A stretch of 64,000 bases of DNA, from assembly GCA_948777935.1 (NCBI GenBank), contig CAQDYY010000001.1, positions 404,930 to 468,929 on the forward strand. Direction: 5' to 3'. Position numbers and translations under genes: made by a program. Position 1 is the stretch's first letter; each line of letters opens with the position of its first letter. The notes beneath the pieces were generated by a model, which saw only the letters and a list, made by a program, of their open reading frames with translations, had not been told where the DNA came from and did not search any database. Shown here one piece after another: positions 1 through 64,000 of this stretch. Source of the DNA: an uncultured Clostridia bacterium (GTDB lineage Bacteria; Bacillota; Clostridia; TANB77; CAG-508).

Positions 1-129
1 AATTACACAGGGCGGTCAAAACCAGCAGAAGTAATGATTTACGCAGACGGCGAAGCTGCTCCAGCTTACAAAGTAATACGTCAAAGAGAAAAAATTTCAG
101 ATATGATGCGCCAGATTGAGTGGAATTAA
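1..129 (+). CDS. 3' end of an unidentified protein-coding gene (partial, C-terminal 42 aa ...ADGEAAPAYKVIRQREKISDMMRQIEWN); followed by hairpin terminator
   Basis: Open frame running from window edge to TAA at 127-129; GC (~41%) higher than window average; stem-loop AGAAACCAGTTC/GAACTGGTTCTTTG at 177-207. Confidence 0.35.
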   Translation, partial: NYTGRSKPAEVMIYADGEAAPAYKVIRQREKISDMMRQIEWN

Positions 130-219
130 AATTTCTATTATCTAATAGGTCTATCTTTTAATATGTAGCCTTACGAAGAAACCAGTTCATTTCGAACTGG
201 TTCTTTGTATATTAAAATT

Positions 220-1368
220 CTACTTTCTTAATTTTTCTACTATTTCTACTAAACTTTGTACTAAATACTCTACATCTTCTTTTGTGTTTTCATCTCCAAA
301 TGTTACACGTAATGAACCTTGTGCTATTTCACTAGATAACCCAATTGCAACTAATACATGTGATGGATCTAATGAGCCTGATGTACATGCAGAACCAGAT
401 GAAGCACATATCCCTTTTAAGTCTAAATTTAGTAATAATGCTTCTCCATCAACCCCTATAAATGATATATTAGCATTTCCTGGTAAACGTCTTGTTTTAT
501 GCCCGTTTAATTTAATATTTGGTATTTTTTCTTCTACTTGTGATATATAATAATCTCGTAAACTTGTAAGCTTCTCGTTGTATTCATCAAAATTCTTATA
601 TGCAAGTTCTATTGCTTTTCCTAAACCTACAATTCCTGCTACATTTTCTGTACCTGCTCTCATATTTCTTTCTTGATGCCCTCCATCTTGTATCTTTTCA
701 AAATTTACTCCTGTTTTTACATATAATGCTCCCATTCCTTTTGGTCCATAGAACTTGTGAGCAGACATAGATAATAAATCAATATTAAGTTCTTCTACAT
801 TTATTCTAACATTTCCAACTGCTTGAACAGCATCTGTATGAAAATATATATTATGTTTTTTTGCAATACTACCTATTTCACCAATTGGCTGGATAGTACC
901 TATTTCATTATTTGCAAACATTACACTAATTAAAATAGTATCACTTGTAATTGCATTTTGTAATTCTTCTAAACTAATTAACCCATCTGCATCTACATTT
1001 AAGTATGTTACCCTAAACCCTTCTTTTTCTAGATGTTCACATGTATGAAGAACTGCTGGATGTTCTATTTTTGTTGTAATAATATGATTTCCTCTATTAC
1101 GATTTGCATATGCAACTCCTTTAATTGCTAAATTATCACTTTCACTTCCACATGATGTAAAATAAATTTCTTTTAGATCTACTCCAATTGCTAATGCAAC
1201 CCTTTTTCTTGACTCTTCTACTGCTTTTCTTGTTTTTCTTCCAATACTATACATTGATGAAGGATTACCATATTCTATATTAAAATATGGCAGCATTTCT
1301 TTTAAAACATCTTCCTTTGTAGCTGTTGTTGCAGCGTGGTCGAAATATCTTATTTTTTCCATTTCCAT
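220..1368 (-). CDS. iscS: cysteine desulfurase (class V aminotransferase, NifS/IscS family)
   Basis: 382 aa; PLP-lysine region SAHKFYGPKG, active-site Cys loop SSGSACTSG typical of IscS/NifS. Confidence 0.9.
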   Translation of the reverse strand: MEMEKIRYFDHAATTATKEDVLKEMLPYFNIEYGNPSSMYSIGRKTRKAVEESRKRVALAIGVDLKEIYFTSCGSESDNLAIKGVAYANRNRGNHIITTKIEHPAVLHTCEHLEKEGFRVTYLNVDADGLISLEELQNAITSDTILISVMFANNEIGTIQPIGEIGSIAKKHNIYFHTDAVQAVGNVRINVEELNIDLLSMSAHKFYGPKGMGALYVKTGVNFEKIQDGGHQERNMRAGTENVAGIVGLGKAIELAYKNFDEYNEKLTSLRDYYISQVEEKIPNIKLNGHKTRRLPGNANISFIGVDGEALLLNLDLKGICASSGSACTSGSLDPSHVLVAIGLSSEIAQGSLRVTFGDENTKEDVEYLVQSLVEIVEKLRK

Positions 1369-1475
1369 TTCTCTCCTTAAAACATATCTCTTATTATTAT
1401 ATGGAAAAAATGTAAAAAAATACTAACAATCAATATGTTAGTATTTTTTCTGTAGAAATCTATTTTTGTATAAAT

Positions 1476-1533
1476 GTAGGGGCATCGTTTAAAGGGAATA
1501 CCCATGAGACACGACACCACTGTGCCCTTTTTT
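1476..1533 (+). repeat. Family-1 conserved structured intergenic element (GTAGGGGCATCGTTT..GGGAATACCC..GACACCACTGTGCCC + T-run), copy A
   Basis: ~55 nt sequence ~90% identical to copies at 38412-38467(-) and 49389-49443(-), diverged copy at 28830-28879(-); GGGCA/TGCCC outer stem, GGGAATACCC inner hairpin, T-rich tail. Confidence 0.6.
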
Positions 1534-1537
1534 ACAT

Positions 1538-4303
1538 CTATTTTAAATTTTCACTACATCTATGGCATATATGAGGATGGTTACTATCTTGCCCTACTGT
1601 TTCAGAATACATCCAACATCTTTCGCATTTTTCTCCACTTGCCTTTTCTACTTTTACTCCTATTATAGTATCATCTTTTACTTTTCCTTCTTGTATTTCA
1701 ACTTGTGATACAATAAAGATTTCTTTTAATAATTCCTCTTTTCCTTTAATAAAGTTATATACTTCTCCATCTGCATATAAAATTACTTTTGCTTCTAATG
1801 ATAACCCTATTTCTTTATTTGCTCTTGCAAGTTCAAGTTTCTTTGCTACTTCTTCCTTTATTTTGATATATTTTTCCCATTTTTTCTCTAGTTCTTCATT
1901 ATCATATTTAGGGTTTGCCTTTGGATAGTAATCTAACATTACACTTTGAGTATTTTCATTTTGTTTATGTGGCATATATTTCCATATTTCTTCTGCTGTA
2001 TAACATGTCATTGGAGCTAAAATACGTACCAAGCTAGATAAAATCTCATACATAGCAGTTTGTGCAGCTCTTCTTTCTATAGAATCCTTTTTTAGTGTAT
2101 ATAATCTATCTTTTATTATATCTAGATAAAATGCACTCATATCTACTACACAGAATTGATTTATTGCATGATATGCATCATGGAAATCATATACGTCATA
2201 TGCTTTTATACAATCTTTTATTAGTTTATTTAACCTTGATAATGCCCATTTATCAATTTCTAGTAGATCTTCATAAGGAACTGGATTATTTACATCAAAA
2301 TCACTTATATTTCCTAATATATATCTTGCTGTATTACGTATTTTTCTATATACTTCTCCAACTTGTTTTAAAATGTTTTTTGAACCACTAACATCAGATT
2401 TATAATCTGCTGATAATACCCAAAGCCTTAATACATCTGCACCTGATTCGTTTATTACATCTTTTGGGTCAATTCCATTTCCAAGGCTCTTAGACATTTT
2501 TCTACCTTGTTCATCTATGGTATATCCATGTGTTACTACTTCCTTATATGGTGCTTTTCCTTTTGTTGCAACACTTGTTAATAATGATGATTGGAACCAT
2601 CCTCTATGTTGGTCGCTTCCTTCTAAGTATAAGTTTGCTTCTGGAAGACCACGCTCAGCAAGTACTGATTCATGTGTAGAACCAGAATCGAACCATACAT
2701 CCATAATGTCTGTTTCTTTCTTAAATTCTGTACTACCACAATGAGGACATTTTGCACCTTCTGGCATTAATTCTTTTTCAGGTAAATCAAACCAAGCATT
2801 TGAACCCTTTTCTTTAAATATTTTCTGTACTTTATCTAGGCTTTCTTCTGTTACATATTCTTTTTCACAATTAGCACAATAGAATATTGGTATTGGTACT
2901 CCCCATGTTCTTTGGCGAGATATACACCAATCATTTCTATCTTCTACCATTTTAGAAATTCTTTCTTGTCCCCAAGCTGGGTACCATTTAACTGTTTTAA
3001 TTGCACCTAAAGTTTCTTTTCTAAATCCATCAACAGATGCAAACCATTGGTTTGTTGCTCTAAATATTACTGGATGTTTACATCTCCAACAATGTGGATA
3101 AGAGTGGTTTACATCTTCACTTGCAAGTAAATATCCATTTTCATCTAACCATTTTATAATTTCTTTATCTGATTTTGCATAATACATGCCTGCAAAAGGT
3201 CCTGCTTCTTCTGTTTGATGTCCTTTAGCATTTACTGTTACAACAATGTCTAACCCATTTTTTATTCCACAGTAATAGTCTTCTTTACCATAACCAGGAG
3301 CTGTATGTACTGCACCTGTACCTGTATCTAGTTCTACTAAAATTGTATCATCTGAACCTAATACTACTCTTGAATCTCTATCAAAAAATGGATGCTTACA
3401 TATAATTCCTTCTAAATCGCTACCATCAAATTCTTTTACAGTTTTATATTCTGAAATTCCTGCTTTTTGCATTACTTTTTCTACTAATTCTGTAGCAATT
3501 ATAACCTTTTCTTTTCCTATATCTACAATGCTATATTTATAATCTGCTCCAATTGTAATTCCCATATTTCCTGGTAATGTCCATGGTGTTGTTGTCCATA
3601 TTACAAATGAAGTATTTTCTTCATCAAATTTTCCTTTTGCATCTCTTACTGGAAATTTTACATATGCTGTATGTGAATTTATATCTTTATATTCTATTTC
3701 TGCTTCTGCTAATGCTGTTTCGCAATCTGTACACCAATAAACGGGTTTTAACCCTTTATATATATACCCTTTTTTATACATATCTGCAAATACTCCAACT
3801 TGTCTTGCTTCCATTTGTGGTTGATATGTAATGTATGGATTATCCCAATCTGCTAATACTCCTAAACGTTTAAAACCTACTATTTGCTTGTCTTTATAAT
3901 CCATAGTAAATTGTTTACAAGTATCTCTAAACTTTGTAACTGGTATCTCATCTCTATTTAGTCCTAATTTTTCAATTGCCTTTTTTTCTGTTGGCATACC
4001 ATGTGTATCAAAACCTGGTACAAATGGTGTGTAATAACCTTGTAAGTTTTTATATCTTACAATAGTATCTTTTAATATTTTATTTAGTGCATGTCCTAAA
4101 TGTATTTCTCCATTTGCATATGGTGGTCCATCGTGTAAAACGAATGGTTCCTTTCCTTCATTTTTCTTAAGCATTTTTTCATATAAACCATTTTCAAAAA
4201 CACCTTCTAATATTTTAGGTTCATTCTCTGGTAAATTTCCTCTCATTGGGAAATCTGTTTTAGGCAAATTTAAAGTATCTCCATAATTTAACTCTTCTGC
4301 CAT
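1538..4303 (-). CDS. ileS: isoleucyl-tRNA synthetase
   Basis: 921 aa; HIGH motif (HLGHALNKILKD), KMSKS motif (KMSKSLGN), C-terminal Zn-finger CxxC...CxxC. Confidence 0.95.
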   Translation of the reverse strand: MAEELNYGDTLNLPKTDFPMRGNLPENEPKILEGVFENGLYEKMLKKNEGKEPFVLHDGPPYANGEIHLGHALNKILKDTIVRYKNLQGYYTPFVPGFDTHGMPTEKKAIEKLGLNRDEIPVTKFRDTCKQFTMDYKDKQIVGFKRLGVLADWDNPYITYQPQMEARQVGVFADMYKKGYIYKGLKPVYWCTDCETALAEAEIEYKDINSHTAYVKFPVRDAKGKFDEENTSFVIWTTTPWTLPGNMGITIGADYKYSIVDIGKEKVIIATELVEKVMQKAGISEYKTVKEFDGSDLEGIICKHPFFDRDSRVVLGSDDTILVELDTGTGAVHTAPGYGKEDYYCGIKNGLDIVVTVNAKGHQTEEAGPFAGMYYAKSDKEIIKWLDENGYLLASEDVNHSYPHCWRCKHPVIFRATNQWFASVDGFRKETLGAIKTVKWYPAWGQERISKMVEDRNDWCISRQRTWGVPIPIFYCANCEKEYVTEESLDKVQKIFKEKGSNAWFDLPEKELMPEGAKCPHCGSTEFKKETDIMDVWFDSGSTHESVLAERGLPEANLYLEGSDQHRGWFQSSLLTSVATKGKAPYKEVVTHGYTIDEQGRKMSKSLGNGIDPKDVINESGADVLRLWVLSADYKSDVSGSKNILKQVGEVYRKIRNTARYILGNISDFDVNNPVPYEDLLEIDKWALSRLNKLIKDCIKAYDVYDFHDAYHAINQFCVVDMSAFYLDIIKDRLYTLKKDSIERRAAQTAMYEILSSLVRILAPMTCYTAEEIWKYMPHKQNENTQSVMLDYYPKANPKYDNEELEKKWEKYIKIKEEVAKKLELARANKEIGLSLEAKVILYADGEVYNFIKGKEELLKEIFIVSQVEIQEGKVKDDTIIGVKVEKASGEKCERCWMYSETVGQDSNHPHICHRCSENLK

Positions 4304-4442
4304 TTTACTTCACTCCTATCTTTTACATACAAAAATATTAACACTTTATTGTGCTTTTGACAAGTGTTTTTCCATTAAAAAGTATAAAAAATTGCACACA
4401 GTGCCATACTTTTAGTAAAGATTTTTTAGGATGTGAGATATA

Positions 4443-7065
4443 TTGGGTACAAATATAAAATTAGAAGAGATTCATTTAGACGAAAAATATGGTGAACAAG
4501 CTCTTTTACCTCCAAATGAGTTTTTATCTAAGATGAATTTTTTAAGTGATGGTCTTAGTAGTGATGATGCTATTTCTCTTCTTCATAAAAATGGTTTAAA
4601 TGAATTAAAACAAGCTCGTGAAAAAAAATGGTACAATTACTTGTTTTCAAGCTTATTTAGTCCTTTTAATATTATATTATTATTAATATCTTTGGTACTT
4701 ATTTATACTGATGTTATATTAGCTGATACTCCAAGCTATGCAAATATTGTAGTTATTTTAGTTTTAGTAACAGCAAGTACTCTTCTTGAATTTGTACAAG
4801 AATATCGTTCAAATAAAGCTGCTTTAAAACTCGAGAGCCTTGTAGCAACTACCACTACTGTGTTAAGAGATGGTAAAAAAATACGGTATACCTATAAAAG
4901 AAGTGGTAATTGGAGATGTTGTTTCTTTATCCGCTGGAGACATGATACCTGCAGATATTCGCATTATAGAAGAAAAGGATTTGCATGTTGGTCAGTCTAC
5001 TCTTACTGGTGAATCTGAACCAGTAAAAAAGCTATCTACATCTACTCTTTCATCTATAAATAATATAAAAGATGTATCAGATTTAGATACTATATGTTTT
5101 ATGGGTACAAATGTAGTAAGTGGAAGTGCTAAAGGTGTTGTTATAAAAACTGCGAATGATACTTATTTTGGTAAAATTGCAGGAGTTTTAGAACATGGAA
5201 AGCCAAAAACTGCTTTTCAAAAAGGAATTGAAAATATTAGTAAACTCCTAATTCGTTTTATGTTAGTTATGATTCCTATTACTTTTTTAGTTAATGTTTG
5301 GAAACATAGTGTTCTAATTACATTTACATTTTCAGTTGCTATTGCAATTGGAATTACACCTCTTTTACTACCTGTTATTCTTTCTTCTTCACTTGCAAAA
5401 GGTGCAATTCGTATGTCTAAGAAGAAAACCATTGTAAAAAAGATGGATTCTATACAAAGTTTTGGTGCTATGAATATACTTTGTACTGATAAAACTGGAA
5501 CTCTAACAAAAGATGAAATTGTTCTTCAAAAATATTTAGATATAAACGGAAATGAAAATTATGGTGTTCTAAAACATGCCTTTTTAAATGCATATTTTCA
5601 AACTGGCTTAAAAGGTAATATTGATACAGCGATTATTGATAAAGCAAATGAAATGGATTTGACTAATATATCTACTAACTATAAAAAAATTGATGAAATA
5701 CCTTTTGATTTTTCAAGACGTAGATTATCTGTTATTGTATCTGACGGAACAAAAACACAGCTTATTACTAAAGGTGCTGTAGAAGAAATTTTATCAATTT
5801 GTACTCTTGTTTATGATAATGGAAATGTAACTGAAATTACACCTAAAATAAAAGAAAATATACGAAACTTTACTAAAAATCTAAATTCTGATGGTTTACG
5901 TGTTATTGCAGTATGCCAAAAAAATGATATTTCTGATATTAGTAATTTTTCTGTTAAAGATGAATCTAAAATGGTGTTAATGGGATTTATTGGCTTTTTA
6001 GACCCACCAAAAGAAAGTGCAAAACAAGCTATTGATAGGTTAAATGAAAAAGGAATTCGTGTTATTGTATTAACTGGAGATAATGAATATGTAACTAAAT
6101 GTATTTGTGATAAAGTTGGTATTAATTCAGCAAGAATCATATCTGGTAATAAAATAAGTAAGTTATCTGATATGGCTTTACTTCGTTTACTTTATGATAC
6201 TAATATTTTTGTAAAATTAAGCCCTATTGAAAAGGCTAGAATTGTAAGGTTATTAAAAGAAGCTGGAAATGTTGTAGGTTATATGGGTGATGGAATTAAT
6301 GATAGCCCTTCTCTTACTAATGCTGATGTTGGTATTTCTGTAGATACTGCTGTTGATATTGCAAAGGAAACTTCTGATATTATTTTATTAGAAAAGGATT
6401 TGAATGTTTTATTAGATGGTGCAATTGAAGGTAGAAAAACTTTTGCTAATTTACTAAAATATATCAAAATGGCTGTTAGTTTTAACTTTGGTGAGGTATT
6501 ATCTGTACTAATTGCAAGTATTGTACTTCCATTTTTGCCTATTACCCCAATCCAATTACTAGTACAAAGTTTGCTTTATGATTTTGGGCAATTATCTCTT
6601 CCTTTTGATAATGTAGATGCAGAATATGTAACCAAACCTAGAAAGTGGAATTTGAAAGATTTACGAAATTTTATGTTTTTTATGGGACCAACTAGTTCTA
6701 TCTTCGATTTAATGGTATTTGCTTCTTTATGGTTTGGCTTTGGTTTAAGGCTACCCCAAAGTGCTCTTTTCCAAACTATTTGGTTTAGTTATGGGGTTGT
6801 TTCAAACTTAATTGGTTTACACATTATTAGAACTGCAAAAATGCCATTTGTACAAAGTAATGCTTCTACACCTGTATATGCAACATCCATACTTTTAAGT
6901 ATTGTAGCATTAATTGTTCCTTTTACCTTTATAGGAAAATGGATTGGACTTGTTCCTTTTGCTCCAATTTATTTAGTAGTAATAATTGGCTTTCCAATTC
7001 TTTATTGCTTTATTGCAAGTTTTGTTAAGAAATTGTATATTAAAAAATATGGTGAATGGATATAG
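4443..7065 (+). CDS. mgtA: Mg2+-importing P-type ATPase (MgtA-like); reading frame broken by 1-nt indel in an A7 run near 4874-4880 (two overlapping ORFs 4443-5012 and 4870-7065)
   Basis: N-terminal ORF matches MgtA TM1-2/TVLR region; second ORF has DKTGTLT phosphorylation motif, TGDN, GDGINDSP hinge; frames join across aaaaaaa homopolymer. Confidence 0.8.
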
Positions 7066-7158
7066 TAAAGAGAAAGACCAAAGTTATACTAACTCTGGTC
7101 TTTTCTTTCGAAAATTAAATTTTTGCACAATTAAATCTAACAAAATCCAGTTTACATG

Positions 7159-7683
7159 TTATTCGCCATCAAATGTTATAATGGACTCTACGTCATATCC
7201 CTCCAATGTCTTTCTGCCATTTAATTCAGGTAATTCAATCAAACAGCAAATTCTTACTACTTCACCGCCCAGTCTTTCAACTAATTTACATATGGCTTTG
7301 ACTGTGCCGCCTGTTGCCAAGAGGTCATCGACAATGACAACCCTCTGTCCCTGTTTGATTGCATCTTTATGCATCTCTAACGTTGCTGTACCATACTCGA
7401 GTGCATATTCTTCCTCGATTGTCTCACAAGGAAGCTTGCCCTTCTTTCTAACTGGTACAAATGCCGTCTTGGTGTTGTATGCAATTGATGATCCAAAAAT
7501 AAAACCTCTAGACTCTGGTGCCACTACAACATCAAACTCTACCCCTGCTAAAGAGTCCTCCATTAGATTAATTGCTAATTGAAGTGCATCTGCATCGCCA
7601 AGTACAGTAGTTACGTCTCTAAAAATTATCCCTTCCTCTGGAAAGTTAGGAATACTTCTTACATAATCCTCTAATCTTTTCAT
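7159..7683 (-). CDS. apt: adenine phosphoribosyltransferase
   Basis: PRTase motif VVIVDDLLATGGT; start reassigned to Met17 of track ORF with AAAGGAGG RBS 5 nt upstream. Confidence 0.9.
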   Translation of the reverse strand: MKRLEDYVRSIPNFPEEGIIFRDVTTVLGDADALQLAINLMEDSLAGVEFDVVVAPESRGFIFGSSIAYNTKTAFVPVRKKGKLPCETIEEEYALEYGTATLEMHKDAIKQGQRVVIVDDLLATGGTVKAICKLVERLGGEVVRICCLIELPELNGRKTLEGYDVESIITFDGE

Positions 7684-7804
7684 ATGCAACCTCCTTTGTT
7701 GCTGCGAGATTTTGTAGATATAATTGTACAAAATTTATTTCTTATGCCATTACAACTAGTTTACCACATTATTATATCACATTTATGTAAGTTTGCAAAT
7801 AGGT

Positions 7805-8236
7805 TTACCAACCAAAATTATCAAACATAATATTATTTTGATAGTTTTCTATCGCTTTTTTTACACATGGAATTATATTACTTGGTAAATTATTAATATC
7901 AAACCAACTTAATTCACTGCATTTATCTGGTTCCATATTTGTAAATTCTCCACTCCATTTATCACATTTTAAGAAAATATCAAACCTTTCTGGATCAGTT
8001 TTTCTATGTAAAAAAGCTACTATTTCTATATCATTTTCATCTATAATAATTCCTGCTTCTTCGGTTGCTTCTCTAATCATAGCTTGCTTAATAGTTTCAT
8101 TTCCATCCATATGACCCGCAACTAAACTATAATTTCCATCTTCATATCCAGTATTTGCACGCTTTAATAATAGTACTTTATTTTCTTTTATTAGTATTAA
8201 ATAAACTGCACATATAAACTTATATCTTTCCTTCAT
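7805..8236 (-). CDS. NUDIX hydrolase
   Basis: 143 aa; Nudix box GHMDGNETIKQAMIREATEEAGI (GX5EX7REUXEEXGU). Confidence 0.8.
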   Translation of the reverse strand: MKERYKFICAVYLILIKENKVLLLKRANTGYEDGNYSLVAGHMDGNETIKQAMIREATEEAGIIIDENDIEIVAFLHRKTDPERFDIFLKCDKWSGEFTNMEPDKCSELSWFDINNLPSNIIPCVKKAIENYQNNIMFDNFGW

Positions 8237-8292
8237 AATTTTCTCCTATGCCTTTATAAATTTTAAAGGGCGAATTAATCCTGCCCTTTGTT

Positions 8293-8502
8293 TTACTCAT
8301 TTCTTAATGGATACTTTTCTATTAGTTCTTTTGCATAGGAATCTTCTGGGCCTTTACTATACCCGCCTATTAGTGCATTCATTTCTGGATCATTCCTATA
8401 AAATACTGAAGGTGCTTTGGGCCTATCATAAGGCTTACCAATCCTTGGTGCCTCTTTATTAATTATAACTGCTGGTGCTGGTTTTTTTTTGCAAAAAAGC
8501 AT
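8293..8502 (-). CDS. small hypothetical protein
   Basis: 69 aa ORF, no recognisable motif; start uncertain. Confidence 0.3.
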   Translation of the reverse strand: MLFCKKKPAPAVIINKEAPRIGKPYDRPKAPSVFYRNDPEMNALIGGYSKGPEDSYAKELIEKYPLRNE

Positions 8503-8625
8503 AGTATATATCCCTCCTGAGTTTGTATTTTTGCAGTAGTAACTGCAATGATTTTATTATACATACATTTTTTTCTTTTGTCAAATGCATTAAATATCAA
8601 GCTTTGTCATTTAATAGTATACAGA

Positions 8626-8685
8626 AAAAAGTGGCTTCGCCACGTGGGCGAGCAATGTTTGCCCATACATTTTTAACTTAAAATA
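8626..8685 (+). repeat. Family-3 structured intergenic element (GTGGCTTCGCCACGTGGGCGAGCAATGTTTGCCCATAC), copy 1
   Basis: Second copy at 25316-25375(+): conserved loop CGAGCAATG flanked by different but complementary stems (TGGGC/GCCCA vs ATAGGG/CCCTAT). Confidence 0.5.
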
Positions 8686-8750
8686 GAGTAATTTATTATA
8701 AAAGACCAAAGTATACTAACTCTAGTCTTTTTTGAAAATTAAATTTGCAA

Positions 8751-9305
8751 CTATATTTGTTTTACTTTATCTCTTTTTACGTCTTTTATATATCCAATTA
8801 TTGAACATGTTACTAAAATTGTTTCTAATATAATTCCCATAATTGACATTATGAATATATTATAAGCTAACCATAATACACCTGCTATTAGTCCTAACAG
8901 TTTATACATTTTCACGTCTTTCTGCCATAATGCAAATGTTGTAACTAATGTAGCTATTACAGATAGTAAACTAAGTGGCCCATTATATGTAAATATTGTT
9001 AATGCTACAATAAGTATAACTGTTACAACTAATATGATTAAATCTAGTTTCTTATTAATCTCTTTTCCTTTAGATTTCTGCCATTCTTGTATTAATAGTG
9101 TTAAGTCACGTAACATCATAATAACAGACATTGCAGCTCCTGTATAGCCATTAAGCATAGCCATTGCAGTAGTTTGTCCTATATGTGATACAAAATTTGC
9201 TGTTAATATTTTTGTTCTATCCTTTAGCAAGTAACTTAAGCTTAATATTCCATAGTATATTACTGTAATTATTTGGGAAATAATATAAATAAGAGTTATT
9301 TCCAT
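8751..9305 (-). CDS. polytopic inner-membrane protein (YgjV-like)
   Basis: Hydrophobic ~184 aa from Met31 of track ORF (GGAGG RBS upstream of that ATG); multiple TM segments. Confidence 0.5.
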   Translation of the reverse strand: MEITLIYIISQIITVIYYGILSLSYLLKDRTKILTANFVSHIGQTTAMAMLNGYTGAAMSVIMMLRDLTLLIQEWQKSKGKEINKKLDLIILVVTVILIVALTIFTYNGPLSLLSVIATLVTTFALWQKDVKMYKLLGLIAGVLWLAYNIFIMSIMGIILETILVTCSIIGYIKDVKRDKVKQI

Positions 9306-9428
9306 CTTTATTTTCCTCCATATAATTAAATTATCATTTGCTGTTACTATTATATTGTTTCGCACTTTATTTGTCAAATATTTAAAGAAAAACAAACCAC
9401 TTCAAATTAAAGCAGTTTGTTTTTCTTT

Positions 9429-9806
9429 TTAATTAAATTCAGAAGGTCTTTTCACTTCAAAGAGGGAAGTTTCCACATCTTCAAAATCCTTATCAAGGGT
9501 AATAAGAACATCTACCTTTCCAATAATTGCTCCTTCTAGAACTGGAACATCGGCAAGATCACGAATATACATATCTACCTTTGTAGCTGAATTATTTTTG
9601 ACTAATTCATACTGTAATTCTTTAAGTAGCCTTTTTAGTTGAAGATCCCGTGTTGGGTATTTATCCCAAATCTTCCTTTTGGCTTCTTCAATTACATAGG
9701 TACAAAGTACAATTGTATGTTTTTCGTTTACATTATGAATCCATGCATTTGTCTTCTCTCCTAATACTGCTGAAATTAATACACATGTGTCTAGCATTAC
9801 TCTCAT
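9429..9806 (-). CDS. PIN-domain protein (VapC-like nuclease fold), no adjacent antitoxin ORF
   Basis: 125 aa; N-terminal MRVMLDTCVLISAV with conserved acidic residues of PIN fold; followed by bidirectional hairpin terminator at 9396-9428. Confidence 0.6.
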   Translation of the reverse strand: MRVMLDTCVLISAVLGEKTNAWIHNVNEKHTIVLCTYVIEEAKRKIWDKYPTRDLQLKRLLKELQYELVKNNSATKVDMYIRDLADVPVLEGAIIGKVDVLITLDKDFEDVETSLFEVKRPSEFN

Positions 9807-9888
9807 AGTTTTCCTCCTTATAAACTAGATAGTTATCTTGTTCATTTTAAAATTTATATATTTTTTTTAATATATAACAAAATAATTT

Positions 9889-10908
9889 TTACAAGCAAAA
9901 CTTATTTATTGCTTGTTTGTATTGTTCTACTAATTTGTCTAAACTTTCTATTGTAATATATTCATTAGCCACATGTGGATTTATTGGTCCAGTACCCAAT
10001 ATACATCTATTTTGGGATTGTATACAGCTTGCTTCTGTTATAAAATTTGTTGTTTTACTCTTTCCACTTTCAGCAATAAATGGTTTTATATCATTTATTA
10101 TTTGATATGTGAATTTATACTTTTCTTGTAAACTATTTATTGTTTCAATAATTTTTATTCTATGTTCTTCTTTTATTACTCTAAAGTCTATATATGTTGT
10201 ACAACTATTTGGAACAATATTTATACTTTTTCCACCTTCTACTTTTCCTATGTTCATAGTAGTATAGGGAATATTAAATCTATTATCAGTTTCAAGTTTT
10301 AAGGTATTATAAAAATTTTTTAGTTCTTCTAAAAACTCCATACATTGCTCTATTGCATTTATTCCATTTTCTGGATTGCTCGAGTGAGCTGATTTTCCTT
10401 TAAAATCAATTTTAAATTCTAATAGACCTTTGCTGCCATTCATTATTTCATTATTGGTTGGTTCTCCAATAATCATATTTTCGGGCATTTTTATGTTTAA
10501 TCTATTTATTTCTCTTATTCCGCCAAAACCAGTTTCTTCATCATAAGTAAAAAATAACTTAATACCATAATTTAATTTATTCCAATCTGTGTCTAATACA
10601 GATTTTAAAATTGCTGCAATTCCACCTTTCATATCACAAACACCTAAGCCATATAATTTATTATCAATTTGGATTAGTTCTAGAGGATTATATATCCAAT
10701 CACTTCCACCTTGTACAGTATCGGTATGTCCTAAAAATCCTAAATTACATTTTTCATTTATACTCATAATTAAGCATTTAGTTCTATACTCTAACTTAAA
10801 TCCTTTTTCTTCTAATATTTCTTGTATATAGTTCATTATTCTTTCATTTTCCTTGTCCTTATATGTATCAAATCGAACTAAGTTTTTTAATATATCTTTT
10901 GCTTGCAT
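9889..10908 (-). CDS. M20-family metallopeptidase (ArgE/DapE-like deacylase)
   Basis: 339 aa; metal-binding motifs GHTDTV, GVCDMKGG, EETG typical of M20 ArgE/DapE. Confidence 0.75.
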   Translation of the reverse strand: MQAKDILKNLVRFDTYKDKENERIMNYIQEILEEKGFKLEYRTKCLIMSINEKCNLGFLGHTDTVQGGSDWIYNPLELIQIDNKLYGLGVCDMKGGIAAILKSVLDTDWNKLNYGIKLFFTYDEETGFGGIREINRLNIKMPENMIIGEPTNNEIMNGSKGLLEFKIDFKGKSAHSSNPENGINAIEQCMEFLEELKNFYNTLKLETDNRFNIPYTTMNIGKVEGGKSINIVPNSCTTYIDFRVIKEEHRIKIIETINSLQEKYKFTYQIINDIKPFIAESGKSKTTNFITEASCIQSQNRCILGTGPINPHVANEYITIESLDKLVEQYKQAINKFCL

Positions 10909-10909
10909 A

Positions 10910-11722
10910 TTATTCCTCCTCTACAATTCCACTAATAATAGCTTTTTCTATATAGTTTTTATTTTCTTTAAGTTGAACATTAATACTATATCCTGATGGT
11001 TGTATTATCTCTATTTTTTTGTCTTTGTTTTTCAAATAGTTATATATTGCTGTTCCTAAACTACCACTACCACATGCTGTTTCATAAAATACTGTATCTA
11101 TTTCTTTTACCCATACAATAGGATTTATTTTTGTCTTTCCTGCTTCCTTTTCCAATAGCATTATTCCTATTGCTTTTTCTTTTGAATCAATCTCTGTTAT
11201 CATTAATTGTTTTAATTCGTTTTTAGTTTTTTCTTCATCTTGTTTTAGTTTTTGAATATAAGTTTTTGATTTTTCTTCATTTAAAATTGCAATTAAAATC
11301 CCATCTATTTTTATACAAGTAAAATCGTTTTTAACTTCATATAAATTAGCTATATTTTTACCTATATCTAATTGAATTTCTACTTTTTTATCATTTAGTA
11401 CTTTGCCTAATATCATTTTATTTGTTCCAGATACACTAATTTCTATTTCTCCTTCTTTTCCTTTTAAATATTCCCAAATTGCACATCGTGTCCCATTCAT
11501 GCAAAATTCGCCACCTGCCATTTCTAAACGATTGATTTTATTACTTAAAAAACCTACTTGCTCCACTTGTGAATTTTTCTTCATTATAGCTTTATTTATT
11601 AATCTCTTTTGATTATCTGTATATTCATTTCCATTAACTAATGCTGTTTTATTACCTCCTGGATTTAATACTTTATACCTAATCTCGCCTATACTTCTTA
11701 TATACTTAATACTTTCACTCAT
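10910..11722 (-). CDS. dapF: diaminopimelate epimerase-like protein (DapF/PhzF fold)
   Basis: Two Cys-containing motifs FCMNGTRCA and ETACGSGS resembling DapF catalytic cysteines; start moved to Met13 with GAGGT RBS; immediately downstream of M20 (DapE-like) gene. Confidence 0.55.
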   Translation of the reverse strand: MSESIKYIRSIGEIRYKVLNPGGNKTALVNGNEYTDNQKRLINKAIMKKNSQVEQVGFLSNKINRLEMAGGEFCMNGTRCAIWEYLKGKEGEIEISVSGTNKMILGKVLNDKKVEIQLDIGKNIANLYEVKNDFTCIKIDGILIAILNEEKSKTYIQKLKQDEEKTKNELKQLMITEIDSKEKAIGIMLLEKEAGKTKINPIVWVKEIDTVFYETACGSGSLGTAIYNYLKNKDKKIEIIQPSGYSINVQLKENKNYIEKAIISGIVEEE

Positions 11723-12059
11723 ATTTTTTACCTCTTCATTTCTCATATAAATTACCACCTTTCATATAGTAAAAATAGATATATAAAAAAACACTATTTA
11801 TAGTTTTTATCCTACAAATAGTGTCTTTAAATATATCTATTTTATATATCTTTAAACTATCGTAGGTACAACACTTTTAGCTTGTACCTACTGAATAACT
11901 ACAATAGTTACAAGCTCCTACGATGATGTAATTGGTTTAAAAATATATTTGATTTCATACTATTTCCTTCTTTCTTAAATCTTATATTTTAAATACTAGC
12001 ATATTTTTTAGTATATGTCAATTGGTTTATGTAAAGTTTTATTAATTATGTCTTTCAAC

Positions 12060-12839
12060 TTAATTAAATTTTGTTATAAAAATTTCCTTTTTTCCATCAT
12101 CAAATTCAAATTCATCATTTGAAACTCTAATTAAAACATCTCCAACATCTTTATTCATTAAATATGAAATAAGAATAGAATCTTTTTCACATAATTCATT
12201 TAATGTTGTTATACAAAGATTTTTTGGATTATCAACATAATCTTGTGCTTCGTTTCCAATACTTAAAAACCAACCGCTATTCATTTCAGATGATGTTTCC
12301 AGTTTTTGCATAAGACCTACTTTCCAGTTTTCGTCTAAAAGTTTTTTAGTTACTATACATGTTTTTAATAATTCTTCCAAAATTGTAAAATCTTCTTCTT
12401 GGGAAATAAATTCATTTATTTCATTTTGGGTAACTTGAATATCACTATTCATGTCTTCTATTGAAAATCCCCATTTATTATCATTATCTGCAATTTTATT
12501 CATAATCACTGCTAGTTCAAGTATTTCGTCATTTCCAACACTAATTGATGAAGAAATTTCCTTATATGGTTTATTTTTATGATTTTTAAAAAGACATATA
12601 TCAATTTTTCCATCCATATATAATATAAGTTTTATTGCTCCCATATTTTCTTTATCATTATAAAAGCACATAAAAGGACTTAAATGACTGTTTACATAGT
12701 AGTCAAAAATAGTACCATTTTTGTCATTCATGTAATATATTTTTCCATTTTCCTCTAAATCTTGAGTTGAAACCTGTGGAAGATGTTTTTTCAAACTTTC
12801 CTTTACTATTTCTGAAATTTCTCCTAAAATTTTATTCAT
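12060..12839 (-). CDS. hypothetical acidic cytoplasmic protein
   Basis: 259 aa ORF, no recognisable motif. Confidence 0.4.
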   Translation of the reverse strand: MNKILGEISEIVKESLKKHLPQVSTQDLEENGKIYYMNDKNGTIFDYYVNSHLSPFMCFYNDKENMGAIKLILYMDGKIDICLFKNHKNKPYKEISSSISVGNDEILELAVIMNKIADNDNKWGFSIEDMNSDIQVTQNEINEFISQEEDFTILEELLKTCIVTKKLLDENWKVGLMQKLETSSEMNSGWFLSIGNEAQDYVDNPKNLCITTLNELCEKDSILISYLMNKDVGDVLIRVSNDEFEFDDGKKEIFITKFN

Positions 12840-12860
12840 GCAATTCTCCTTCCTATATCC

Positions 12861-13290
12861 TTATTTAAATAATGATAATCTTTTTGTTATCGAATTTATT
12901 TTTTCTATTTCACCAAATGCTAATAACCCAAAATAGTTATGCTCTTCTGTATTTACTTCTTTAGTTTTTTCTAGCTGTTCTTTATAAGTATCTCCTGTCA
13001 TTGTTTCTATAAAGTCTACAAACAATATCCCTTCTTCTTTAAATTGTCTTCTAGCTTTTTTAATTTCATTATTCTTTCCACCGTAAAACTATTAAAGATA
13101 AACCTGAAATGCTTTTATGTGGCTCTTCATCTTTATCTGGAAAATCTATAAAAGACATTTTTTCTTTTGTTTCTTCATCTGCAATATTAACTAGTCCTAA
13201 TCCCATATGTGCAATTGCATTTAATGCCTTTCCTATTTCTATTTTTTCATTAATAATTGCTACAAATTTATATTTATCATTATGTACCAT
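12861..13290 (-). pseudogene. DUF2000-like small protein, frame interrupted (1-nt indel at a T4/A4 run near 13082-13088)
   Basis: N-terminal 73 aa ORF (13069-13290) continues in +1 frame as ...FYGGKNNEIKKARRQFKEEGILFVDFIETMTGDTYKEQ... to 12861. Confidence 0.45.
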
Positions 13291-13371
13291 TTTAACAGCC
13301 TCCTACGATTATTTATACATTTATAATACCTTATTTTTTCTTTTTATGCAATAGATTTTAGTTATAAAAGT

Positions 13372-13869
13372 TTAAATATTCGTTTTTTCTACATATTCTA
13401 AACACTTTTCTTCTAATTTTTTAAAATCACATATATTAAATCTTTTTCTACTTACTTCATTTAATCCTAATTTATATACTTGATTTGCTAACTTTTTAAT
13501 TTTCTCTCTATTTATATTACAATAATGTAATTCTTTTCTTAATAAAATTTGATACTTTTCATCTTCTTTAGAAAAGTCCTTTTGATTTAAGTATTTTATT
13601 GGACATGGGAACATAAAGGAAAACCTTAACGAAGATATCGGTTTTAATTCTTTTGTCTTTTTATCTTTATCCATAATTAGGAATGCAGTATGAGCCTTTT
13701 TGTTATAAGAAGATACTGGAGCGAAATAATTAAAATTATTTATTGTAAGCACTATACCACAAAAGAATTTCTTGTGTTTTTCGTAATCTATATTAGGAAT
13801 TTTGTTATCACCATTTTCTTTTAAATATTTTATATATTCACTATCTACTTCATAAAATTTTAATTTCAT
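13372..13869 (-). CDS. toxN: type III toxin-antitoxin system toxin, ToxN/AbiQ-family endoribonuclease
   Basis: 165 aa; N-terminus MKLKFYEVDSEYIKYLKE..., GIVL...Y.AP..S.KK and C-terminal CDF..LEEK match ToxN/AbiQ; preceded by tandem RNA repeats + terminator; AAGGAGA RBS. Confidence 0.8.
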   Translation of the reverse strand: MKLKFYEVDSEYIKYLKENGDNKIPNIDYEKHKKFFCGIVLTINNFNYFAPVSSYNKKAHTAFLIMDKDKKTKELKPISSLRFSFMFPCPIKYLNQKDFSKEDEKYQILLRKELHYCNINREKIKKLANQVYKLGLNEVSRKRFNICDFKKLEEKCLEYVEKTNI

Positions 13870-13888
13870 TGCAACATCTCCTTATAAC

Positions 13889-13925
13889 ATAAAAATGAGG
13901 ATTAAAACCTAAATTTTAACCCCCA
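13889..13925 (-). terminator. intrinsic terminator between ToxI-like repeats and toxN
   Basis: On minus RNA GGGGGUUAAAAU-UUAG-GUUUUAAUCCUC stem followed by AUUUUUAU. Confidence 0.65.
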
Positions 13926-13939
13926 TCTATTAAATCATG

Positions 13940-14078
13940 CTATTTTGTTTTGAGTTAGCATTAACTCGAATATATCGTTCACTATATTTTATGAGGTGTG
14001 AAACCTCGAATATATCGCTCGCCATTTTGAATTGAGCTGCGAAACACTCGAATTATGAATAGCTATTCTCTTTTAGTA
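13940..14078 (-). ncRNA. toxI: ToxI-like antitoxin RNA: ~3 tandem repeats of 40-42 nt (..CGAUAUAUUCGAG[hairpin]..AAAAU..)
   Basis: Motif AUUCGAG recurs with periods 42 and 40 nt; each unit has a hairpin with covarying stems (GAGU/GCUC, GAGGU/ACCUC, GAGUUA/UAACUC); sits between promoter and toxN. Confidence 0.7.
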
Positions 14079-14083
14079 TATTT

Positions 14084-14113
14084 ATTATACTATTTTTTTA
14101 TTCATTATGTCAA
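14084..14113 (-). promoter_or_regulatory. sigma-A type promoter for toxI-toxN (TTGACA-18-TATAAT)
   Basis: Minus strand TTGACAtaatgaataaaaaaatagTATAAT. Confidence 0.6.
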
Positions 14114-14289
14114 TGATTTTGAAAAAGTTTATATATTCTACAGCTCCCACTTATTGGTAGGGTTCACCTAATTTTAACTTCAAATAACATAGTTTTGCTA
14201 TCAAAAATTTATTTTTCTAATATTGCTGTTACTTCTATTTCAATTTTTGAACCTTGTCTTACAAATCCTCCTATTTCCCACAGCAATTT

Positions 14290-16995
14290 TTATATTTTTT
14301 TCCTGAACCGGCAAGGGCATGGGTCGTTTCTTCCTATTGTTGGCCCTTCATTTCGTACTGTTACATGTGTTTGTTCTGATTCTCCATTTAGTTCATTTAT
14401 ATTTTCTAATGAAGCATTTGTAATTCTTGCTGTTTCTGCTCTTCTTATTTCAGTTTGTTTTTGTATGTTTAATAGTATTTTTACAACATCATAATGAATA
14501 TCATATACCATTTGTTCAAACATTTCTGTTCCTTCTATACGATATTGAACAACAGGGTCTTTTTGACCATATGCACGAAGCCCTATTCCATCTTTTAGTT
14601 CATCCATTGCATCTATATGATCCATCCATTTTTGGTCTACTACTTTTAACATAACAACTCGTTCTAATTCTCTTAGTTCTTCTTCTCCAATTTCTTGTTC
14701 TTTTTCATCATAACGAGCAAGTGCTTTTTCTTTTAATTCTTTTAGTAGTTTTTGTTCATCAAATTTTGCATCTTTTAAAGCTTCAATATCTTCTAAACCA
14801 AATATTGTTCGAATTTCTTCTTTTAATGATTCTTTATTAATAACTTCTTCCATAGAATATGAATTTACTAAAAATTCTGCTAATTCTATAATCATATTTT
14901 TGATGCTATCTTTTAGACTTTGTCCATCTAATACTTGTCTTCTTTGTGAATAGATAATCTCTCTTTGTGTATTCATAACATCATCATATTGAAGTACATG
15001 TTTACGAATACTAAAGTTTCTACCTTCTACTCTTTTTTGTGCTTTTTCTACTGCACCTGAAATAATTCTAGATTCTATTGGCATATCTTCATCTGCACCT
15101 AATGTATTATATACACCTGTAATCATATCTCCACCAAAGATCTTCATTAAATCATCATCAAGACCTATATAGAATTTAGATTCACCCATATCCCCTTGAC
15201 GTCCACTACGTCCACGAAGCTGATTATCAATTCTTCTAGACTCATGTCTTTCTGTACCAATGATTTTTAAACCACCAGCAGCAATTACTTTTTCTTTTTC
15301 TTCTTTAATTTCTTCATCATATTTCTTTACTAAATTTCTAAATTTTTCTCTTGATTCTAAAATACTTTGGTCATCTGTTTCATTAAATGCCATTGCTTCT
15401 TCTATTTGTTCATCTGTGTATTTTAGCCTTTTCATTTCTTCTCTTGCAAGATATTCACTGTTTCCACCAAGCATAATATCTGTACCACGTCCTGCCATGT
15501 TTGTTGCAATAGTAACTGCTCCAAATTTACCTGCTTGTGCAATAATTGCAGCTTCTTGCTCATGGTATTTTGCATTTAATACTGAATGTGGTATTCCTTC
15601 TCTTTTCAATATTTTACTTAGTTTTTCAGATTTTTCAATTGATACAGTACCTACTAACACTGGTTGTCCTTTAGCATTACTTTCTTTTACACTGTTTACA
15701 ATTGCTCTATATTTTGCAGCTTCATTTTTATAAATAACGTCATTTTCATCATTACGTGCTACTGGTTTATTAGTTGGTATAGCAATAACATCTAAATTAT
15801 AGATTTCTCTAAATTCTGATTCTTCTGTCATAGCAGTACCAGTCATACCTGCTAATTTATCATACATTCTAAAGTAGTTTTGGAATGTGATTGTTGCAAG
15901 TGTTTTAGATTCGTCTGCTATTTTTACCCCTTCTTTTGCTTCTATTGCTTGATGAAGACCATTATTATATCTTCTTCCATACATAATTCTTCCTGTAAAT
16001 TCATCAACAATTAGTACTTCTCCGTCTTTTACCATATAATCTATATCACGTTTCATAACACCATGTGCACGTAAGGCTTGGTTTACATGGTGTACAATTT
16101 CTGAATTGTCTAAATCGTTAAAATTTGTAATACCAAAGAATTCTTCTGCTTTTTTAATTCCTTTTGCAGTAAGAGATGCAGATTTTGCTTTTAAATCTAC
16201 AATATAGTCATAGTTTTCGTTATCTTCTGCTTGTTCTTCATCTTTTATATCTTCTTCTACTATTACTTTTGCATTTAATCTTCTTACAAAATCGTTTGCT
16301 CTTTTATATAAATCTGATGAAGTATTTGCACGTCCTGAAATAATTAATGGAGTACGTGCTTCATCTATTAAAATACTATCTATCTCATCTACAATTGCAA
16401 AGTTTAAATCTCTTTGAACTGCTTGGTTTTTATATATTACCATGTTATCTCTTAAGTAATCAAAACCAAATTCATTGTTAGTTCCATAAGTTACATCACA
16501 TGCATATGCCCTTCTTTTTTCATCTGGTTCCATTCCAGAAATAGCAAGTCCTACTGTTAAACCCAAGAATTTGTATACTTTTCCCATCCATTCACTATCA
16601 CGTTTTGCAAGGTAATCGTTAACTGTAATAACATGTACACCCTTTCCTGTTAGTGCATTTAAGTATACAGGAAGTGTTGCAACTAATGTTTTTCCTTCTC
16701 CTGTTTTCATTTCGGCAATTCTACCTTGATGTAATATAATTCCACCTATTAATTGAACATCAAAATGTCTCATGCCTAATACTCTTTTAGAAGCTTCTCT
16801 TACTACTGCAAAAGCTTCTGGCAATATATCATCTAATGATTTCCCATTTTCTAATTCTTTTTTAAAATAGTTTGTTTTTTCTTTTAATTCTTCATCTGAT
16901 AATGATGAAATTTCTCCTTCGAATGCATTAATCTTGTTTACGATTGGCATTACTCTTTTTACTTCTTTTTCGCTATATGACTTAAATAGTCCCAT
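14290..16995 (-). CDS. secA: preprotein translocase ATPase SecA
   Basis: 901 aa; DEAD-like motor motifs, C-terminal Zn-binding CPCRFRKKI... region. Confidence 0.95.
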
Positions 16996-17095
16996 TTATC
17001 TTTGCCTCCTAAATATTAAAATAATTCTTTTGTACTATATCACTAATTATAACTTTACGCAAGTAATTTAGTCATATTTTTTGCTTTTTTAATAT

Positions 17096-17449
17096 TTATA
17101 AATTGTCTAATCCTCCACTTATTTCGTAAAGGTTTTGATAACCCATTTTTCTTAAAGTTTTAACTGCTTTTTTGCTTCTTCCTCCACTACTGCAATATGT
17201 TATAATAGTTTGTTCTTTGTTTGTACTGATTTTTGAGATTTCATTAGTTAGTTCATATGTTGGTATACAAATTGCTCTATCTAAATGATATTCGTCATAT
17301 TCTTGTTTACTTCGTACATCTAGCAATATTGCTAATGGGTTTTCTTTCATAATTTCTCTGGCTTCTAAATATGTTATTTGTTCACTATATCTAAATAAAT
17401 GTCTTGCAAAAGTATCTTTAATTTTATTAGTCATTTGTCTTATTTTCAT
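17096..17449 (-). CDS. rhodanese-domain protein
   Basis: Active-site loop CSSGGRS; start at Met9 with AGAGGGAT RBS. Confidence 0.75.
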   Translation of the reverse strand: MKIRQMTNKIKDTFARHLFRYSEQITYLEAREIMKENPLAILLDVRSKQEYDEYHLDRAICIPTYELTNEISKISTNKEQTIITYCSSGGRSKKAVKTLRKMGYQNLYEISGGLDNL

Positions 17450-17720
17450 TTTTATCCCTCTTCTTATCCACATATAAAATCAGCATTAATTTTATATAAT
17501 TTATTTATCTTTTTCTTACATTATATTCTTAATGTCTTTGTTTTGTCATATTTCTGTCATTTATTTTCAAATGTCTTTTGTCGTTTTTTGTGTATTTATA
17601 GCTAATCTTTGTATGTTCTTTATTGAATGTTACAATTCTATTTCAATTATATTTCAAAAATATTTATATTATGTATCCTATTTCGTTTACAGTTTTATGT
17701 ATATTTTGATATATTTTTTA

Positions 17721-17751
17721 TGTGGATAATGTGGATAACTCTGTGAATAAC
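17721..17751 (+). promoter_or_regulatory. cluster of three DnaA-box matches (TGTGGATAA x2 tandem, TGTGAATAA)
   Basis: Two perfect reverse-complement TTATCCACA boxes abutting at 17721-17738 plus TTATTCACA at 17743-17751 in a 480-bp AT-rich non-coding region. Confidence 0.5.
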
Positions 17752-17951
17752 TATTTTCTAACACTTTTTAGACACAATCTGTTCACAATATCTTTTAAGA
17801 ATTATGTTTCCTTTTTCATTTTAATTTTATTTCAAACATTATGTGTACTGTACGTTTGTTTTGTGAATTCTGCTATGTTGTTTGATATGAGTAATAAAAC
17901 ATCAAAATCGTATTTTTTAATATATATTTTTATTACAAAAATGCGCAAGAA

Positions 17952-18833
17952 CTATATCTCTTGCGTATTTTCTATCTTTTCTATTTGTTTAATTTCTGCT
18001 TTTGTAATTTTGCATATCGTTTCTTTATCAATTCCTAGCACTAGCATTTTTTTTATAACTTCTATTTGCTTTCTTTGTATTCCCTGCTCTATTCCCTGCT
18101 CTATTCCTTGTTTTATTCCTTTCTGTATTCCTATCATTTCTGCACCTTCCATTCCGTTCTTATAGTCTCTTATCCATTTATCTCTTAGTTCGGCTTTTCT
18201 TTTTATTGCTTCATCTCCTGTTAAATATTCTAATTCTTCATTTGCTTTTTCTATTACTTTGTTTTTCTTTTTTACCATTTCTACCATTCCTCCTTTACTA
18301 TAATCTAAAAAATATAACCATTCTTCTTTTTTATTTTCTGGCTGTTTCTCTGCTTTTATGAATTTTTTTAACTCTATAAAGTGTATTTCTAGTACATCTG
18401 TTAATACTTTGTCTTTTTCTGTATCTTCTACTATATGCCATTTCGTATGATATTCTTTTGTATCAAAATAATTAAAGTCTAATAAATTTATTGTTATTGT
18501 TTTCTTTAACCCATAAAAGGGCTCTCCTTCATGTATACTTCCTGTGTATAGCTTTCCCCAATAGAATAGTGTCCTTTTTTCCATGTTTTGTTGGTTTACT
18601 ACTTGCATCTCTACGTTTATTTGTGTTTCATTATCTAGTTTTGCTTTTATATCTAGTATCCCTACTTTATCGTTTAGATCTTCCTTTTCTAACTTTGTAT
18701 CTTTTTCTACTTCAATTTCTTTTATTGGTTCCTCTATTATTGAAGATAAAAAGTCTTTTAAAATTGCTTCGTTTCCTTTACTTCCAAATATTCTTTTAAA
18801 TATAATATCATTTTTTGGTGTTAGTTGTACCAT
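17952..18833 (-). CDS. Rpn/YhgA-like PD-(D/E)XK nuclease family protein (transposase_31 family) with C-terminal QGIEQGI repeats
   Basis: 293 aa; DIKAKLDNETQINVEMQV nuclease core; repeated GIKQGIEQGIEQGIQ near C-terminus. Confidence 0.7.
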   Translation of the reverse strand: MVQLTPKNDIIFKRIFGSKGNEAILKDFLSSIIEEPIKEIEVEKDTKLEKEDLNDKVGILDIKAKLDNETQINVEMQVVNQQNMEKRTLFYWGKLYTGSIHEGEPFYGLKKTITINLLDFNYFDTKEYHTKWHIVEDTEKDKVLTDVLEIHFIELKKFIKAEKQPENKKEEWLYFLDYSKGGMVEMVKKKNKVIEKANEELEYLTGDEAIKRKAELRDKWIRDYKNGMEGAEMIGIQKGIKQGIEQGIEQGIQRKQIEVIKKMLVLGIDKETICKITKAEIKQIEKIENTQEI

Positions 18834-19169
18834 CTTTTTCCTCCTTATTATAACATTTTATTTTTTATTATGCAATACAAAATGACAATTTGTTTTAAGT
18901 TTTTTTACCACCTTCTTTACTTCATTTTTGTTTTTGGATTTTTGTTCTAGAATTTTTAGAACTTTCTTTTTGCTCTTACACTGATGTTTTTGAATTTTAA
19001 ATTTTTAGATTTAATTCTTTTTTATTATACATCTTTTTTGTTATTTTGCAAGAAAAACTTTTCGACATTTTTAGACAGTATTTTTATATATTCTATTAAT
19101 CATAATTTTTCATAATGTAACTTAAAATAGCATGTTCTGTTATAAAAAAGCAAAAGCAAAATATATGGA

Positions 19170-19335
19170 ATTTGAAAAGAAGCGTCTTGAAAGTAAATTT
19201 TGTATACGTATGTTTTAAAAATTTGTGGGAGAATCTCACACACTTGTGAGAGGGGCCTACAAATTTTTATTACATACTGTGCAAAATTTATCTTGAACGA
19301 GCGGTTTTGAAAATTCCATATATTTTACTTTTGCT
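19170..19335 (+). repeat. Family-5 ~165-bp repeat, copy 1 (second copy 37334-37498, ~97% identical)
   Basis: Near-identical sequence aatttgaaaagaagcgtcttgaaagtaaattttgtatacg...gtgggagaatctcacac..gtgagaggggcc...; imperfect terminal inverted repeat GGAATTTGAAAA / TTTTGAAAATTCC. Confidence 0.7.
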
Positions 19336-19357
19336 TTTATGCTACTATTATTAATCT

Positions 19358-19648
19358 TTATATTTTAAATATTATCATTAACGCAATTACTACTTGAATT
19401 ACAATAATTGCCGGAAAACCAAATACAAACTTTGCCTTCTGTGTTTTATGCCTAAATGTATACATTCCTGCAATAGTTCCAATTCCTCCACCGAATGCTG
19501 CAACTAAAAATAATGTATTTTCTTTAATTCTCCACTTGCCTCCTTTTGCCTTTTTCTTATCTAGCCACATAATAAAAAAGCCAAATAAATTTACAATTAC
19601 TAAATATATAATAATATTTTGTATAGAAAATATATCCTCCAATTTCAT
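19358..19648 (-). CDS. small membrane protein (DUF1294-like)
   Basis: 96 aa, two TM segments, basic loop KKKAKGGKWRIKE. Confidence 0.5.
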   Translation of the reverse strand: MKLEDIFSIQNIIIYLVIVNLFGFFIMWLDKKKAKGGKWRIKENTLFLVAAFGGGIGTIAGMYTFRHKTQKAKFVFGFPAIIVIQVVIALMIIFKI

Positions 19649-19771
19649 CTATATCACTCCTAACTTTACCCAAACAAGCTCATTTGGTTACTTCTACTCA
19701 TTCCTTCTAAACATCCTGCATTAGCTAACATTTCAATTACTGCCTTTCCTGCTTTTGAACGAATTTGCAAA

Positions 19772-22700
19772 TCATCTATTGACATGAATTTTCCGTTCTT
19801 TTCTAGCTTCAATAATGCTATCTGCTGCAACATTTCCAAGCCCTGGTATACTATTTAATGGTGGTCTTATTTTTCCATCTTCTATTAAGAAATTCTTTGA
19901 ATGAGAATGGTATAAATCTATTGGTAAAAAACTAAAACCTCTTTCATACATTTCCCAAACAATTTCTAAATCATCATACATATCTTTATCTTTTTGTGTT
20001 GCAGAATTTGCCATTAACTCTATTTCTTTCATTTTATTCCTTACTTTTTCTTTTCCATGGCACATTACATCACTATCAAATGCTTTAGCACGAATAGAAA
20101 AATATGCTGCATAATATGCAAGTGGCTTATGTACTTTAAACCATGCAATTCTAAATGCATTTGTTACATATGCTGCTGCGTGTGCTTTTGGGAACATGTA
20201 CTTTATTTTTTCACATGACTTTATATACCAATCTGGCACATCATGTTCTTTCATCATTCCAACATACTCTGCCCATTTTGCAGGATCCTTTAATGCTTTT
20301 CCTTTACGAACTAACTCCATAATCTTAAATGCAGGGTTTGGCTCTAAGCCTTTTTTTATTAAATAAATCATAATATCATCACGGCAGCATATAGCTTCAT
20401 TTAATGTTACTGTCCCTTCTTGTATTAAACTTTGTGCATTATTAAGCCATACATCTGTACCGTGTGATAAACCAGATATACGAATTAACTCATCAAATGT
20501 TGTTGGTTTTGTATCTATTAACATTCCACGAACAAATTTTGTTCCAAATTCTGGTACGCCATAACTACCAACTTCAGAATGAATTTGCTCTGGTGTTACG
20601 CCTAATGCATCTGTTGAAGAAAAAATTGACATAGTTTCTTTATCATCTAATGGTATCTTTGTTGGGTCAATTCCTGTAATATCTTGTAACATTCTAATAA
20701 CTGTCGGATCATCATGTCCTAGTATATCTAATTTTAATAGGTTTTGGTCAATTGAGTGATAATCAAAGTGTGTTGTAATAATATCTGATTTTGGGTCATC
20801 TGCTGGATGTTGTACTGGGCAAAACTCGTAAATTTCTCTTCCTTTTGGTACTACTATAATACCTCCTGGATGTTGTCCTGTTGTTCTTTTTATTCCTGTA
20901 CATCCTTTAGAAATTCTAAGCACTTCTGCTGAACTTACTGGTATTCCGCCTTTCTTCATAATATTTTTTTACATATCCATATGCAGTTTTTTCTGCAACT
21001 GTACCAACTGTTCCCGCTTTAAATGTAGTTCCTTTTCCAAAAATAACCTCTGTATATTTATGTGCTTTTGCTTGATAATCTCCTGAAAAGTTTAAGTCTA
21101 TATCTGGCTCTTTATCTCCATTAAACCCAAGGAATGTTTCAAATGGTATATCCATTCCATCTTTATCTAACTTGTGCCCACATTCTGGGCATTCTTTATC
21201 TGGAAGGTCAAACCCATTTTTATAGCCATAATCTGTAAAATCTGAATATTTACAGTTTGGACATCTATAATGTGGTGGAAGTGAATTTACCTCTGTAATT
21301 CCTGTCATATTTGCTACAAATGAAGAACCTACAGAACCTCTAGAGCCTACTATATATCCATCTTCATTAGATTTCCATACTAATTTTTGTGCAATTATAT
21401 ACATAACTGAAAATCCATTTTTTATAATTGATTGTAGTTCTTTATTTAATCTTTCTTCTACAATAGTAGGTAGATTTTCTCCATATAATTCTTTTGCTTT
21501 AGTCATGGCTATATCTTCAATTTGTTTTTCACAGCCTTCAATATATGGTGGACATTTTTCTGGCGAAATTGGGCTTATGTTTTCACATAAATCTGCTATT
21601 TTATTTGTGTTTGTTACTACTACTTCATAGGCTTTATCTAATCCTAAATACTTAAATTCTTCTATCATTTCATTTGTAGTGCGAAGATATAGTGGTGCTT
21701 GTTCATCTGCATCATCATACCCTTGCCCTGCCATTAAAATTCTTCTATAAATTTCATCTTGTGGATCCATAAAGTGAACATCACATGTTGCTACAACTAA
21801 TTTTCCTAATTTTTCACCCAAATTTACAATTTTTTTATTTATATCTTCTAACGCTTTTTCGTCTGGCACTGTTCCATTTCTTACCATAAACATATTGTTT
21901 CCATTTGGTTGAATTTCTAAGTAGTCGTAATCTTTTGCAATCTGCTCTATTTCTTCATCAGATTTTCCTGCAATAATTGCACGATATAGTTCTCCTGCTT
22001 CACATGCACTTCCTAAAATTAGCCCTTCAGAATATTGTTTATATAAAGATTTTAATATTTTAGGCTTTTTATAAAAGTATTGAAGATGTGAAAATGATAT
22101 TAGTTTATATAAATTTTTAAGCCCAACATAATTCTTTGCTAAAATTATTGCATGGTAACTTGGTAGTTTTTTTAGGTCTGTTTGACCTTCTTCTATTTTA
22201 TCTATATCATCAACTGTTATAGCCCCTTTTTCTTTTAGCATTTCTAGCATTACTTTAAATACTTTTACTAATGTAATAACATCGTCTAATGCACGGTGTG
22301 CCACATCAACTTTTATTCCTAATTTTTCTGCTATAATTCCTAGTTTGTATTTTTTATAATCTGGAAATAAATCTTTTGCTAGGCGTAATGTATCTATATA
22401 TGTGTTTTCTAGCTTGTAACCTAATTGTTCTGCATAGTATTTAATAAAACCAACATCAAAATCTGCATTATGTGCAACTATTACCCTATCTCCAATAAAT
22501 TCTAAAAATTTAGGTAAGATTTCTTCTATTGTTGGTGCATCTTTTACCATTTCATCTGTAATATGTGTAACTTCAACTACTTCTTCTGGTATTGGCATTT
22601 CCGGATTTACAAAATGTTCAAATTCTTCTATAACTTCTCCATTTTTGTAAATAACTGCTCCTAATTCTGTAATTTTGTTTGTACGGAAAGAAAGCCCTGT

Positions 22701-24101
22701 TGTTTCAATATCTAAGACACAATATTCTGTATCTATACTTTGCCCTTTAGGGAAAGATACTGATGGTGTTTTATCTGGTACGAGATATGCTTCTACACCA
22801 TAAATTACTTTCATATCTGGGTTATCTCTACCTAATAATTTGTGTGCTTCTGGAAATGCTTGTACAACTCCATGGTCTGTAATTGCAATAGATTTCCAAC
22901 CCCATTTCATTGCTCTTTTTATTAAATCTGTAGCAGATGTCATTCCATCCATTTGGCTCATTTGTGTATGCATATGTAGTTCTACTCTTTTAACTTCTGC
23001 ATTATCTACTCTTTCTTGTTTTTTCTTTCCTGGTGTTTCTACAATTACATTAGAAATAATTCCTATTTCTTTTGCAAATGGGTCAAATTGTGCAGTTCCA
23101 GAAACTTTAACTGCTTTTGCTTCTTTTAATCTATCCATTACTACCTGCGTCTTTTCTTCTTCTATAAATGCTTTACATGTAATTGTACTTGTTCCATCAT
23201 ATAAATCAAACATAACTAAAAATTTTCCACTTTTTAGCTGTCTTGAATCTATGTTTATAATTTCTCCTTCTATTGCTATTTTTCCACTGTCTATTGAAAT
23301 ATCACTTACTTTTACTAATGTATCTTTTATATTTGCATTTCTTCCTAATATTAGTGGTGTTTTTTCCTCTGGCTCTTGTGGTTCTGCTTCTTGTGAATTT
23401 TCAGCATGCTCTTCGGAGATTTGACGTGCAATGCATGTCCCTACATTGTCTTCTTTATCGTTTTGCTCTTCTTCTACTGCTTCTAATTCACTAATTGCTT
23501 TTTCTATTTCGTATTTTTCTGTTAGCTTGCATTTTTGTTCTATTTTTTCCATTTCTTCTTGTTGTATTTCTTCTACATATTTTACTTTGTACCTCTTATT
23601 ATATAGGCTTGTTAAAGTTTCTTCTAAAGCTTTATCAAACCCTCTTAATGTTAAAAATTCTGCTCCTTTTACAGCTAAACTAACTATTGCTATATTATCT
23701 TTTATTTCTACTTTACTATTGTGTAATAAAAATGCTGTAAATGGGTATTTGTGAGCTACATATTTTATGATATTTTTCCATTCTTTCCAAATATCTACTA
23801 CTTCTACATTTTCGTCATAGTTCATATTTATTTCTATGTTTTCTATATTAAAGCGTTCCTTTAAATATTTATCAAATTCTAGTAATTCGTTTGGTTTAAT
23901 ATATGTATACGAAAATAAATCAATTTCAAGTTTATTACTCTTTTTAAACAAATTGATTTTTTCAATATTTGCTTTAATTATATTAGATTCTATATTATAA
24001 TCACTAAAAATTTCTCCTACTGTTTTTACGTTTTGTGCCATTATTATTCCCCCTAATACATAGGTTATTGTATCATATGAATTTAAAATTTGGAACAACA
24101 A
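19772..24101 (-). CDS. polC: DNA polymerase III PolC-type (Gram-positive replicative polymerase); frame broken at an A7 run near 20965-20972 (ORFs 20916-24101 and 19772-20959)
   Basis: OB/exonuclease [21 protein letters not shown], polymerase core; second ORF carries [20 protein letters not shown]; frames join across gtaaaaaaatat. Confidence 0.9.
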
Positions 24102-24148
24102 ATATTTAATTTTTTTAATTTATTTTGGATTTTATTTAGATTTATGTA

Positions 24149-24445
24149 TTAATATAAATGATTATACTGTTTTGATTTTACCCAAATGATGTTAACAAAA
24201 TGAATATTGTTATCTTCTATACGATAGATAATAACATATTTTAGAATTGGAATTTTTCTGTGCTCTTGTTTTTTATCAAATATAGGATACATTTTAGGAA
24301 AAGTTTTTAAAAGTTTGATTTTTTGAACTAGTAATTTTTGAAATTCATCACTTGAATAGATATAGTTACTTGAATAATAATAAGTATAGATCTTTCTTAA
24401 TGCCATTTTAAATTCGTCTGTTGAGGTAAAATAATAATCATTCAT
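24149..24445 (-). CDS. type II TA toxin, RelE/ParE family (pair 1)
   Basis: 98 aa; FPKMYP...YVIIYRIEDNNIHFVNII matches ParE/RelE C-terminal pattern; overlaps upstream antitoxin by 8 nt. Confidence 0.6.
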   Translation of the reverse strand: MNDYYFTSTDEFKMALRKIYTYYYSSNYIYSSDEFQKLLVQKIKLLKTFPKMYPIFDKKQEHRKIPILKYVIIYRIEDNNIHFVNIIWVKSKQYNHLY

Positions 24446-24647
24446 AATGCTTCAACCCGAATTCTTTTTCCATTTCTCTTAATACTTTATCAAGTGGTTC
24501 TATTCTTCCTGCTTTAATATCTTCTTCTCCTCTTCTTATTGCTTCTTTTACATATTCGTTGTATTCTCGGTCTTGTCTTGCTTTTTCTTGTAGATATTCT
24601 TTTAGATTAAATATCTTCTTTAGTTTTAGTTCTTTTACATTTATCAT
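24438..24647 (-). CDS. type II TA antitoxin (small DNA-binding, ParD/RHH-like) pair 1
   Basis: 69 aa from MINVKELKLKK; track N-extension lies over predicted promoter TTGCAT-17-TAAATT. Confidence 0.55.
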   Translation of the reverse strand: MINVKELKLKKIFNLKEYLQEKARQDREYNEYVKEAIRRGEEDIKAGRIEPLDKVLREMEKEFGLKHYE

Positions 24648-24766
24648 GTTTTTACATCCTTTCCTAATATAATTTACCACACAAGAACATATTATGCAAT
24701 ACTTTTTTGGCAATGTTTTAATATTTAGTTGTTACTTTTATTTTGGATTTGGTTTAGATTTATGTA

Positions 24767-25042
24767 TTAATAAAATAGACTTTTATAATTTGATTTTATT
24801 GGAAATATATCATAGATATTAATTAAATCGTCTTTAACTATATATAGAATAATATAATTCTTAACCCAGAACTTTCGATATTTTGTATTTTCAAATACTG
24901 GATACATTTTAGGAAATATTCTAATGTTTTCTATTTTTAATAAGATTATTTTATACATATCTTCAGAAAATTGTTCTGTATTTTGTAATAATGATGCTAC
25001 ATTGTATGTAAATTTATCAGAGAAATGAACATTCTTAATCAT
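24767..25042 (-). CDS. type II TA toxin, RelE/ParE family (pair 2, diverged paralogue)
   Basis: 91 aa; FPKMYPVF...YIILYIVKDDLINIYDI; same architecture as pair 1. Confidence 0.55.
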   Translation of the reverse strand: MIKNVHFSDKFTYNVASLLQNTEQFSEDMYKIILLKIENIRIFPKMYPVFENTKYRKFWVKNYIILYIVKDDLINIYDIFPIKSNYKSLFY

Positions 25043-25244
25043 AGTGCTTCATCCCCAGTTCTTCTTCCATGTATTTTTTGAATTCTTCTAATGTACAATA
25101 TCTTCCTGCTACAAAGTCTTCTTCTGCTTCTTTAAGTCCTTTTTCTATATATTGTCTGTATTCTCGGTCTTGTCTTGCTTTTTCTTGTAGATATTCTTTT
25201 AGATTAAATATCTTCTTTAGTTTTAGTTCTTTTACATTTATCAT
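25035..25244 (-). CDS. type II TA antitoxin pair 2
   Basis: N-terminal 30 aa identical to antitoxin 1, C-terminal toxin-binding half diverged. Confidence 0.55.
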   Translation of the reverse strand: MINVKELKLKKIFNLKEYLQEKARQDREYRQYIEKGLKEAEEDFVAGRYCTLEEFKKYMEEELGMKHYD

Positions 25245-25315
25245 GTTTTCACATCCTTTCCTATTATAATTTACCACACAAGAACATATTATGCAATACT
25301 TTTTTGGCAAAATTT

Positions 25316-25375
25316 AAAAAGTAGCTTCACCATAGGGACGAGCAATGCTCTCCCCTATAGCTTTAACATGAAGCA
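25316..25375 (+). repeat. Family-3 structured element, copy 2
   Basis: See copy 1 at 8626-8685. Confidence 0.5.
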
Positions 25376-25390
25376 TCGTACTTTTCTATT

Positions 25391-26656
25391 TTAAAACAAT
25401 CTTAATATATCATTATATGTTACAAATATTGTTAATCCTATTAATAACGCAAAACCTAATGTTTGAATTTTCATTTCTGTTTCTTCCTTTATAGGCTTTC
25501 TTCTTACTGCTTCTATTAAGTAAATTACTACTTTTCCTCCATCTAATGGTGGGAATGGAAGTAAGTTTGTAACTCCAAGTGACAAAGATATAAGCGCTAA
25601 TAAATAGATGAAATCTTCAATTCCTTGTGTTTTTGCAACCATTGTTGAAATTCCTATTGGCCCTGTTAATTGGTTTGTCGATACTTTTCCTGTAAATAAC
25701 ATCTTTAAGTTTTCAATAATTGAAGTAGAAAAATCTACTGTATTCCAAAAACCATAGTATACATTGTTTGCAAAGCTATCTTCTGCCTCTTTAAAACTAA
25801 CTCCTAGTACATATGTGTTTGATGTTTGGGCATCTACTCTAATTTCTTTTATTTCTTCTTTTCTCCTAATTGTAAAATTAATTTCATTTGTTTCAGCTTC
25901 ACTTATATAAGATACTACTTTATATGGATCATATTCTACATCATTACCATTTACTTTTAATATAATATCTCCTACTTCAATACCTTGTTTTTCAGCAGGG
26001 CTACTTGGGTATAGTGCCACTACCTCTGTTGTTAAGTTTTCTCCTTCTGTTCCTAAATAAATACCTGTATCTTTTCCTACTATCGTTTTTGGTTTTACTG
26101 TATATTCTAAAACTTCACCATTTCTTTTAACTTGTACTTTAACTTCTTCTCCTTTTGATTCCTCCATTATATCTGTAATATCTTGTTTCATATGAACTTT
26201 TTTTCCATTGATACGTACAATTTCATCTCCTGATAGTATCCCTGCTTGCATTGCTCCATAGTCTTTCTCCATAGTTTCAATAACTTGTGATACATTTCCA
26301 CCAACTGCTGAAACTAAACAAAAGTATACTAATAATCCAAATACAATATTAACAGCTCCTCCAGCCATCACTATTGCTATCCTTTTAGGAATACTTGTTT
26401 TACTAAAAGAACCTTCCTTTTCGGAACGTTCTTCTTCTCCTTCCATACTTACAAAACCACCTAATGGTATCAATCTTAAGGCATATTTAGTTTTGGTATT
26501 TTTACTTTTCCATATAGTAGGACCAAATCCAATTGCAAATTCATTTACAGTTACTTTACAAAGTTTTGCTACAAGAAAATGCCCACCTTCATGTATTAAA
26601 ATAAGAAATCCTAATAAAAAAATTACTTTTATTACTGTTATTAAAAAACTTAACAA
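25391..26656 (-). CDS. rseP: RIP zinc metalloprotease RseP/RasP (site-2 protease) with PDZ domain
   Basis: 421 aa; HEGGHFLVAK (HExxH) in TM1, PDZ region, C-terminal LDGG motif. Confidence 0.9.
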   Translation of the reverse strand: MLSFLITVIKVIFLLGFLILIHEGGHFLVAKLCKVTVNEFAIGFGPTIWKSKNTKTKYALRLIPLGGFVSMEGEEERSEKEGSFSKTSIPKRIAIVMAGGAVNIVFGLLVYFCLVSAVGGNVSQVIETMEKDYGAMQAGILSGDEIVRINGKKVHMKQDITDIMEESKGEEVKVQVKRNGEVLEYTVKPKTIVGKDTGIYLGTEGENLTTEVVALYPSSPAEKQGIEVGDIILKVNGNDVEYDPYKVVSYISEAETNEINFTIRRKEEIKEIRVDAQTSNTYVLGVSFKEAEDSFANNVYYGFWNTVDFSTSIIENLKMLFTGKVSTNQLTGPIGISTMVAKTQGIEDFIYLLALISLSLGVTNLLPFPPLDGGKVVIYLIEAVRRKPIKEETEMKIQTLGFALLIGLTIFVTYNDILRLF

Positions 26657-26667
26657 ATAATCTCCTC

Positions 26668-27472
26668 CTATAACAATTTAAGAAGTATATATGCAAATGG
26701 TGCAATAAAAATAACACTATCTATTCTATCTAACATTCCACCATGTCCTGGAATTAGATTACTAAAATCTTTTATTTCTACATATCTTTTTATACTTGAT
26801 GCTGCAAAATCTCCTATTTGCCCAACAATACTTAAAATAATTTGTATTAACAATACTTTTATGTATGAAAAATCAGTGTTAAATACATTATTAAATAAAC
26901 AAGCTATTCCCAATCCAAATATAACTGCTCCTATTATTCCACCTATACAACCTTCTATTGTTTTATTTGGACTAATTTTACTAAATTTATGTTTTCCTAT
27001 TGCTTTTCCTATTAAATACGCTAATGTATCTGTTCCCCAAGCAGCAGCCAATAGAAACCATACTAATAATTTTCCATTTTCCATTGAATGTATTAATGGT
27101 ACAAACATTAGAAATAGCGAAATATAGCAAATTCCAAAAAAGGTAATAGCTATATCATTTATATTTCTTTTCATATTACTTAGTATTACATGTAAAAATA
27201 ATATTGTAATTCCTGCTGGAATTAGTATACTAACAATAGTCATTGCATGTTGTACTGGAATTATATGAATAAATGCTATTAATGCAGAGGCTACATATCC
27301 GAATCCAAATTACAGGATTTGCTTTTCCTTTGAATGCATTAAAATATTCATGTAAGCTTAATCCAGCAACAATCGCAAATGTAACATCTACTACATAATT
27401 ATTCCCTAAAACTAATAATATAACCACAAGTGGCATACCAACAAGTGCAGAAACCCATCTTTTTATATCCAT
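26668..27472 (-). CDS. cdsA: phosphatidate cytidylyltransferase CdsA; frame broken near 27300-27310
   Basis: N-terminal 80-aa ORF matches CdsA N-terminus; downstream frame open from 27309 and has C-terminal signature IPGHGGMLDRIDS. Confidence 0.8.
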
Positions 27473-27487
27473 ATATCTTTACCTTTC

Positions 27488-28207
27488 TTATTTTCCCTTT
27501 TTTATAGTTCGGTTTTGATATTCTTTTATTGCTTCTAATAAATCTTCTTTTGTAAAATCTGGCCAATTCTTTTCCATAAATACAAATTCTGAATAAATGG
27601 TTTGCCATGGCAAGAACCCACTAGTTCTTATTTGTCCACTAGTTCTTATTATTAAATCTGGATCTGGTTGCCCACTAGTGTAAAGGTGATTACTTATCAT
27701 TTCTTCTGAAATATCTTCTATTTTTAAATCACCTTTTTGTACACCCTCAGCAATTTCTTTTACTGCTTTTACAATTTCTTGTCTTCCTCCATAGTTTAAA
27801 GCTATATTAAATACAACTCCTGTATTATTTTTAGTTCTTTCTATTGTTTTTTCAATGCCTTTTTGCAGACCTTTTGATAAAGCCTCTTTATCTCCTAACA
27901 TTTTTACTTTGATATTTTCTGTATCTGCACGTTTTGCAAAATCATCTAAGTAAGTTTGTAACAGCATCATTAATGCTCCTACTTCTTCTTTTGTACGATT
28001 CCAATTTTCGGTAGAAAAAGCATATACTGTAAGATACTTTATTCCAATTTCATTTGCATATCTTACAATATCTTCTAGTACTTTAGCTCCTTCTTTATGC
28101 CCTAGCTTAGGATCCATTCCTCTTTTTTTTGCCCATGTACGATTTCCATCCATAATAATTCCAATATGTTTTGGAAGTCTTGACATATCAATTTGTTCTA
28201 TTGTCAT
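27488..28207 (-). CDS. uppS: undecaprenyl-diphosphate synthase
   Basis: IIMDGNRTWAKKRG motif; start moved to Met20 with AAGGAGA RBS. Confidence 0.9.
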   Translation of the reverse strand: MTIEQIDMSRLPKHIGIIMDGNRTWAKKRGMDPKLGHKEGAKVLEDIVRYANEIGIKYLTVYAFSTENWNRTKEEVGALMMLLQTYLDDFAKRADTENIKVKMLGDKEALSKGLQKGIEKTIERTKNNTGVVFNIALNYGGRQEIVKAVKEIAEGVQKGDLKIEDISEEMISNHLYTSGQPDPDLIIRTSGQIRTSGFLPWQTIYSEFVFMEKNWPDFTKEDLLEAIKEYQNRTIKKGK

Positions 28208-28256
28208 TGTTTTCTCCTTATTTGTTGGGTAAATATATATTTGCCCATATAGTTTG

Positions 28257-28805
28257 CTATACACTCATAATTTCTTTTTCTTTGTTATCTGTTATAGAAT
28301 CAATTTCAGCTATTTTCTTATCTGTTATTTTTTGTATGTCTTCTTCTGCTGTTCTTAAATCATCTTCTGTAATAACAGAATCTTTTTGCTGTTTTTTAAA
28401 TTCATCTATTCCATCTCTACGAACCACACGTATAGCAACTTTTGCTTCTTCTGCCATTTTTTTAATGTCTTTTACTAATTCTTTTCTTCTTTCCTCGTTT
28501 AATTCTGGAAATGCTAGTCTAATTACTTTTCCGTCATTATTTGGATTTATTCCAATATCTGATGCCAATATTGCTCTTTCAATTTCTTTTAATATTCCCA
28601 TATCCCATGGTTGAATAACTATTAACCTTGCTTCTGGAACTGAAATTCCTGCTACTTGACTAATTGGTGTTTCTACACCATAGTAATCCACTTTTACTTT
28701 ATTTAATATAGCAGGGTTTGCTCTTCCTGCTCTTACTGCTGCTAAATTTTCTACAAATACGCTAATTGTTTTTTCCATTTTTTCTTCTATAAATTTATAA
28801 TCCAT
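28257..28805 (-). CDS. frr: ribosome recycling factor
   Basis: 182 aa; conserved RRF fold sequence. Confidence 0.9.
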
Positions 28806-28829
28806 AACTATCTCCTTTATCTTTTTTTC

Positions 28830-28879
28830 TTAGGCACAGTGTGTAGGCTCACGAGTATTCTTAAACAATGGTGCCCCTA
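28830..28879 (-). repeat. Family-1 element, diverged copy D (between pyrH and frr)
   Basis: GTAGGGGCACCATTGTTTAAGAATAC...ACACTGTGCC shares ends and GAATAC core with copies A-C. Confidence 0.4.
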
Positions 28880-28882
28880 CAT

Positions 28883-29590
28883 TTATTTTACAATAGTACC
28901 TATTTTTTCTCCTTTTACAATTTTAACCATATTTTCTGGTTTTGCAATTTCAAATACCATTAATGGAATTTGATTATCTCTACAAAGTGCTGTTGCTGTC
29001 GAATCCATTACTTTTAAGTCTTTTGTTAAAATATCTGTATATGATATTTCGTCATATTTAACTGCATTTGGATCTATTTTAGGATCTGCTGAATAGACTC
29101 CATCAATAGTTTTTGCAAGTAAAATAATTTCTGCATTGATTTCTGCTGCACGAAGTGCTGCTCCTGTATCTGTAGAAAAATATGGGTTTCCTGTTCCACA
29201 TGCAAATATAACGATTCTTCCTCTTTCTAAATGTTTTACTGCTTTTCTTCTAATATATGGTTCTGCAATTTGTCTCATTTCAATTGCTGTTTGAACTCTA
29301 GTTTTTAATCCTCTTGCTTCTAATGCATCTTGAAGTGCTAATGCATTCATTGTTGTTGCAAGCATTCCCATGTAATCTGATGTTGTTCTTTCCATTTCAT
29401 GCCCATATTTTCCTCTCCAGAAGTTTCCTCCTCCAACAACAATTCCAACTTCTACTCCTAAATCCACAACATTTTTAATTTGGTCACATATGCTTCCTAT
29501 AACATCAGCATATACACCTGTTTTTTTGTCTCCTGCTAATGCTTCTCCACTTAGCTTTAGTAAAACTCTTTTATATTTTACTTCCTCCAC
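28883..29590 (-). CDS. pyrH: UMP kinase
   Basis: 235 aa; KLSGEAL, GGGN motifs of amino-acid kinase family. Confidence 0.9.
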
Positions 29591-29764
29591 AAAAATACAC
29601 TCTCCCTATATTTATATTTTATCGTTTCCTATTCTATCATATATTCTTTAAATTTTGCACTACTTTTTAAGAAATTCTTAAATTTTATTAATTAGTTATT
29701 TTTAAATAAGAAAAATAGAGTCCTTAAGTAAATTTTATCAATTTTTTAAAGACTCTATTTTTCT

Positions 29765-31024
29765 CTATTTTCTATTCCAACCTTCTTTATTTGTTTGTCT
29801 TTGTCTTGCAATGGCAAGTGAATCATCTGGTACATCATCTGTTATTGTAGACCCTGCTGCAACAAATGTATTTCTTCCTAAATTTACTGGTGCTACTAAA
29901 TTTGTATTTGAACCAATAAAAGAATTTTCTCCTATTATAGTTTTACTTTTATTAAATCCATCGTAGTTGCATGTAATTGTTCCACATCCAATGTTGGTTT
30001 TTCCACCAATTTCACAATCTCCCATATATGAAAGATGTGGTACTTTAGTGCCTTCTCCAATTATTGCTTTTTTTACTTCTACAAAACTTCCTATTTTTAC
30101 TTTATCACTTAACCTACATCCTTCACGAATGTACGCATTTGGTCCAATTTCACAATCCTCTCCTATTATTACCCCTGATTTAATAGTGGTATTTGGATGA
30201 ATAACTGTATCTATTCCTATTTCTACATCATCATATATATATGTATTGTTAATATCTTCTATTGTTACACCATTTTTCATATGTTCTGTATTAATTCTAA
30301 GTTGTAATGCCTTAGTTAAAATTTGTAAATCCATTCTATCATTTATTCCTAGCACTTCTGCATTATCTGATACTACAATAGAACCTGTTTTTAAGCCTTT
30401 ATCATACATAATTTTAATAACATCTGTTAAATAATACTCTTTTTGTACATTATCATTATTTAATTCCTTTAGCGCACTTTGTAGTTCTTCTATATCAAAG
30501 CAATACATACCAAGGTTTACTTCTCTTATTTGTTGTTGTTCTAGTGTACAATCTTTGTGTTCAATAATTTGTTTAATATTACCTTTTTCGTCATGTATAA
30601 TCTTTCCATAAGGTAATATATTATCATGAACCATTGTTAAAATTGTAGCACTTTCTCCCCTTTCATTTGATACTTCTACAAGTTTTTTTAAAGTTTCTGG
30701 TCTCATAATTGGATGATCTCCATTTAATACTAAAACCTTTCCTTTTCTTCCTTCTAATAATTTAGCTGCCTGTATAACAGCATGCCCTGTCCCTAATTGT
30801 TCCTCTTGCACTGCATATTTTACTGTATCTTTTAATACATCTTCTATTTGCTCTTTTTGGTATCCTACAACAGTAATAACTTCTTCTATTCCTGCTCTTT
30901 TTACATTTTCTACCGCTCTTCTAATTATTTCTTTTCCATATATTTTATGTACTAATTTTGATTTTTTAGATTTCATTCTTGTACCTTTTCCTGCTGCCAT
31001 TACAATAGCTACTGCTTGTTCCAT
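29765..31024 (-). CDS. glmU: bifunctional GlcNAc-1-P uridyltransferase / GlcN-1-P acetyltransferase (GlmU-like)
   Basis: N-terminal AIVMAAGKGTRMKS nucleotidyltransferase motif, C-terminal left-handed beta-helix hexapeptide repeats; terminator hairpin at 29703-29760. Confidence 0.75.
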   Translation of the reverse strand: MEQAVAIVMAAGKGTRMKSKKSKLVHKIYGKEIIRRAVENVKRAGIEEVITVVGYQKEQIEDVLKDTVKYAVQEEQLGTGHAVIQAAKLLEGRKGKVLVLNGDHPIMRPETLKKLVEVSNERGESATILTMVHDNILPYGKIIHDEKGNIKQIIEHKDCTLEQQQIREVNLGMYCFDIEELQSALKELNNDNVQKEYYLTDVIKIMYDKGLKTGSIVVSDNAEVLGINDRMDLQILTKALQLRINTEHMKNGVTIEDINNTYIYDDVEIGIDTVIHPNTTIKSGVIIGEDCEIGPNAYIREGCRLSDKVKIGSFVEVKKAIIGEGTKVPHLSYMGDCEIGGKTNIGCGTITCNYDGFNKSKTIIGENSFIGSNTNLVAPVNLGRNTFVAAGSTITDDVPDDSLAIARQRQTNKEGWNRK

Positions 31025-31235
31025 ATAACATCTATCCTTTCTAAAGTCTATCTACTTTTAGATTTACGTCCTATATTCTATCATAAAAAAATATAGAATG
31101 CAATCCCACTACATTTTATTCATATAGTGAGGTTTTTGTTAAATTTTTATAAAAATAGGAATAATCCTTTTTTTATTAAATATAAATTAATAAAGTTAAT
31201 TTTGTACAAACATTTTTTGAGGGGGTAAATAATAA

Positions 31236-32714
31236 ATGGAAAATTTAAGCTTATATCAAGATATAGCAAACCGTACAGATGGAGACATCTACATAGGAGT
31301 GGTAGGACCTGTTAGAACTGGAAAATCTACTTTCATTAAAAAATTTATGGATCTATTAGTCATTCCAAACATTGATAATGAGTACAAAAAAGAACGTGCA
31401 AAAGATGAATTGCCACAAAGTGCTGCTGGTAGAACAATTATGACTACAGAACCAAAATTTGTTCCAAATGAAGCTATAGAAATTACTATTGGCGATAATT
31501 TAAAACTAAAAACTAGACTTGTAGACTGTGTTGGGTATCTAGTAAATAATGCTATTGGTTATTTAGAAGACGAAGCACCAAGAATGGTAAAAACACCTTG
31601 GTCAGAAGAAGAAATTCCTTTTGAACAAGCTGCTGAAATTGGAACCAAAAAAGTAATACAGGAACATTCTACTATTGGTATTTTGGTTACAACTGATGGT
31701 AGTATTACAGATATTCCAAGAGAAGACTACATTTCTGCTGAAGAGCGTGTAGTAACAGAATTAAAGGAATTAAATAAGCCTTTTATTATCGTTTTAAATT
31801 CTAGCGAACCATATTCTGAATATACTAAAGAACTTGCTAGAAAGTTAGAAGATAAATATCAAACTAGCGTAATTCCAACAGATTGTTCTAATTTAAACAG
31901 TGATGATTTAAATGATATTTTTGCAAGAATTTTATATGAATTTCCTGTTGAGCAAATCAATATTAGCTTTCCAAAATGGGTAGATGGCTTAAATGATGAC
32001 CACTGGTTAAAGCAAAGCTTATATACTCAAATAAAAGAGGCATTTTCAGATGTCAAAATACTAAAACAAGTAGATAAATCTATTAGTAAAATGTATAAAA
32101 CTGATATTATCGATAAAACTTCTTTAGATGAAATATTATTAGGTAATGGTAATGTTAACATTTCTATTTGTTTAAAAGAAGAACTTTTCTATAAAATTTT
32201 AACTGAAATTTCTGGAGTAGAAATATGTAATGAAGGAGATTTATTCTCTACTATTACTACACTTGCTTCTACCAAAAAGGAATATGATAAAATTGCATAT
32301 GCTTTAGAAGAAGTAAAGCAAAAAGGATATGGAATTGTAACACCTTCTATGGATGAACTTATTTTAGATGAACCAGAAATGGTAAAACAAGGTTCAAGGT
32401 TTGGTGTAAAACTAAAAGCTACTGCACCAAGTATACACCTTATTCGTGCAAATATAGAGACAGAGGTTTCTCCTATTGTTGGTAGTGAAAAGCAATCTGA
32501 AGAATTAGTTAATTACCTACTTTCTGAATTTGAATCTGATCCACAAAAAATTTGGGAATCTAATATATTTGGAAAAAGTTTACATGAACTTGTAAATGAA
32601 GGATTACAAAATAAACTTTGCCGTATGCCAGAAGATGCACAAGGAAAACTACAAGAAACACTAGAACGTATAGTAAATGAAGGTAGCGGTGGACTAATTT
32701 GTATTATATTGTAA
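31236..32714 (+). CDS. spoIVA: stage IV sporulation protein A (spore coat morphogenetic ATPase)
   Basis: 492 aa; N-terminus MENLSLYQDIANRTDGDIYIGVVGPVRTGKSTFIKKFMD near-identical to SpoIVA Walker A region. Confidence 0.9.
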   Translation: MENLSLYQDIANRTDGDIYIGVVGPVRTGKSTFIKKFMDLLVIPNIDNEYKKERAKDELPQSAAGRTIMTTEPKFVPNEAIEITIGDNLKLKTRLVDCVGYLVNNAIGYLEDEAPRMVKTPWSEEEIPFEQAAEIGTKKVIQEHSTIGILVTTDGSITDIPREDYISAEERVVTELKELNKPFIIVLNSSEPYSEYTKELARKLEDKYQTSVIPTDCSNLNSDDLNDIFARILYEFPVEQINISFPKWVDGLNDDHWLKQSLYTQIKEAFSDVKILKQVDKSISKMYKTDIIDKTSLDEILLGNGNVNISICLKEELFYKILTEISGVEICNEGDLFSTITTLASTKKEYDKIAYALEEVKQKGYGIVTPSMDELILDEPEMVKQGSRFGVKLKATAPSIHLIRANIETEVSPIVGSEKQSEELVNYLLSEFESDPQKIWESNIFGKSLHELVNEGLQNKLCRMPEDAQGKLQETLERIVNEGSGGLICIIL

Positions 32715-32816
32715 CCTAAAAAGTCGATTTTAAAATCGACTTTTTAAAGTTTCTCGTGTATAATTTTTCCCTTTTTGCTAAAAATATGACAAATACATTT
32801 AGATTGGAGTAAAAAA

Positions 32817-34532
32817 GTGAAACAAAATAAAAATGGTTCTGTAATGACATATTTTAAAGATTTATTTTGGTATACGCCACATAAAGAATATAGTTTTACT
32901 ATACCTGAAGCAAATAACAATGAAAATGCTACTTACACTGAAAATAATAACAATTATGAATCTCCTAAAAATATATTTCCCAAAATTGGTACTAACTTAG
33001 AAACAATTACTACACTATATAATGCTATGATTAATAGTGATATTATTATAAGAGAATTTAGTTTAATTGCAAAAAACAAAGAATATAAGGCTTTTATTTT
33101 ATACATTGATGGTATGGTCGATACAAAAATTGTAAATAACTTTGTATTAGACCCTCTTATGTTACGAAATCAAGCAAATACTTATACAAATCCTGAAGCT
33201 GATGTTTCAAAGGAAGTTGTAACAAATCATATTACTGTAAGAAAAGTAAAAAAATTCGACCTAGCTTCATATATTTTAAACCACTTAATTCCACAAAATA
33301 GTGTAAAGCAAGTAGCTACTTTTGATGATGTAGCTTCCTCTGTCAATTCTGGAAATTGCCTTCTTTTTGTTGATACTTTAAATATCGCTTTTGATATTGA
33401 TGCAAAAGGGTTTAAGCAAAGAAGTGTTGGAAAACCAGAAAATGAAATCGTTATTCGTGGTTCACAAGAAGGTTTTACTGAAAATATTCGTACAAATACT
33501 TCTCTTTTAAGGCGTTTTTGTAATAATGAAAAATTAATTATAGAAAATTTAGAAGTTGGAAATTTAACAAAAACAAAATGTGCAATTTGCTATATGAAAA
33601 ATGTTGCAAATAATGATTTAATAGCAGAGGTAAAATATCGTATTAACAATGTCTCAGTTGATAGTATTATTTCTTCTGGTCAGCTAGAACAGCTTATATC
33701 TGATAATGGAAAGTTTAGTGTTCCTCAAATGATTTCAACAGAACGTCCAGATAATGCTACTAATTTCCTATTATCTGGTAGAGTAGTTATACTAGTAAAT
33801 GGTAGCCCATATGCTCTTATTGCACCGGGTACTTTTATTGATTTTATATCATCACCTGAAGACTTAAACTTAAAATATAAGTTCTCTAATTTACTAAAAT
33901 TAGTTAGAATTTTTGCAATTATTTTAACATTACTATTACCTGGATTTTATGTAGCAATTACGAATTTTCATCAAGAACTTTTACCTACTGAATTATTATT
34001 TGCTATTGTAGCATCTAGAGAAAACATCCCTCTTCCTATCATTTTTGAAATTTTAGTTATGGAGTTTTCTTTTGAGCTCATTCGTGAAGCAGGTATTCGT
34101 GTTCCCTCTCCTCTTGGTCCAACTATTGGAATTGTAGGAGCATTAATATTAGGACAAGCAGCTGTTGATGCAAATATTGTAAGCCCTATCTTAATTATTG
34201 TGGTTGCTATTACTGCTATTGCATCTTTTGCTATTCCTGATTATTCTTTTAGCTTTCATTTTAGGCTTGCAAGGTTTATCTATATTATATTTGGATATCT
34301 ATTAGGATTTTTAGGAATTGCTACTTGCTTATTCTTCCATTTACTATTACTTGCAAGTTTAAATTCATTTGGTTATCCTTATTTACAACCTTATGTACCT
34401 GTAACAAAAGATTACAATGGACTATTATTGTCTCCTGCTTGGAAAAGAGAACATCGTGCTGATTTCTTAAATACAAAAAGACCTAAAAAACAACCTGATA
34501 TTAGCATGAAATGGAAATTTCCTAACAAATAG
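32817..34532 (+). CDS. spore germination receptor A subunit (GerAA/GerKA family)
   Basis: 571 aa; GerA-family core and C-terminal TM domain; GTG start with GGAG RBS. Confidence 0.85.
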   Translation: MKQNKNGSVMTYFKDLFWYTPHKEYSFTIPEANNNENATYTENNNNYESPKNIFPKIGTNLETITTLYNAMINSDIIIREFSLIAKNKEYKAFILYIDGMVDTKIVNNFVLDPLMLRNQANTYTNPEADVSKEVVTNHITVRKVKKFDLASYILNHLIPQNSVKQVATFDDVASSVNSGNCLLFVDTLNIAFDIDAKGFKQRSVGKPENEIVIRGSQEGFTENIRTNTSLLRRFCNNEKLIIENLEVGNLTKTKCAICYMKNVANNDLIAEVKYRINNVSVDSIISSGQLEQLISDNGKFSVPQMISTERPDNATNFLLSGRVVILVNGSPYALIAPGTFIDFISSPEDLNLKYKFSNLLKLVRIFAIILTLLLPGFYVAITNFHQELLPTELLFAIVASRENIPLPIIFEILVMEFSFELIREAGIRVPSPLGPTIGIVGALILGQAAVDANIVSPILIIVVAITAIASFAIPDYSFSFHFRLARFIYIIFGYLLGFLGIATCLFFHLLLLASLNSFGYPYLQPYVPVTKDYNGLLLSPAWKREHRADFLNTKRPKKQPDISMKWKFPNK

Positions 34533-34577
34533 CTTACTAATATAATATATAAATACACACAAAGAAAATTTAGCCTT

Positions 34578-34725
34578 CATAGGTAATAATTATATAAATA
34601 ACTACGAAGAATCTCGGAGCCATAAGTGGGGACCAATAGAAACCGTCAAAATGTGTTTACACATTTTGTACAGTTCCACCCAGGAATGGCGACGGTTCGT
34701 AGGTATTTATATATTATTACCTATG
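34578..34725 (+). repeat. Family-4 structured element with long flanking inverted repeats, copy 1 (between gerA-A and gerA-B genes)
   Basis: Core ACGAAGAATCTCGGAGCCATAAGTGGGGACCAATAGAAACCGTC[hairpin]...GGAATGGCGACGGTTCGT; second copy 52531-52675; stems show compensatory changes. Confidence 0.6.
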
Positions 34726-34750
34726 AATAGCACCTAAAATTAGAAAGGAT

Positions 34751-35881
34751 TTGAATTTTATGAATTCTACAAAAATAGGAACTTTTGAAGCAATTGCATT
34801 TATCGTTGTTATAATCTTAAATCAAATTGTATTAAACTTACCACAAAACTTACTAGATGAATGTGGTCCATCTACCCCTCTTAATCTAATACTTGTTATT
34901 GCCTTTGTTTTCTTATTTTTGTTTATTATGCTAAAACTATGGAAACCATTTGGTAATAGCGACATTTTAGACATTAGTGAATTTTTAGGTGGAAAAGTTT
35001 TTAAAACAATAATAGGTTCTATTTTTATTATATATTTTTTAATGATTTCTGGTACTCTACTTCGTAACTTTACTGAAATGTTAAAACTAGTATACTTAGA
35101 AAAAGCCTCTATTTGCTTAATTGTTCTATTTTTTATTATAGCTTGTGCCGCTGCAAACAGATTTGGATTTAGAAGTGTTATAAGGTGTAACCTTATTTTT
35201 GTACCTATTGTTTTATTAAATTTACTTATTGCATTTTTTTGCTTATTTCCTCGTTTCGAATTAAATAGAATTTTTCCTATTTTTGGATATGGTATAAACC
35301 AAACTTTTTTTACTGGAATGACTAATATATTTGCATTTACAGGAATTAGTTATTTATATTTCTTAAAGCCATTTCTAAAAAAGCCCGAAAGCTTTAACAA
35401 GATTAGCTATATTTCAATAGGTATTTCTGCTTTTTACTTATTTTTAAGTATAGTCACACTTCTATTTTCCTTTGCAGATGTTTTAACTGTTAATGACCTT
35501 TCTTCTGTATATGTACTAATTCGTGGTACAGATTTTGGAAGATTTTTGCAAAGGCCTGATGCATTATTTATTTTAGGTTGGATTTTAGTTCTTATGAGTT
35601 ATATAAGTACTACTGTTTTACTAGTTAACCATATATTTAGCAAACTAGCAAAAATACAAGATACAAAGCCTATGGTTTATTGTTTTTCTACATTATGTTT
35701 TATTTTTGCATTAATTCCAAAAAACATGGTTGCAATTAGATGGCTAGAAGATACTCTATTTCGTTATGTAACAATTATTTTAGTATTTATAATTAGTTTT
35801 TGCATTCTTCTATTTGCGTATTTTAAACACAAAAAGCAGATGTCTTATGTACAAAAGGGGGGTTTAACAAGTGAAACTTAA
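34751..35881 (+). CDS. spore germination receptor B subunit (GerAB/GerKB family, APC-type permease)
   Basis: 376 aa, ~10 TM segments, Spore_permease-like. Confidence 0.8.
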   Translation: MNFMNSTKIGTFEAIAFIVVIILNQIVLNLPQNLLDECGPSTPLNLILVIAFVFLFLFIMLKLWKPFGNSDILDISEFLGGKVFKTIIGSIFIIYFLMISGTLLRNFTEMLKLVYLEKASICLIVLFFIIACAAANRFGFRSVIRCNLIFVPIVLLNLLIAFFCLFPRFELNRIFPIFGYGINQTFFTGMTNIFAFTGISYLYFLKPFLKKPESFNKISYISIGISAFYLFLSIVTLLFSFADVLTVNDLSSVYVLIRGTDFGRFLQRPDALFILGWILVLMSYISTTVLLVNHIFSKLAKIQDTKPMVYCFSTLCFIFALIPKNMVAIRWLEDTLFRYVTIILVFIISFCILLFAYFKHKKQMSYVQKGGLTSET

Positions 35882-37109
35882 AAAACTTAGAACATTAATA
35901 TGTCTTTTTCTTATTATAACTACTCTATTCTTTTCTCTTTCTGGTTGTTATAACTCTCAAAACATTGACCGTTTAGCTTATGTAGTTGCTATAGGATTTG
36001 ATGTTGGCGAAAACAATAAGTTAAAACTAAGTTTTCAAGTTTCTGTACCCAGTAATAGTTCAGATGGAGGAAGTTCTTCACAATCCGATTCTTCTATTGT
36101 AACTTCAATAGAATGTTCTTCTTTTGATTCTGGTGTAAATATATTAAATAGCTATTTAAGTAAAGAATCAAACCTTGCACATTGCAAAATTATTGTATTT
36201 TCTGAGGATTTTGCAAACAGAGGCATTTCAGAAACGCTATTTACATTAATGAATACAATAGATGTACGACCAGACTGTAATGTATTAGTTAGTAGATGTA
36301 GTGCAGAATACTTTTTGAATAACTCTAAGCCAATGTTAGAGAAACTTTCAGCCAGATATTATGAAATTGCTCCTACTACTAGTCAATATACTGGTTTAAC
36401 AGAAAATGTAACCCTCAGCCAATTTTTTTCTGATTATACAGATACATTTAGGAGTAGTTTTGCTATTTTAGGAGGAATTAACTCTGATAATACTCATAGT
36501 GCAAATGTTGGTGAATCTCCAACTGAAATAGATGCTTCTAACAAAGCTAACGAAACATTAATTCATGGTAAGCCAAATATTGAAAATATTGGACTTGCGG
36601 TTTTTTATAAAGATAAATTAGTAGGAGAACTAACAGGGCTAGAAACCATTTGTCACCAAATAATCTGTAATAGCTTAGATACTTGTGTTATTAATATACC
36701 AAGTCCTTTTGAAGAAGGTCAAACAATCTCCCTTAAACTTCGTTTAGTTAATAATACGAAAAATAAAGTAGAACTTGTAAATGGCACACCATATATTACA
36801 TCAGATGTTACATTAGATGCACGTATTTTAAGTATGGATGAAAATTCCAAATATTTAACAATGGAAAACGTCTCTTTATTAGAAAAATCTGCTAATTTTT
36901 ATTTAACTACCAAATTGCATGATTATTTATACAAAGTTTCAAAAGATTTGAAAAGTGATATTGATGGATTTGGAAAGTATATTGTAAAAGATTTTTTAAC
37001 TATGGAAGAATGGGAAAATTTCAATTGGCTAGAAAATTTTAAAAATTCTTTCTTTGATGTTAAAGTAGAAACAAAGGTAAAATCTGGATATATTTTTATG
37101 GAAAGCTAG
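35871..37109 (+). CDS. spore germination receptor C subunit lipoprotein (GerAC/GerKC family)
   Basis: 412 aa; signal peptide with lipobox FSLSGC; GTG start with AAAGGGGGG RBS. Confidence 0.8.
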   Translation: MKLKKLRTLICLFLIITTLFFSLSGCYNSQNIDRLAYVVAIGFDVGENNKLKLSFQVSVPSNSSDGGSSSQSDSSIVTSIECSSFDSGVNILNSYLSKESNLAHCKIIVFSEDFANRGISETLFTLMNTIDVRPDCNVLVSRCSAEYFLNNSKPMLEKLSARYYEIAPTTSQYTGLTENVTLSQFFSDYTDTFRSSFAILGGINSDNTHSANVGESPTEIDASNKANETLIHGKPNIENIGLAVFYKDKLVGELTGLETICHQIICNSLDTCVINIPSPFEEGQTISLKLRLVNNTKNKVELVNGTPYITSDVTLDARILSMDENSKYLTMENVSLLEKSANFYLTTKLHDYLYKVSKDLKSDIDGFGKYIVKDFLTMEEWENFNWLENFKNSFFDVKVETKVKSGYIFMES

Positions 37110-37333
37110 GTGATATATTTTGAAAATTGTTATTGCTATTTTATCATTTTTTGTATTTTTAAAAACATTTTTTTATGGAATTTATGAATGGAAAGAACAA
37201 AAAAATAAACGGAGGTAGTATTGCAATTTTTGTATTAAGCATTATTACTCTAATTGTTCCAACATTTTTAGTAAATTTACGAATTAACTTGTAGGATATT
37301 CTATTTGTACAATATGTAGCTGTAACCTAAAAT

Positions 37334-37498
37334 ATTAAAATTTGAAAAGAAGCGTCTTGAAAGTAAATTTTGTATACGTATGTTTTAAAAATTTGTGGGA
37401 GAATCTCACACCCCTGTGAGAGGGGCCTACAAATTTTTATTACATACTGTGCAAAATTTATCTTGAACGAGCGGATTTGAAAATTTTATATATTTTAG
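37334..37498 (+). repeat. Family-5 ~165-bp repeat, copy 2
   Basis: See copy 1 at 19170-19335; 4-5 mismatches. Confidence 0.7.
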
Positions 37499-37536
37499 GT
37501 TCACAGCTACAGTTTACAACTTTAAATATTTTATCA

Positions 37537-38394
37537 TCACAACACAACATCTCTTTTTAGTGTTCCACTTTTTACCACACCAATTCCAATAAACTGCTTA
37601 TTTATATCATATATCCTATAAATATCATCTTCTAGCACATATTCTAGCTTTACTCCATTTAGAAACAACTCTAACCTTTTATTATCTAATATAATTTCTT
37701 GTTTTTTACTAAAAAATTCTTCTATTGTAATGATTTTAGAAGATATGTCTCCTTCTTGTTTTAACTCATCTATAGTTACACCATCTTCTATTTTAAAATT
37801 CCCTACTCTAAGCCTCGCTAACTCTTTCATGCACCCAACAGTTCCTAATTTTTCAGCAATTTGTTCACAAAGAGTTCGTATATATGTACCTTTCCCACAA
37901 TGTACTCTAAATGTTATCTCTTTTTTTTCTTCATCAACATCTTCTAATTCAATTTCATAAATTGTAATTAACCTAGTTGGTACTTCTACTGTCTTTCCTT
38001 GCCTTGCATATTCATATAACTTTTTTCCATTTACTTTAATTGCAGAAAACATTGGTGGAGTTTGTTTATTTTCACCTAACATAGAAAAAAGTACATCTTT
38101 AATTTTCTCAACTCTTGGCATTTTAATATCTTGCTTTTCTATAATATTACCTGTAAAATCTGCTGTATCAGTTTTTATACCTAAAGTTAAAATAGCACGA
38201 TATGTTTTATCGTGCTCTATTAAATATTTTGAAATTTTTGTTGCTTTCCCTATTAATAGAGGTAACACCCCTGTTGCTTCAGGATCTAATGTACCAGTAT
38301 GCCCTACTTTTTCTTTTAGTACTTTTTTTACTATTGCTACTACATCATGTGATGTGTAGTCTTTTTCTTTATTTATTATTATAATTCCATCCAT
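37537..38394 (-). CDS. truB: tRNA pseudouridine(55) synthase
   Basis: 285 aa; catalytic motif GHTGTLDPEATGVLPLLIG. Confidence 0.9.
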   Translation of the reverse strand: MDGIIIINKEKDYTSHDVVAIVKKVLKEKVGHTGTLDPEATGVLPLLIGKATKISKYLIEHDKTYRAILTLGIKTDTADFTGNIIEKQDIKMPRVEKIKDVLFSMLGENKQTPPMFSAIKVNGKKLYEYARQGKTVEVPTRLITIYEIELEDVDEEKKEITFRVHCGKGTYIRTLCEQIAEKLGTVGCMKELARLRVGNFKIEDGVTIDELKQEGDISSKIITIEEFFSKKQEIILDNKRLELFLNGVKLEYVLEDDIYRIYDINKQFIGIGVVKSGTLKRDVVL

Positions 38395-38411
38395 GTCTTC
38401 TCCTAATAATT

Positions 38412-38467
38412 AAGAAGGGCACAGTGGTGTCATGTCTTTTGGGTATTCCCACAAACGATGCCCCTAC
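38412..38467 (-). repeat. Family-1 element copy B (between nrnA and truB)
   Basis: GTAGGGGCATCGTTTGTGGGAATACCCAAAAGACATGACACCACTGTGCCCTTC on minus strand. Confidence 0.6.
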
Positions 38468-38470
38468 AAT

Positions 38471-39424
38471 CTATTTCAAATGTTTTTTTACTTCATTTAT
38501 TATTCTTTCTTTTACTTCTTCTAAAGTTCCATGAACTTGGCAACCTGCTGCATGAAGATGCCCTCCTCCATTAAACATCATTCCTACATCTGATACATTT
38601 ACATATTCATTTGAACGTAGTGAGCCTTTATATAATCCTTCTTCTTTTTCACTAAGAAGAATTGATACTTCTACTCCTTCTATACTTCTTCCTATATCTA
38701 CTAAACCAGATTGGTCTCCGTTTTTAGCACCTGCTAATTCTTCATCTTTTTTTGTAATATATGTAAATGCAATTTTTCCATCTTCTATAAGTTCTAAACG
38801 ATCCATTGCAATTTTACTAAGTTCAAAATGTCCTTTTGTCTGCTTTTCCAAAACTTTTCTATATATGTCTGCAACATTTACTCCTATGCTTAATAACCAA
38901 GCTGTAAACTCAAATGTTTCTTTTGATGTTCCTTGGTATTTAAAACCTCCTGTATCTGTAATAATTCCAGTAACTAGTGAGCTTCCTATTTCTTTATCAA
39001 TTTTAACTCCTAAGTATTCTAATACTAAAATTAGAATTTGGCAACAAGCTGGCGCATCTGGATTTACAAAATTATAATCTGCAAACATTGCATTTACACT
39101 ATGATGATCAATATTTATTGTTGTACGAGCATTCTCAAAGTATTTTGCAAAGCCATTTAAGCGCTTAATATCACTACAATCTAATGCAATTGCTAAATCA
39201 TATATCTCTTTTGTTCCTTCTTTTTGCATTTTGCTAGCTTCTGGCAAAAAGCTAAAGATTTCTGGATATTCTGGCACTATCATTTCTGGTTTTTTTCCTA
39301 ATTGCACTAATGCATTATACATACTAAGAGTACTTCCAATTGCATCTCCATCTGGGTTCTCATGAGTTAAAATAACTATGCTCTCTGCTTTTTCTATCTC
39401 TTCTTTTATATTATCTAATGTCAT
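38471..39424 (-). CDS. nrnA: DHH-family bifunctional oligoribonuclease / pAp phosphatase NrnA
   Basis: 317 aa; DHH motifs THENPDGDAIGS, DHH, C-terminal DHHA1 GGGH. Confidence 0.85.
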   Translation of the reverse strand: MTLDNIKEEIEKAESIVILTHENPDGDAIGSTLSMYNALVQLGKKPEMIVPEYPEIFSFLPEASKMQKEGTKEIYDLAIALDCSDIKRLNGFAKYFENARTTINIDHHSVNAMFADYNFVNPDAPACCQILILVLEYLGVKIDKEIGSSLVTGIITDTGGFKYQGTSKETFEFTAWLLSIGVNVADIYRKVLEKQTKGHFELSKIAMDRLELIEDGKIAFTYITKKDEELAGAKNGDQSGLVDIGRSIEGVEVSILLSEKEEGLYKGSLRSNEYVNVSDVGMMFNGGGHLHAAGCQVHGTLEEVKERIINEVKKHLK

Positions 39425-39586
39425 TTATTTTTCTCCTATTCTTTGTTTATACTGTAAGAATTTTTATCCGGGTGGATGAAAAGCTCCATACAGTATAAAT
39501 ATGCAAATTTCTAGAATTACTAACGTATAACTTATCCGTACGCATTAAAAATGCTACGGATAAGAAATCTTTGCGGTTCCCACCGC
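39425..39586 (-). other. highly structured intergenic region (nested long hairpins) between rbfA and nrnA
   Basis: 11-bp inverted repeat TTTATACTGTA...TACAGTATAAA enclosing 35 nt just upstream of nrnA RBS; 10+5 bp hairpin CTTATCCGTAGCATTTTTAATGCGTACGGATAAG; GCGGTGGGAACCGC hairpin. Confidence 0.4.
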
Positions 39587-39964
39587 TTAGAAATTCTTGT
39601 ATTTGTTATCATCTTTTTTAGGCATAATTTCTTTTAGTATGGAATCTATTTTAGATCCATATTCAATTGAATCATCTAACACAAAAACAAGTTCTGGTGT
39701 AATTCTTAAGTTTATTGTTTTTGCAATTCCACTTCTAATAAAACCAGAAGATTTTTTCAATGCTTCTAATGTTTCATTTGTATTTTTAGAATTTAATATA
39801 CTAACATATACTTTAGCATATTTTAAATCTGGTGTAACATGTACTTTTGTTACACTAATTAATCCTGTTACATTTGGATTTTGTAGTTCATAACTAATTA
39901 TATGACTAATTTCCTTTTTTAATTCCTCACCAATTCTTTCAAATCGCGCATTATTCTTTGGCAT
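39587..39964 (-). CDS. rbfA: ribosome-binding factor A
   Basis: 125 aa; RbfA KH-like fold sequence, position after infB. Confidence 0.85.
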   Translation of the reverse strand: MPKNNARFERIGEELKKEISHIISYELQNPNVTGLISVTKVHVTPDLKYAKVYVSILNSKNTNETLEALKKSSGFIRSGIAKTINLRITPELVFVLDDSIEYGSKIDSILKEIMPKKDDNKYKNF

Positions 39965-39975
39965 GATGCCCTCCT

Positions 39976-40416
39976 TTATCTTTCTTCTCCTGAGTGTATT
40001 CCATCATATAAAGATGAGTATTTTTTTTCTTCTAGCTTTGGAGAAATATTAACATTTTTCCATAGTTCTTCTTTCTTTTGTTGTTCTTTTTCTTCTCTAT
40101 TTAGCCTTATATCTCGTTGTTCTTCTACACTATATTGTAATCGACTTTTTATAAATTCTTCTCTTTCTTGTTCTTTTGTTTTCACTCCTTTTGCTATTTG
40201 TTCATTTTTTGCTATTTTCTGTTTTTTTCTTTGTTCTCTTCTTTTTTGTCTTCTTTCTTCATTTTCTTTCATTCTTTGTTGTTTTTCTTCTTCATTTCTT
40301 ATATGTTTTTGTTCTTTTTCTCTTTTAGCTTTCTTCTTTTGTGATTGTAGCATTCCAATATGCCTTAAATTTTGCTTATTTCTTTGTTCTTTTTCTTTTT
40401 TAGCATTCTTTCCCAT
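39976..40416 (-). CDS. highly charged K/E/R/Q-rich low-complexity protein in the infB-rbfA slot
   Basis: ~146 aa; GGAGTGA RBS 6 nt upstream of ATG at 40416; composition >60% K/E/R/Q; occupies position of ylxP (DUF503) in Bacillus operon. Confidence 0.45.
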   Translation of the reverse strand: MGKNAKKEKEQRNKQNLRHIGMLQSQKKKAKREKEQKHIRNEEEKQQRMKENEERRQKRREQRKKQKIAKNEQIAKGVKTKEQEREEFIKSRLQYSVEEQRDIRLNREEKEQQKKEELWKNVNISPKLEEKKYSSLYDGIHSGEER

Positions 40417-40432
40417 CACAATCACTCCATTT

Positions 40433-43414
40433 TTATTTTTTTACTTCTTCCATAACATAAACTTCTAATGTATCTAATTCTACTATATCATTATAATTTT
40501 CAATTTGAAGTCCACATTCATATCCAGACGCTACTTCTTTTACATCATCTTTAAATCTCTTTAAAGATACTAGTTTTCCATCATGTATAACAACATTATC
40601 ACGAATTACACGAATTCCTGCATTTCTTGCAATTTTTCCATCTGTTACATAGCATCCTGCAATTGTTCCTACTCCACTTACTTTGAATGTTTGACGTACT
40701 TCTGCTGTTCCTATTACTTTTTCCTCAAATACTGGGTCTAGCATTCCTTTCATGGCAGCTTCGACATCTTCAATTGCTTGATAAATTACAGAATATTGTT
40801 TTATTTCAACTTCTTCTTTTTTAGCTACTTCTTTTGCAATTGGGTCTGGTCTAACATTAAATGCAATAATTATAGCATTTGAAACTTTAGCAAGTGTTAC
40901 ATCAGATTCTGTTACTCCACCAACATTGGCATGAATTACTTTTACTTGCACTTCTTCGTTTGTTAATTTTTCTAAGCTTTGTGTTACAGCTTCAACAGAA
41001 CCTTGTACATCTGCTTTTACAATAATATTTAATTGTTTTAAGTTACCTTTTTCAATTTCACTAAATAAGTCATTTAAAGTTACTCTTGATGTTTGGTTTA
41101 TGCTCTTTTCTCTTGCTTGACGTTTTCTTCTTTCAATTAAGTGTTTTGCAGTTTTTTCATCTTTTACTTCATAGAATGTATCTCCTGCTTCTGGCACTTC
41201 TGTTAGACCTGTTACTTCTACTGGCGTAGATGGTCCTGCTTTTTTTACTTTTTTTCCTTTATCATCTGTCATTGTACGAATTCTACCAATAGCAGAACCT
41301 ACAACAATTGTATCTCCAACATCTAAAGTTCCACGTTGTACAAGCATTGACACAACTGGTCCTCTTGTTTTATCAAGACGAGCCTCAATAACTGTTCCTT
41401 TTGATTGTTTTGTTGGGTTTGCTTTTAGTTCTTTCATATCTGCTACTAATAATACCATTTCTAGTAATGTATCTATGTTAATTCTCTTTTTAGCAGATAT
41501 TTCAACAAATATTGTGTCTCCACCCCATTCTTCTGGAACTAACTCATATTTCATTAATTCTTGTTTTACTTTTTCAGGATTTGCACCTTCTACATCAATT
41601 TTATTAAGAGCAACAACAATTGGAATTTCTGCTGCTTTTGCATGGTTAATTGCTTCAATAGTTTGAGGCATAACCCCATCATTTGCAGCTACTACTAAAA
41701 TTGCAATATCTGTAATTTGTGCTCCTCTAGCACGCATAGATGTAAAAGCTTCATGCCCTGGTGTATCTAAGAAAGTAATTTCTCTATCATTTATGCTAAC
41801 TTTATATGCACCTATATGTTGTGTAATTCCTCCTGCTTCTCCTTCTATTACATTAGTACTTCTAATTGCATCTAATAATGATGTTTTTCCATGGTCTACG
41901 TGTCCCATAACTACTACTACTGGTGGTCTTGGCTTTAATTCATTTTGTGTATCTTCTGTTTCATCAAATAAGATATCTTCTTCTGTTACAGTTTCTTTCT
42001 TAATTGCTGTAATTCCAAATTCTTCTGCAATTAAGAATGCTGTATCAAAATCCACCTCATTATTAATTGTTGCCATAACTCCATAGCCTAATAATTTTTT
42101 AATAACATCTGCTGTAGTTTTTTTCATTTCAGCAGCTAATTCCTTTACTGTTACAGGATCTGGTATAGTTATTTCTGTTAGTTCAAATATTTTTTGTTTT
42201 GTTCTTTCTTCTTGTTTATTTACTCTTTTCTTATTTTTCTTTCCACGTTGTGTTGTTAGGTCATAAAAGTCTAGCATTCCACCATCTTGCTCATCAAACA
42301 TAGAAGATAAACGGTCATGTTGTTTTAAGCTTTTTAATTTATCTTCATTTATTTCATAGTCTCCACCACGTCTTGATTTTGGAGCTTTTTTCATCTTGTT
42401 TTCTTCATAACGGTTTTGTTTTTGTTTATCTATTGATTTATTATATTCTCTTACTACTTCTTTTTCAGCTACATCTGTCATAATGTTTTTAATGTTCTTC
42501 TCAATACCTTTTTCGTCAAGTGGTCTTCTTCCTCCATAGTTATTTTGGTTATTATTACGATATCCACCATTGTTAGGTCTATTTTGATGATATCCTCCAC
42601 CATTTTGATTATTTCTATAATTGTTATTACCATCTCTATTTTGATTAAACCCATTATTACGTGAGCCTTGAAAATTATTGTTATTATTGTCTCTTGACCT
42701 ATAATTATTATTATAGCTATTGCTATTATAACCATTATTTTGATTATGATTACGATATCCATTATTATTTGGGTATCCGTTAGATTTAGGTCTTCTTTGT
42801 TCTTGCATTATGTTACTTTCTTTTTTAATAGTATCCTTCTTTTCTTCAACCTTAGGTTCTTGTTTTACTTCTTCTTTTATTTGTTTTGGCTGTTCTTCCA
42901 GTTTTTCTTCAACTTTTATAACTTCTTCTTTTACAATTTCCTCTTTTATCTCTTCCTTTACTTCTTCCTTTTTAGGTGTTTTTAAGCCAAACAGTTCACT
43001 AACTGTCATTGGCTTTGATGGTTTATTGCGGTATACAATGTTGAAATCTTTGCTAGTATTTCTTTCTACAAAGCCTACTTCTTTTTTCTTTTGCTCCATT
43101 TTTCTCTTTTTTTCTTCTTCTTCCCTTTTTGCAATTTCTTCTTCTGATACAATAACTTCTCTACGAATAATAACTGGTGTGTCTTGTTTTGCCTTCTTTT
43201 CTTTTTTCTCTTGTACCGTCGTTTTGTTTTCTTCTTTCTTTTTCGTTTTAAAACTCTCCTTTATTTTTTTTGCTAATTCTTCTTCTACTGAACTCATATG
43301 ACTTTTAACATCAATTTTCAACTCTTCTGCTCTTTTTATAATTTCTTTACTGGTTAAGTCAAGTTCTTTTGCAATTTCGTGTATTTTTATCTTACCCAAT
43401 AATTTCACCCCCAC
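40433..43414 (-). CDS. infB: translation initiation factor IF-2 with N/G/Y/R-rich low-complexity N-terminal region
   Basis: 993 aa; G-domain [17 protein letters not shown]; N-terminal region contains ~90 aa of NNGYRN/NNNYR-type repeats. Confidence 0.95.
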
Positions 43415-43712
43415 TAATTATTTTCTTAATTTCATCCGCAAAATTTTGATTTTTTAATACATATACCGCCTTATTTGGTTTTCCAATTGCATTACTTAGT
43501 GCTTCAATCTCACCATAAATGCATATTGGTATTCCGTTTCTTTTACAAGCTATTTCAAAGTTTTTCTTAGTTCTATCTGATGCATCACTTGCTACTATAA
43601 CTAAACTCACTTTTTTCTTTTCTATTAAATCCATACAAGCGTCAGTTCCAAATACAAGCCCACCTGACTTCATGCATAATCCTAATAGTCCCTCTATTTT
43701 ATGATTTATCAA
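43392..43712 (-). CDS. ylxQ: L7Ae-family ribosomal-protein-like YlxQ
   Basis: 106 aa; L7Ae fold, conserved operon position between ylxR and infB. Confidence 0.8.
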
Positions 43713-43971
43713 TAATCACACCTCTTAATTTTTCATAAATTGTATTCTCAATTTTCGTTTCAAGAGCTCTTTCAATTCTCTTTGTTTTTACTGCTTTTTC
43801 CAGACATTGTATATTATCACATATGTATGCACCACGTCCTAGCATTTTTCCTGATTTATCAATATTTATCTCACCATTTGGTGATTTAACAATTCGAATT
43901 AAATCCTTTTTATCTTTTTTTCCATTACATCCCATGCAAGTTCTTTGTGGCATTTTTTTCATTTCAAACAC
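43699..43971 (-). CDS. ylxR: YlxR-family RNA-binding protein (DUF448)
   Basis: 90 aa; MPQRTCMGCNGKKDKKDLIRIV signature. Confidence 0.8.
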   Translation of the reverse strand: MFEMKKMPQRTCMGCNGKKDKKDLIRIVKSPNGEINIDKSGKMLGRGAYICDNIQCLEKAVKTKRIERALETKIENTIYEKLRGVIIDKS

Positions 43972-43981
43972 CTCCTAAAAC

Positions 43982-45067
43982 TTACTCTTCTTTTTCCTCT
44001 TGCATACTTGCAAGAGCCTCTCTAAATTGTGATTCTGATTTTATATCTATCTTCCAATTTGTTAATCTTGCTGCTAACCTAGCATTTTGCCCAGATTTTC
44101 CAATTGCTAATGATAATTGATCATCTGGTACAATTACTTGAGCAAATTTTTCTTCTTCTTTTATATCTACTGCTAATACTTGTGCTGGAAGTAATGCTGC
44201 TGCTATATAAATGCTTGGGTCTTCATTCCATTCTATTACATCAATTTTCTCACCATTTAGTTCATTAATAATATTTTGTATACGTACTCCCTTTTGACCT
44301 ACGCATGAACCTACTGGGTCTATATTAGGGTTTGTTGAATATACTGCTACTTTGCTTCTATAACCTGGATCTCTTGAAACACTTTTTATTTCTATTAATC
44401 CTTCATATATTTCTGGTATTTCAAATTCGAACAACCTTCTAACAAATTCTGGGCAAGCACGTGAAACTATAACTTGAGGATTTCCTTTAAGCCCTTTTAC
44501 TACATCTTGTACATATCCTCTTATTTTATCATTTACACGATATTTCTCTGTTGGTATTTGCTCTTTTGCTGGCATAACTCCTTCTAGTTTTCCAAGATCC
44601 ATAACAACAATGTTTGAATCTGCTTTTTGAATAATTCCAGAAACTATTTCACCTTTTCTTTCGTTAAATTCTGTATATACAATATCTCTTTGCGCTTCTC
44701 TTAGTTTTTGAATAATAACTTGTTTTGCTGTTTGTGCTGCAATTCTACCAAAATCTTTTGGCACCATTTCTATATCTACAGTATCTCCAATTTCTAGTTT
44801 TTTGCTTATTTTCTTTGCATTTTCAAGGTTTATTTGTAGTTTATCATCTTCTGCTATTTCTACTACTTCTTTTATTGCATATAAATGTGCTTCACCTGTT
44901 TCTTTATCCATAACAACTTTTACGTTTTCTGCTGAATCAAAGTTTCTTTTATATGCTGTTAATAATGCTTGCTCAATCGCTTCAATTAAGTACGCTTTTT
45001 TAATTCCTTTCTCTGTTTCAAGTTCTTCTAGTGCTAATATTAGTTCTTTGTTATCAATTGCTTTCAT
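43982..45067 (-). CDS. nusA: transcription termination/antitermination factor NusA
   Basis: 361 aa; S1 and KH domains (GxxG motifs), operon position. Confidence 0.9.
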   Translation of the reverse strand: MKAIDNKELILALEELETEKGIKKAYLIEAIEQALLTAYKRNFDSAENVKVVMDKETGEAHLYAIKEVVEIAEDDKLQINLENAKKISKKLEIGDTVDIEMVPKDFGRIAAQTAKQVIIQKLREAQRDIVYTEFNERKGEIVSGIIQKADSNIVVMDLGKLEGVMPAKEQIPTEKYRVNDKIRGYVQDVVKGLKGNPQVIVSRACPEFVRRLFEFEIPEIYEGLIEIKSVSRDPGYRSKVAVYSTNPNIDPVGSCVGQKGVRIQNIINELNGEKIDVIEWNEDPSIYIAAALLPAQVLAVDIKEEEKFAQVIVPDDQLSLAIGKSGQNARLAARLTNWKIDIKSESQFREALASMQEEKEE

Positions 45068-45109
45068 TTTCCTTTTTCCTCCCTTTATATTTATTTGTAA
45101 TTGTATTTT

Positions 45110-45166
45110 AAGAACCCCCAGTCAGCTTCGCTGACAGCCCCCTTAGGTAAAGGGGCCTTTACTCTA
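45110..45166 (+). repeat. Family-2 GC-rich hairpin element (AACCCCCAGTCAGCTTCGCTGACAGCCCCCTTAGGTAAAGGGGCC..), copy a
   Basis: Copies: 58899-58955(+), 49719-49773(-); variant form 49786-49897(+), 58990-59048(-); first hairpin stem differs between copies but stays paired. Confidence 0.65.
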
Positions 45167-45179
45167 CTATTTTTAAATA

Positions 45180-45638
45180 TCAATCCCAATTATATTTTAG
45201 TTTCATTAATGATATATTTTTTCTTTCTATTGTAATTTCATCATTTTCATACATCATTGTAATAGAAGATTCATCATATCCTGTTAATATGCCATCTAAA
45301 GTTTTTTTCTTATTTATTGGTTTAAATAAGTTTACTTCTATTTCTTCTCCCAAGCTCAAATCAAAATGCCTATCTTTTTTAAGTATTCTCTCAATTCCTG
45401 GAGATGATACCTCTAAAAAGTATTGTTCTTTAATGTAATCTGCTTCATCTAGTAAATCCATAATGCCATCATTTACTTTTTCACAGTCGTTTAAATCGAT
45501 ACCTTTTTCATTATCAATAAAAATACGTAAAAAATAATTTTTTCCCTCTTTTGCATATTCTACATCATACAGTTCGTAGCCCAATTCTTCAATTCTACCT
45601 TTCAAAAGAGTTTCCACTTTTTCTTCAATACTTGCCAA
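45180..45638 (-). CDS. rimP: ribosome maturation factor RimP
   Basis: 152 aa; RimP/YlxS family, first gene of nusA-infB operon; AAGGAGG RBS. Confidence 0.85.
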   Translation of the reverse strand: MASIEEKVETLLKGRIEELGYELYDVEYAKEGKNYFLRIFIDNEKGIDLNDCEKVNDGIMDLLDEADYIKEQYFLEVSSPGIERILKKDRHFDLSLGEEIEVNLFKPINKKKTLDGILTGYDESSITMMYENDEITIERKNISLMKLKYNWD

Positions 45639-45881
45639 ATGATAAATCCTCCTTAAAATTAACTTAAAGAGTGGGATTTACTCCCACTCTTTAAGTTTTT
45701 CATATTTGCATACCTATTATATCCTCATTTACTCAAAAAATCAAGCTTTTTTGAAATATTTTTGAGATTTTCATGACAGTGCAAAAAATAACCTTAGTTT
45801 AATTTCTCAATCTAAGATTATTTTCAACTTATCAAATTTATAATATCTATATTTATCCCCTACATAAATAGAGTATAATTT

Positions 45882-47159
45882 TTAATTTTTTAGTGCTGTA
45901 ATGGGTACTACAAATACTCCATCTGGTCTTTTATATACTGCATTTGATAGTCCACATATTACACATAAAACTGACGGTGCTTTGCCATTTTCTTTTTCAA
46001 TCGATTCCTTTATACTAGTTAAATTATTTGCTGCTTTTTCAATTTGATTTGCTCCTAATTTTATTTCAAAAGCGCACCAATCTCCATTTTCTAACTCTAT
46101 AATAGAATCAATTTCTCTATTTTGATAATCTTGATAATGATAGCATTTCGCATTAAAAGCACTTGCATATATTTTTAAATCTCTTTCAACCATTGCTTCA
46201 AATAATAATCCAAAAGTCTCTAAATCATTAATTAACTTTTCTTCTGTTAAATTTAGTAAAGCACATGAAATAGATGGGTCTGCAAAATGCCTTTTTTCTG
46301 ATTGTTTTACTCTTATAGAAGAACGTATATTTAGTGAAAATGGTTCATCATTATCTAATAAATATAATTTGTCTAATGCGTTTAAATATGATGCAACTGT
46401 ATCTATATCTATATCTTCATTATCAATTTCTTTAATGTCTCTTTTTACTGTCATATTTGACACTGTTGTACTTTCATTTCTTGCAAGTGATTTTAGTAAT
46501 AATTTCATCTTATGCTTATCTCTATTTATTTTATCTAATCTATATAAATCATCAGTTATAATTAAATCAATATATTCTTTTATAATTTCGCTAGAATCTT
46601 TAGGTGAATAGTCTAAATTACCTGGCCATCCTCCTCTAATTATTAATCTAGCAATATTCCTTAAGTCAACTTCACCTGTTAACTTTTGTTCAATTTTTCC
46701 TTTACATAAGTTTTCTAATGAAATATCTCCTGTCGAATCACCAGATTCAAACAAACTCATAGTTCTTAAATAAATCTTTCCATATCTTCCTGCTCCGCTA
46801 TGTGCTATTCCGCTTCTATTGGGTGTAGAAGATCCAGTTAAAATATATTGGCCTTTTAATCCCGTTTTATCTACATCTGCTCTAATTTCATCCCATAAAT
46901 TTGTAGCTTCCTGCCATTCATCAATTAATTTAGGTTTTTCTCCTTCCAAAATTAACGATGGAGACATTTTTGCTAGTTCTACATTATTAGATTGTTCTCC
47001 AGTAGTATTGTGTAATAATACTTCACTTTTAGAATGATAACGACCAGCCCATGTTTTGCCACAATATTTTGGACCTTCTATACAAACTGCACCAAATAGT
47101 TTTAAATAGTGTTCTATTTTGTCATCTAGAATTCTTCTTTTATAATTAGTTATATCCAT
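45882..47159 (-). CDS. AAA+ ATPase with DUF4143 (AAA_14 family)
   Basis: 425 aa; Walker A GPKYCGKT; C-terminal DUF4143-like region. Confidence 0.7.
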   Translation of the reverse strand: MDITNYKRRILDDKIEHYLKLFGAVCIEGPKYCGKTWAGRYHSKSEVLLHNTTGEQSNNVELAKMSPSLILEGEKPKLIDEWQEATNLWDEIRADVDKTGLKGQYILTGSSTPNRSGIAHSGAGRYGKIYLRTMSLFESGDSTGDISLENLCKGKIEQKLTGEVDLRNIARLIIRGGWPGNLDYSPKDSSEIIKEYIDLIITDDLYRLDKINRDKHKMKLLLKSLARNESTTVSNMTVKRDIKEIDNEDIDIDTVASYLNALDKLYLLDNDEPFSLNIRSSIRVKQSEKRHFADPSISCALLNLTEEKLINDLETFGLLFEAMVERDLKIYASAFNAKCYHYQDYQNREIDSIIELENGDWCAFEIKLGANQIEKAANNLTSIKESIEKENGKAPSVLCVICGLSNAVYKRPDGVFVVPITALKN

Positions 47160-47220
47160 AGCTCGAATCTCCTTATAAATAATATACCCTCATTTGTTAT
47201 TTATAATTTAATTTTATACT

Positions 47221-47305
47221 ATTCCGTTATTTTTGTCAATTTTATTCCGTGATTTTTATCAATTTCATTCCGTGGCTTTTGTCGATTATTTTATTCCAAA
47301 TATTC
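47221..47305 (+). promoter_or_regulatory. 3.5 tandem imperfect 23-26 bp repeats (ATTCCGTNNTTTTTRTCRATTTT) overlapping predicted promoter of the AAA-ATPase gene
   Basis: attccgttatttttgtcaatttt / attccgtgatttttatcaatttc / attccgtggcttttgtcgattatttt / attccaaat; minus-strand TTGACA-N17-TAAAAT overlaps first unit. Confidence 0.5.
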
Positions 47306-47912
47306 TATCTCCTGCATCTCCAAGCCCTGGTACAATATATCCAATATCGTTTAAGTAATCATCTATACTTGCACAATATATTTGTACATCTGGATATGCT
47401 TCTTCTACTTTTTTTATTCCCTCTGGTGCTGCGATTAAACATAAAAATTTAATCTTTTTAACTCCATCTTCTTTCATCATTTTTATAGCATCCATTGCAG
47501 AACCACCTGTTGCAAGCATTGGGTCTACTAAAATTACTTCCCTATCTTTAATATCTTTAGGTACTTTATAATAATATCTTACTGGTTCTAATGTTTCTTC
47601 GTTTCTGTATAAACCTATAACTCCAATTTTTGCATTTGGTATAATTTTAGTAATTCCATTTGACATACCAAGTCCTGCTCTTAAAATTGGTACAAATGTG
47701 TATCTATCTTCATCTACTTTTTTTGCCATTGTTTTTCCAATTGGTGTTTCAACTTCTACATCGTCTGTTACGGCATCTCTCATTGCTTCATAACATAATA
47801 GCATTGCTATTTCTTCTGCTAATTCTCTAAATTCTTTTGTTCCCGTTTTTTTATCTCTTAAAATTGCTACTTTATGCTTTATTAATGGATGATTTACTTC
47901 AATAGCTTTCAT
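47286..47912 (-). CDS. upp: uracil phosphoribosyltransferase
   Basis: 208 aa; PRTase motif [12 protein letters not shown], uracil-binding GIGLYRN region. Confidence 0.9.
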
Positions 47913-47940
47913 TTTCTTCCTCCTTGTACATATATATTTT

Positions 47941-49347
47941 CTATGCTTTTACTTCTTCTTTTTTTGTTTCTTTTTCTTCTTTTGGCATATTGTTATTTTC
48001 ATCTTTTTCATCTGGTATGATAAAGTTTAATATAATTCCTGCTATAGCTGCAAGACTCATTCCAGAAATTGATACAGCTATTCCATTTCCTGTAGAAATT
48101 GAGAATGCAGCTCCGCCAAGTCCAAGAACTAACATTGCAGAAGCAACTATTATGTTTTTATTTTTGCTAAAGTCTACTTTATTTTGAATTAGAACTTTTA
48201 ATCCATTAACTGCAATAAATCCATATAATAGAAGTGAAACTCCTCCAAGTACTGGGTTTGGTATTGTTTGAACAAGTGCTGTGAATTTTCCAAAAAAGCC
48301 TAAACATATAGCTATAATTGCTGCTAACCCTATTACCCAAACTGAAGCTATTTTTGTCATTCCAACTACTGAAGTGTTTTCTCCATAAGTTGTGTTTGAA
48401 GGTCCTCCTAAAAAACCTGCGACAAATGTTGCTATTCCATCTCCCATAAGTGTATTTTCAAGCCCTGGATCTTTTAATAAGTCTTTTCCTATAATTGTTG
48501 AAAGTGCTTTGTGATCTCCTATATGTTCAGCCATTGTAACTAACGCAATTGGTGCCATTGTTAAAGCAATTCCTAAATTTGGTGTATAATTTACAAATGG
48601 AACATAGAAATTTGGAAGTTGAACCCAAGCTGCATCAGCTATTACTGTGAAATCTACTAGTCCTAAAACACAAGCTGAAATATATCCTGCAATAATTCCA
48701 ACTAAAAATGGAATTATTTTTATAAATCCTTTTGCCCTTGTCATAATTAGTGATGTAACTAAAAATGTAATAAGTGCAACAACTGGTCCTTTCCATTCTA
48801 TACCAGATACTATTTCTCCTCCTACTGAAACAGTAGTATCAAAAATATTTCCAACTGCAGATGTTGCAAGTCCTAAACCTATTATCATAATCATTGGTCC
48901 TATTACTATTGGTGGTAATAGTTTATCTATCCATTTTTTACCAACAAATCTTACTATAAGTGAAACTATGAAATATACTATACCTACTACCATTACCCCT
49001 GTCATAGCTCCAGCAATTCCGTTACTAACTCCTCCACCATTACTAGCTCCAGCAATATATGCTGCTATAATTGGTGAAATAAATGCAAATGAGCTTCCTA
49101 AGAAAACTGGTGATTTTGCTTTTGTACAAGCTATGTAAATAAGTGTTCCTATACCAGCTGTTACAAGAGCTACTGCAATTGAAAGTGCTTGTCCTTCCAC
49201 ACCAGCTGCAGCAATTCCACTATTTACTAAAATTGGTACTAAGATTGTTGCACCAAACATTGCAAATACATGTTGAAATGCAAGTATTATCCATTTTAGT
49301 ATACTTGGCTTTTCATTTACGTCTAAAACTAATTTTGTTTCATTCAT
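47941..49347 (-). CDS. pyrP: uracil/xanthine permease (NCS2 family)
   Basis: ~468 aa from MNETKLVLD with AGGAGG RBS; 12-14 TM, NCS2 signature; upstream of upp. Confidence 0.8.
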
Positions 49348-49388
49348 TTTTATTCCTCCTAATATTTTCTTTTTGGGTTGTGTAAAGT

Positions 49389-49443
49389 AAAAGGGCACAG
49401 TGGTGTCATGTCTAACTGGTATTCCCACAAACGATGCCCCTAC
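49389..49443 (-). repeat. Family-1 element copy C (5' UTR region of uracil permease)
   Basis: GTAGGGGCATCGTTTGTGGGAATACCAGTTAGACATGACACCACTGTGCCCTTTT on minus strand. Confidence 0.6.
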
Positions 49444-49718
49444 ATATAATCTTTCTACACCATAAAAAATCACTAAAACCATATGTTTTAGTGATTAATT
49501 TATATATTGTAAAAGAATTGTAGCAAATGCAAAAACTAGCAAAGTAACTTTGCTTATTACTGTTTTAGTAGAGTTTACATTTTCTACAAAATTTCTCATT
49601 TTTTACACCCTAAAAGATAGTACTACAATTTCCATAAAAGTTCAAGTACTTTTTTGTAATTTTTTAAGATTTTTATAATACTATTCATACTTCTTTTATA
49701 AGAACTTACGAAGCTTTG

Positions 49719-49897
49719 CAAGAGAGCCCCTTTAATAAGGGGGCTGGCGCCGATAGGCGACTGGGGGTTCTTAAAAAACATTTAGAAGAACCCTCCGTCA
49801 GTGCTTCGCACTGCCAGCCACTGCATAAGATATCTGTAATGCTCACTAGCGTTCGCTAACAGCTATCTTAACCTCCCTTGTTAAAGGAGGTTTCTTG
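49719..49897 (+). repeat. ~180-bp imperfect palindrome formed by two Family-2 units head-to-head (MITE-like, ~26-bp terminal inverted repeats CAAGARASCYCCTTTAAYAAGGGRG)
   Basis: Unit 49719-49773 (minus orientation) and unit 49786-49897 (plus orientation, with ~50-bp insert); outer ends are reverse complements of each other. Confidence 0.6.
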
Positions 49898-49947
49898 TAT
49901 GCCTTCGCAGATATTCTTATTTGCTATAGTCTGAACAGTAACATATT

Positions 49948-50847
49948 TTATATCCCTCTAAAATCAAACTCTGGCACATACTCTTCTTCATGTTCTCCTA
50001 ATTCTTGTATATACCCATTTTTTAGGTTTAAAGAATATAAATATTGTTCTATTTGTTTATATTCTTTTTTATTTAGTTTCCTATTTATCAGCTCATCTTC
50101 TTTTGCTTTATATGTAGGAAAATATTGTGCCATAACACTTACATATATATCCTCAGGCATATTTTCTTTTATCCATTTTAAAATATGTTTTGTATTTAAT
50201 ATATGATTTGGCAATACTAAATGACGTATAATAACTCCTTTTTGAATAATCCCATCTTTATTAAAAACAGCTCCTCCTACTTGTTTATACATCTCCTTTA
50301 TAGCACTTGTTGCAATTTCAAAATAGTTATCTATTCCAGAATATTTTTTTGCAGTGTAATTACTATAATACTTTAAATCCGGTAAATATATATCTATATA
50401 TCCATTTAAGAGCTCAATAGTTTCTTTCTTTTCATATCCATTTGTATTATATACAATTGGAATATTTAATCCATTTTTCTTTGCAATATCAAGCGCTTCT
50501 ATAATTTGATATACATATGAAGTAGGTGTAACAAGATTAATGTTATTAGCACCTCTTTGTTGCTGTTTTAAAAATATTTCTGCTAAATGCTCTACTGTAA
50601 TCTCTTTTCCTTTTTGATATTGGCTTATTTCGTAGTTTTGGCAATACTTACATTCTAAATTGCAATTTGTAAAAAATACAGTACCAGAGCCATTTTTTCC
50701 ACTAATACATGGCTCTTCAAAATAATGTAAAGATGCTAATGCAATTAATAGCCTATTCTCTGAATTACATCTTCCCTTGTTTCCTTTTAATCTATTTACT
50801 CCACAATTATGTGGGCATAATGTACATTTACTTAAATTTTCTACCAT
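49948..50847 (-). CDS. radical SAM protein (glycyl-radical-enzyme activase-like)
   Basis: 299 aa; CNLECKYC (Cx3Cx2C) cluster plus N-terminal CTLCPHNCG cysteine motif. Confidence 0.65.
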   Translation of the reverse strand: MVENLSKCTLCPHNCGVNRLKGNKGRCNSENRLLIALASLHYFEEPCISGKNGSGTVFFTNCNLECKYCQNYEISQYQKGKEITVEHLAEIFLKQQQRGANNINLVTPTSYVYQIIEALDIAKKNGLNIPIVYNTNGYEKKETIELLNGYIDIYLPDLKYYSNYTAKKYSGIDNYFEIATSAIKEMYKQVGGAVFNKDGIIQKGVIIRHLVLPNHILNTKHILKWIKENMPEDIYVSVMAQYFPTYKAKEDELINRKLNKKEYKQIEQYLYSLNLKNGYIQELGEHEEEYVPEFDFRGI

Positions 50848-50867
50848 AATTTTTCCTCTATTTTTTA

Positions 50868-52448
50868 CTAATCACTTAATCTTACAACTACTGTACCATC
50901 TATTATTTTTATGCTATCTTTTTCTGGATAATATGTCATACTCTTAAATTCATCTGTTTGTAGTAAATCTGCTTTTTCCCATTCACTCACTAAATTTAAG
51001 TTTACCCCTTCATATTCATATAATATTTTTCTCCAACTATCTAAATTCCCCCACCATATAGTTGATTTGTTTGCTATAAACCCCCATGTTCTATCAAATA
51101 TTTTTTTTGCTTCTATTGAAGTATTTTTTCTACTTAAATATGTATTATTTTCTAGCCCTCCTAAAAATAATACTGGCATATCCCCTGTATATTCATCTAA
51201 CCCCTCTATTTGTGTTACTATTCTAGAAACTGCCCCCTCTGTTTGGTTCTGCATAGATTTCATGGCAATATATGAGGCATTATCTTGCCATATGTAGTTC
51301 CAAATAATAATCAAACTACAAATTGTTACAGTATATTTAAAAATTTTAGATATTGTTGTTTTAGGTAGTATTTCTATTATTTTTAAAAATATTGGAAATA
51401 TGTATACCATAGAACATGCCATAAGTATATGAATATCTACATCTGGTACCATTATTTCTATTATTCCAAAACATACTGGTGCTATAATGATAAAAATTAA
51501 TGTAAGTATTGTGTTTGTTCTTTTTTCATATACTTTGTTTTTTATTATAATATATATTGTAGAAACTAGCATTACTCCAAATATCACTATATAAAATATA
51601 TTTGTATTCCATATTGTGTTTGGTATCATGTTATCTGTAAAATAATAATCAAAGAAACTTCTATATGCTTCTGGCAATAGTTGTGGTAAATTTAGTAATG
51701 TTTCTAGACCTATAGAATTTGCGCCACTGTAACTACTTACTGGTAAGTTCCTAATTAATAATACTATGTGTGATAATGCATAAAATAGAATTATACCTAA
51801 TGTTCCCATCACTAGATATTTAATTATACTAATAAATATCTGTTTCTTTTCTTTTTTATTTAGTGCATCTATTATTAAAGTAGCTATGCATAAAACCATT
51901 GTTACAGATAAATATGTTTGATACATCCCCATCGAAAGTGCTACTAATAAAGCACTTATTGGTATTACCCAATTTCTATTTTCGTTTTTTCTAACTATAT
52001 AAACAGCAAGTGTTGCTAAAAGCATTCCTAATATATATGCATCTGAACAGTAAAAAAATGTTAAAGTTGCTGATATGTTTGGTGCTACCGCAAATATTAC
52101 AGATATAATATACTTAAAGTATTTATTGTTTATTTTAAATATGTCTATTACTAGAAGCACTGTTATACCTAAAAGAATACTACTTATTAGTGTTACTATT
52201 ACTGGTGATACAATATATCCCTTTATTCCTTGCACAAAATCTAGCCCAAATCTTAGTAACATAGATTCCCATACATCTGGTTGATGATATATGCTGTTTA
52301 TTAGGGTATCTGCTCCAGTTATCATTAATGCATAAAGTGAAAAATGTACTATCATTGCTGTTATTATAGTTATCCAAAATGGTTTCATTTTTTCTTTATT
52401 ATATTTAATTTCTAAATTTATTTTAAATAATTTTTTTATTGCTTCCAT
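50868..52448 (-). CDS. large polytopic membrane protein, putative glycosyl/arabinosyl-transferase-like
   Basis: ~527 aa, >10 TM segments, C-terminal extracytoplasmic domain; no catalytic motif recognised. Confidence 0.4.
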   Translation of the reverse strand: MEAIKKLFKINLEIKYNKEKMKPFWITIITAMIVHFSLYALMITGADTLINSIYHQPDVWESMLLRFGLDFVQGIKGYIVSPVIVTLISSILLGITVLLVIDIFKINNKYFKYIISVIFAVAPNISATLTFFYCSDAYILGMLLATLAVYIVRKNENRNWVIPISALLVALSMGMYQTYLSVTMVLCIATLIIDALNKKEKKQIFISIIKYLVMGTLGIILFYALSHIVLLIRNLPVSSYSGANSIGLETLLNLPQLLPEAYRSFFDYYFTDNMIPNTIWNTNIFYIVIFGVMLVSTIYIIIKNKVYEKRTNTILTLIFIIIAPVCFGIIEIMVPDVDIHILMACSMVYIFPIFLKIIEILPKTTISKIFKYTVTICSLIIIWNYIWQDNASYIAMKSMQNQTEGAVSRIVTQIEGLDEYTGDMPVLFLGGLENNTYLSRKNTSIEAKKIFDRTWGFIANKSTIWWGNLDSWRKILYEYEGVNLNLVSEWEKADLLQTDEFKSMTYYPEKDSIKIIDGTVVVRLSD

Positions 52449-52530
52449 TTTATATCCTCCAATCAATCATTACAAATTATACCAAAATTTGTAAATTAAA
52501 ACAATAATTTTACATAATTTTGTATTTTCA

Positions 52531-52675
52531 TCTATAATAGTATATAAATCTCCACGAAGAATCTTGGAGCCATAAGTGGGGACCAATAGAAACCGTCAAA
52601 ATGCGCAAGCATTTTGTACAGTTTCATTGGGGAATGGCGACGGTTCGTGGGGATTTATATACTATTATAGATGTG
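52531..52675 (+). repeat. Family-4 structured element, copy 2, with perfect 20-bp flanking inverted repeat TCTATAATAGTATATAAATC
   Basis: See 34578-34725; P1 stem CCACGAA/TTCGTGG vs CTACGAA/TTCGTAG in copy 1 (compensatory). Confidence 0.6.
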
Positions 52676-52773
52676 CTCAATAAATATGTATGTTTTAACT
52701 TAAAATAGCGTATTGGTACCTAAAAAAATTAGTACATAAGCTATTATCTACTAATTTTAATTAATAAGACATA

Positions 52774-53319
52774 TCAAAACATATTAAGATATCTAGCACT
52801 TGATAAAAGTGTATCTACCACTACAATTCCAATTGCAATATTAACAAAAGTTATTTGTGATTTAGTAGGAATTTTCTTTAATAATTTTGCTACTACCTTT
52901 TCCATAAGTGGATGAACCCAGTGAATAAAAGCAAGAGCAATAAATCCCCATGCAAAAGAAAATGATAAGGTAATTCTTCCATTTAGATTCATAAAATGAG
53001 TTGCATAATCCCACCAACGTGCTGAAAATAGTGCTTCTAATGCAAATCCTACAAAATATTCAAAAATTGAAAATACAATTGCAGAATATAAAAATAGTTT
53101 TAATGGGTTAGATTTATATTTTTGTAAACAACTAATTAAAATAACTGCTCCCCACCCATAAATTGGACAAAGTGGTCCATATAAAAAGCCTCTTTTTACA
53201 AAATGACCTAAAGTTCCTATAGCATAAAAGGTCTCTAATAACCAACCAACAAATGCATATATTAAAAAATAAAATGCTAAATACTTAATACTTATTTTCT
53301 TATCCTCTAATTTTTCCAT
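52774..53319 (-). CDS. hydrophobic membrane protein (5-6 TM), function unknown
   Basis: 181 aa ORF, multiple TM segments. Confidence 0.45.
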   Translation of the reverse strand: MEKLEDKKISIKYLAFYFLIYAFVGWLLETFYAIGTLGHFVKRGFLYGPLCPIYGWGAVILISCLQKYKSNPLKLFLYSAIVFSIFEYFVGFALEALFSARWWDYATHFMNLNGRITLSFSFAWGFIALAFIHWVHPLMEKVVAKLLKKIPTKSQITFVNIAIGIVVVDTLLSSARYLNMF

Positions 53320-53419
53320 AATTCCCCCTAATAATACATGTATAATATCAAATTTTCTTTAAAAAGTAAATGCTATTAAAAAAAAATTAATAAACTGCAA
53401 AAATTTTATAAAAAAAGTA

Positions 53420-53448
53420 TTGACAAACTATTCAATTACACTTATAAT
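53420..53448 (+). promoter_or_regulatory. consensus sigma-A promoter for tRNA operon (TTGACA-17-TATAAT)
   Basis: ttgacaaactattcaattacacttataat, perfect hexamers, 17-nt spacer, ~24 nt upstream of tRNA-Gly. Confidence 0.7.
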
Positions 53449-53471
53449 TTATTAATGTTGGTAGCAAATAT

Positions 53472-53545
<74 letters not shown>

Positions 53546-53622
53546 GCGCCCTTAGCTCAGTTGGTCAGAGCAACCGGCTCATAACCGGTGGGTCCAAGGT
53601 TCGAATCCTTGAGGGCGCACCA
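53546..53622 (+). tRNA. tRNA with CAU anticodon, most similar to tRNA-Ile2 (lysidine) / elongator Met
   Basis: GCGCCCTTAGCTCAGTTGGTCAGAGC...CGGCTCATAACCG...GGTTCGAATCC..GGGCGCACCA; not initiator-type. Confidence 0.8.
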
Positions 53623-53640
53623 CTTTTTTTAACTAAATAT

Positions 53641-53726
53641 GGACAGGTGGCCGAGTGGCTAAAGGCGGCAGACTGTAAATCTGTTCTCATACGAGTACGA
53701 AGGTTCGAATCCTTCCCTGTCCACCA
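53641..53726 (+). tRNA. tRNA-Tyr (anticodon GUA)
   Basis: Long variable arm, anticodon loop CUGUAAA, GGTTCGAATCC TPsiC, CCA; followed by hairpin terminator 53729-53761. Confidence 0.85.
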
Positions 53727-53839
53727 AAGAAGTAGAAAATATGAGATTCTACTTCTTTTTTATTTATAAGAAACGAAAAATAGAAATGGATTCGAAAAGG
53801 AGGATCAGAAAACAGTCCAGTGGACTGTTTTCCCGACGC

Positions 53840-53867
53840 GGTTCGCCGAATCCTTCCCTGTCCATCA
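53840..53867 (+). repeat. 28-nt duplicate of tRNA-Tyr 3' end (ggttcgccgaatccttccctgtccatca), att-like remnant
   Basis: 26/28 identity to 53699-53726 after a 3-nt insertion; lies 115 bp past the tRNA, before a terminator and the RelA/SpoT-domain gene. Confidence 0.55.
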
Positions 53868-53977
53868 AAAAGCATTGTAGTAACTACCATGCTTTTTTTG
53901 TATTAATGTCCGCTTTTGTTCTACATCTAGACTTTTTATGTTTATATATGGTATAATATCTACAGGAAGTGATATTT

Positions 53978-55081
53978 ATGATTATTAATGAAAGAGTAAA
54001 GCATAATCTATTAACTTGGAATGATGCTGAACCTATATATAAACAATTTGAAAAAAAATGTGAAAAGCTAAGTAAACTTACTGGTTTAATTATAAATCCC
54101 ATAGATTATCAACTTCAGCATCAGCTTCATGTAGCAAACAAAAACTATTTCATGAATTTACAAACTAAATTGTATGAAAGATTATATAAAAAATATCCAA
54201 ATGTGGATTTTGGAATGGCTGGTAGATTAAAATCTCCATTTTCACATTATGAAAAAGTTATTAGAAAATTTGTTGAACAATTTGAAAAAGATGAAACAAG
54301 ACCTGTTTCAATATTAGATGATTATGCTATCAAAATATTTTTAATGCATATAAATTATCCTATTGATAAAATAAGTGTTGATAGTGAAGGAATTTATATT
54401 GATTCTGGAACAAACGAGTTTCGTTTTAGTAATGGTGATTCCTTTGTTTTTGAACACGAAGAAAAATCGCTTAATATTGTCGTAGAAAAAGATGCTAGTA
54501 ACATTTGGATTGACCATACTACACCATATATTTGTACTACTAGAAATGGTAAAGAAATTTCTATACCTTTAATTTTAGCAAAAACTTATAAAAGATCAAC
54601 CAAAGACCATTTAGTTAAATATTGTTATGAATTTCAAAAAGATATAGAAAAATTTTTTAATGCTCTAAAAGATAAAGACAAAACAAATGATAATTTTATT
54701 ACCAAAAAGAAAAAAGATTATATTGATGCACCAAAAGAATCTGGATATTCTTCTTTACAAATGTCTTTCTATTCTGAAAGACGAAATCTAGGAATTGAAT
54801 GCCAAACGAGAACCTATGATATGGAAATATTTAATAACGAAGAACGAGAATATGGATATAAACCTAATGAACATGAACTGTCTCATAATTCCTTTGATAA
54901 TATTTCTCGTTTTGCATTAACAACAAGATTTAAAAATGGAGGTTTTCAAACTTATGATATGTCAGATCCAGAATGTTTTAAACTAATTTTTGGTACTACT
55001 ATGGAAGAATACAGTAAGAAAATGAAACCAACTCTTACACCAAAAGAAGGTACGACAATACAAGACGATAGAGCTAGATAA
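53978..55081 (+). CDS. RelA/SpoT-domain (small alarmone synthetase-like nucleotidyltransferase) protein with ~120-aa internal insertion and C-terminal extension
   Basis: G-loop motif GRLKSPFSHYEKVIRK, DDYAIKIF (cf. DxxGxRxI), then after long insert YIDAPKESGYSSLQM and ECQTRT (cf. EVQIRT); extended -10 TGGTATAAT and AGGAAGTGA RBS. Confidence 0.65.
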   Translation: MIINERVKHNLLTWNDAEPIYKQFEKKCEKLSKLTGLIINPIDYQLQHQLHVANKNYFMNLQTKLYERLYKKYPNVDFGMAGRLKSPFSHYEKVIRKFVEQFEKDETRPVSILDDYAIKIFLMHINYPIDKISVDSEGIYIDSGTNEFRFSNGDSFVFEHEEKSLNIVVEKDASNIWIDHTTPYICTTRNGKEISIPLILAKTYKRSTKDHLVKYCYEFQKDIEKFFNALKDKDKTNDNFITKKKKDYIDAPKESGYSSLQMSFYSERRNLGIECQTRTYDMEIFNNEEREYGYKPNEHELSHNSFDNISRFALTTRFKNGGFQTYDMSDPECFKLIFGTTMEEYSKKMKPTLTPKEGTTIQDDRAR

Positions 55082-55676
55082 CTCTATCGTCTTTTTTCTT
55101 GCTTACTGCAAGTCCATCTCCTACTTCTAAAATTTCAGTTTCTAAATTTGGGTTTTCATTTACTTCTTTTAAATATTCTCTTAAATTTCTTACTGCTGTA
55201 CGTTGTTTATGTTTGTTATAATCACTCATAACATATCCCTTATATAAAACATTATCTGCTAAAATAATTCCACTATTTGCAAGTAGTCGTAATGCATGGC
55301 TTAAAAAGAATGGGTATTTACCTTTTGCTGCATCTATAAAAATCATATCATATTTATCATTTAAAGTTGGTAAAATTTCCACAGCATCTCCAAAATGAAT
55401 ATGTATTTTTTCTTCTACCCCTGCCCTTTTTATATTTTGCCTTGCTTTTTCTACCCTATCTTCTTCTCTTTCTATTGTATCTATATATCCATTTTCTTCT
55501 AAAAACTCTGAAAAGCAAATAGCAGAATAGCCTACTGCTGTTCCTATTTCTAAGATTTTTGTTATTTTTTTGTCTTTTAATAACTCATCAATTCCTTCTA
55601 GTGTATCGTCCATAATAATTGGAATATGTTCATTTAATGCTTCTTCTTTTATTTTTTCTAATTCTTGTTTATTCAT
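55074..55676 (-). CDS. class I SAM-dependent O-methyltransferase (caffeoyl-CoA OMT-like)
   Basis: 200 aa; SAM motif ILEIGTAVGYSA, DMIFIDAAK. Confidence 0.75.
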   Translation of the reverse strand: MNKQELEKIKEEALNEHIPIIMDDTLEGIDELLKDKKITKILEIGTAVGYSAICFSEFLEENGYIDTIEREEDRVEKARQNIKRAGVEEKIHIHFGDAVEILPTLNDKYDMIFIDAAKGKYPFFLSHALRLLANSGIILADNVLYKGYVMSDYNKHKQRTAVRNLREYLKEVNENPNLETEILEVGDGLAVSKKKDDRVI

Positions 55677-55744
55677 GAATCTTTCTCCTATTTTTATTAC
55701 TATACTTTAATGAGCCGTGATGCTTTACATTCGGCTCATTGACA

Positions 55745-57565
55745 CTATTTTCTATTTGCACGTGCTGCAATTTCTCTATCCTTACTGCTTAATATTTTCT
55801 TTCTTAAACGAATACTTTTTGGTGTTACTTCTACTAATTCATCTTCTTCTATAAATTCTATTGCTTTTTCTAAAGAAAATTGAATTGGTGGAACTAAACG
55901 AAGTGCATCATCTGAACCAGATGCTCTTGTATTTGTTAAGTGTTTTTCTTTACATACATTAATTGCTAAATCTTCATTTCTTGAATTTAATCCAACAATC
56001 ATTCCCTCATATACTTCTGTTCCTGGTCCTATAAATAAATCACCTTTATCTTGTGCATTATATAAACCATATGTTACTGCTTTTCCTGGTTCAAATGCAA
56101 TTATTGTTCCTCTTACTCTTGATAATACATCTCCTTTGTATGGTTCATATGAATCAAATACATGGCTCATTACTCCTACACCTTTTGTATCTGTTAAGAA
56201 TTCTGTTCTATAGCCAATTAATCCTCTTGCTGGAATTTTGAATTCTATTTTAGTATGTCCATCTTCTGCAGGTTCCATATTAATCATTTCTGCTTTTCTT
56301 TGTCCTAATTTTTCAATAACTGTACCAATTGAATCATCTGGCACATTAACTGTTAGCATTTCAATTGGCTCACATTTTTGCCCATTTATTTCTTTTATAA
56401 TAACTTTTGGGCGAGATACTAATAATTCAAACCCTTCTCTTCTCATGTTTTCAATTAGAACTGATAAATGTAATTCCCCACGTCCTGATACTTCAAAACT
56501 ATCTGGTGAATCTGTTTCTTTTACTCGTAAACTTACATTTCTTTCTAATTCTTTAAATAAACGGTCACGAATATGGCGAGATGTAATAAATTGTCCTTCT
56601 TTTCCTGCAAATGGTCCATTATTAACACTAAATGTCATAGATACTGTTGGTTCATCAATATCTACAAAATCTATTTTTTCTGGATGTTCGTAATCACATA
56701 TTGTTTCTCCAATATTTATATCTGGAATTCCTGCAATAGCTATAATATCTCCTGCTTTTACTTCTTCTACTTCTACTCTTTTTAAACCTACATGTGTATA
56801 TAGTTTTGCAATTCTTCCATTTGTTACTTTTTCATCTTTTTTGCAAATAGAAACTGGCATTCCTAGTTTTACGCTTCCTCTTTCTACTCTTCCTACTGCA
56901 ATTCTACCAACATAGTCATCATAATCTATGTTAGATACTAGCATTTGCATTGTTCCATCTATATCACATGTTGGTGGATTTATTTTATCTACAATTGTTT
57001 CAAATAAGCAGTTTAAATCAGATGTTTCATCTGTTAAATTCATTTTACCAATTCCTTGTTTTGCAGATGCATATACTACTGGAAAGTCTAGTTGATCATC
57101 ATTTGCATCTAATTCTATAAATAACTCTATAACTTGATCTACTACTTTTTCTGGGTTTGCTCCTGGACGGTCTATTTTGTTAATTACTACAATTGGTTTT
57201 AGGTTTAATGCTAGAGATTTTTTTAATACTTCTCTTGTTTGTGGCATTGGTCCTTCAAATGCATCTACTAATAATAAAACACCATCTACTGTTTTTAAAA
57301 CTCTTTCTACTTCTCCTCCAAAGTCAGCATGTCCTGGTGTATCTACTATATTAATTTTAATATCTTTATACATTACAGATGTATTTTTAGAAAGTATTGT
57401 TATTCCTCTTTCTTTTTCAATATCGTTTGAGTCCATAACTCTTTCTGCTACTTGTTCATTTTCACGAAATACATGACTTTGTTTTAATAGTGCATCTACT
57501 AATGTTGTTTTTCCATGGTCAACGTGTGCAATAATTGCTATATTTCTTATCTTTTCGTTATTCAT
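55745..57565 (-). CDS. typA: translational GTPase TypA/BipA
   Basis: 606 aa; AHVDHGKT, DTPGHADF, NKID; EF-G-like domains. Confidence 0.9.
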   Translation of the reverse strand: MNNEKIRNIAIIAHVDHGKTTLVDALLKQSHVFRENEQVAERVMDSNDIEKERGITILSKNTSVMYKDIKINIVDTPGHADFGGEVERVLKTVDGVLLLVDAFEGPMPQTREVLKKSLALNLKPIVVINKIDRPGANPEKVVDQVIELFIELDANDDQLDFPVVYASAKQGIGKMNLTDETSDLNCLFETIVDKINPPTCDIDGTMQMLVSNIDYDDYVGRIAVGRVERGSVKLGMPVSICKKDEKVTNGRIAKLYTHVGLKRVEVEEVKAGDIIAIAGIPDINIGETICDYEHPEKIDFVDIDEPTVSMTFSVNNGPFAGKEGQFITSRHIRDRLFKELERNVSLRVKETDSPDSFEVSGRGELHLSVLIENMRREGFELLVSRPKVIIKEINGQKCEPIEMLTVNVPDDSIGTVIEKLGQRKAEMINMEPAEDGHTKIEFKIPARGLIGYRTEFLTDTKGVGVMSHVFDSYEPYKGDVLSRVRGTIIAFEPGKAVTYGLYNAQDKGDLFIGPGTEVYEGMIVGLNSRNEDLAINVCKEKHLTNTRASGSDDALRLVPPIQFSLEKAIEFIEEDELVEVTPKSIRLRKKILSSKDREIAARANRK

Positions 57566-57719
57566 TTTGATGTTCCTTTCCTAATTTCTAAATTTAACCT
57601 TATAATTATACATCTTAACAAAAAATTTGTCAAATAAATTATGTATACTTTGTACAAAATGCAATAAATACAAACAAACCCTCCAGACACTAAAACGCTG
57701 TATCTGGAGAGTTTGATGT

Positions 57720-58052
57720 TTAAACTGTGAACCCAATTGGAAAGCCAGTAGCATTATATGCTATTTTTGCAAATACTGCTATAAATAGAATATGCGTCAT
57801 AATGTATTTTACCGACTGCTGCATCACAAGAATATCTCTCAGCAGTATTATTATTGCTGCACATAATACAAATTCACCAATCCATTTTATTTTTGGAAGT
57901 TGTTTTATTTCCACATATTCATTTTCAACTATAATTGGTCTAATTGCATTTTCTAAAAATGCATCAATTACTACCCATTGAAATACAACTAATGGTGGCC
58001 ATATAAAACTGCTACTACAGCTACTATCTGACTCTGCGAATATCAAAAACAC
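57720..58052 (-). CDS. small membrane protein, unknown function
   Basis: 110 aa, 3 TM segments; hairpin terminator downstream at 57670-57705. Confidence 0.35.
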   Translation of the reverse strand: MFLIFAESDSSCSSSFIWPPLVVFQWVVIDAFLENAIRPIIVENEYVEIKQLPKIKWIGEFVLCAAIIILLRDILVMQQSVKYIMTHILFIAVFAKIAYNATGFPIGFTV

Positions 58053-58264
58053 TATCCATGAAACTATTGTACATACTATAGCAATTCTCTAATAGTTTTT
58101 AATTAACCGCATTATACGTTCTTTATCTTCTTGCATTCTTTTGGGTGTAAGACGTACATTGTTCATAGTTTCTTTCCCCAGATTACACTTTGGGTACTTC
58201 CTCCTTTTATTTAATGCCTAAATTATAGCACATCTTATGCGTATTTTCAATGTTTTGAGTAATT

Positions 58265-58876
58265 CTATTTTGCTAACTCCACAATAGAATTCATTATAAG
58301 TTCGCTTGCTTCTTCTAATGCTTGTTTTTCAGTTTCTTTATTTTTGTACATTTCATTATATTTTGATAAATCTATTGGTTTTCCATATACAATTTTTACC
58401 TTTTGAAATGCTTTTAAGCCACCCGATATACCAACTGGTATTACTCTTGTACCAGTTCTTAATGCAAAAAATGCTGCTCCATCTTTTACTTTTTCATTTT
58501 TTTCTAATCCATTTCTTGTTCCTTCTGGAAATAATGCAATACTTTCTCCATCTTTTAATGCTTTTAATGTAGTTTTTAGTGCTGTTACATCTTTAGAATC
58601 TCTTTTTACATATATTCCATCAAATATTACCCCTAAAAAAGCAAAAAATGGATTTTTTCTTAAGTCTTCTTTTGCCATAAAACGTACATGTCTTCCCACT
58701 GTACATACAATTAATGGTGGGTCTAAATAGTTTCTATGGTTTCCACAAAAAATAAACTTTTCATCTTTTATGATATTTTCTTTTCCTATAACTTCTGCTC
58801 TATGTACTACTTTGCAGTAAATATAAATTGCACCTTTTACAATTCCTCTTCCTATCTTTTTAAAAAACAATTTCAT
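58265..58876 (-). CDS. plsC: 1-acyl-sn-glycerol-3-phosphate acyltransferase
   Basis: 203 aa; acyltransferase motifs NHRNYLD and FPEGTR. Confidence 0.85.
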   Translation of the reverse strand: MKLFFKKIGRGIVKGAIYIYCKVVHRAEVIGKENIIKDEKFIFCGNHRNYLDPPLIVCTVGRHVRFMAKEDLRKNPFFAFLGVIFDGIYVKRDSKDVTALKTTLKALKDGESIALFPEGTRNGLEKNEKVKDGAAFFALRTGTRVIPVGISGGLKAFQKVKIVYGKPIDLSKYNEMYKNKETEKQALEEASELIMNSIVELAK

Positions 58877-58898
58877 GTTAATATTCTCCTTATTTTCT

Positions 58899-59048
58899 AA
58901 AACCCCCAGTCACCTTCGGTGACAGCCCCCTTAGGTAAAGGGGCCTTTACTCTATAATTTTTAGACTAGCACAGTAATTTTGAAATGTAGAGAAAAGCCT
59001 CCTTTATTTAAGGGAGGTGGCTCGCGTAGCGAGACGGAGGGTTCTACT
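58899..59048 (+). repeat. tail-to-tail pair of Family-2 units between cmk and plsC
   Basis: 58899-58955 (plus form) and 58990-59048 (variant form on minus), separated by CTCTATAA...TAGAG spacer. Confidence 0.6.
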
Positions 59049-59050
59049 CC

Positions 59051-59716
59051 TTACATCTTTTCTTCTATAATTTTATATACAACATCTGCACATTCATCTA
59101 TACTCATATTAGTTCCATCTACTAATATTGCATCATCTGCTTTTCTTAATGGTGCAATTTCACGTTCAGAATCAATTTTGTCTCTTTTTATTACGCTTTC
59201 TAATACTTCTTCATAAGACATTTTAATTCCCTTTTCTTCATTTTGTCTTATTCTTCTTCTTGTTCTTTCTTCTGCTGATGCATCTAAATAAATTTTTACA
59301 TCTGCATTTGGAAATACTACAGTTCCTATGTCTCTTCCTTCCATTACAATACTTTGTCCTTTTGCTAAATCGCGTTGTAACTCAAGTAGTCTCCCACGAA
59401 CTTGTGGTATTTTAGATACTTCTGAAATGATATCTGTTATTTGTTTTGTACGTATCTCGGTTGAAACATCCTCTCCATTTAAGAATACACGTTGACCATT
59501 ACTTTCTTCTTTAAAGCTAATTTCTATTTTGTTTAATAATTCTTCTATTTTTTCTATTTCGTGTAACTCTATTTTCCTTCTTATTATTTCTAGTGTTACA
59601 CACCTAAACATAGCTCCTGTATCTACATTTAAAAATCCAAATTTTTTAGATACAAGACTTGCAATAGTTCCTTTTCCAGTTCCTGCTGGTCCATCAATAG
59701 CAACAATAAATGACAT
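59051..59716 (-). CDS. cmk: cytidylate kinase
   Basis: 221 aa; P-loop AIDGPAGTGKGT, NMP-binding region. Confidence 0.9.
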   Translation of the reverse strand: MSFIVAIDGPAGTGKGTIASLVSKKFGFLNVDTGAMFRCVTLEIIRRKIELHEIEKIEELLNKIEISFKEESNGQRVFLNGEDVSTEIRTKQITDIISEVSKIPQVRGRLLELQRDLAKGQSIVMEGRDIGTVVFPNADVKIYLDASAEERTRRRIRQNEEKGIKMSYEEVLESVIKRDKIDSEREIAPLRKADDAILVDGTNMSIDECADVVYKIIEEKM

Positions 59717-59719
59717 TTT

Positions 59720-60583
59720 TTATTCCTCCTTATTTGGTACTTCTATTCCTTTTACCACTATTTCAATATTTTGAACATTCATAGCAGTTAGCTGTTCAAT
59801 TTCTTTTGTAATCTTTTGTTTAAATTCTTGTACACTATCTATTATATTATATCCATAACATATAATTAATTCTAGATATATATATTGCCCATCACCTGTA
59901 GTATCTACCCTTGTTTTGGCTATTTTATGAATAGCTTGTGACTTACTTGCCATATGTTCTATAATTTGCCTAAACACACTATCTGAAATTGTGAAATTTC
60001 CTAAATAACTAAATGTTGGTCTAATAATAGATTTTTCTGAAATATATGGTTTTGCTCCATTTCCTTTTGATTTGAAAATTTGAAGAGGGTCTAAAAGATA
60101 CCCTGAAAAGTCTTTTTTTAGTGCAAATGTTGGTACTGGTATAACGTGTTTTCCCTCTGTAATACGCATTCTTCTAGCTGTTTCCATTTCTTCTTTTGTA
60201 GCAATATCTGTAATATATATAAATTTTGAAATTTCTGGTAAGCCTAAATTTTCTGCAATCTTTTTTACCATATTATCTGATGTTCCTAATATAAGTATTT
60301 TATCTGGTTTATGCTTTTTTATTGCTCTTATTACTTCTTCTTTTTCTTCATTTTCTAAAAATAATGCTTCTTTTACAGTTTCTATTTTTGTTGGTGCTTT
60401 TTTTGCTGAATTTCCTGCTAATATTTCATTTTCTTTAATAAAAAGCCCATCATCTATTATATAATTTATTCCATGTTCATTTGCAACTAAACCTGCTCTA
60501 TAGCTTTTTCCTGTTCCAGATGGCCCAACAAAAGCATATACTTTTATTTTTTCTCTTGTGTCTAATAAATTTAGAATACTCAT
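59720..60583 (-). CDS. fusion protein: HprK-C-like P-loop domain + C-terminal Asp23/Gls24-like domain
   Basis: 287 aa; FVGPSGTGKSYRAGLVANEHGINYIIDDGLFI resembles HPr-kinase P-loop; C-terminus IYLELIICYGYNIIDSVQEFKQKITKEIEQLTAMNVQNIEIVVKGIEV resembles Asp23. Confidence 0.5.
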   Translation of the reverse strand: MSILNLLDTREKIKVYAFVGPSGTGKSYRAGLVANEHGINYIIDDGLFIKENEILAGNSAKKAPTKIETVKEALFLENEEKEEVIRAIKKHKPDKILILGTSDNMVKKIAENLGLPEISKFIYITDIATKEEMETARRMRITEGKHVIPVPTFALKKDFSGYLLDPLQIFKSKGNGAKPYISEKSIIRPTFSYLGNFTISDSVFRQIIEHMASKSQAIHKIAKTRVDTTGDGQYIYLELIICYGYNIIDSVQEFKQKITKEIEQLTAMNVQNIEIVVKGIEVPNKEE

Positions 60584-60677
60584 ACATCTGCTCCTTTAAA
60601 ACCTTGTAATTTTTAATTTATTATGCTTTAATAATTATAACACTTTAGTAAAGAATTGGAAAGGAATTTTAATAAAA

Positions 60678-61331
60678 ATGAATACACTTATTGTTTCTGG
60701 TGGAGAAATTAACTTGGATTTTTTAAATAAATATTATAATACTAACAAAAATAGTACTATTATTGCTGTGGATAAAGGATTAAATGCTTTACATAAGTTA
60801 AATATTTTGCCAAATCATATAGTTGGTGATTTTGATTCTGTTAATAAAGATCTACTTGCTTTGTACTCTAATAACCCTAATATAACTATTCACAAATATA
60901 ATCCCGAAAAGGATTATACTGATACAGAAATTGCTATTAAACTTGCTATAGATTTAAACAGTTGTTGTATAAATATAATTGGTGGTTTTGGAAATCGTAT
61001 TGACCATTTGCTTGCAAATATTCATATATTGATGCATGGCTTGAATGCTAATATTCCATGTTATCTAATAGATGAATATAATAAATTGTATTTGATTAAT
61101 AGTACTACAGAAATTCTTAAAAGTAAAACATATGGAAAGTACATATCACTTATTCCTTTAACAAGCTCTGTAAGTGGCTTAACTTTAAAGGGTTTTAAAT
61201 ATCCTCTTACAGGCTATACCTTGCCTATTGGGGTAAGTTTAGGCATTAGTAATGAAATAGTAGATGATATTGCAACAATTTATTTATCTAATGGTGTTCT
61301 AATAGTAGTTGAAAGTTGCGATTTTGCTTAA
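60678..61331 (+). CDS. thiamine pyrophosphokinase
   Basis: 217 aa; TPK catalytic motif GDFDS, C-terminal thiamin-binding domain. Confidence 0.75.
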   Translation: MNTLIVSGGEINLDFLNKYYNTNKNSTIIAVDKGLNALHKLNILPNHIVGDFDSVNKDLLALYSNNPNITIHKYNPEKDYTDTEIAIKLAIDLNSCCINIIGGFGNRIDHLLANIHILMHGLNANIPCYLIDEYNKLYLINSTTEILKSKTYGKYISLIPLTSSVSGLTLKGFKYPLTGYTLPIGVSLGISNEIVDDIATIYLSNGVLIVVESCDFA

Positions 61332-61377
61332 TTCGTAGTATAATAGTAGCATACGAGGTGCATAAGGAGGTAAAATG

Positions 61378-61660
61378 TATGAATGATAATCATATTTTTT
61401 CTCGGTATGAGCTTTCTAAGCTGATGAAGAAGGCAGAAGATGAATCATATTCTTCAGTTCAAAAGGAATTTATTGAATACATAAATTCAGAATTTGGTAA
61501 GCCAAATTCTATGGGCTTTTGTAAGATACCTGCTGAACTTGAATACAATTCTATCCCAATTTACTCTATAAATAGGGTTCTTCGTCCTTTAGAGCTTAAA
61601 ATTGTAAAACTTAAGAGAAAACGAAAAGGCAAAACCATCTTCTACTTGGATCGGCTATAA
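61378..61660 (+). CDS. small hypothetical protein
   Basis: 94 aa from MNDNHIF with AAGGAGG RBS and TAGTATAAT -10 upstream. Confidence 0.4.
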
Positions 61661-61707
61661 TCTCAAACAATCTCTAAACAAGGCGAGCATTATGCTCGCC
61701 TTTTGCC

Positions 61708-63306
61708 CTACTTTATTCTATATATATTACATGCATTCATTCCTTGTACATGTTCATATGAAGAAAGCCCTAATGTATCAGTTATTTCTTGTAAGTGTGG
61801 ATTATGTTCTATTCCTCCATTTATAATTACTATTAACCCTTTAGATGTATCTATTTCTTTAAAGATTTCTTCTAGCTTTCCTTTACTAAATTCCTTAACA
61901 TCCATAACATATGAGTTATCTAATATTGTAAATAAATATAAATCATCTAAAAACCTATTTTGACTTGTGTTAAATACATATAAACATGGAACATCGTGTT
62001 CTTTTTCTATAATGTTTACAATTTCTTTTTTGTCTTTATATAAGTAATAGTAATCTATACCACCACCTAAATGCAGATTTGGAAGTATTAGCATAATTAT
62101 AAATATAGCTGATAATATGTTATATGTAGTTCTTTTTGAAAATACTTTTTCAAACATTACTTTTGATAAATAAAATACTCCTATTACCATAAGTGGACAT
62201 ACTGGCATAATATATCTAAGTTCCTGATATGGTGAAATAAGCCCAACAATTGCAAAATATATAATTGTTGGTATAAACATTAGCCAAAATTCTTTATTTT
62301 CAAATTTTAATGTAATCTTCTTGTTTTTTGATAGTTTATATATTGCAACTACTATTCCTGCTAAAGCTAATAATATTAGTACTCCATTAAATGTATTATG
62401 GTTTAAAATAGCTATATATGAACCTAAAGAATTCCACATTTTCTTAATGTCTAATAAGCTAGACATTGCTCCTGTTCCTCTATACCCCATAAACATATGA
62501 ACAAATGAATATGGGAAAATAGCAAGCGATATAACTGCTGAAACTACCATTGTTAAAATATATTTTACCAAGTTTTTCATATTTTTTTCTTTTATAAATT
62601 TTATTACATATATAACAAATAGTACAAATAAGAATACTAAATAGTAGTAATGTGTTAATGAACCTATTATTATAAATATAGACATTATTGCTAAATCTTT
62701 TATTTTTAAGTTTTCTTTTTTCAAATTGATAATATGTAAGTATGATATGATTAATAGGTTTAGCGCATTTAATGCATACATTCTAATATATACTGTTGTA
62801 TCAATAGATGCTAGTGTACAGCCATTTACAAGTACCATAAAAACAGCATATAACTTATTTTTAAATATCTTATTTGAAATAAGGTATATCATAATACTTG
62901 TTAATATAAATATAATAATGTTTAATGTAATTCCTGTCCACTTTGAAAATGAGTCTACTGTAAAGCTTGCAGCTATTCTTAATAGTAAATAATAAAATGG
63001 TGGATGTACGTCATTTTTCTGGTTTTCATATACTGGTGTAAAATTTAGTGCTTCTTCGCTCGATATAGATAAATAATCGTAGTAATATTCTTTTTCGTGC
63101 CAATTGTTATAAAAGTCTTCATTATTCATAATATCAACTTTGTCATAATTCATTAGTCCATATGAATACCCTTCATCCATATGTAAATATGCTTTATCTA
63201 TTCCGTATTTAATACGTATTCCTACTTGTAAAAGTATAATAACTACCAATAGAATGATTAATACTTTGTTTTGGTTGTTTTTTATAAATTCCTTTATTTT
63301 CTCCAT
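61708..63306 (-). CDS. GT-C family membrane glycosyltransferase (GT39/GT83, ArnT/PMT-like)
   Basis: 532 aa, N-terminal DE motif (HMDEGYSY), ~11 TM segments, C-terminal soluble domain. Confidence 0.6.
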   Translation of the reverse strand: MEKIKEFIKNNQNKVLIILLVVIILLQVGIRIKYGIDKAYLHMDEGYSYGLMNYDKVDIMNNEDFYNNWHEKEYYYDYLSISSEEALNFTPVYENQKNDVHPPFYYLLLRIAASFTVDSFSKWTGITLNIIIFILTSIMIYLISNKIFKNKLYAVFMVLVNGCTLASIDTTVYIRMYALNALNLLIISYLHIINLKKENLKIKDLAIMSIFIIIGSLTHYYYLVFLFVLFVIYVIKFIKEKNMKNLVKYILTMVVSAVISLAIFPYSFVHMFMGYRGTGAMSSLLDIKKMWNSLGSYIAILNHNTFNGVLILLALAGIVVAIYKLSKNKKITLKFENKEFWLMFIPTIIYFAIVGLISPYQELRYIMPVCPLMVIGVFYLSKVMFEKVFSKRTTYNILSAIFIIMLILPNLHLGGGIDYYYLYKDKKEIVNIIEKEHDVPCLYVFNTSQNRFLDDLYLFTILDNSYVMDVKEFSKGKLEEIFKEIDTSKGLIVIINGGIEHNPHLQEITDTLGLSSYEHVQGMNACNIYRIK

Positions 63307-63361
63307 TTTATTTTCCTTTCATAACAAATTAGGGATATAGTTTTCATATATCCCTAAAAAT

Positions 63362-64000
63362 TTATGCAACTTCATTAATTTTAATATTACGAACATGTTC
63401 AATTTTATCCCAGTTTGTTTCTCTTTTAAATAAACATTTAAAGTTTATTAGTAACCATGAGCCTAAGAATAATGGATAGCATAATAACCCTTTCCACATT
63501 GGTTTTATTGGTTTTTTATCTAATATCATAATTAAAATAGCTGTTCCAATTGGTAGTAAAAATGTTGGTATTAAATATCTTAGTATATTAATTAGTAATT
63601 CCCCTGTGGTAATTCCATTTCCTAAATACATAATAAAGTTAATGGCAAGTAGTACTAATGTTAAAATAAACATGGGAATACTTCCAATAATATATAAAAA
63701 TCCATCAAAATTCATTAATGTTTTCTTTTCTTTTGTTGCAACGGCTAAGTCTTTTGTATAATTTTGAATACATTGCATATGTCCTACTGTCCATCTTGAA
63801 CGTTGTGACCAACTTTGTTTAAACCCTACTGGTTGCTCATCATATACAATTGCTTCTGTTGACCAGCCTAGCCTTTTACCCGCAATAATTCTTTTTAAAG
63901 AAAATTCTATATCTTCTGTTAAAGTTTTTGTATCCCATCCATTTGGTTTTACAACATCAAATTTTACCATAAATCCAGTTCCATTAATTAATGGAGATAA
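63362..64000 (-). CDS. C-terminal part of a membrane-anchored family-2 glycosyltransferase (partial, runs off window)
   Basis: Q(R)xRW motif (QRSRWTVGH) typical of processive GT2 enzymes, followed by TM segments. Confidence 0.55.
   Translation of the reverse strand, partial: LSPLINGTGFMVKFDVVKPNGWDTKTLTEDIEFSLKRIIAGKRLGWSTEAIVYDEQPVGFKQSWSQRSRWTVGHMQCIQNYTKDLAVATKEKKTLMNFDGFLYIIGSIPMFILTLVLLAINFIMYLGNGITTGELLINILRYLIPTFLLPIGTAILIMILDKKPIKPMWKGLLCYPLFLGSWLLINFKCLFKRETNWDKIEHVRNIKINEVA

Follow-up and report, generated by a model that had tools for sequence, protein, structure and literature searches.

RelA/SpoT homologue (RSH) enzymes are classed largely by the domains that flank their SYNTH domain. 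Among the synthetase-only members, RelP and RelQ form homotetramers with a central cleft, and CapRel(SJ46) is a fused toxSAS with tRNA pyrophosphokinase activity, the ATP site of which is occluded by a C-terminal autoinhibitory pseudo-zinc-finger bearing a YxxY motif. The toxSAS modules FaRel, FaRel2, PhRel and PhRel2 have as their defining feature a conserved operon of two or three genes that includes an antitoxin (Jimmy et al., 2020, PMC7229694), and cloRel constitutes an uncharacterised SAS subgroup of the Firmicutes (Atkinson et al., 2011, PMC3153485). A folded domain located inside the SYNTH domain is absent from the architectures presented in these RSH surveys (PMC3153485; PMC7229694). 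Here we describe a gene for an RSH protein of this kind, which lies in a 64-kb window (the whole stretch of DNA that was analysed) and is the only RSH gene found within it.

The coding sequence (53978..55081 on the forward strand, stop codon included) specifies a 367-aa single-SYNTH-domain RelA/SpoT homologue of the SAS type. Its ATG at position 53978 is the start in all orthologues (MII(N/D)E...), and the ribosome-binding site AGGAAG (53964..53969, forward strand), read directly 8 nt upstream of the ATG, is kept in the orthologues L015, L016 and L018. The Pfam RelA_SpoT profile (PF04607) matched with 36.1 bits against a cut-off of 27, and the domain search found no HD or hydrolase domain in the 367-aa protein, in agreement with the preliminary description of a divergent, synthetase-only RelA/SpoT protein with a large internal insertion. 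Because the Pfam match is confined to residues 217-297, corresponding to profile positions 33-111 only, the N-terminal part of the SYNTH domain is split off by the insertion.

An alignment with 33 homologues revealed that the catalytic motifs were invariant or nearly so, including GRLKSPFSHYEKVIRK (G82, R83, K85, S89, E92 and K93), ILDDYAIKIF (D114), KDYIDAPKESGYSSLQ (K246, D247, Y248, K253, G256 and Y257) and ECQTRT (E274, Q276 and T279). The catalytic core was divided into two parts. Part 1 (residues 73-128; 54194..54361, forward strand), delimited by residue-by-residue alignment to S. aureus RelP with the residue roles given in PMC5794853, comprises strand beta1 and the next helix, which bear the ATP-phosphate motif G82-R83-x-K85-...S89...K93..R96, and strand beta2, which begins at the Mg2+ ligand D114; the equivalences are R83 to R78, K85 to K80, S89 to S84, K93 to K88, R96 to R91, D114 to D107 and K119 to R112. 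Part 2 (residues 241-296; 54698..54865, forward strand), placed by the Pfam match to residues 217-297 and the RelP mapping, contains the K-x-K-D-Y-I strand, the G-loop (P252 K253 x S255 G256 Y257), E274-x-Q276-x-R278-T279 and the next helix, with P252 equivalent to P146, Y257 to Y151, E274 to E174, Q261 to H155 and R290 to H190. The name G-loop, which had been given to the GRLKS motif, belongs to the PKxSGY loop, and GRLKS is the ATP-phosphate motif (PMC5794853).

The Mg2+ ligands D114 and E274 (RelP D107 and E174) show no variation in the family, down to members at 23% identity. R83, the counterpart of the adenine-stacking R78 of RelP, is likewise invariant, together with K85, S89, K93 and the acceptor-stacking Y257 (RelP Y151) within PKESGY, and no Mg2+ ligand, no phosphate ligand and no acceptor Tyr is lost in family members at 23-37% identity. 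The protein has a SYNTH fold with all core catalytic residues in place, D114, E274 and Y257 included; the preliminary description, too, had judged the catalytic residues to look intact. Two ATP contacts of RelP are nevertheless altered in the alignment (Arg112 to K119 and His190 to R290), as are two G-loop neighbours (N149 to S255 and H155 to Q261); the second adenine-stacking Arg (R112) and the ribose-binding His (H190) are strictly conserved in RelP/RelQ (PMC5794853), whereas the Arg112 equivalent is Lys in this family and Thr in one member.

RelP and RelQ are the closest described relatives. A profile of the family searched against the PDB matched RelP (6e-11) and RelQ (2e-10), followed by the long Rels, with no toxSAS at E<=10, and the best Foldseek matches were also RelP/RelQ; toxSAS were no closer than housekeeping RSHs in either sequence or fold. 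Like RelP/RelQ, the protein is a synthetase-only RSH of the same fold lacking an antitoxin partner, with an identical R-x-K..S..K..R motif, the Mg Asp/Glu, the KRKDYI strand and the G-loop Tyr, and the G-loop proline of RelP is present as well. Unlike RelP/RelQ, which are 210-230 aa in length, it has 367 aa, a 78-aa beta-barrel after beta2, an extra C-terminal beta-hairpin followed by two helices, Lys for Arg112 and Arg for His190. RelQ/RelP orthology was rejected by the NCBIfam model NF053588 (GTPPhKinYjbM, YjbM equivalog), on which the protein scored 20.7 bits against a cut-off of 320 and the insertion-less relatives 15.7-23.7 bits. The preliminary description had named clustering with housekeeping RelQ/RelP orthologues at a conserved position as evidence against its own reading; the gene does occupy the same locus in related genomes, but it does not cluster with RelQ/RelP. 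The broader clade of 245-263-aa proteins that includes the 367-aa protein could equal cloRel, both being Firmicutes-restricted SAS subgroups apart from RelP/RelQ; no domain insertion is described for cloRel (PMC3153485), whereas the 367-aa protein has one. A query of this broader clade with P0064, an insertion-less relative, returned 3 clusters only.

The inserted all-beta domain (residues 129-206; 54362..54595, forward strand) follows strand beta2 and precedes the next helix of the SYNTH fold. An insertion of about 120 aa had been proposed; a large insertion is indeed there, but the discrete module measures about 78 aa. R-x-K and KDYI are 163 aa apart here, compared with 62 aa in proteins like RelP/RelQ and 69-73 aa in the nearest relatives that lack the insertion. 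In the structural model the insertion is predicted to be an autonomous fold, an orphan beta-barrel, which appears to exit the sheet from beta2 at the strand end that lies away from the catalytic D114; a regulatory, ligand-binding or partner-binding module would therefore be likelier than a part of the active site. In terms of bulk charge only, the insertion is acidic (pI 5.0), with values of 7.1 for the whole protein and 5.3-6.5 for other family members. The model secondary structure further shows a C-terminal extension (residues 297-350; 54866..55027, forward strand) composed of a beta-hairpin and two helices, with the motifs VPxYxLTT and ECFxYxYG..Y.K, and this extension is also present in the insertion-less relatives P0057, P0060 and P0064, including 245-aa forms.

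Taken from sequence and model, the most probable reading, to which we assign a rough probability of 0.55, is that the gene encodes an active nucleotide 3'-pyrophosphokinase, probably a (pp)pGpp synthetase, and that it represents a lineage-restricted SAS with a regulatory inserted domain. Such an enzyme would take the beta,gamma-pyrophosphate from ATP and attach it to a purine nucleotide at the 3'-OH, the acceptor most likely being GDP, GTP or GMP and the product (pp)pGpp, and the 78-residue orphan beta-barrel, placed after beta2 in the catalytic domain, may act as a regulatory module that binds a ligand or a partner. The acceptor is not fixable from sequence; the Mg-binding Asp and the stacking Tyr are common to (p)ppGpp, (pp)pApp and tRNA-CCA pyrophosphokinases (10.1101/2021.04.30.441581).

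The genomic setting characterizes a chromosomal, vertically inherited gene in a fixed slot, belonging to an uncultured, low-GC lineage of gut Clostridia. The same arrangement was seen in all relatives whose contigs were long (cmpB -> RSH -> YrrM-like O-methyltransferase <- bipA), and the neighbourhood encodes IF-2, NusA, RimP, Upp, BipA, Cmk, a PlsC-like protein and thiamin pyrophosphokinase, with no phage gene in it. A phage or plasmid origin was rejected, since tblastn against 50,697 phage and 72,556 plasmid records gave no homologue. The family is small, comprising 48 clusters at 90% identity and 7 clusters at E<=1e-30 among 1.84 billion representatives, and all members come from uncultured gut Clostridia and are annotated as hypothetical. 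Assemblies with the gene include GCA_948827495.1 and GCA_948630815.1, and GCA_949948835.1 has the slot without it. The content of the slot differs among close relatives whose BipA proteins are 94-97% identical: it may hold insertion forms of 365-404 aa or a 288-aa SAS, or it may be empty, and cmpB is still present where the SAS is missing. The 288-aa SAS is of a different type, with only the catalytic core in common, and a sister lineage carries a 245-aa insertion-less homologue in the same cmpB/bipA slot. Variation of this kind would not be expected of a housekeeping gene that is strictly essential. With three SAS forms or none, the slot may reveal the speed at which alarmone synthetases turn over, and the insertion-less relatives in the same position provide a natural with/without comparison for the regulation of an SAS by the module.

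Estimates of evolutionary rate demonstrated purifying selection over the whole protein, the insertion included. The dN/dS of the whole gene was 0.14 for a pair at 89% identity and 0.23 for a pair at 77%; by part, close pairs gave 0.03-0.14 for the catalytic core, the lowest in the protein (0.03-0.12 for its second part, residues 241-296), and 0.20-0.31 for the insertion. The RSH gene is also the fastest-evolving of its neighbourhood, with a dN 2.5-3.7 times that of the methyltransferase gene and 1.1-1.8 times that of cmpB.

The gene forms a single-gene unit: transcription starts at a conserved sigma-A promoter of its own, with an extended -10, and ends at a shared hairpin. The consensus scan placed the sigma-A-type promoter at 53928..53957 on the forward strand (TAGACT, an 18-nt spacer and a TG-extended -10, TATGGTATAAT, TATAAT), and this block is kept upstream of orthologues in both the tRNA-linked and the cmpB-linked contexts. 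The terminator scan found a hairpin at 55062..55093 (no strand assigned) common to the convergent RSH and methyltransferase genes, which overlap by 8 nt, and a comparable hairpin is present in L001. No co-oriented small partner or antitoxin-like neighbour occurs in the window or in any relative. The own promoter and the solo organization reported in the preliminary description are therefore both confirmed, but its suggestion of a toxSAS or a fused toxin-antitoxin form is not supported, given the lack of a partner, of a toxSAS match in the PDB at E<=10 and of phage or plasmid homologues.

Alternative functions were weighed against the proposed (pp)pGpp synthetase. First, the protein might be a neofunctionalised pyrophosphokinase that uses another donor or acceptor, for example adenine nucleotides to yield (pp)pApp or a further substrate with a 3'-OH, as a normal physiological signal of the lineage. 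This is unlikely, although K119, S255, Q261 and R290 are fixed at substrate contacts in contrast to RelP/RelQ/Rel, the clade is separate from RelP/RelQ, and the G-loop varies in the family, one branch (L027) having a further insertion of ~43 aa inside it. L027, the most divergent insertion-bearing member, and the 245-aa relatives retain the canonical His residues; the substitutions therefore did not precede the insertion and are not tied to it. The K-x-K-D-Y-I and PKxxGY motifs are moreover RelP-like, and to our knowledge no sequence rule predicts the choice of acceptor.

Second, the gene might encode a toxic SAS that, like CapRel, is autoinhibited and the product of a single gene, in which the beta-barrel and/or the C-terminal extension would restrain the core as a sensor (e.g., of phage proteins) and the released enzyme would arrest growth by pyrophosphorylating the tRNA CCA end or depleting ATP. 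CapRel(SJ46) is of similar length and likewise has non-catalytic parts added to a SYNTH core within one polypeptide, encoded as a single-gene unit. The strong promoter of that unit, extra domains of obscure function, the fastest evolution in the neighbourhood, and a variable slot that is empty or holds another SAS type in close relatives would all be consistent with such a system, as would the weak match to PDC-S33, one of the single-gene candidates in PADLOC. However, the PDC-S33 match is limited to the catalytic core (positions 107-168 of 349), and no similarity to CapRel(SJ46) exists at the sequence level. The added module is internal rather than a C-terminal domain, and in the model topology it seems to exit beta2 far from D114; the C-terminal extension is common to the plain 245-aa relatives and, in the homologue alignment, has no conserved YxxY. 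The gene keeps one conserved context of housekeeping genes and has no phage or plasmid relative, and its close pairs are under purifying, not diversifying, selection. In bulk charge, moreover, both the insertion and the whole proteins range from acidic to neutral, whereas the tRNA-binding surface of FaRel2 is basic (10.1101/2021.04.30.441581). With the toxSAS in general the protein shares a SYNTH-only architecture with the conserved Mg-Asp and stacking Tyr, but in place of an antitoxin partner its neighbours, here and in relatives, are cmpB, the methyltransferase gene and bipA. Overall, a CapRel-like toxin is rather improbable.

A related reading extends to the slot as a whole, which would house single-gene, self-restrained pyrophosphokinase effectors, with the inserted beta-barrel as the sensor that releases a growth-arresting activity. 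We regard it as quite doubtful, although it would explain why the gene evolves fast and why, in close relatives, it is lost or replaced by an SAS of another type. If true, it would mean a chromosomal CapRel-like immunity or stress switch built through internal domain insertion, not C-terminal fusion. The second, G-loop insertion of the L027 type is counted with the sensor module in this reading.

Third, a pseudoenzyme, whose weakened or inactive SYNTH domain would serve as a nucleotide-binding regulator or scaffold, is very unlikely. Lys (or Thr in one member) at the Arg112 equivalent, Arg at the His190 equivalent, the fast evolution and the loss of the gene in some relatives could point in this direction, but the Mg2+ ligands, phosphate ligands and acceptor Tyr stay invariant down to 23% identity, and the catalytic core has the lowest dN/dS of the protein.

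Finally, the preliminary description had regarded a duplicated tRNA-Tyr 3' end upstream of the gene as a typical integration-site scar. The duplication itself is real. Three tRNA genes lie at 53472-53726, and pattern search and alignment to relatives with one intact tRNA-Tyr identified a 28-nt remnant of a former tRNA-Tyr 3' end at 53840..53867 (forward strand), with an 18-nt exact core at 53847-53864 that was matched in 0 of 100 shuffles; CCA has become TCA in the remnant, which also has a 2-nt insertion, and the ancestral tRNA-Tyr terminator follows directly at 53871-53899. A decayed tandem tRNA-Tyr copy was rejected as the source, as the last ~28 nt alone are tRNA-Tyr-like and the 5' part scores like shuffled sequence. 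That the gene is cargo of an integrative element at tRNA-Tyr is extremely improbable and already contradicted: the 3' end alone is duplicated, as at att sites, but the ~120 nt enclosed by the repeats (53702-53726 and 53840-53867) hold no notable ORF and both repeats are situated to the left of the gene, relatives at 77-89% identity already have the tRNA-Tyr, terminator, same promoter and gene without the duplication, no tRNA is found within 6 kb of the gene in those at 47-61% identity, and no integrase or other mobile-element gene occurs in the 24 kb inspected. A tRNA-integrated island was rejected on the same evidence, and no further tRNA-Tyr 3' copy exists downstream of the gene in the window at <=3 mismatches. 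The RSH gene is older than the scar; a rearrangement peculiar to the sub-lineage accounts for the adjacent tRNA operon and the duplicated tRNA-Tyr 3' end, and it took the place of the cmpB terminator upstream without bringing in the RSH gene. The plausible inference from a tRNA integration scar to a mobile toxin is wrong here. An Rfam search at E<=1 between the tRNAs and the gene returned only the three tRNAs and sub-threshold noise, with no structured RNA. The middle tRNA has the anticodon CAT and was called Met by ARAGORN; it may be Ile2.

The protein of 367 aa encoded at 53978-55081 on the plus strand is read here, with a probability of roughly 0.55, as a lineage-restricted small alarmone synthetase (SAS) whose inserted domain would serve regulation or interaction. 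The predicted reaction is a pyrophosphate transfer with ATP as donor and the 3'-OH of a purine nucleotide, most probably a guanine one, as acceptor. We favor this reading because the catalytic apparatus is complete, the nearest sequence relatives among solved structures are RelP, RelQ and Rel, selection is purifying, a strong promoter is conserved without a partner gene, the neighborhood is housekeeping, and the proteins are acidic to neutral.

The ORF list gave the frame at 53969/53978-55081 (plus strand) as 370 aa from GTG or 367 aa from ATG. Since all 33 aligned homologues begin with MII(N/D)E..., the ATG at 53978 was taken as the start, and a ribosome-binding site (AGGAAG) lies 8 nt upstream. 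The sole Pfam domain was RelA_SpoT (36.1 bits against a cut-off of 27), confined to residues 217-297 (profile positions 33-111), and Pfam detected no hydrolase domain, as the preliminary description had proposed. An AlphaFold2 model based on 33 family sequences (pLDDT 91, pTM 0.86) comprised four N-terminal helices (residues 5-72), strand beta1 (76-84) and the next helix (87-103), which together hold the R-x-K...S...K motif, the long beta2 strand (116-128), whose start lies just past D114, a run of nine short strands (131-206), a further helix (209-228), the KDYI strand (241-247) followed by the G-loop and two further strands (260-279), the catalytic helix (280-294), and a C-terminal beta-hairpin with two helices (305-348). 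Invariant or nearly so in the 33 homologues were G82, R83, K85, S89, E92, K93 and D114; K246, D247, Y248, I249, K253, G256 and Y257; and E274, Q276, T279, M282, Y294 and K295. The catalytic motifs quoted earlier were all present, but GRLKS..., which had been labeled the G-loop, is the ATP-phosphate motif. All defining features of the RSH SYNTH superfamily that we tested were found, and the protein is a member of it. In addition, three cysteines on separate helices, C28, C216 and C333, vary little or not at all in the family, and C216 is likewise invariant in the short relatives that lack the insertion; the three may build a structural or redox/metal site.

The spacing from R-x-K to KDYI, surveyed in 150 SAS representatives, was 163 aa in the window protein, whereas RelP/RelQ-like proteins had 62 aa and the short relatives nearest to it (P0057, P0060 and P0064, 245-263 aa) had 69-73 aa. 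Alignment to these short relatives placed the insertion at residues 129-206, where ...INYP aligns with ...VNDD on the left border and STKDHLVKYCY with TSEELCIGACY on the right. The large internal insertion described earlier is therefore real, but the module actually inserted measures about 78 aa, not about 120. It is an autonomous domain, because residues 122-210 modeled alone from a 26-sequence alignment folded with pLDDT 91 and pTM 0.81. Mean pairwise identity was 0.53 in the insertion, similar to the N- and C-terminal regions, versus 0.66-0.70 in the catalytic core; the insertion is acidic (pI 5.0) and contains a strongly conserved polar motif, DKxSVDxEGIYIDSGxxEFR. In the model it begins where a 13-residue strand ends, with the catalytic Asp at the beginning of that strand, and the domain would point away from the active site. 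A folded domain within the SYNTH domain is absent from the architectures in two RSH surveys (PMC3153485; PMC7229694).

HMMER alignments to S. aureus RelP, read with the residue roles of Steinchen et al. (2018; PMC5794853), assigned R83 to adenine stacking (RelP R78), K85, S89, K93 and R96 to phosphate binding (K80, S84, K88 and R91), D114 and E274 to Mg2+ coordination (D107 and E174), P252 to the RelP-type rigid G-loop (P146) and Y257 to acceptor stacking (Y151). These core residues were unchanged even in family members with just 23-37% identity. In contrast, R112 of RelP, the second adenine-stacking Arg, is K119 here, the ribose-contacting H190 is R290, and N149 and H155 are S255 and Q261. 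These four substitutions could indicate an altered donor or acceptor specificity, but we regard this as doubtful; they are not coupled to the insertion, because the canonical histidines persist in an insertion-bearing relative (L027) and in the short relatives. The question of substrate is an experimental one, since the Mg-binding Asp and the stacking Tyr are common to (p)ppGpp, (pp)pApp and tRNA pyrophosphokinases (Kurata et al., 10.1101/2021.04.30.441581).

The family comprised 48 clusters at 90% identity (352-381 aa), every one annotated as hypothetical; all stem from metagenomes or from MAGs labeled 'Clostridia bacterium' or 'uncultured Clostridium sp.'. A pattern-based scan, which gives a lower bound, found it in at least 8 of 185,579 GTDB species representatives, and seven clusters were recovered at E<=1e-30 among 1.84 billion representatives. 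All relatives on long contigs showed one gene order, namely a CmpB-like membrane protein (plus), the RSH gene (plus), a Methyltransf_3/YrrM-like O-methyltransferase (minus) and BipA (minus), followed by an acyltransferase, cytidylate kinase and an Asp23-like gene, and none had a tRNA within 6 kb of the RSH gene. The window departs from this order in that cmpB has the opposite orientation (52774-53319, minus strand) and a tRNA operon separates it from the RSH gene. The convergent neighbor (55074-55676, minus strand), a YrrM/TrmR-like Methyltransf_3 O-methyltransferase called 'predicted O-methyltransferase YrrM' in one source, overlaps the RSH gene tail to tail by 8 nt. The remaining genes are core machinery (IF-2, NusA, RimP, Upp, a permease, BipA, Cmk and thiamin pyrophosphokinase).

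Pairwise dN/dS of the RSH gene was 0.14 against L015 and 0.23 against L018, two tRNA-linked relatives; the catalytic core gave 0.03-0.14 and the insertion 0.20-0.31. The whole protein is therefore under purifying selection. It is also the fastest-evolving gene of its neighborhood: identity to L018 was 99% for BipA, 94% for the methyltransferase and 77% for the RSH protein, and across seven genomes its dN exceeded that of the methyltransferase by a factor of 2.5-3.7 and that of cmpB by a factor of 1.1-1.8. We sampled the lineage independently through six methyltransferase homologues, yielding seven loci. The slot held a 368-aa insertion-family member in L026, a 365-aa member in L029 and L030 (loci from one homologue), and a 404-aa member in L027 and L028 (4609-5823, minus strand; two homologues), which has 23% identity, an extra insertion of about 43 aa inside the G-loop between PKKLKYS and SLHQS, and the canonical His residues replaced in the window protein. 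L024 (4641-5507, minus strand) carried a 288-aa SAS that has a canonical DLLGFRI motif, separates R-x-K from KDY by roughly 100 aa and shares only the catalytic core with the insertion family (hhalign, 47 columns), and in L025 (4603-4621) the slot was empty, with cmpB abutting the methyltransferase. By BipA identity, 94-97% in L024-L026 (96-97% in L024 and L025) and 92% in L029, the sampled genomes lie about as near to the window as other orthologue-bearing genomes; the L027/L028 loci lacked BipA. The insertion-less P0064 (245 aa) occupies the identical slot of a sister lineage, in which BipA identity is 82%. The location is thus fixed yet the gene is dispensable, since the slot holds different SAS types or nothing, and SAS genes may turn over at this site. 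Such a pattern is atypical of an essential housekeeping enzyme, and it also differs from that of a mobile toxin, which is scattered horizontally over multiple contexts.

The extra domains, fast evolution and slot variability would also fit a self-restrained toxic SAS of the CapRel kind, which we consider unlikely, as sequence, context and charge lend it no support. Searches of solved structures returned no toxic SAS at E<=10, and the conserved operon with an antitoxin that defines toxic SAS modules (PMC7229694) is absent here; the earlier proposal of a toxic SAS or fused toxin-antitoxin was not borne out. A pseudoenzyme is improbable beside a complete catalytic apparatus. A RelQ/RelP orthologue was rejected as well, with an NCBIfam equivalog score of 20.7 bits against a cut-off of 320 and a different architecture and two different ATP contacts.

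The tRNA genes (53472-53726) encode Gly-TCC, a CAT-anticodon tRNA (53546-53622) and Tyr-GTA (53641-53726). ARAGORN called the middle one Met; it is not an initiator, because its 1:72 end is paired, and could be Ile, as labeled previously (tRNA-Ile2 with lysidine), or Met. The reported 28-nt duplication of the tRNA-Tyr 3' end was recovered at 53840-53867 (exact 18-mer at 53847-53864; no match in 100 shuffles), and sequence 5' of it scored no more tRNA-like than shuffled sequence. In L015/L016 (89% identity) and L018 (77%), intact tRNA-Tyr is followed by its terminator (AAAAAGCATTGTAG...TGCTTTTTT), the same promoter and the RSH gene, with the Gly and CAT tRNAs also upstream in L018. In the window, the remnant, which reads TCA in place of CCA and has 2 nt inserted, precedes this ancestral terminator, and intact tRNA-Tyr has a different terminator and then about 110 nt of unrelated sequence. 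The 3' end of tRNA-Tyr has thus received an insert of about 140 nt. The segment (53727-53867) consists of a new tRNA-Tyr 3' flank with a terminator hairpin of its own (about 53730-53762) and about 110 nt of filler without cargo. An integration or excision event may have left it behind; the RSH gene, present in scar-less relatives, lies outside the segment and is older. Arrival as island cargo is accordingly very improbable, with no integrase or phage gene in the 24 kb inspected and no match to the protein in phage and plasmid collections (tblastn).

The strong extended -10 promoter suggested before was confirmed as a sigma-70-type TAGACT-18-TATAAT with an upstream TG (53928-53957, plus strand). 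The block TAGACTTTTTATGTnnAnnTATGnTATAAT is kept upstream of nearly all slot occupants (L001 5905-5971, and L007, L010, L012, L024, L026, L027 and L029), including the 288-aa SAS of L024, otherwise unrelated beyond the catalytic core. It is more conserved than the coding sequence, being identical over 30 nt in L029 although the protein is just 59% identical. In cmpB-linked genomes an inverted repeat with a T-run, GTCTAGCAAT...ATTGCTAGAC, has the TAGAC (-35) as its 3' arm; this hairpin resembles a terminator of cmpB and could be that or an operator. The tRNA-linked genomes retain only the 3' arm, and the rearrangement breakpoint therefore lay inside the hairpin. The 3' end of the RSH gene is a hairpin common to the convergent methyltransferase gene. 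Since the promoter block is conserved across both contexts, the RSH gene is an autonomous, strongly promoted unit in each.

Several further features were observed around the slot. A peptidase-U32 gene lies near the methyltransferase in relatives (L001 3907-5136; L024 6438-7667), and the two resemble the Bacillus tRNA ho5U/mo5U modification genes trhP and trmR. An AAA_14 + DUF4143 ATPase (45882-47159, minus strand) sits between rimP and upp in a region otherwise of core translation genes, and a 532-aa ORF (61708-63306, minus strand) had no Pfam match at E<=1e-5. Some relatives carry defence or toxin-antitoxin genes a few kb from the slot, namely a Cas12a/Cpf1 fragment, ParE toxins and ToxN (L022 1-13; L004 177-458 and 8867-9394; L019 12413-12679); none adjoins the SAS gene or is conserved across genomes. 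The broader short-form clade might correspond to 'cloRel', an uncharacterised SAS subgroup of Atkinson et al. (2011; PMC3153485). Finally, many representatives of 410-460 aa (P0056, P0061, P0067, P0070 and others) carry two RelQ/RelP-like SYNTH domains in tandem on a single polypeptide, as seen in the P0056 alignment.
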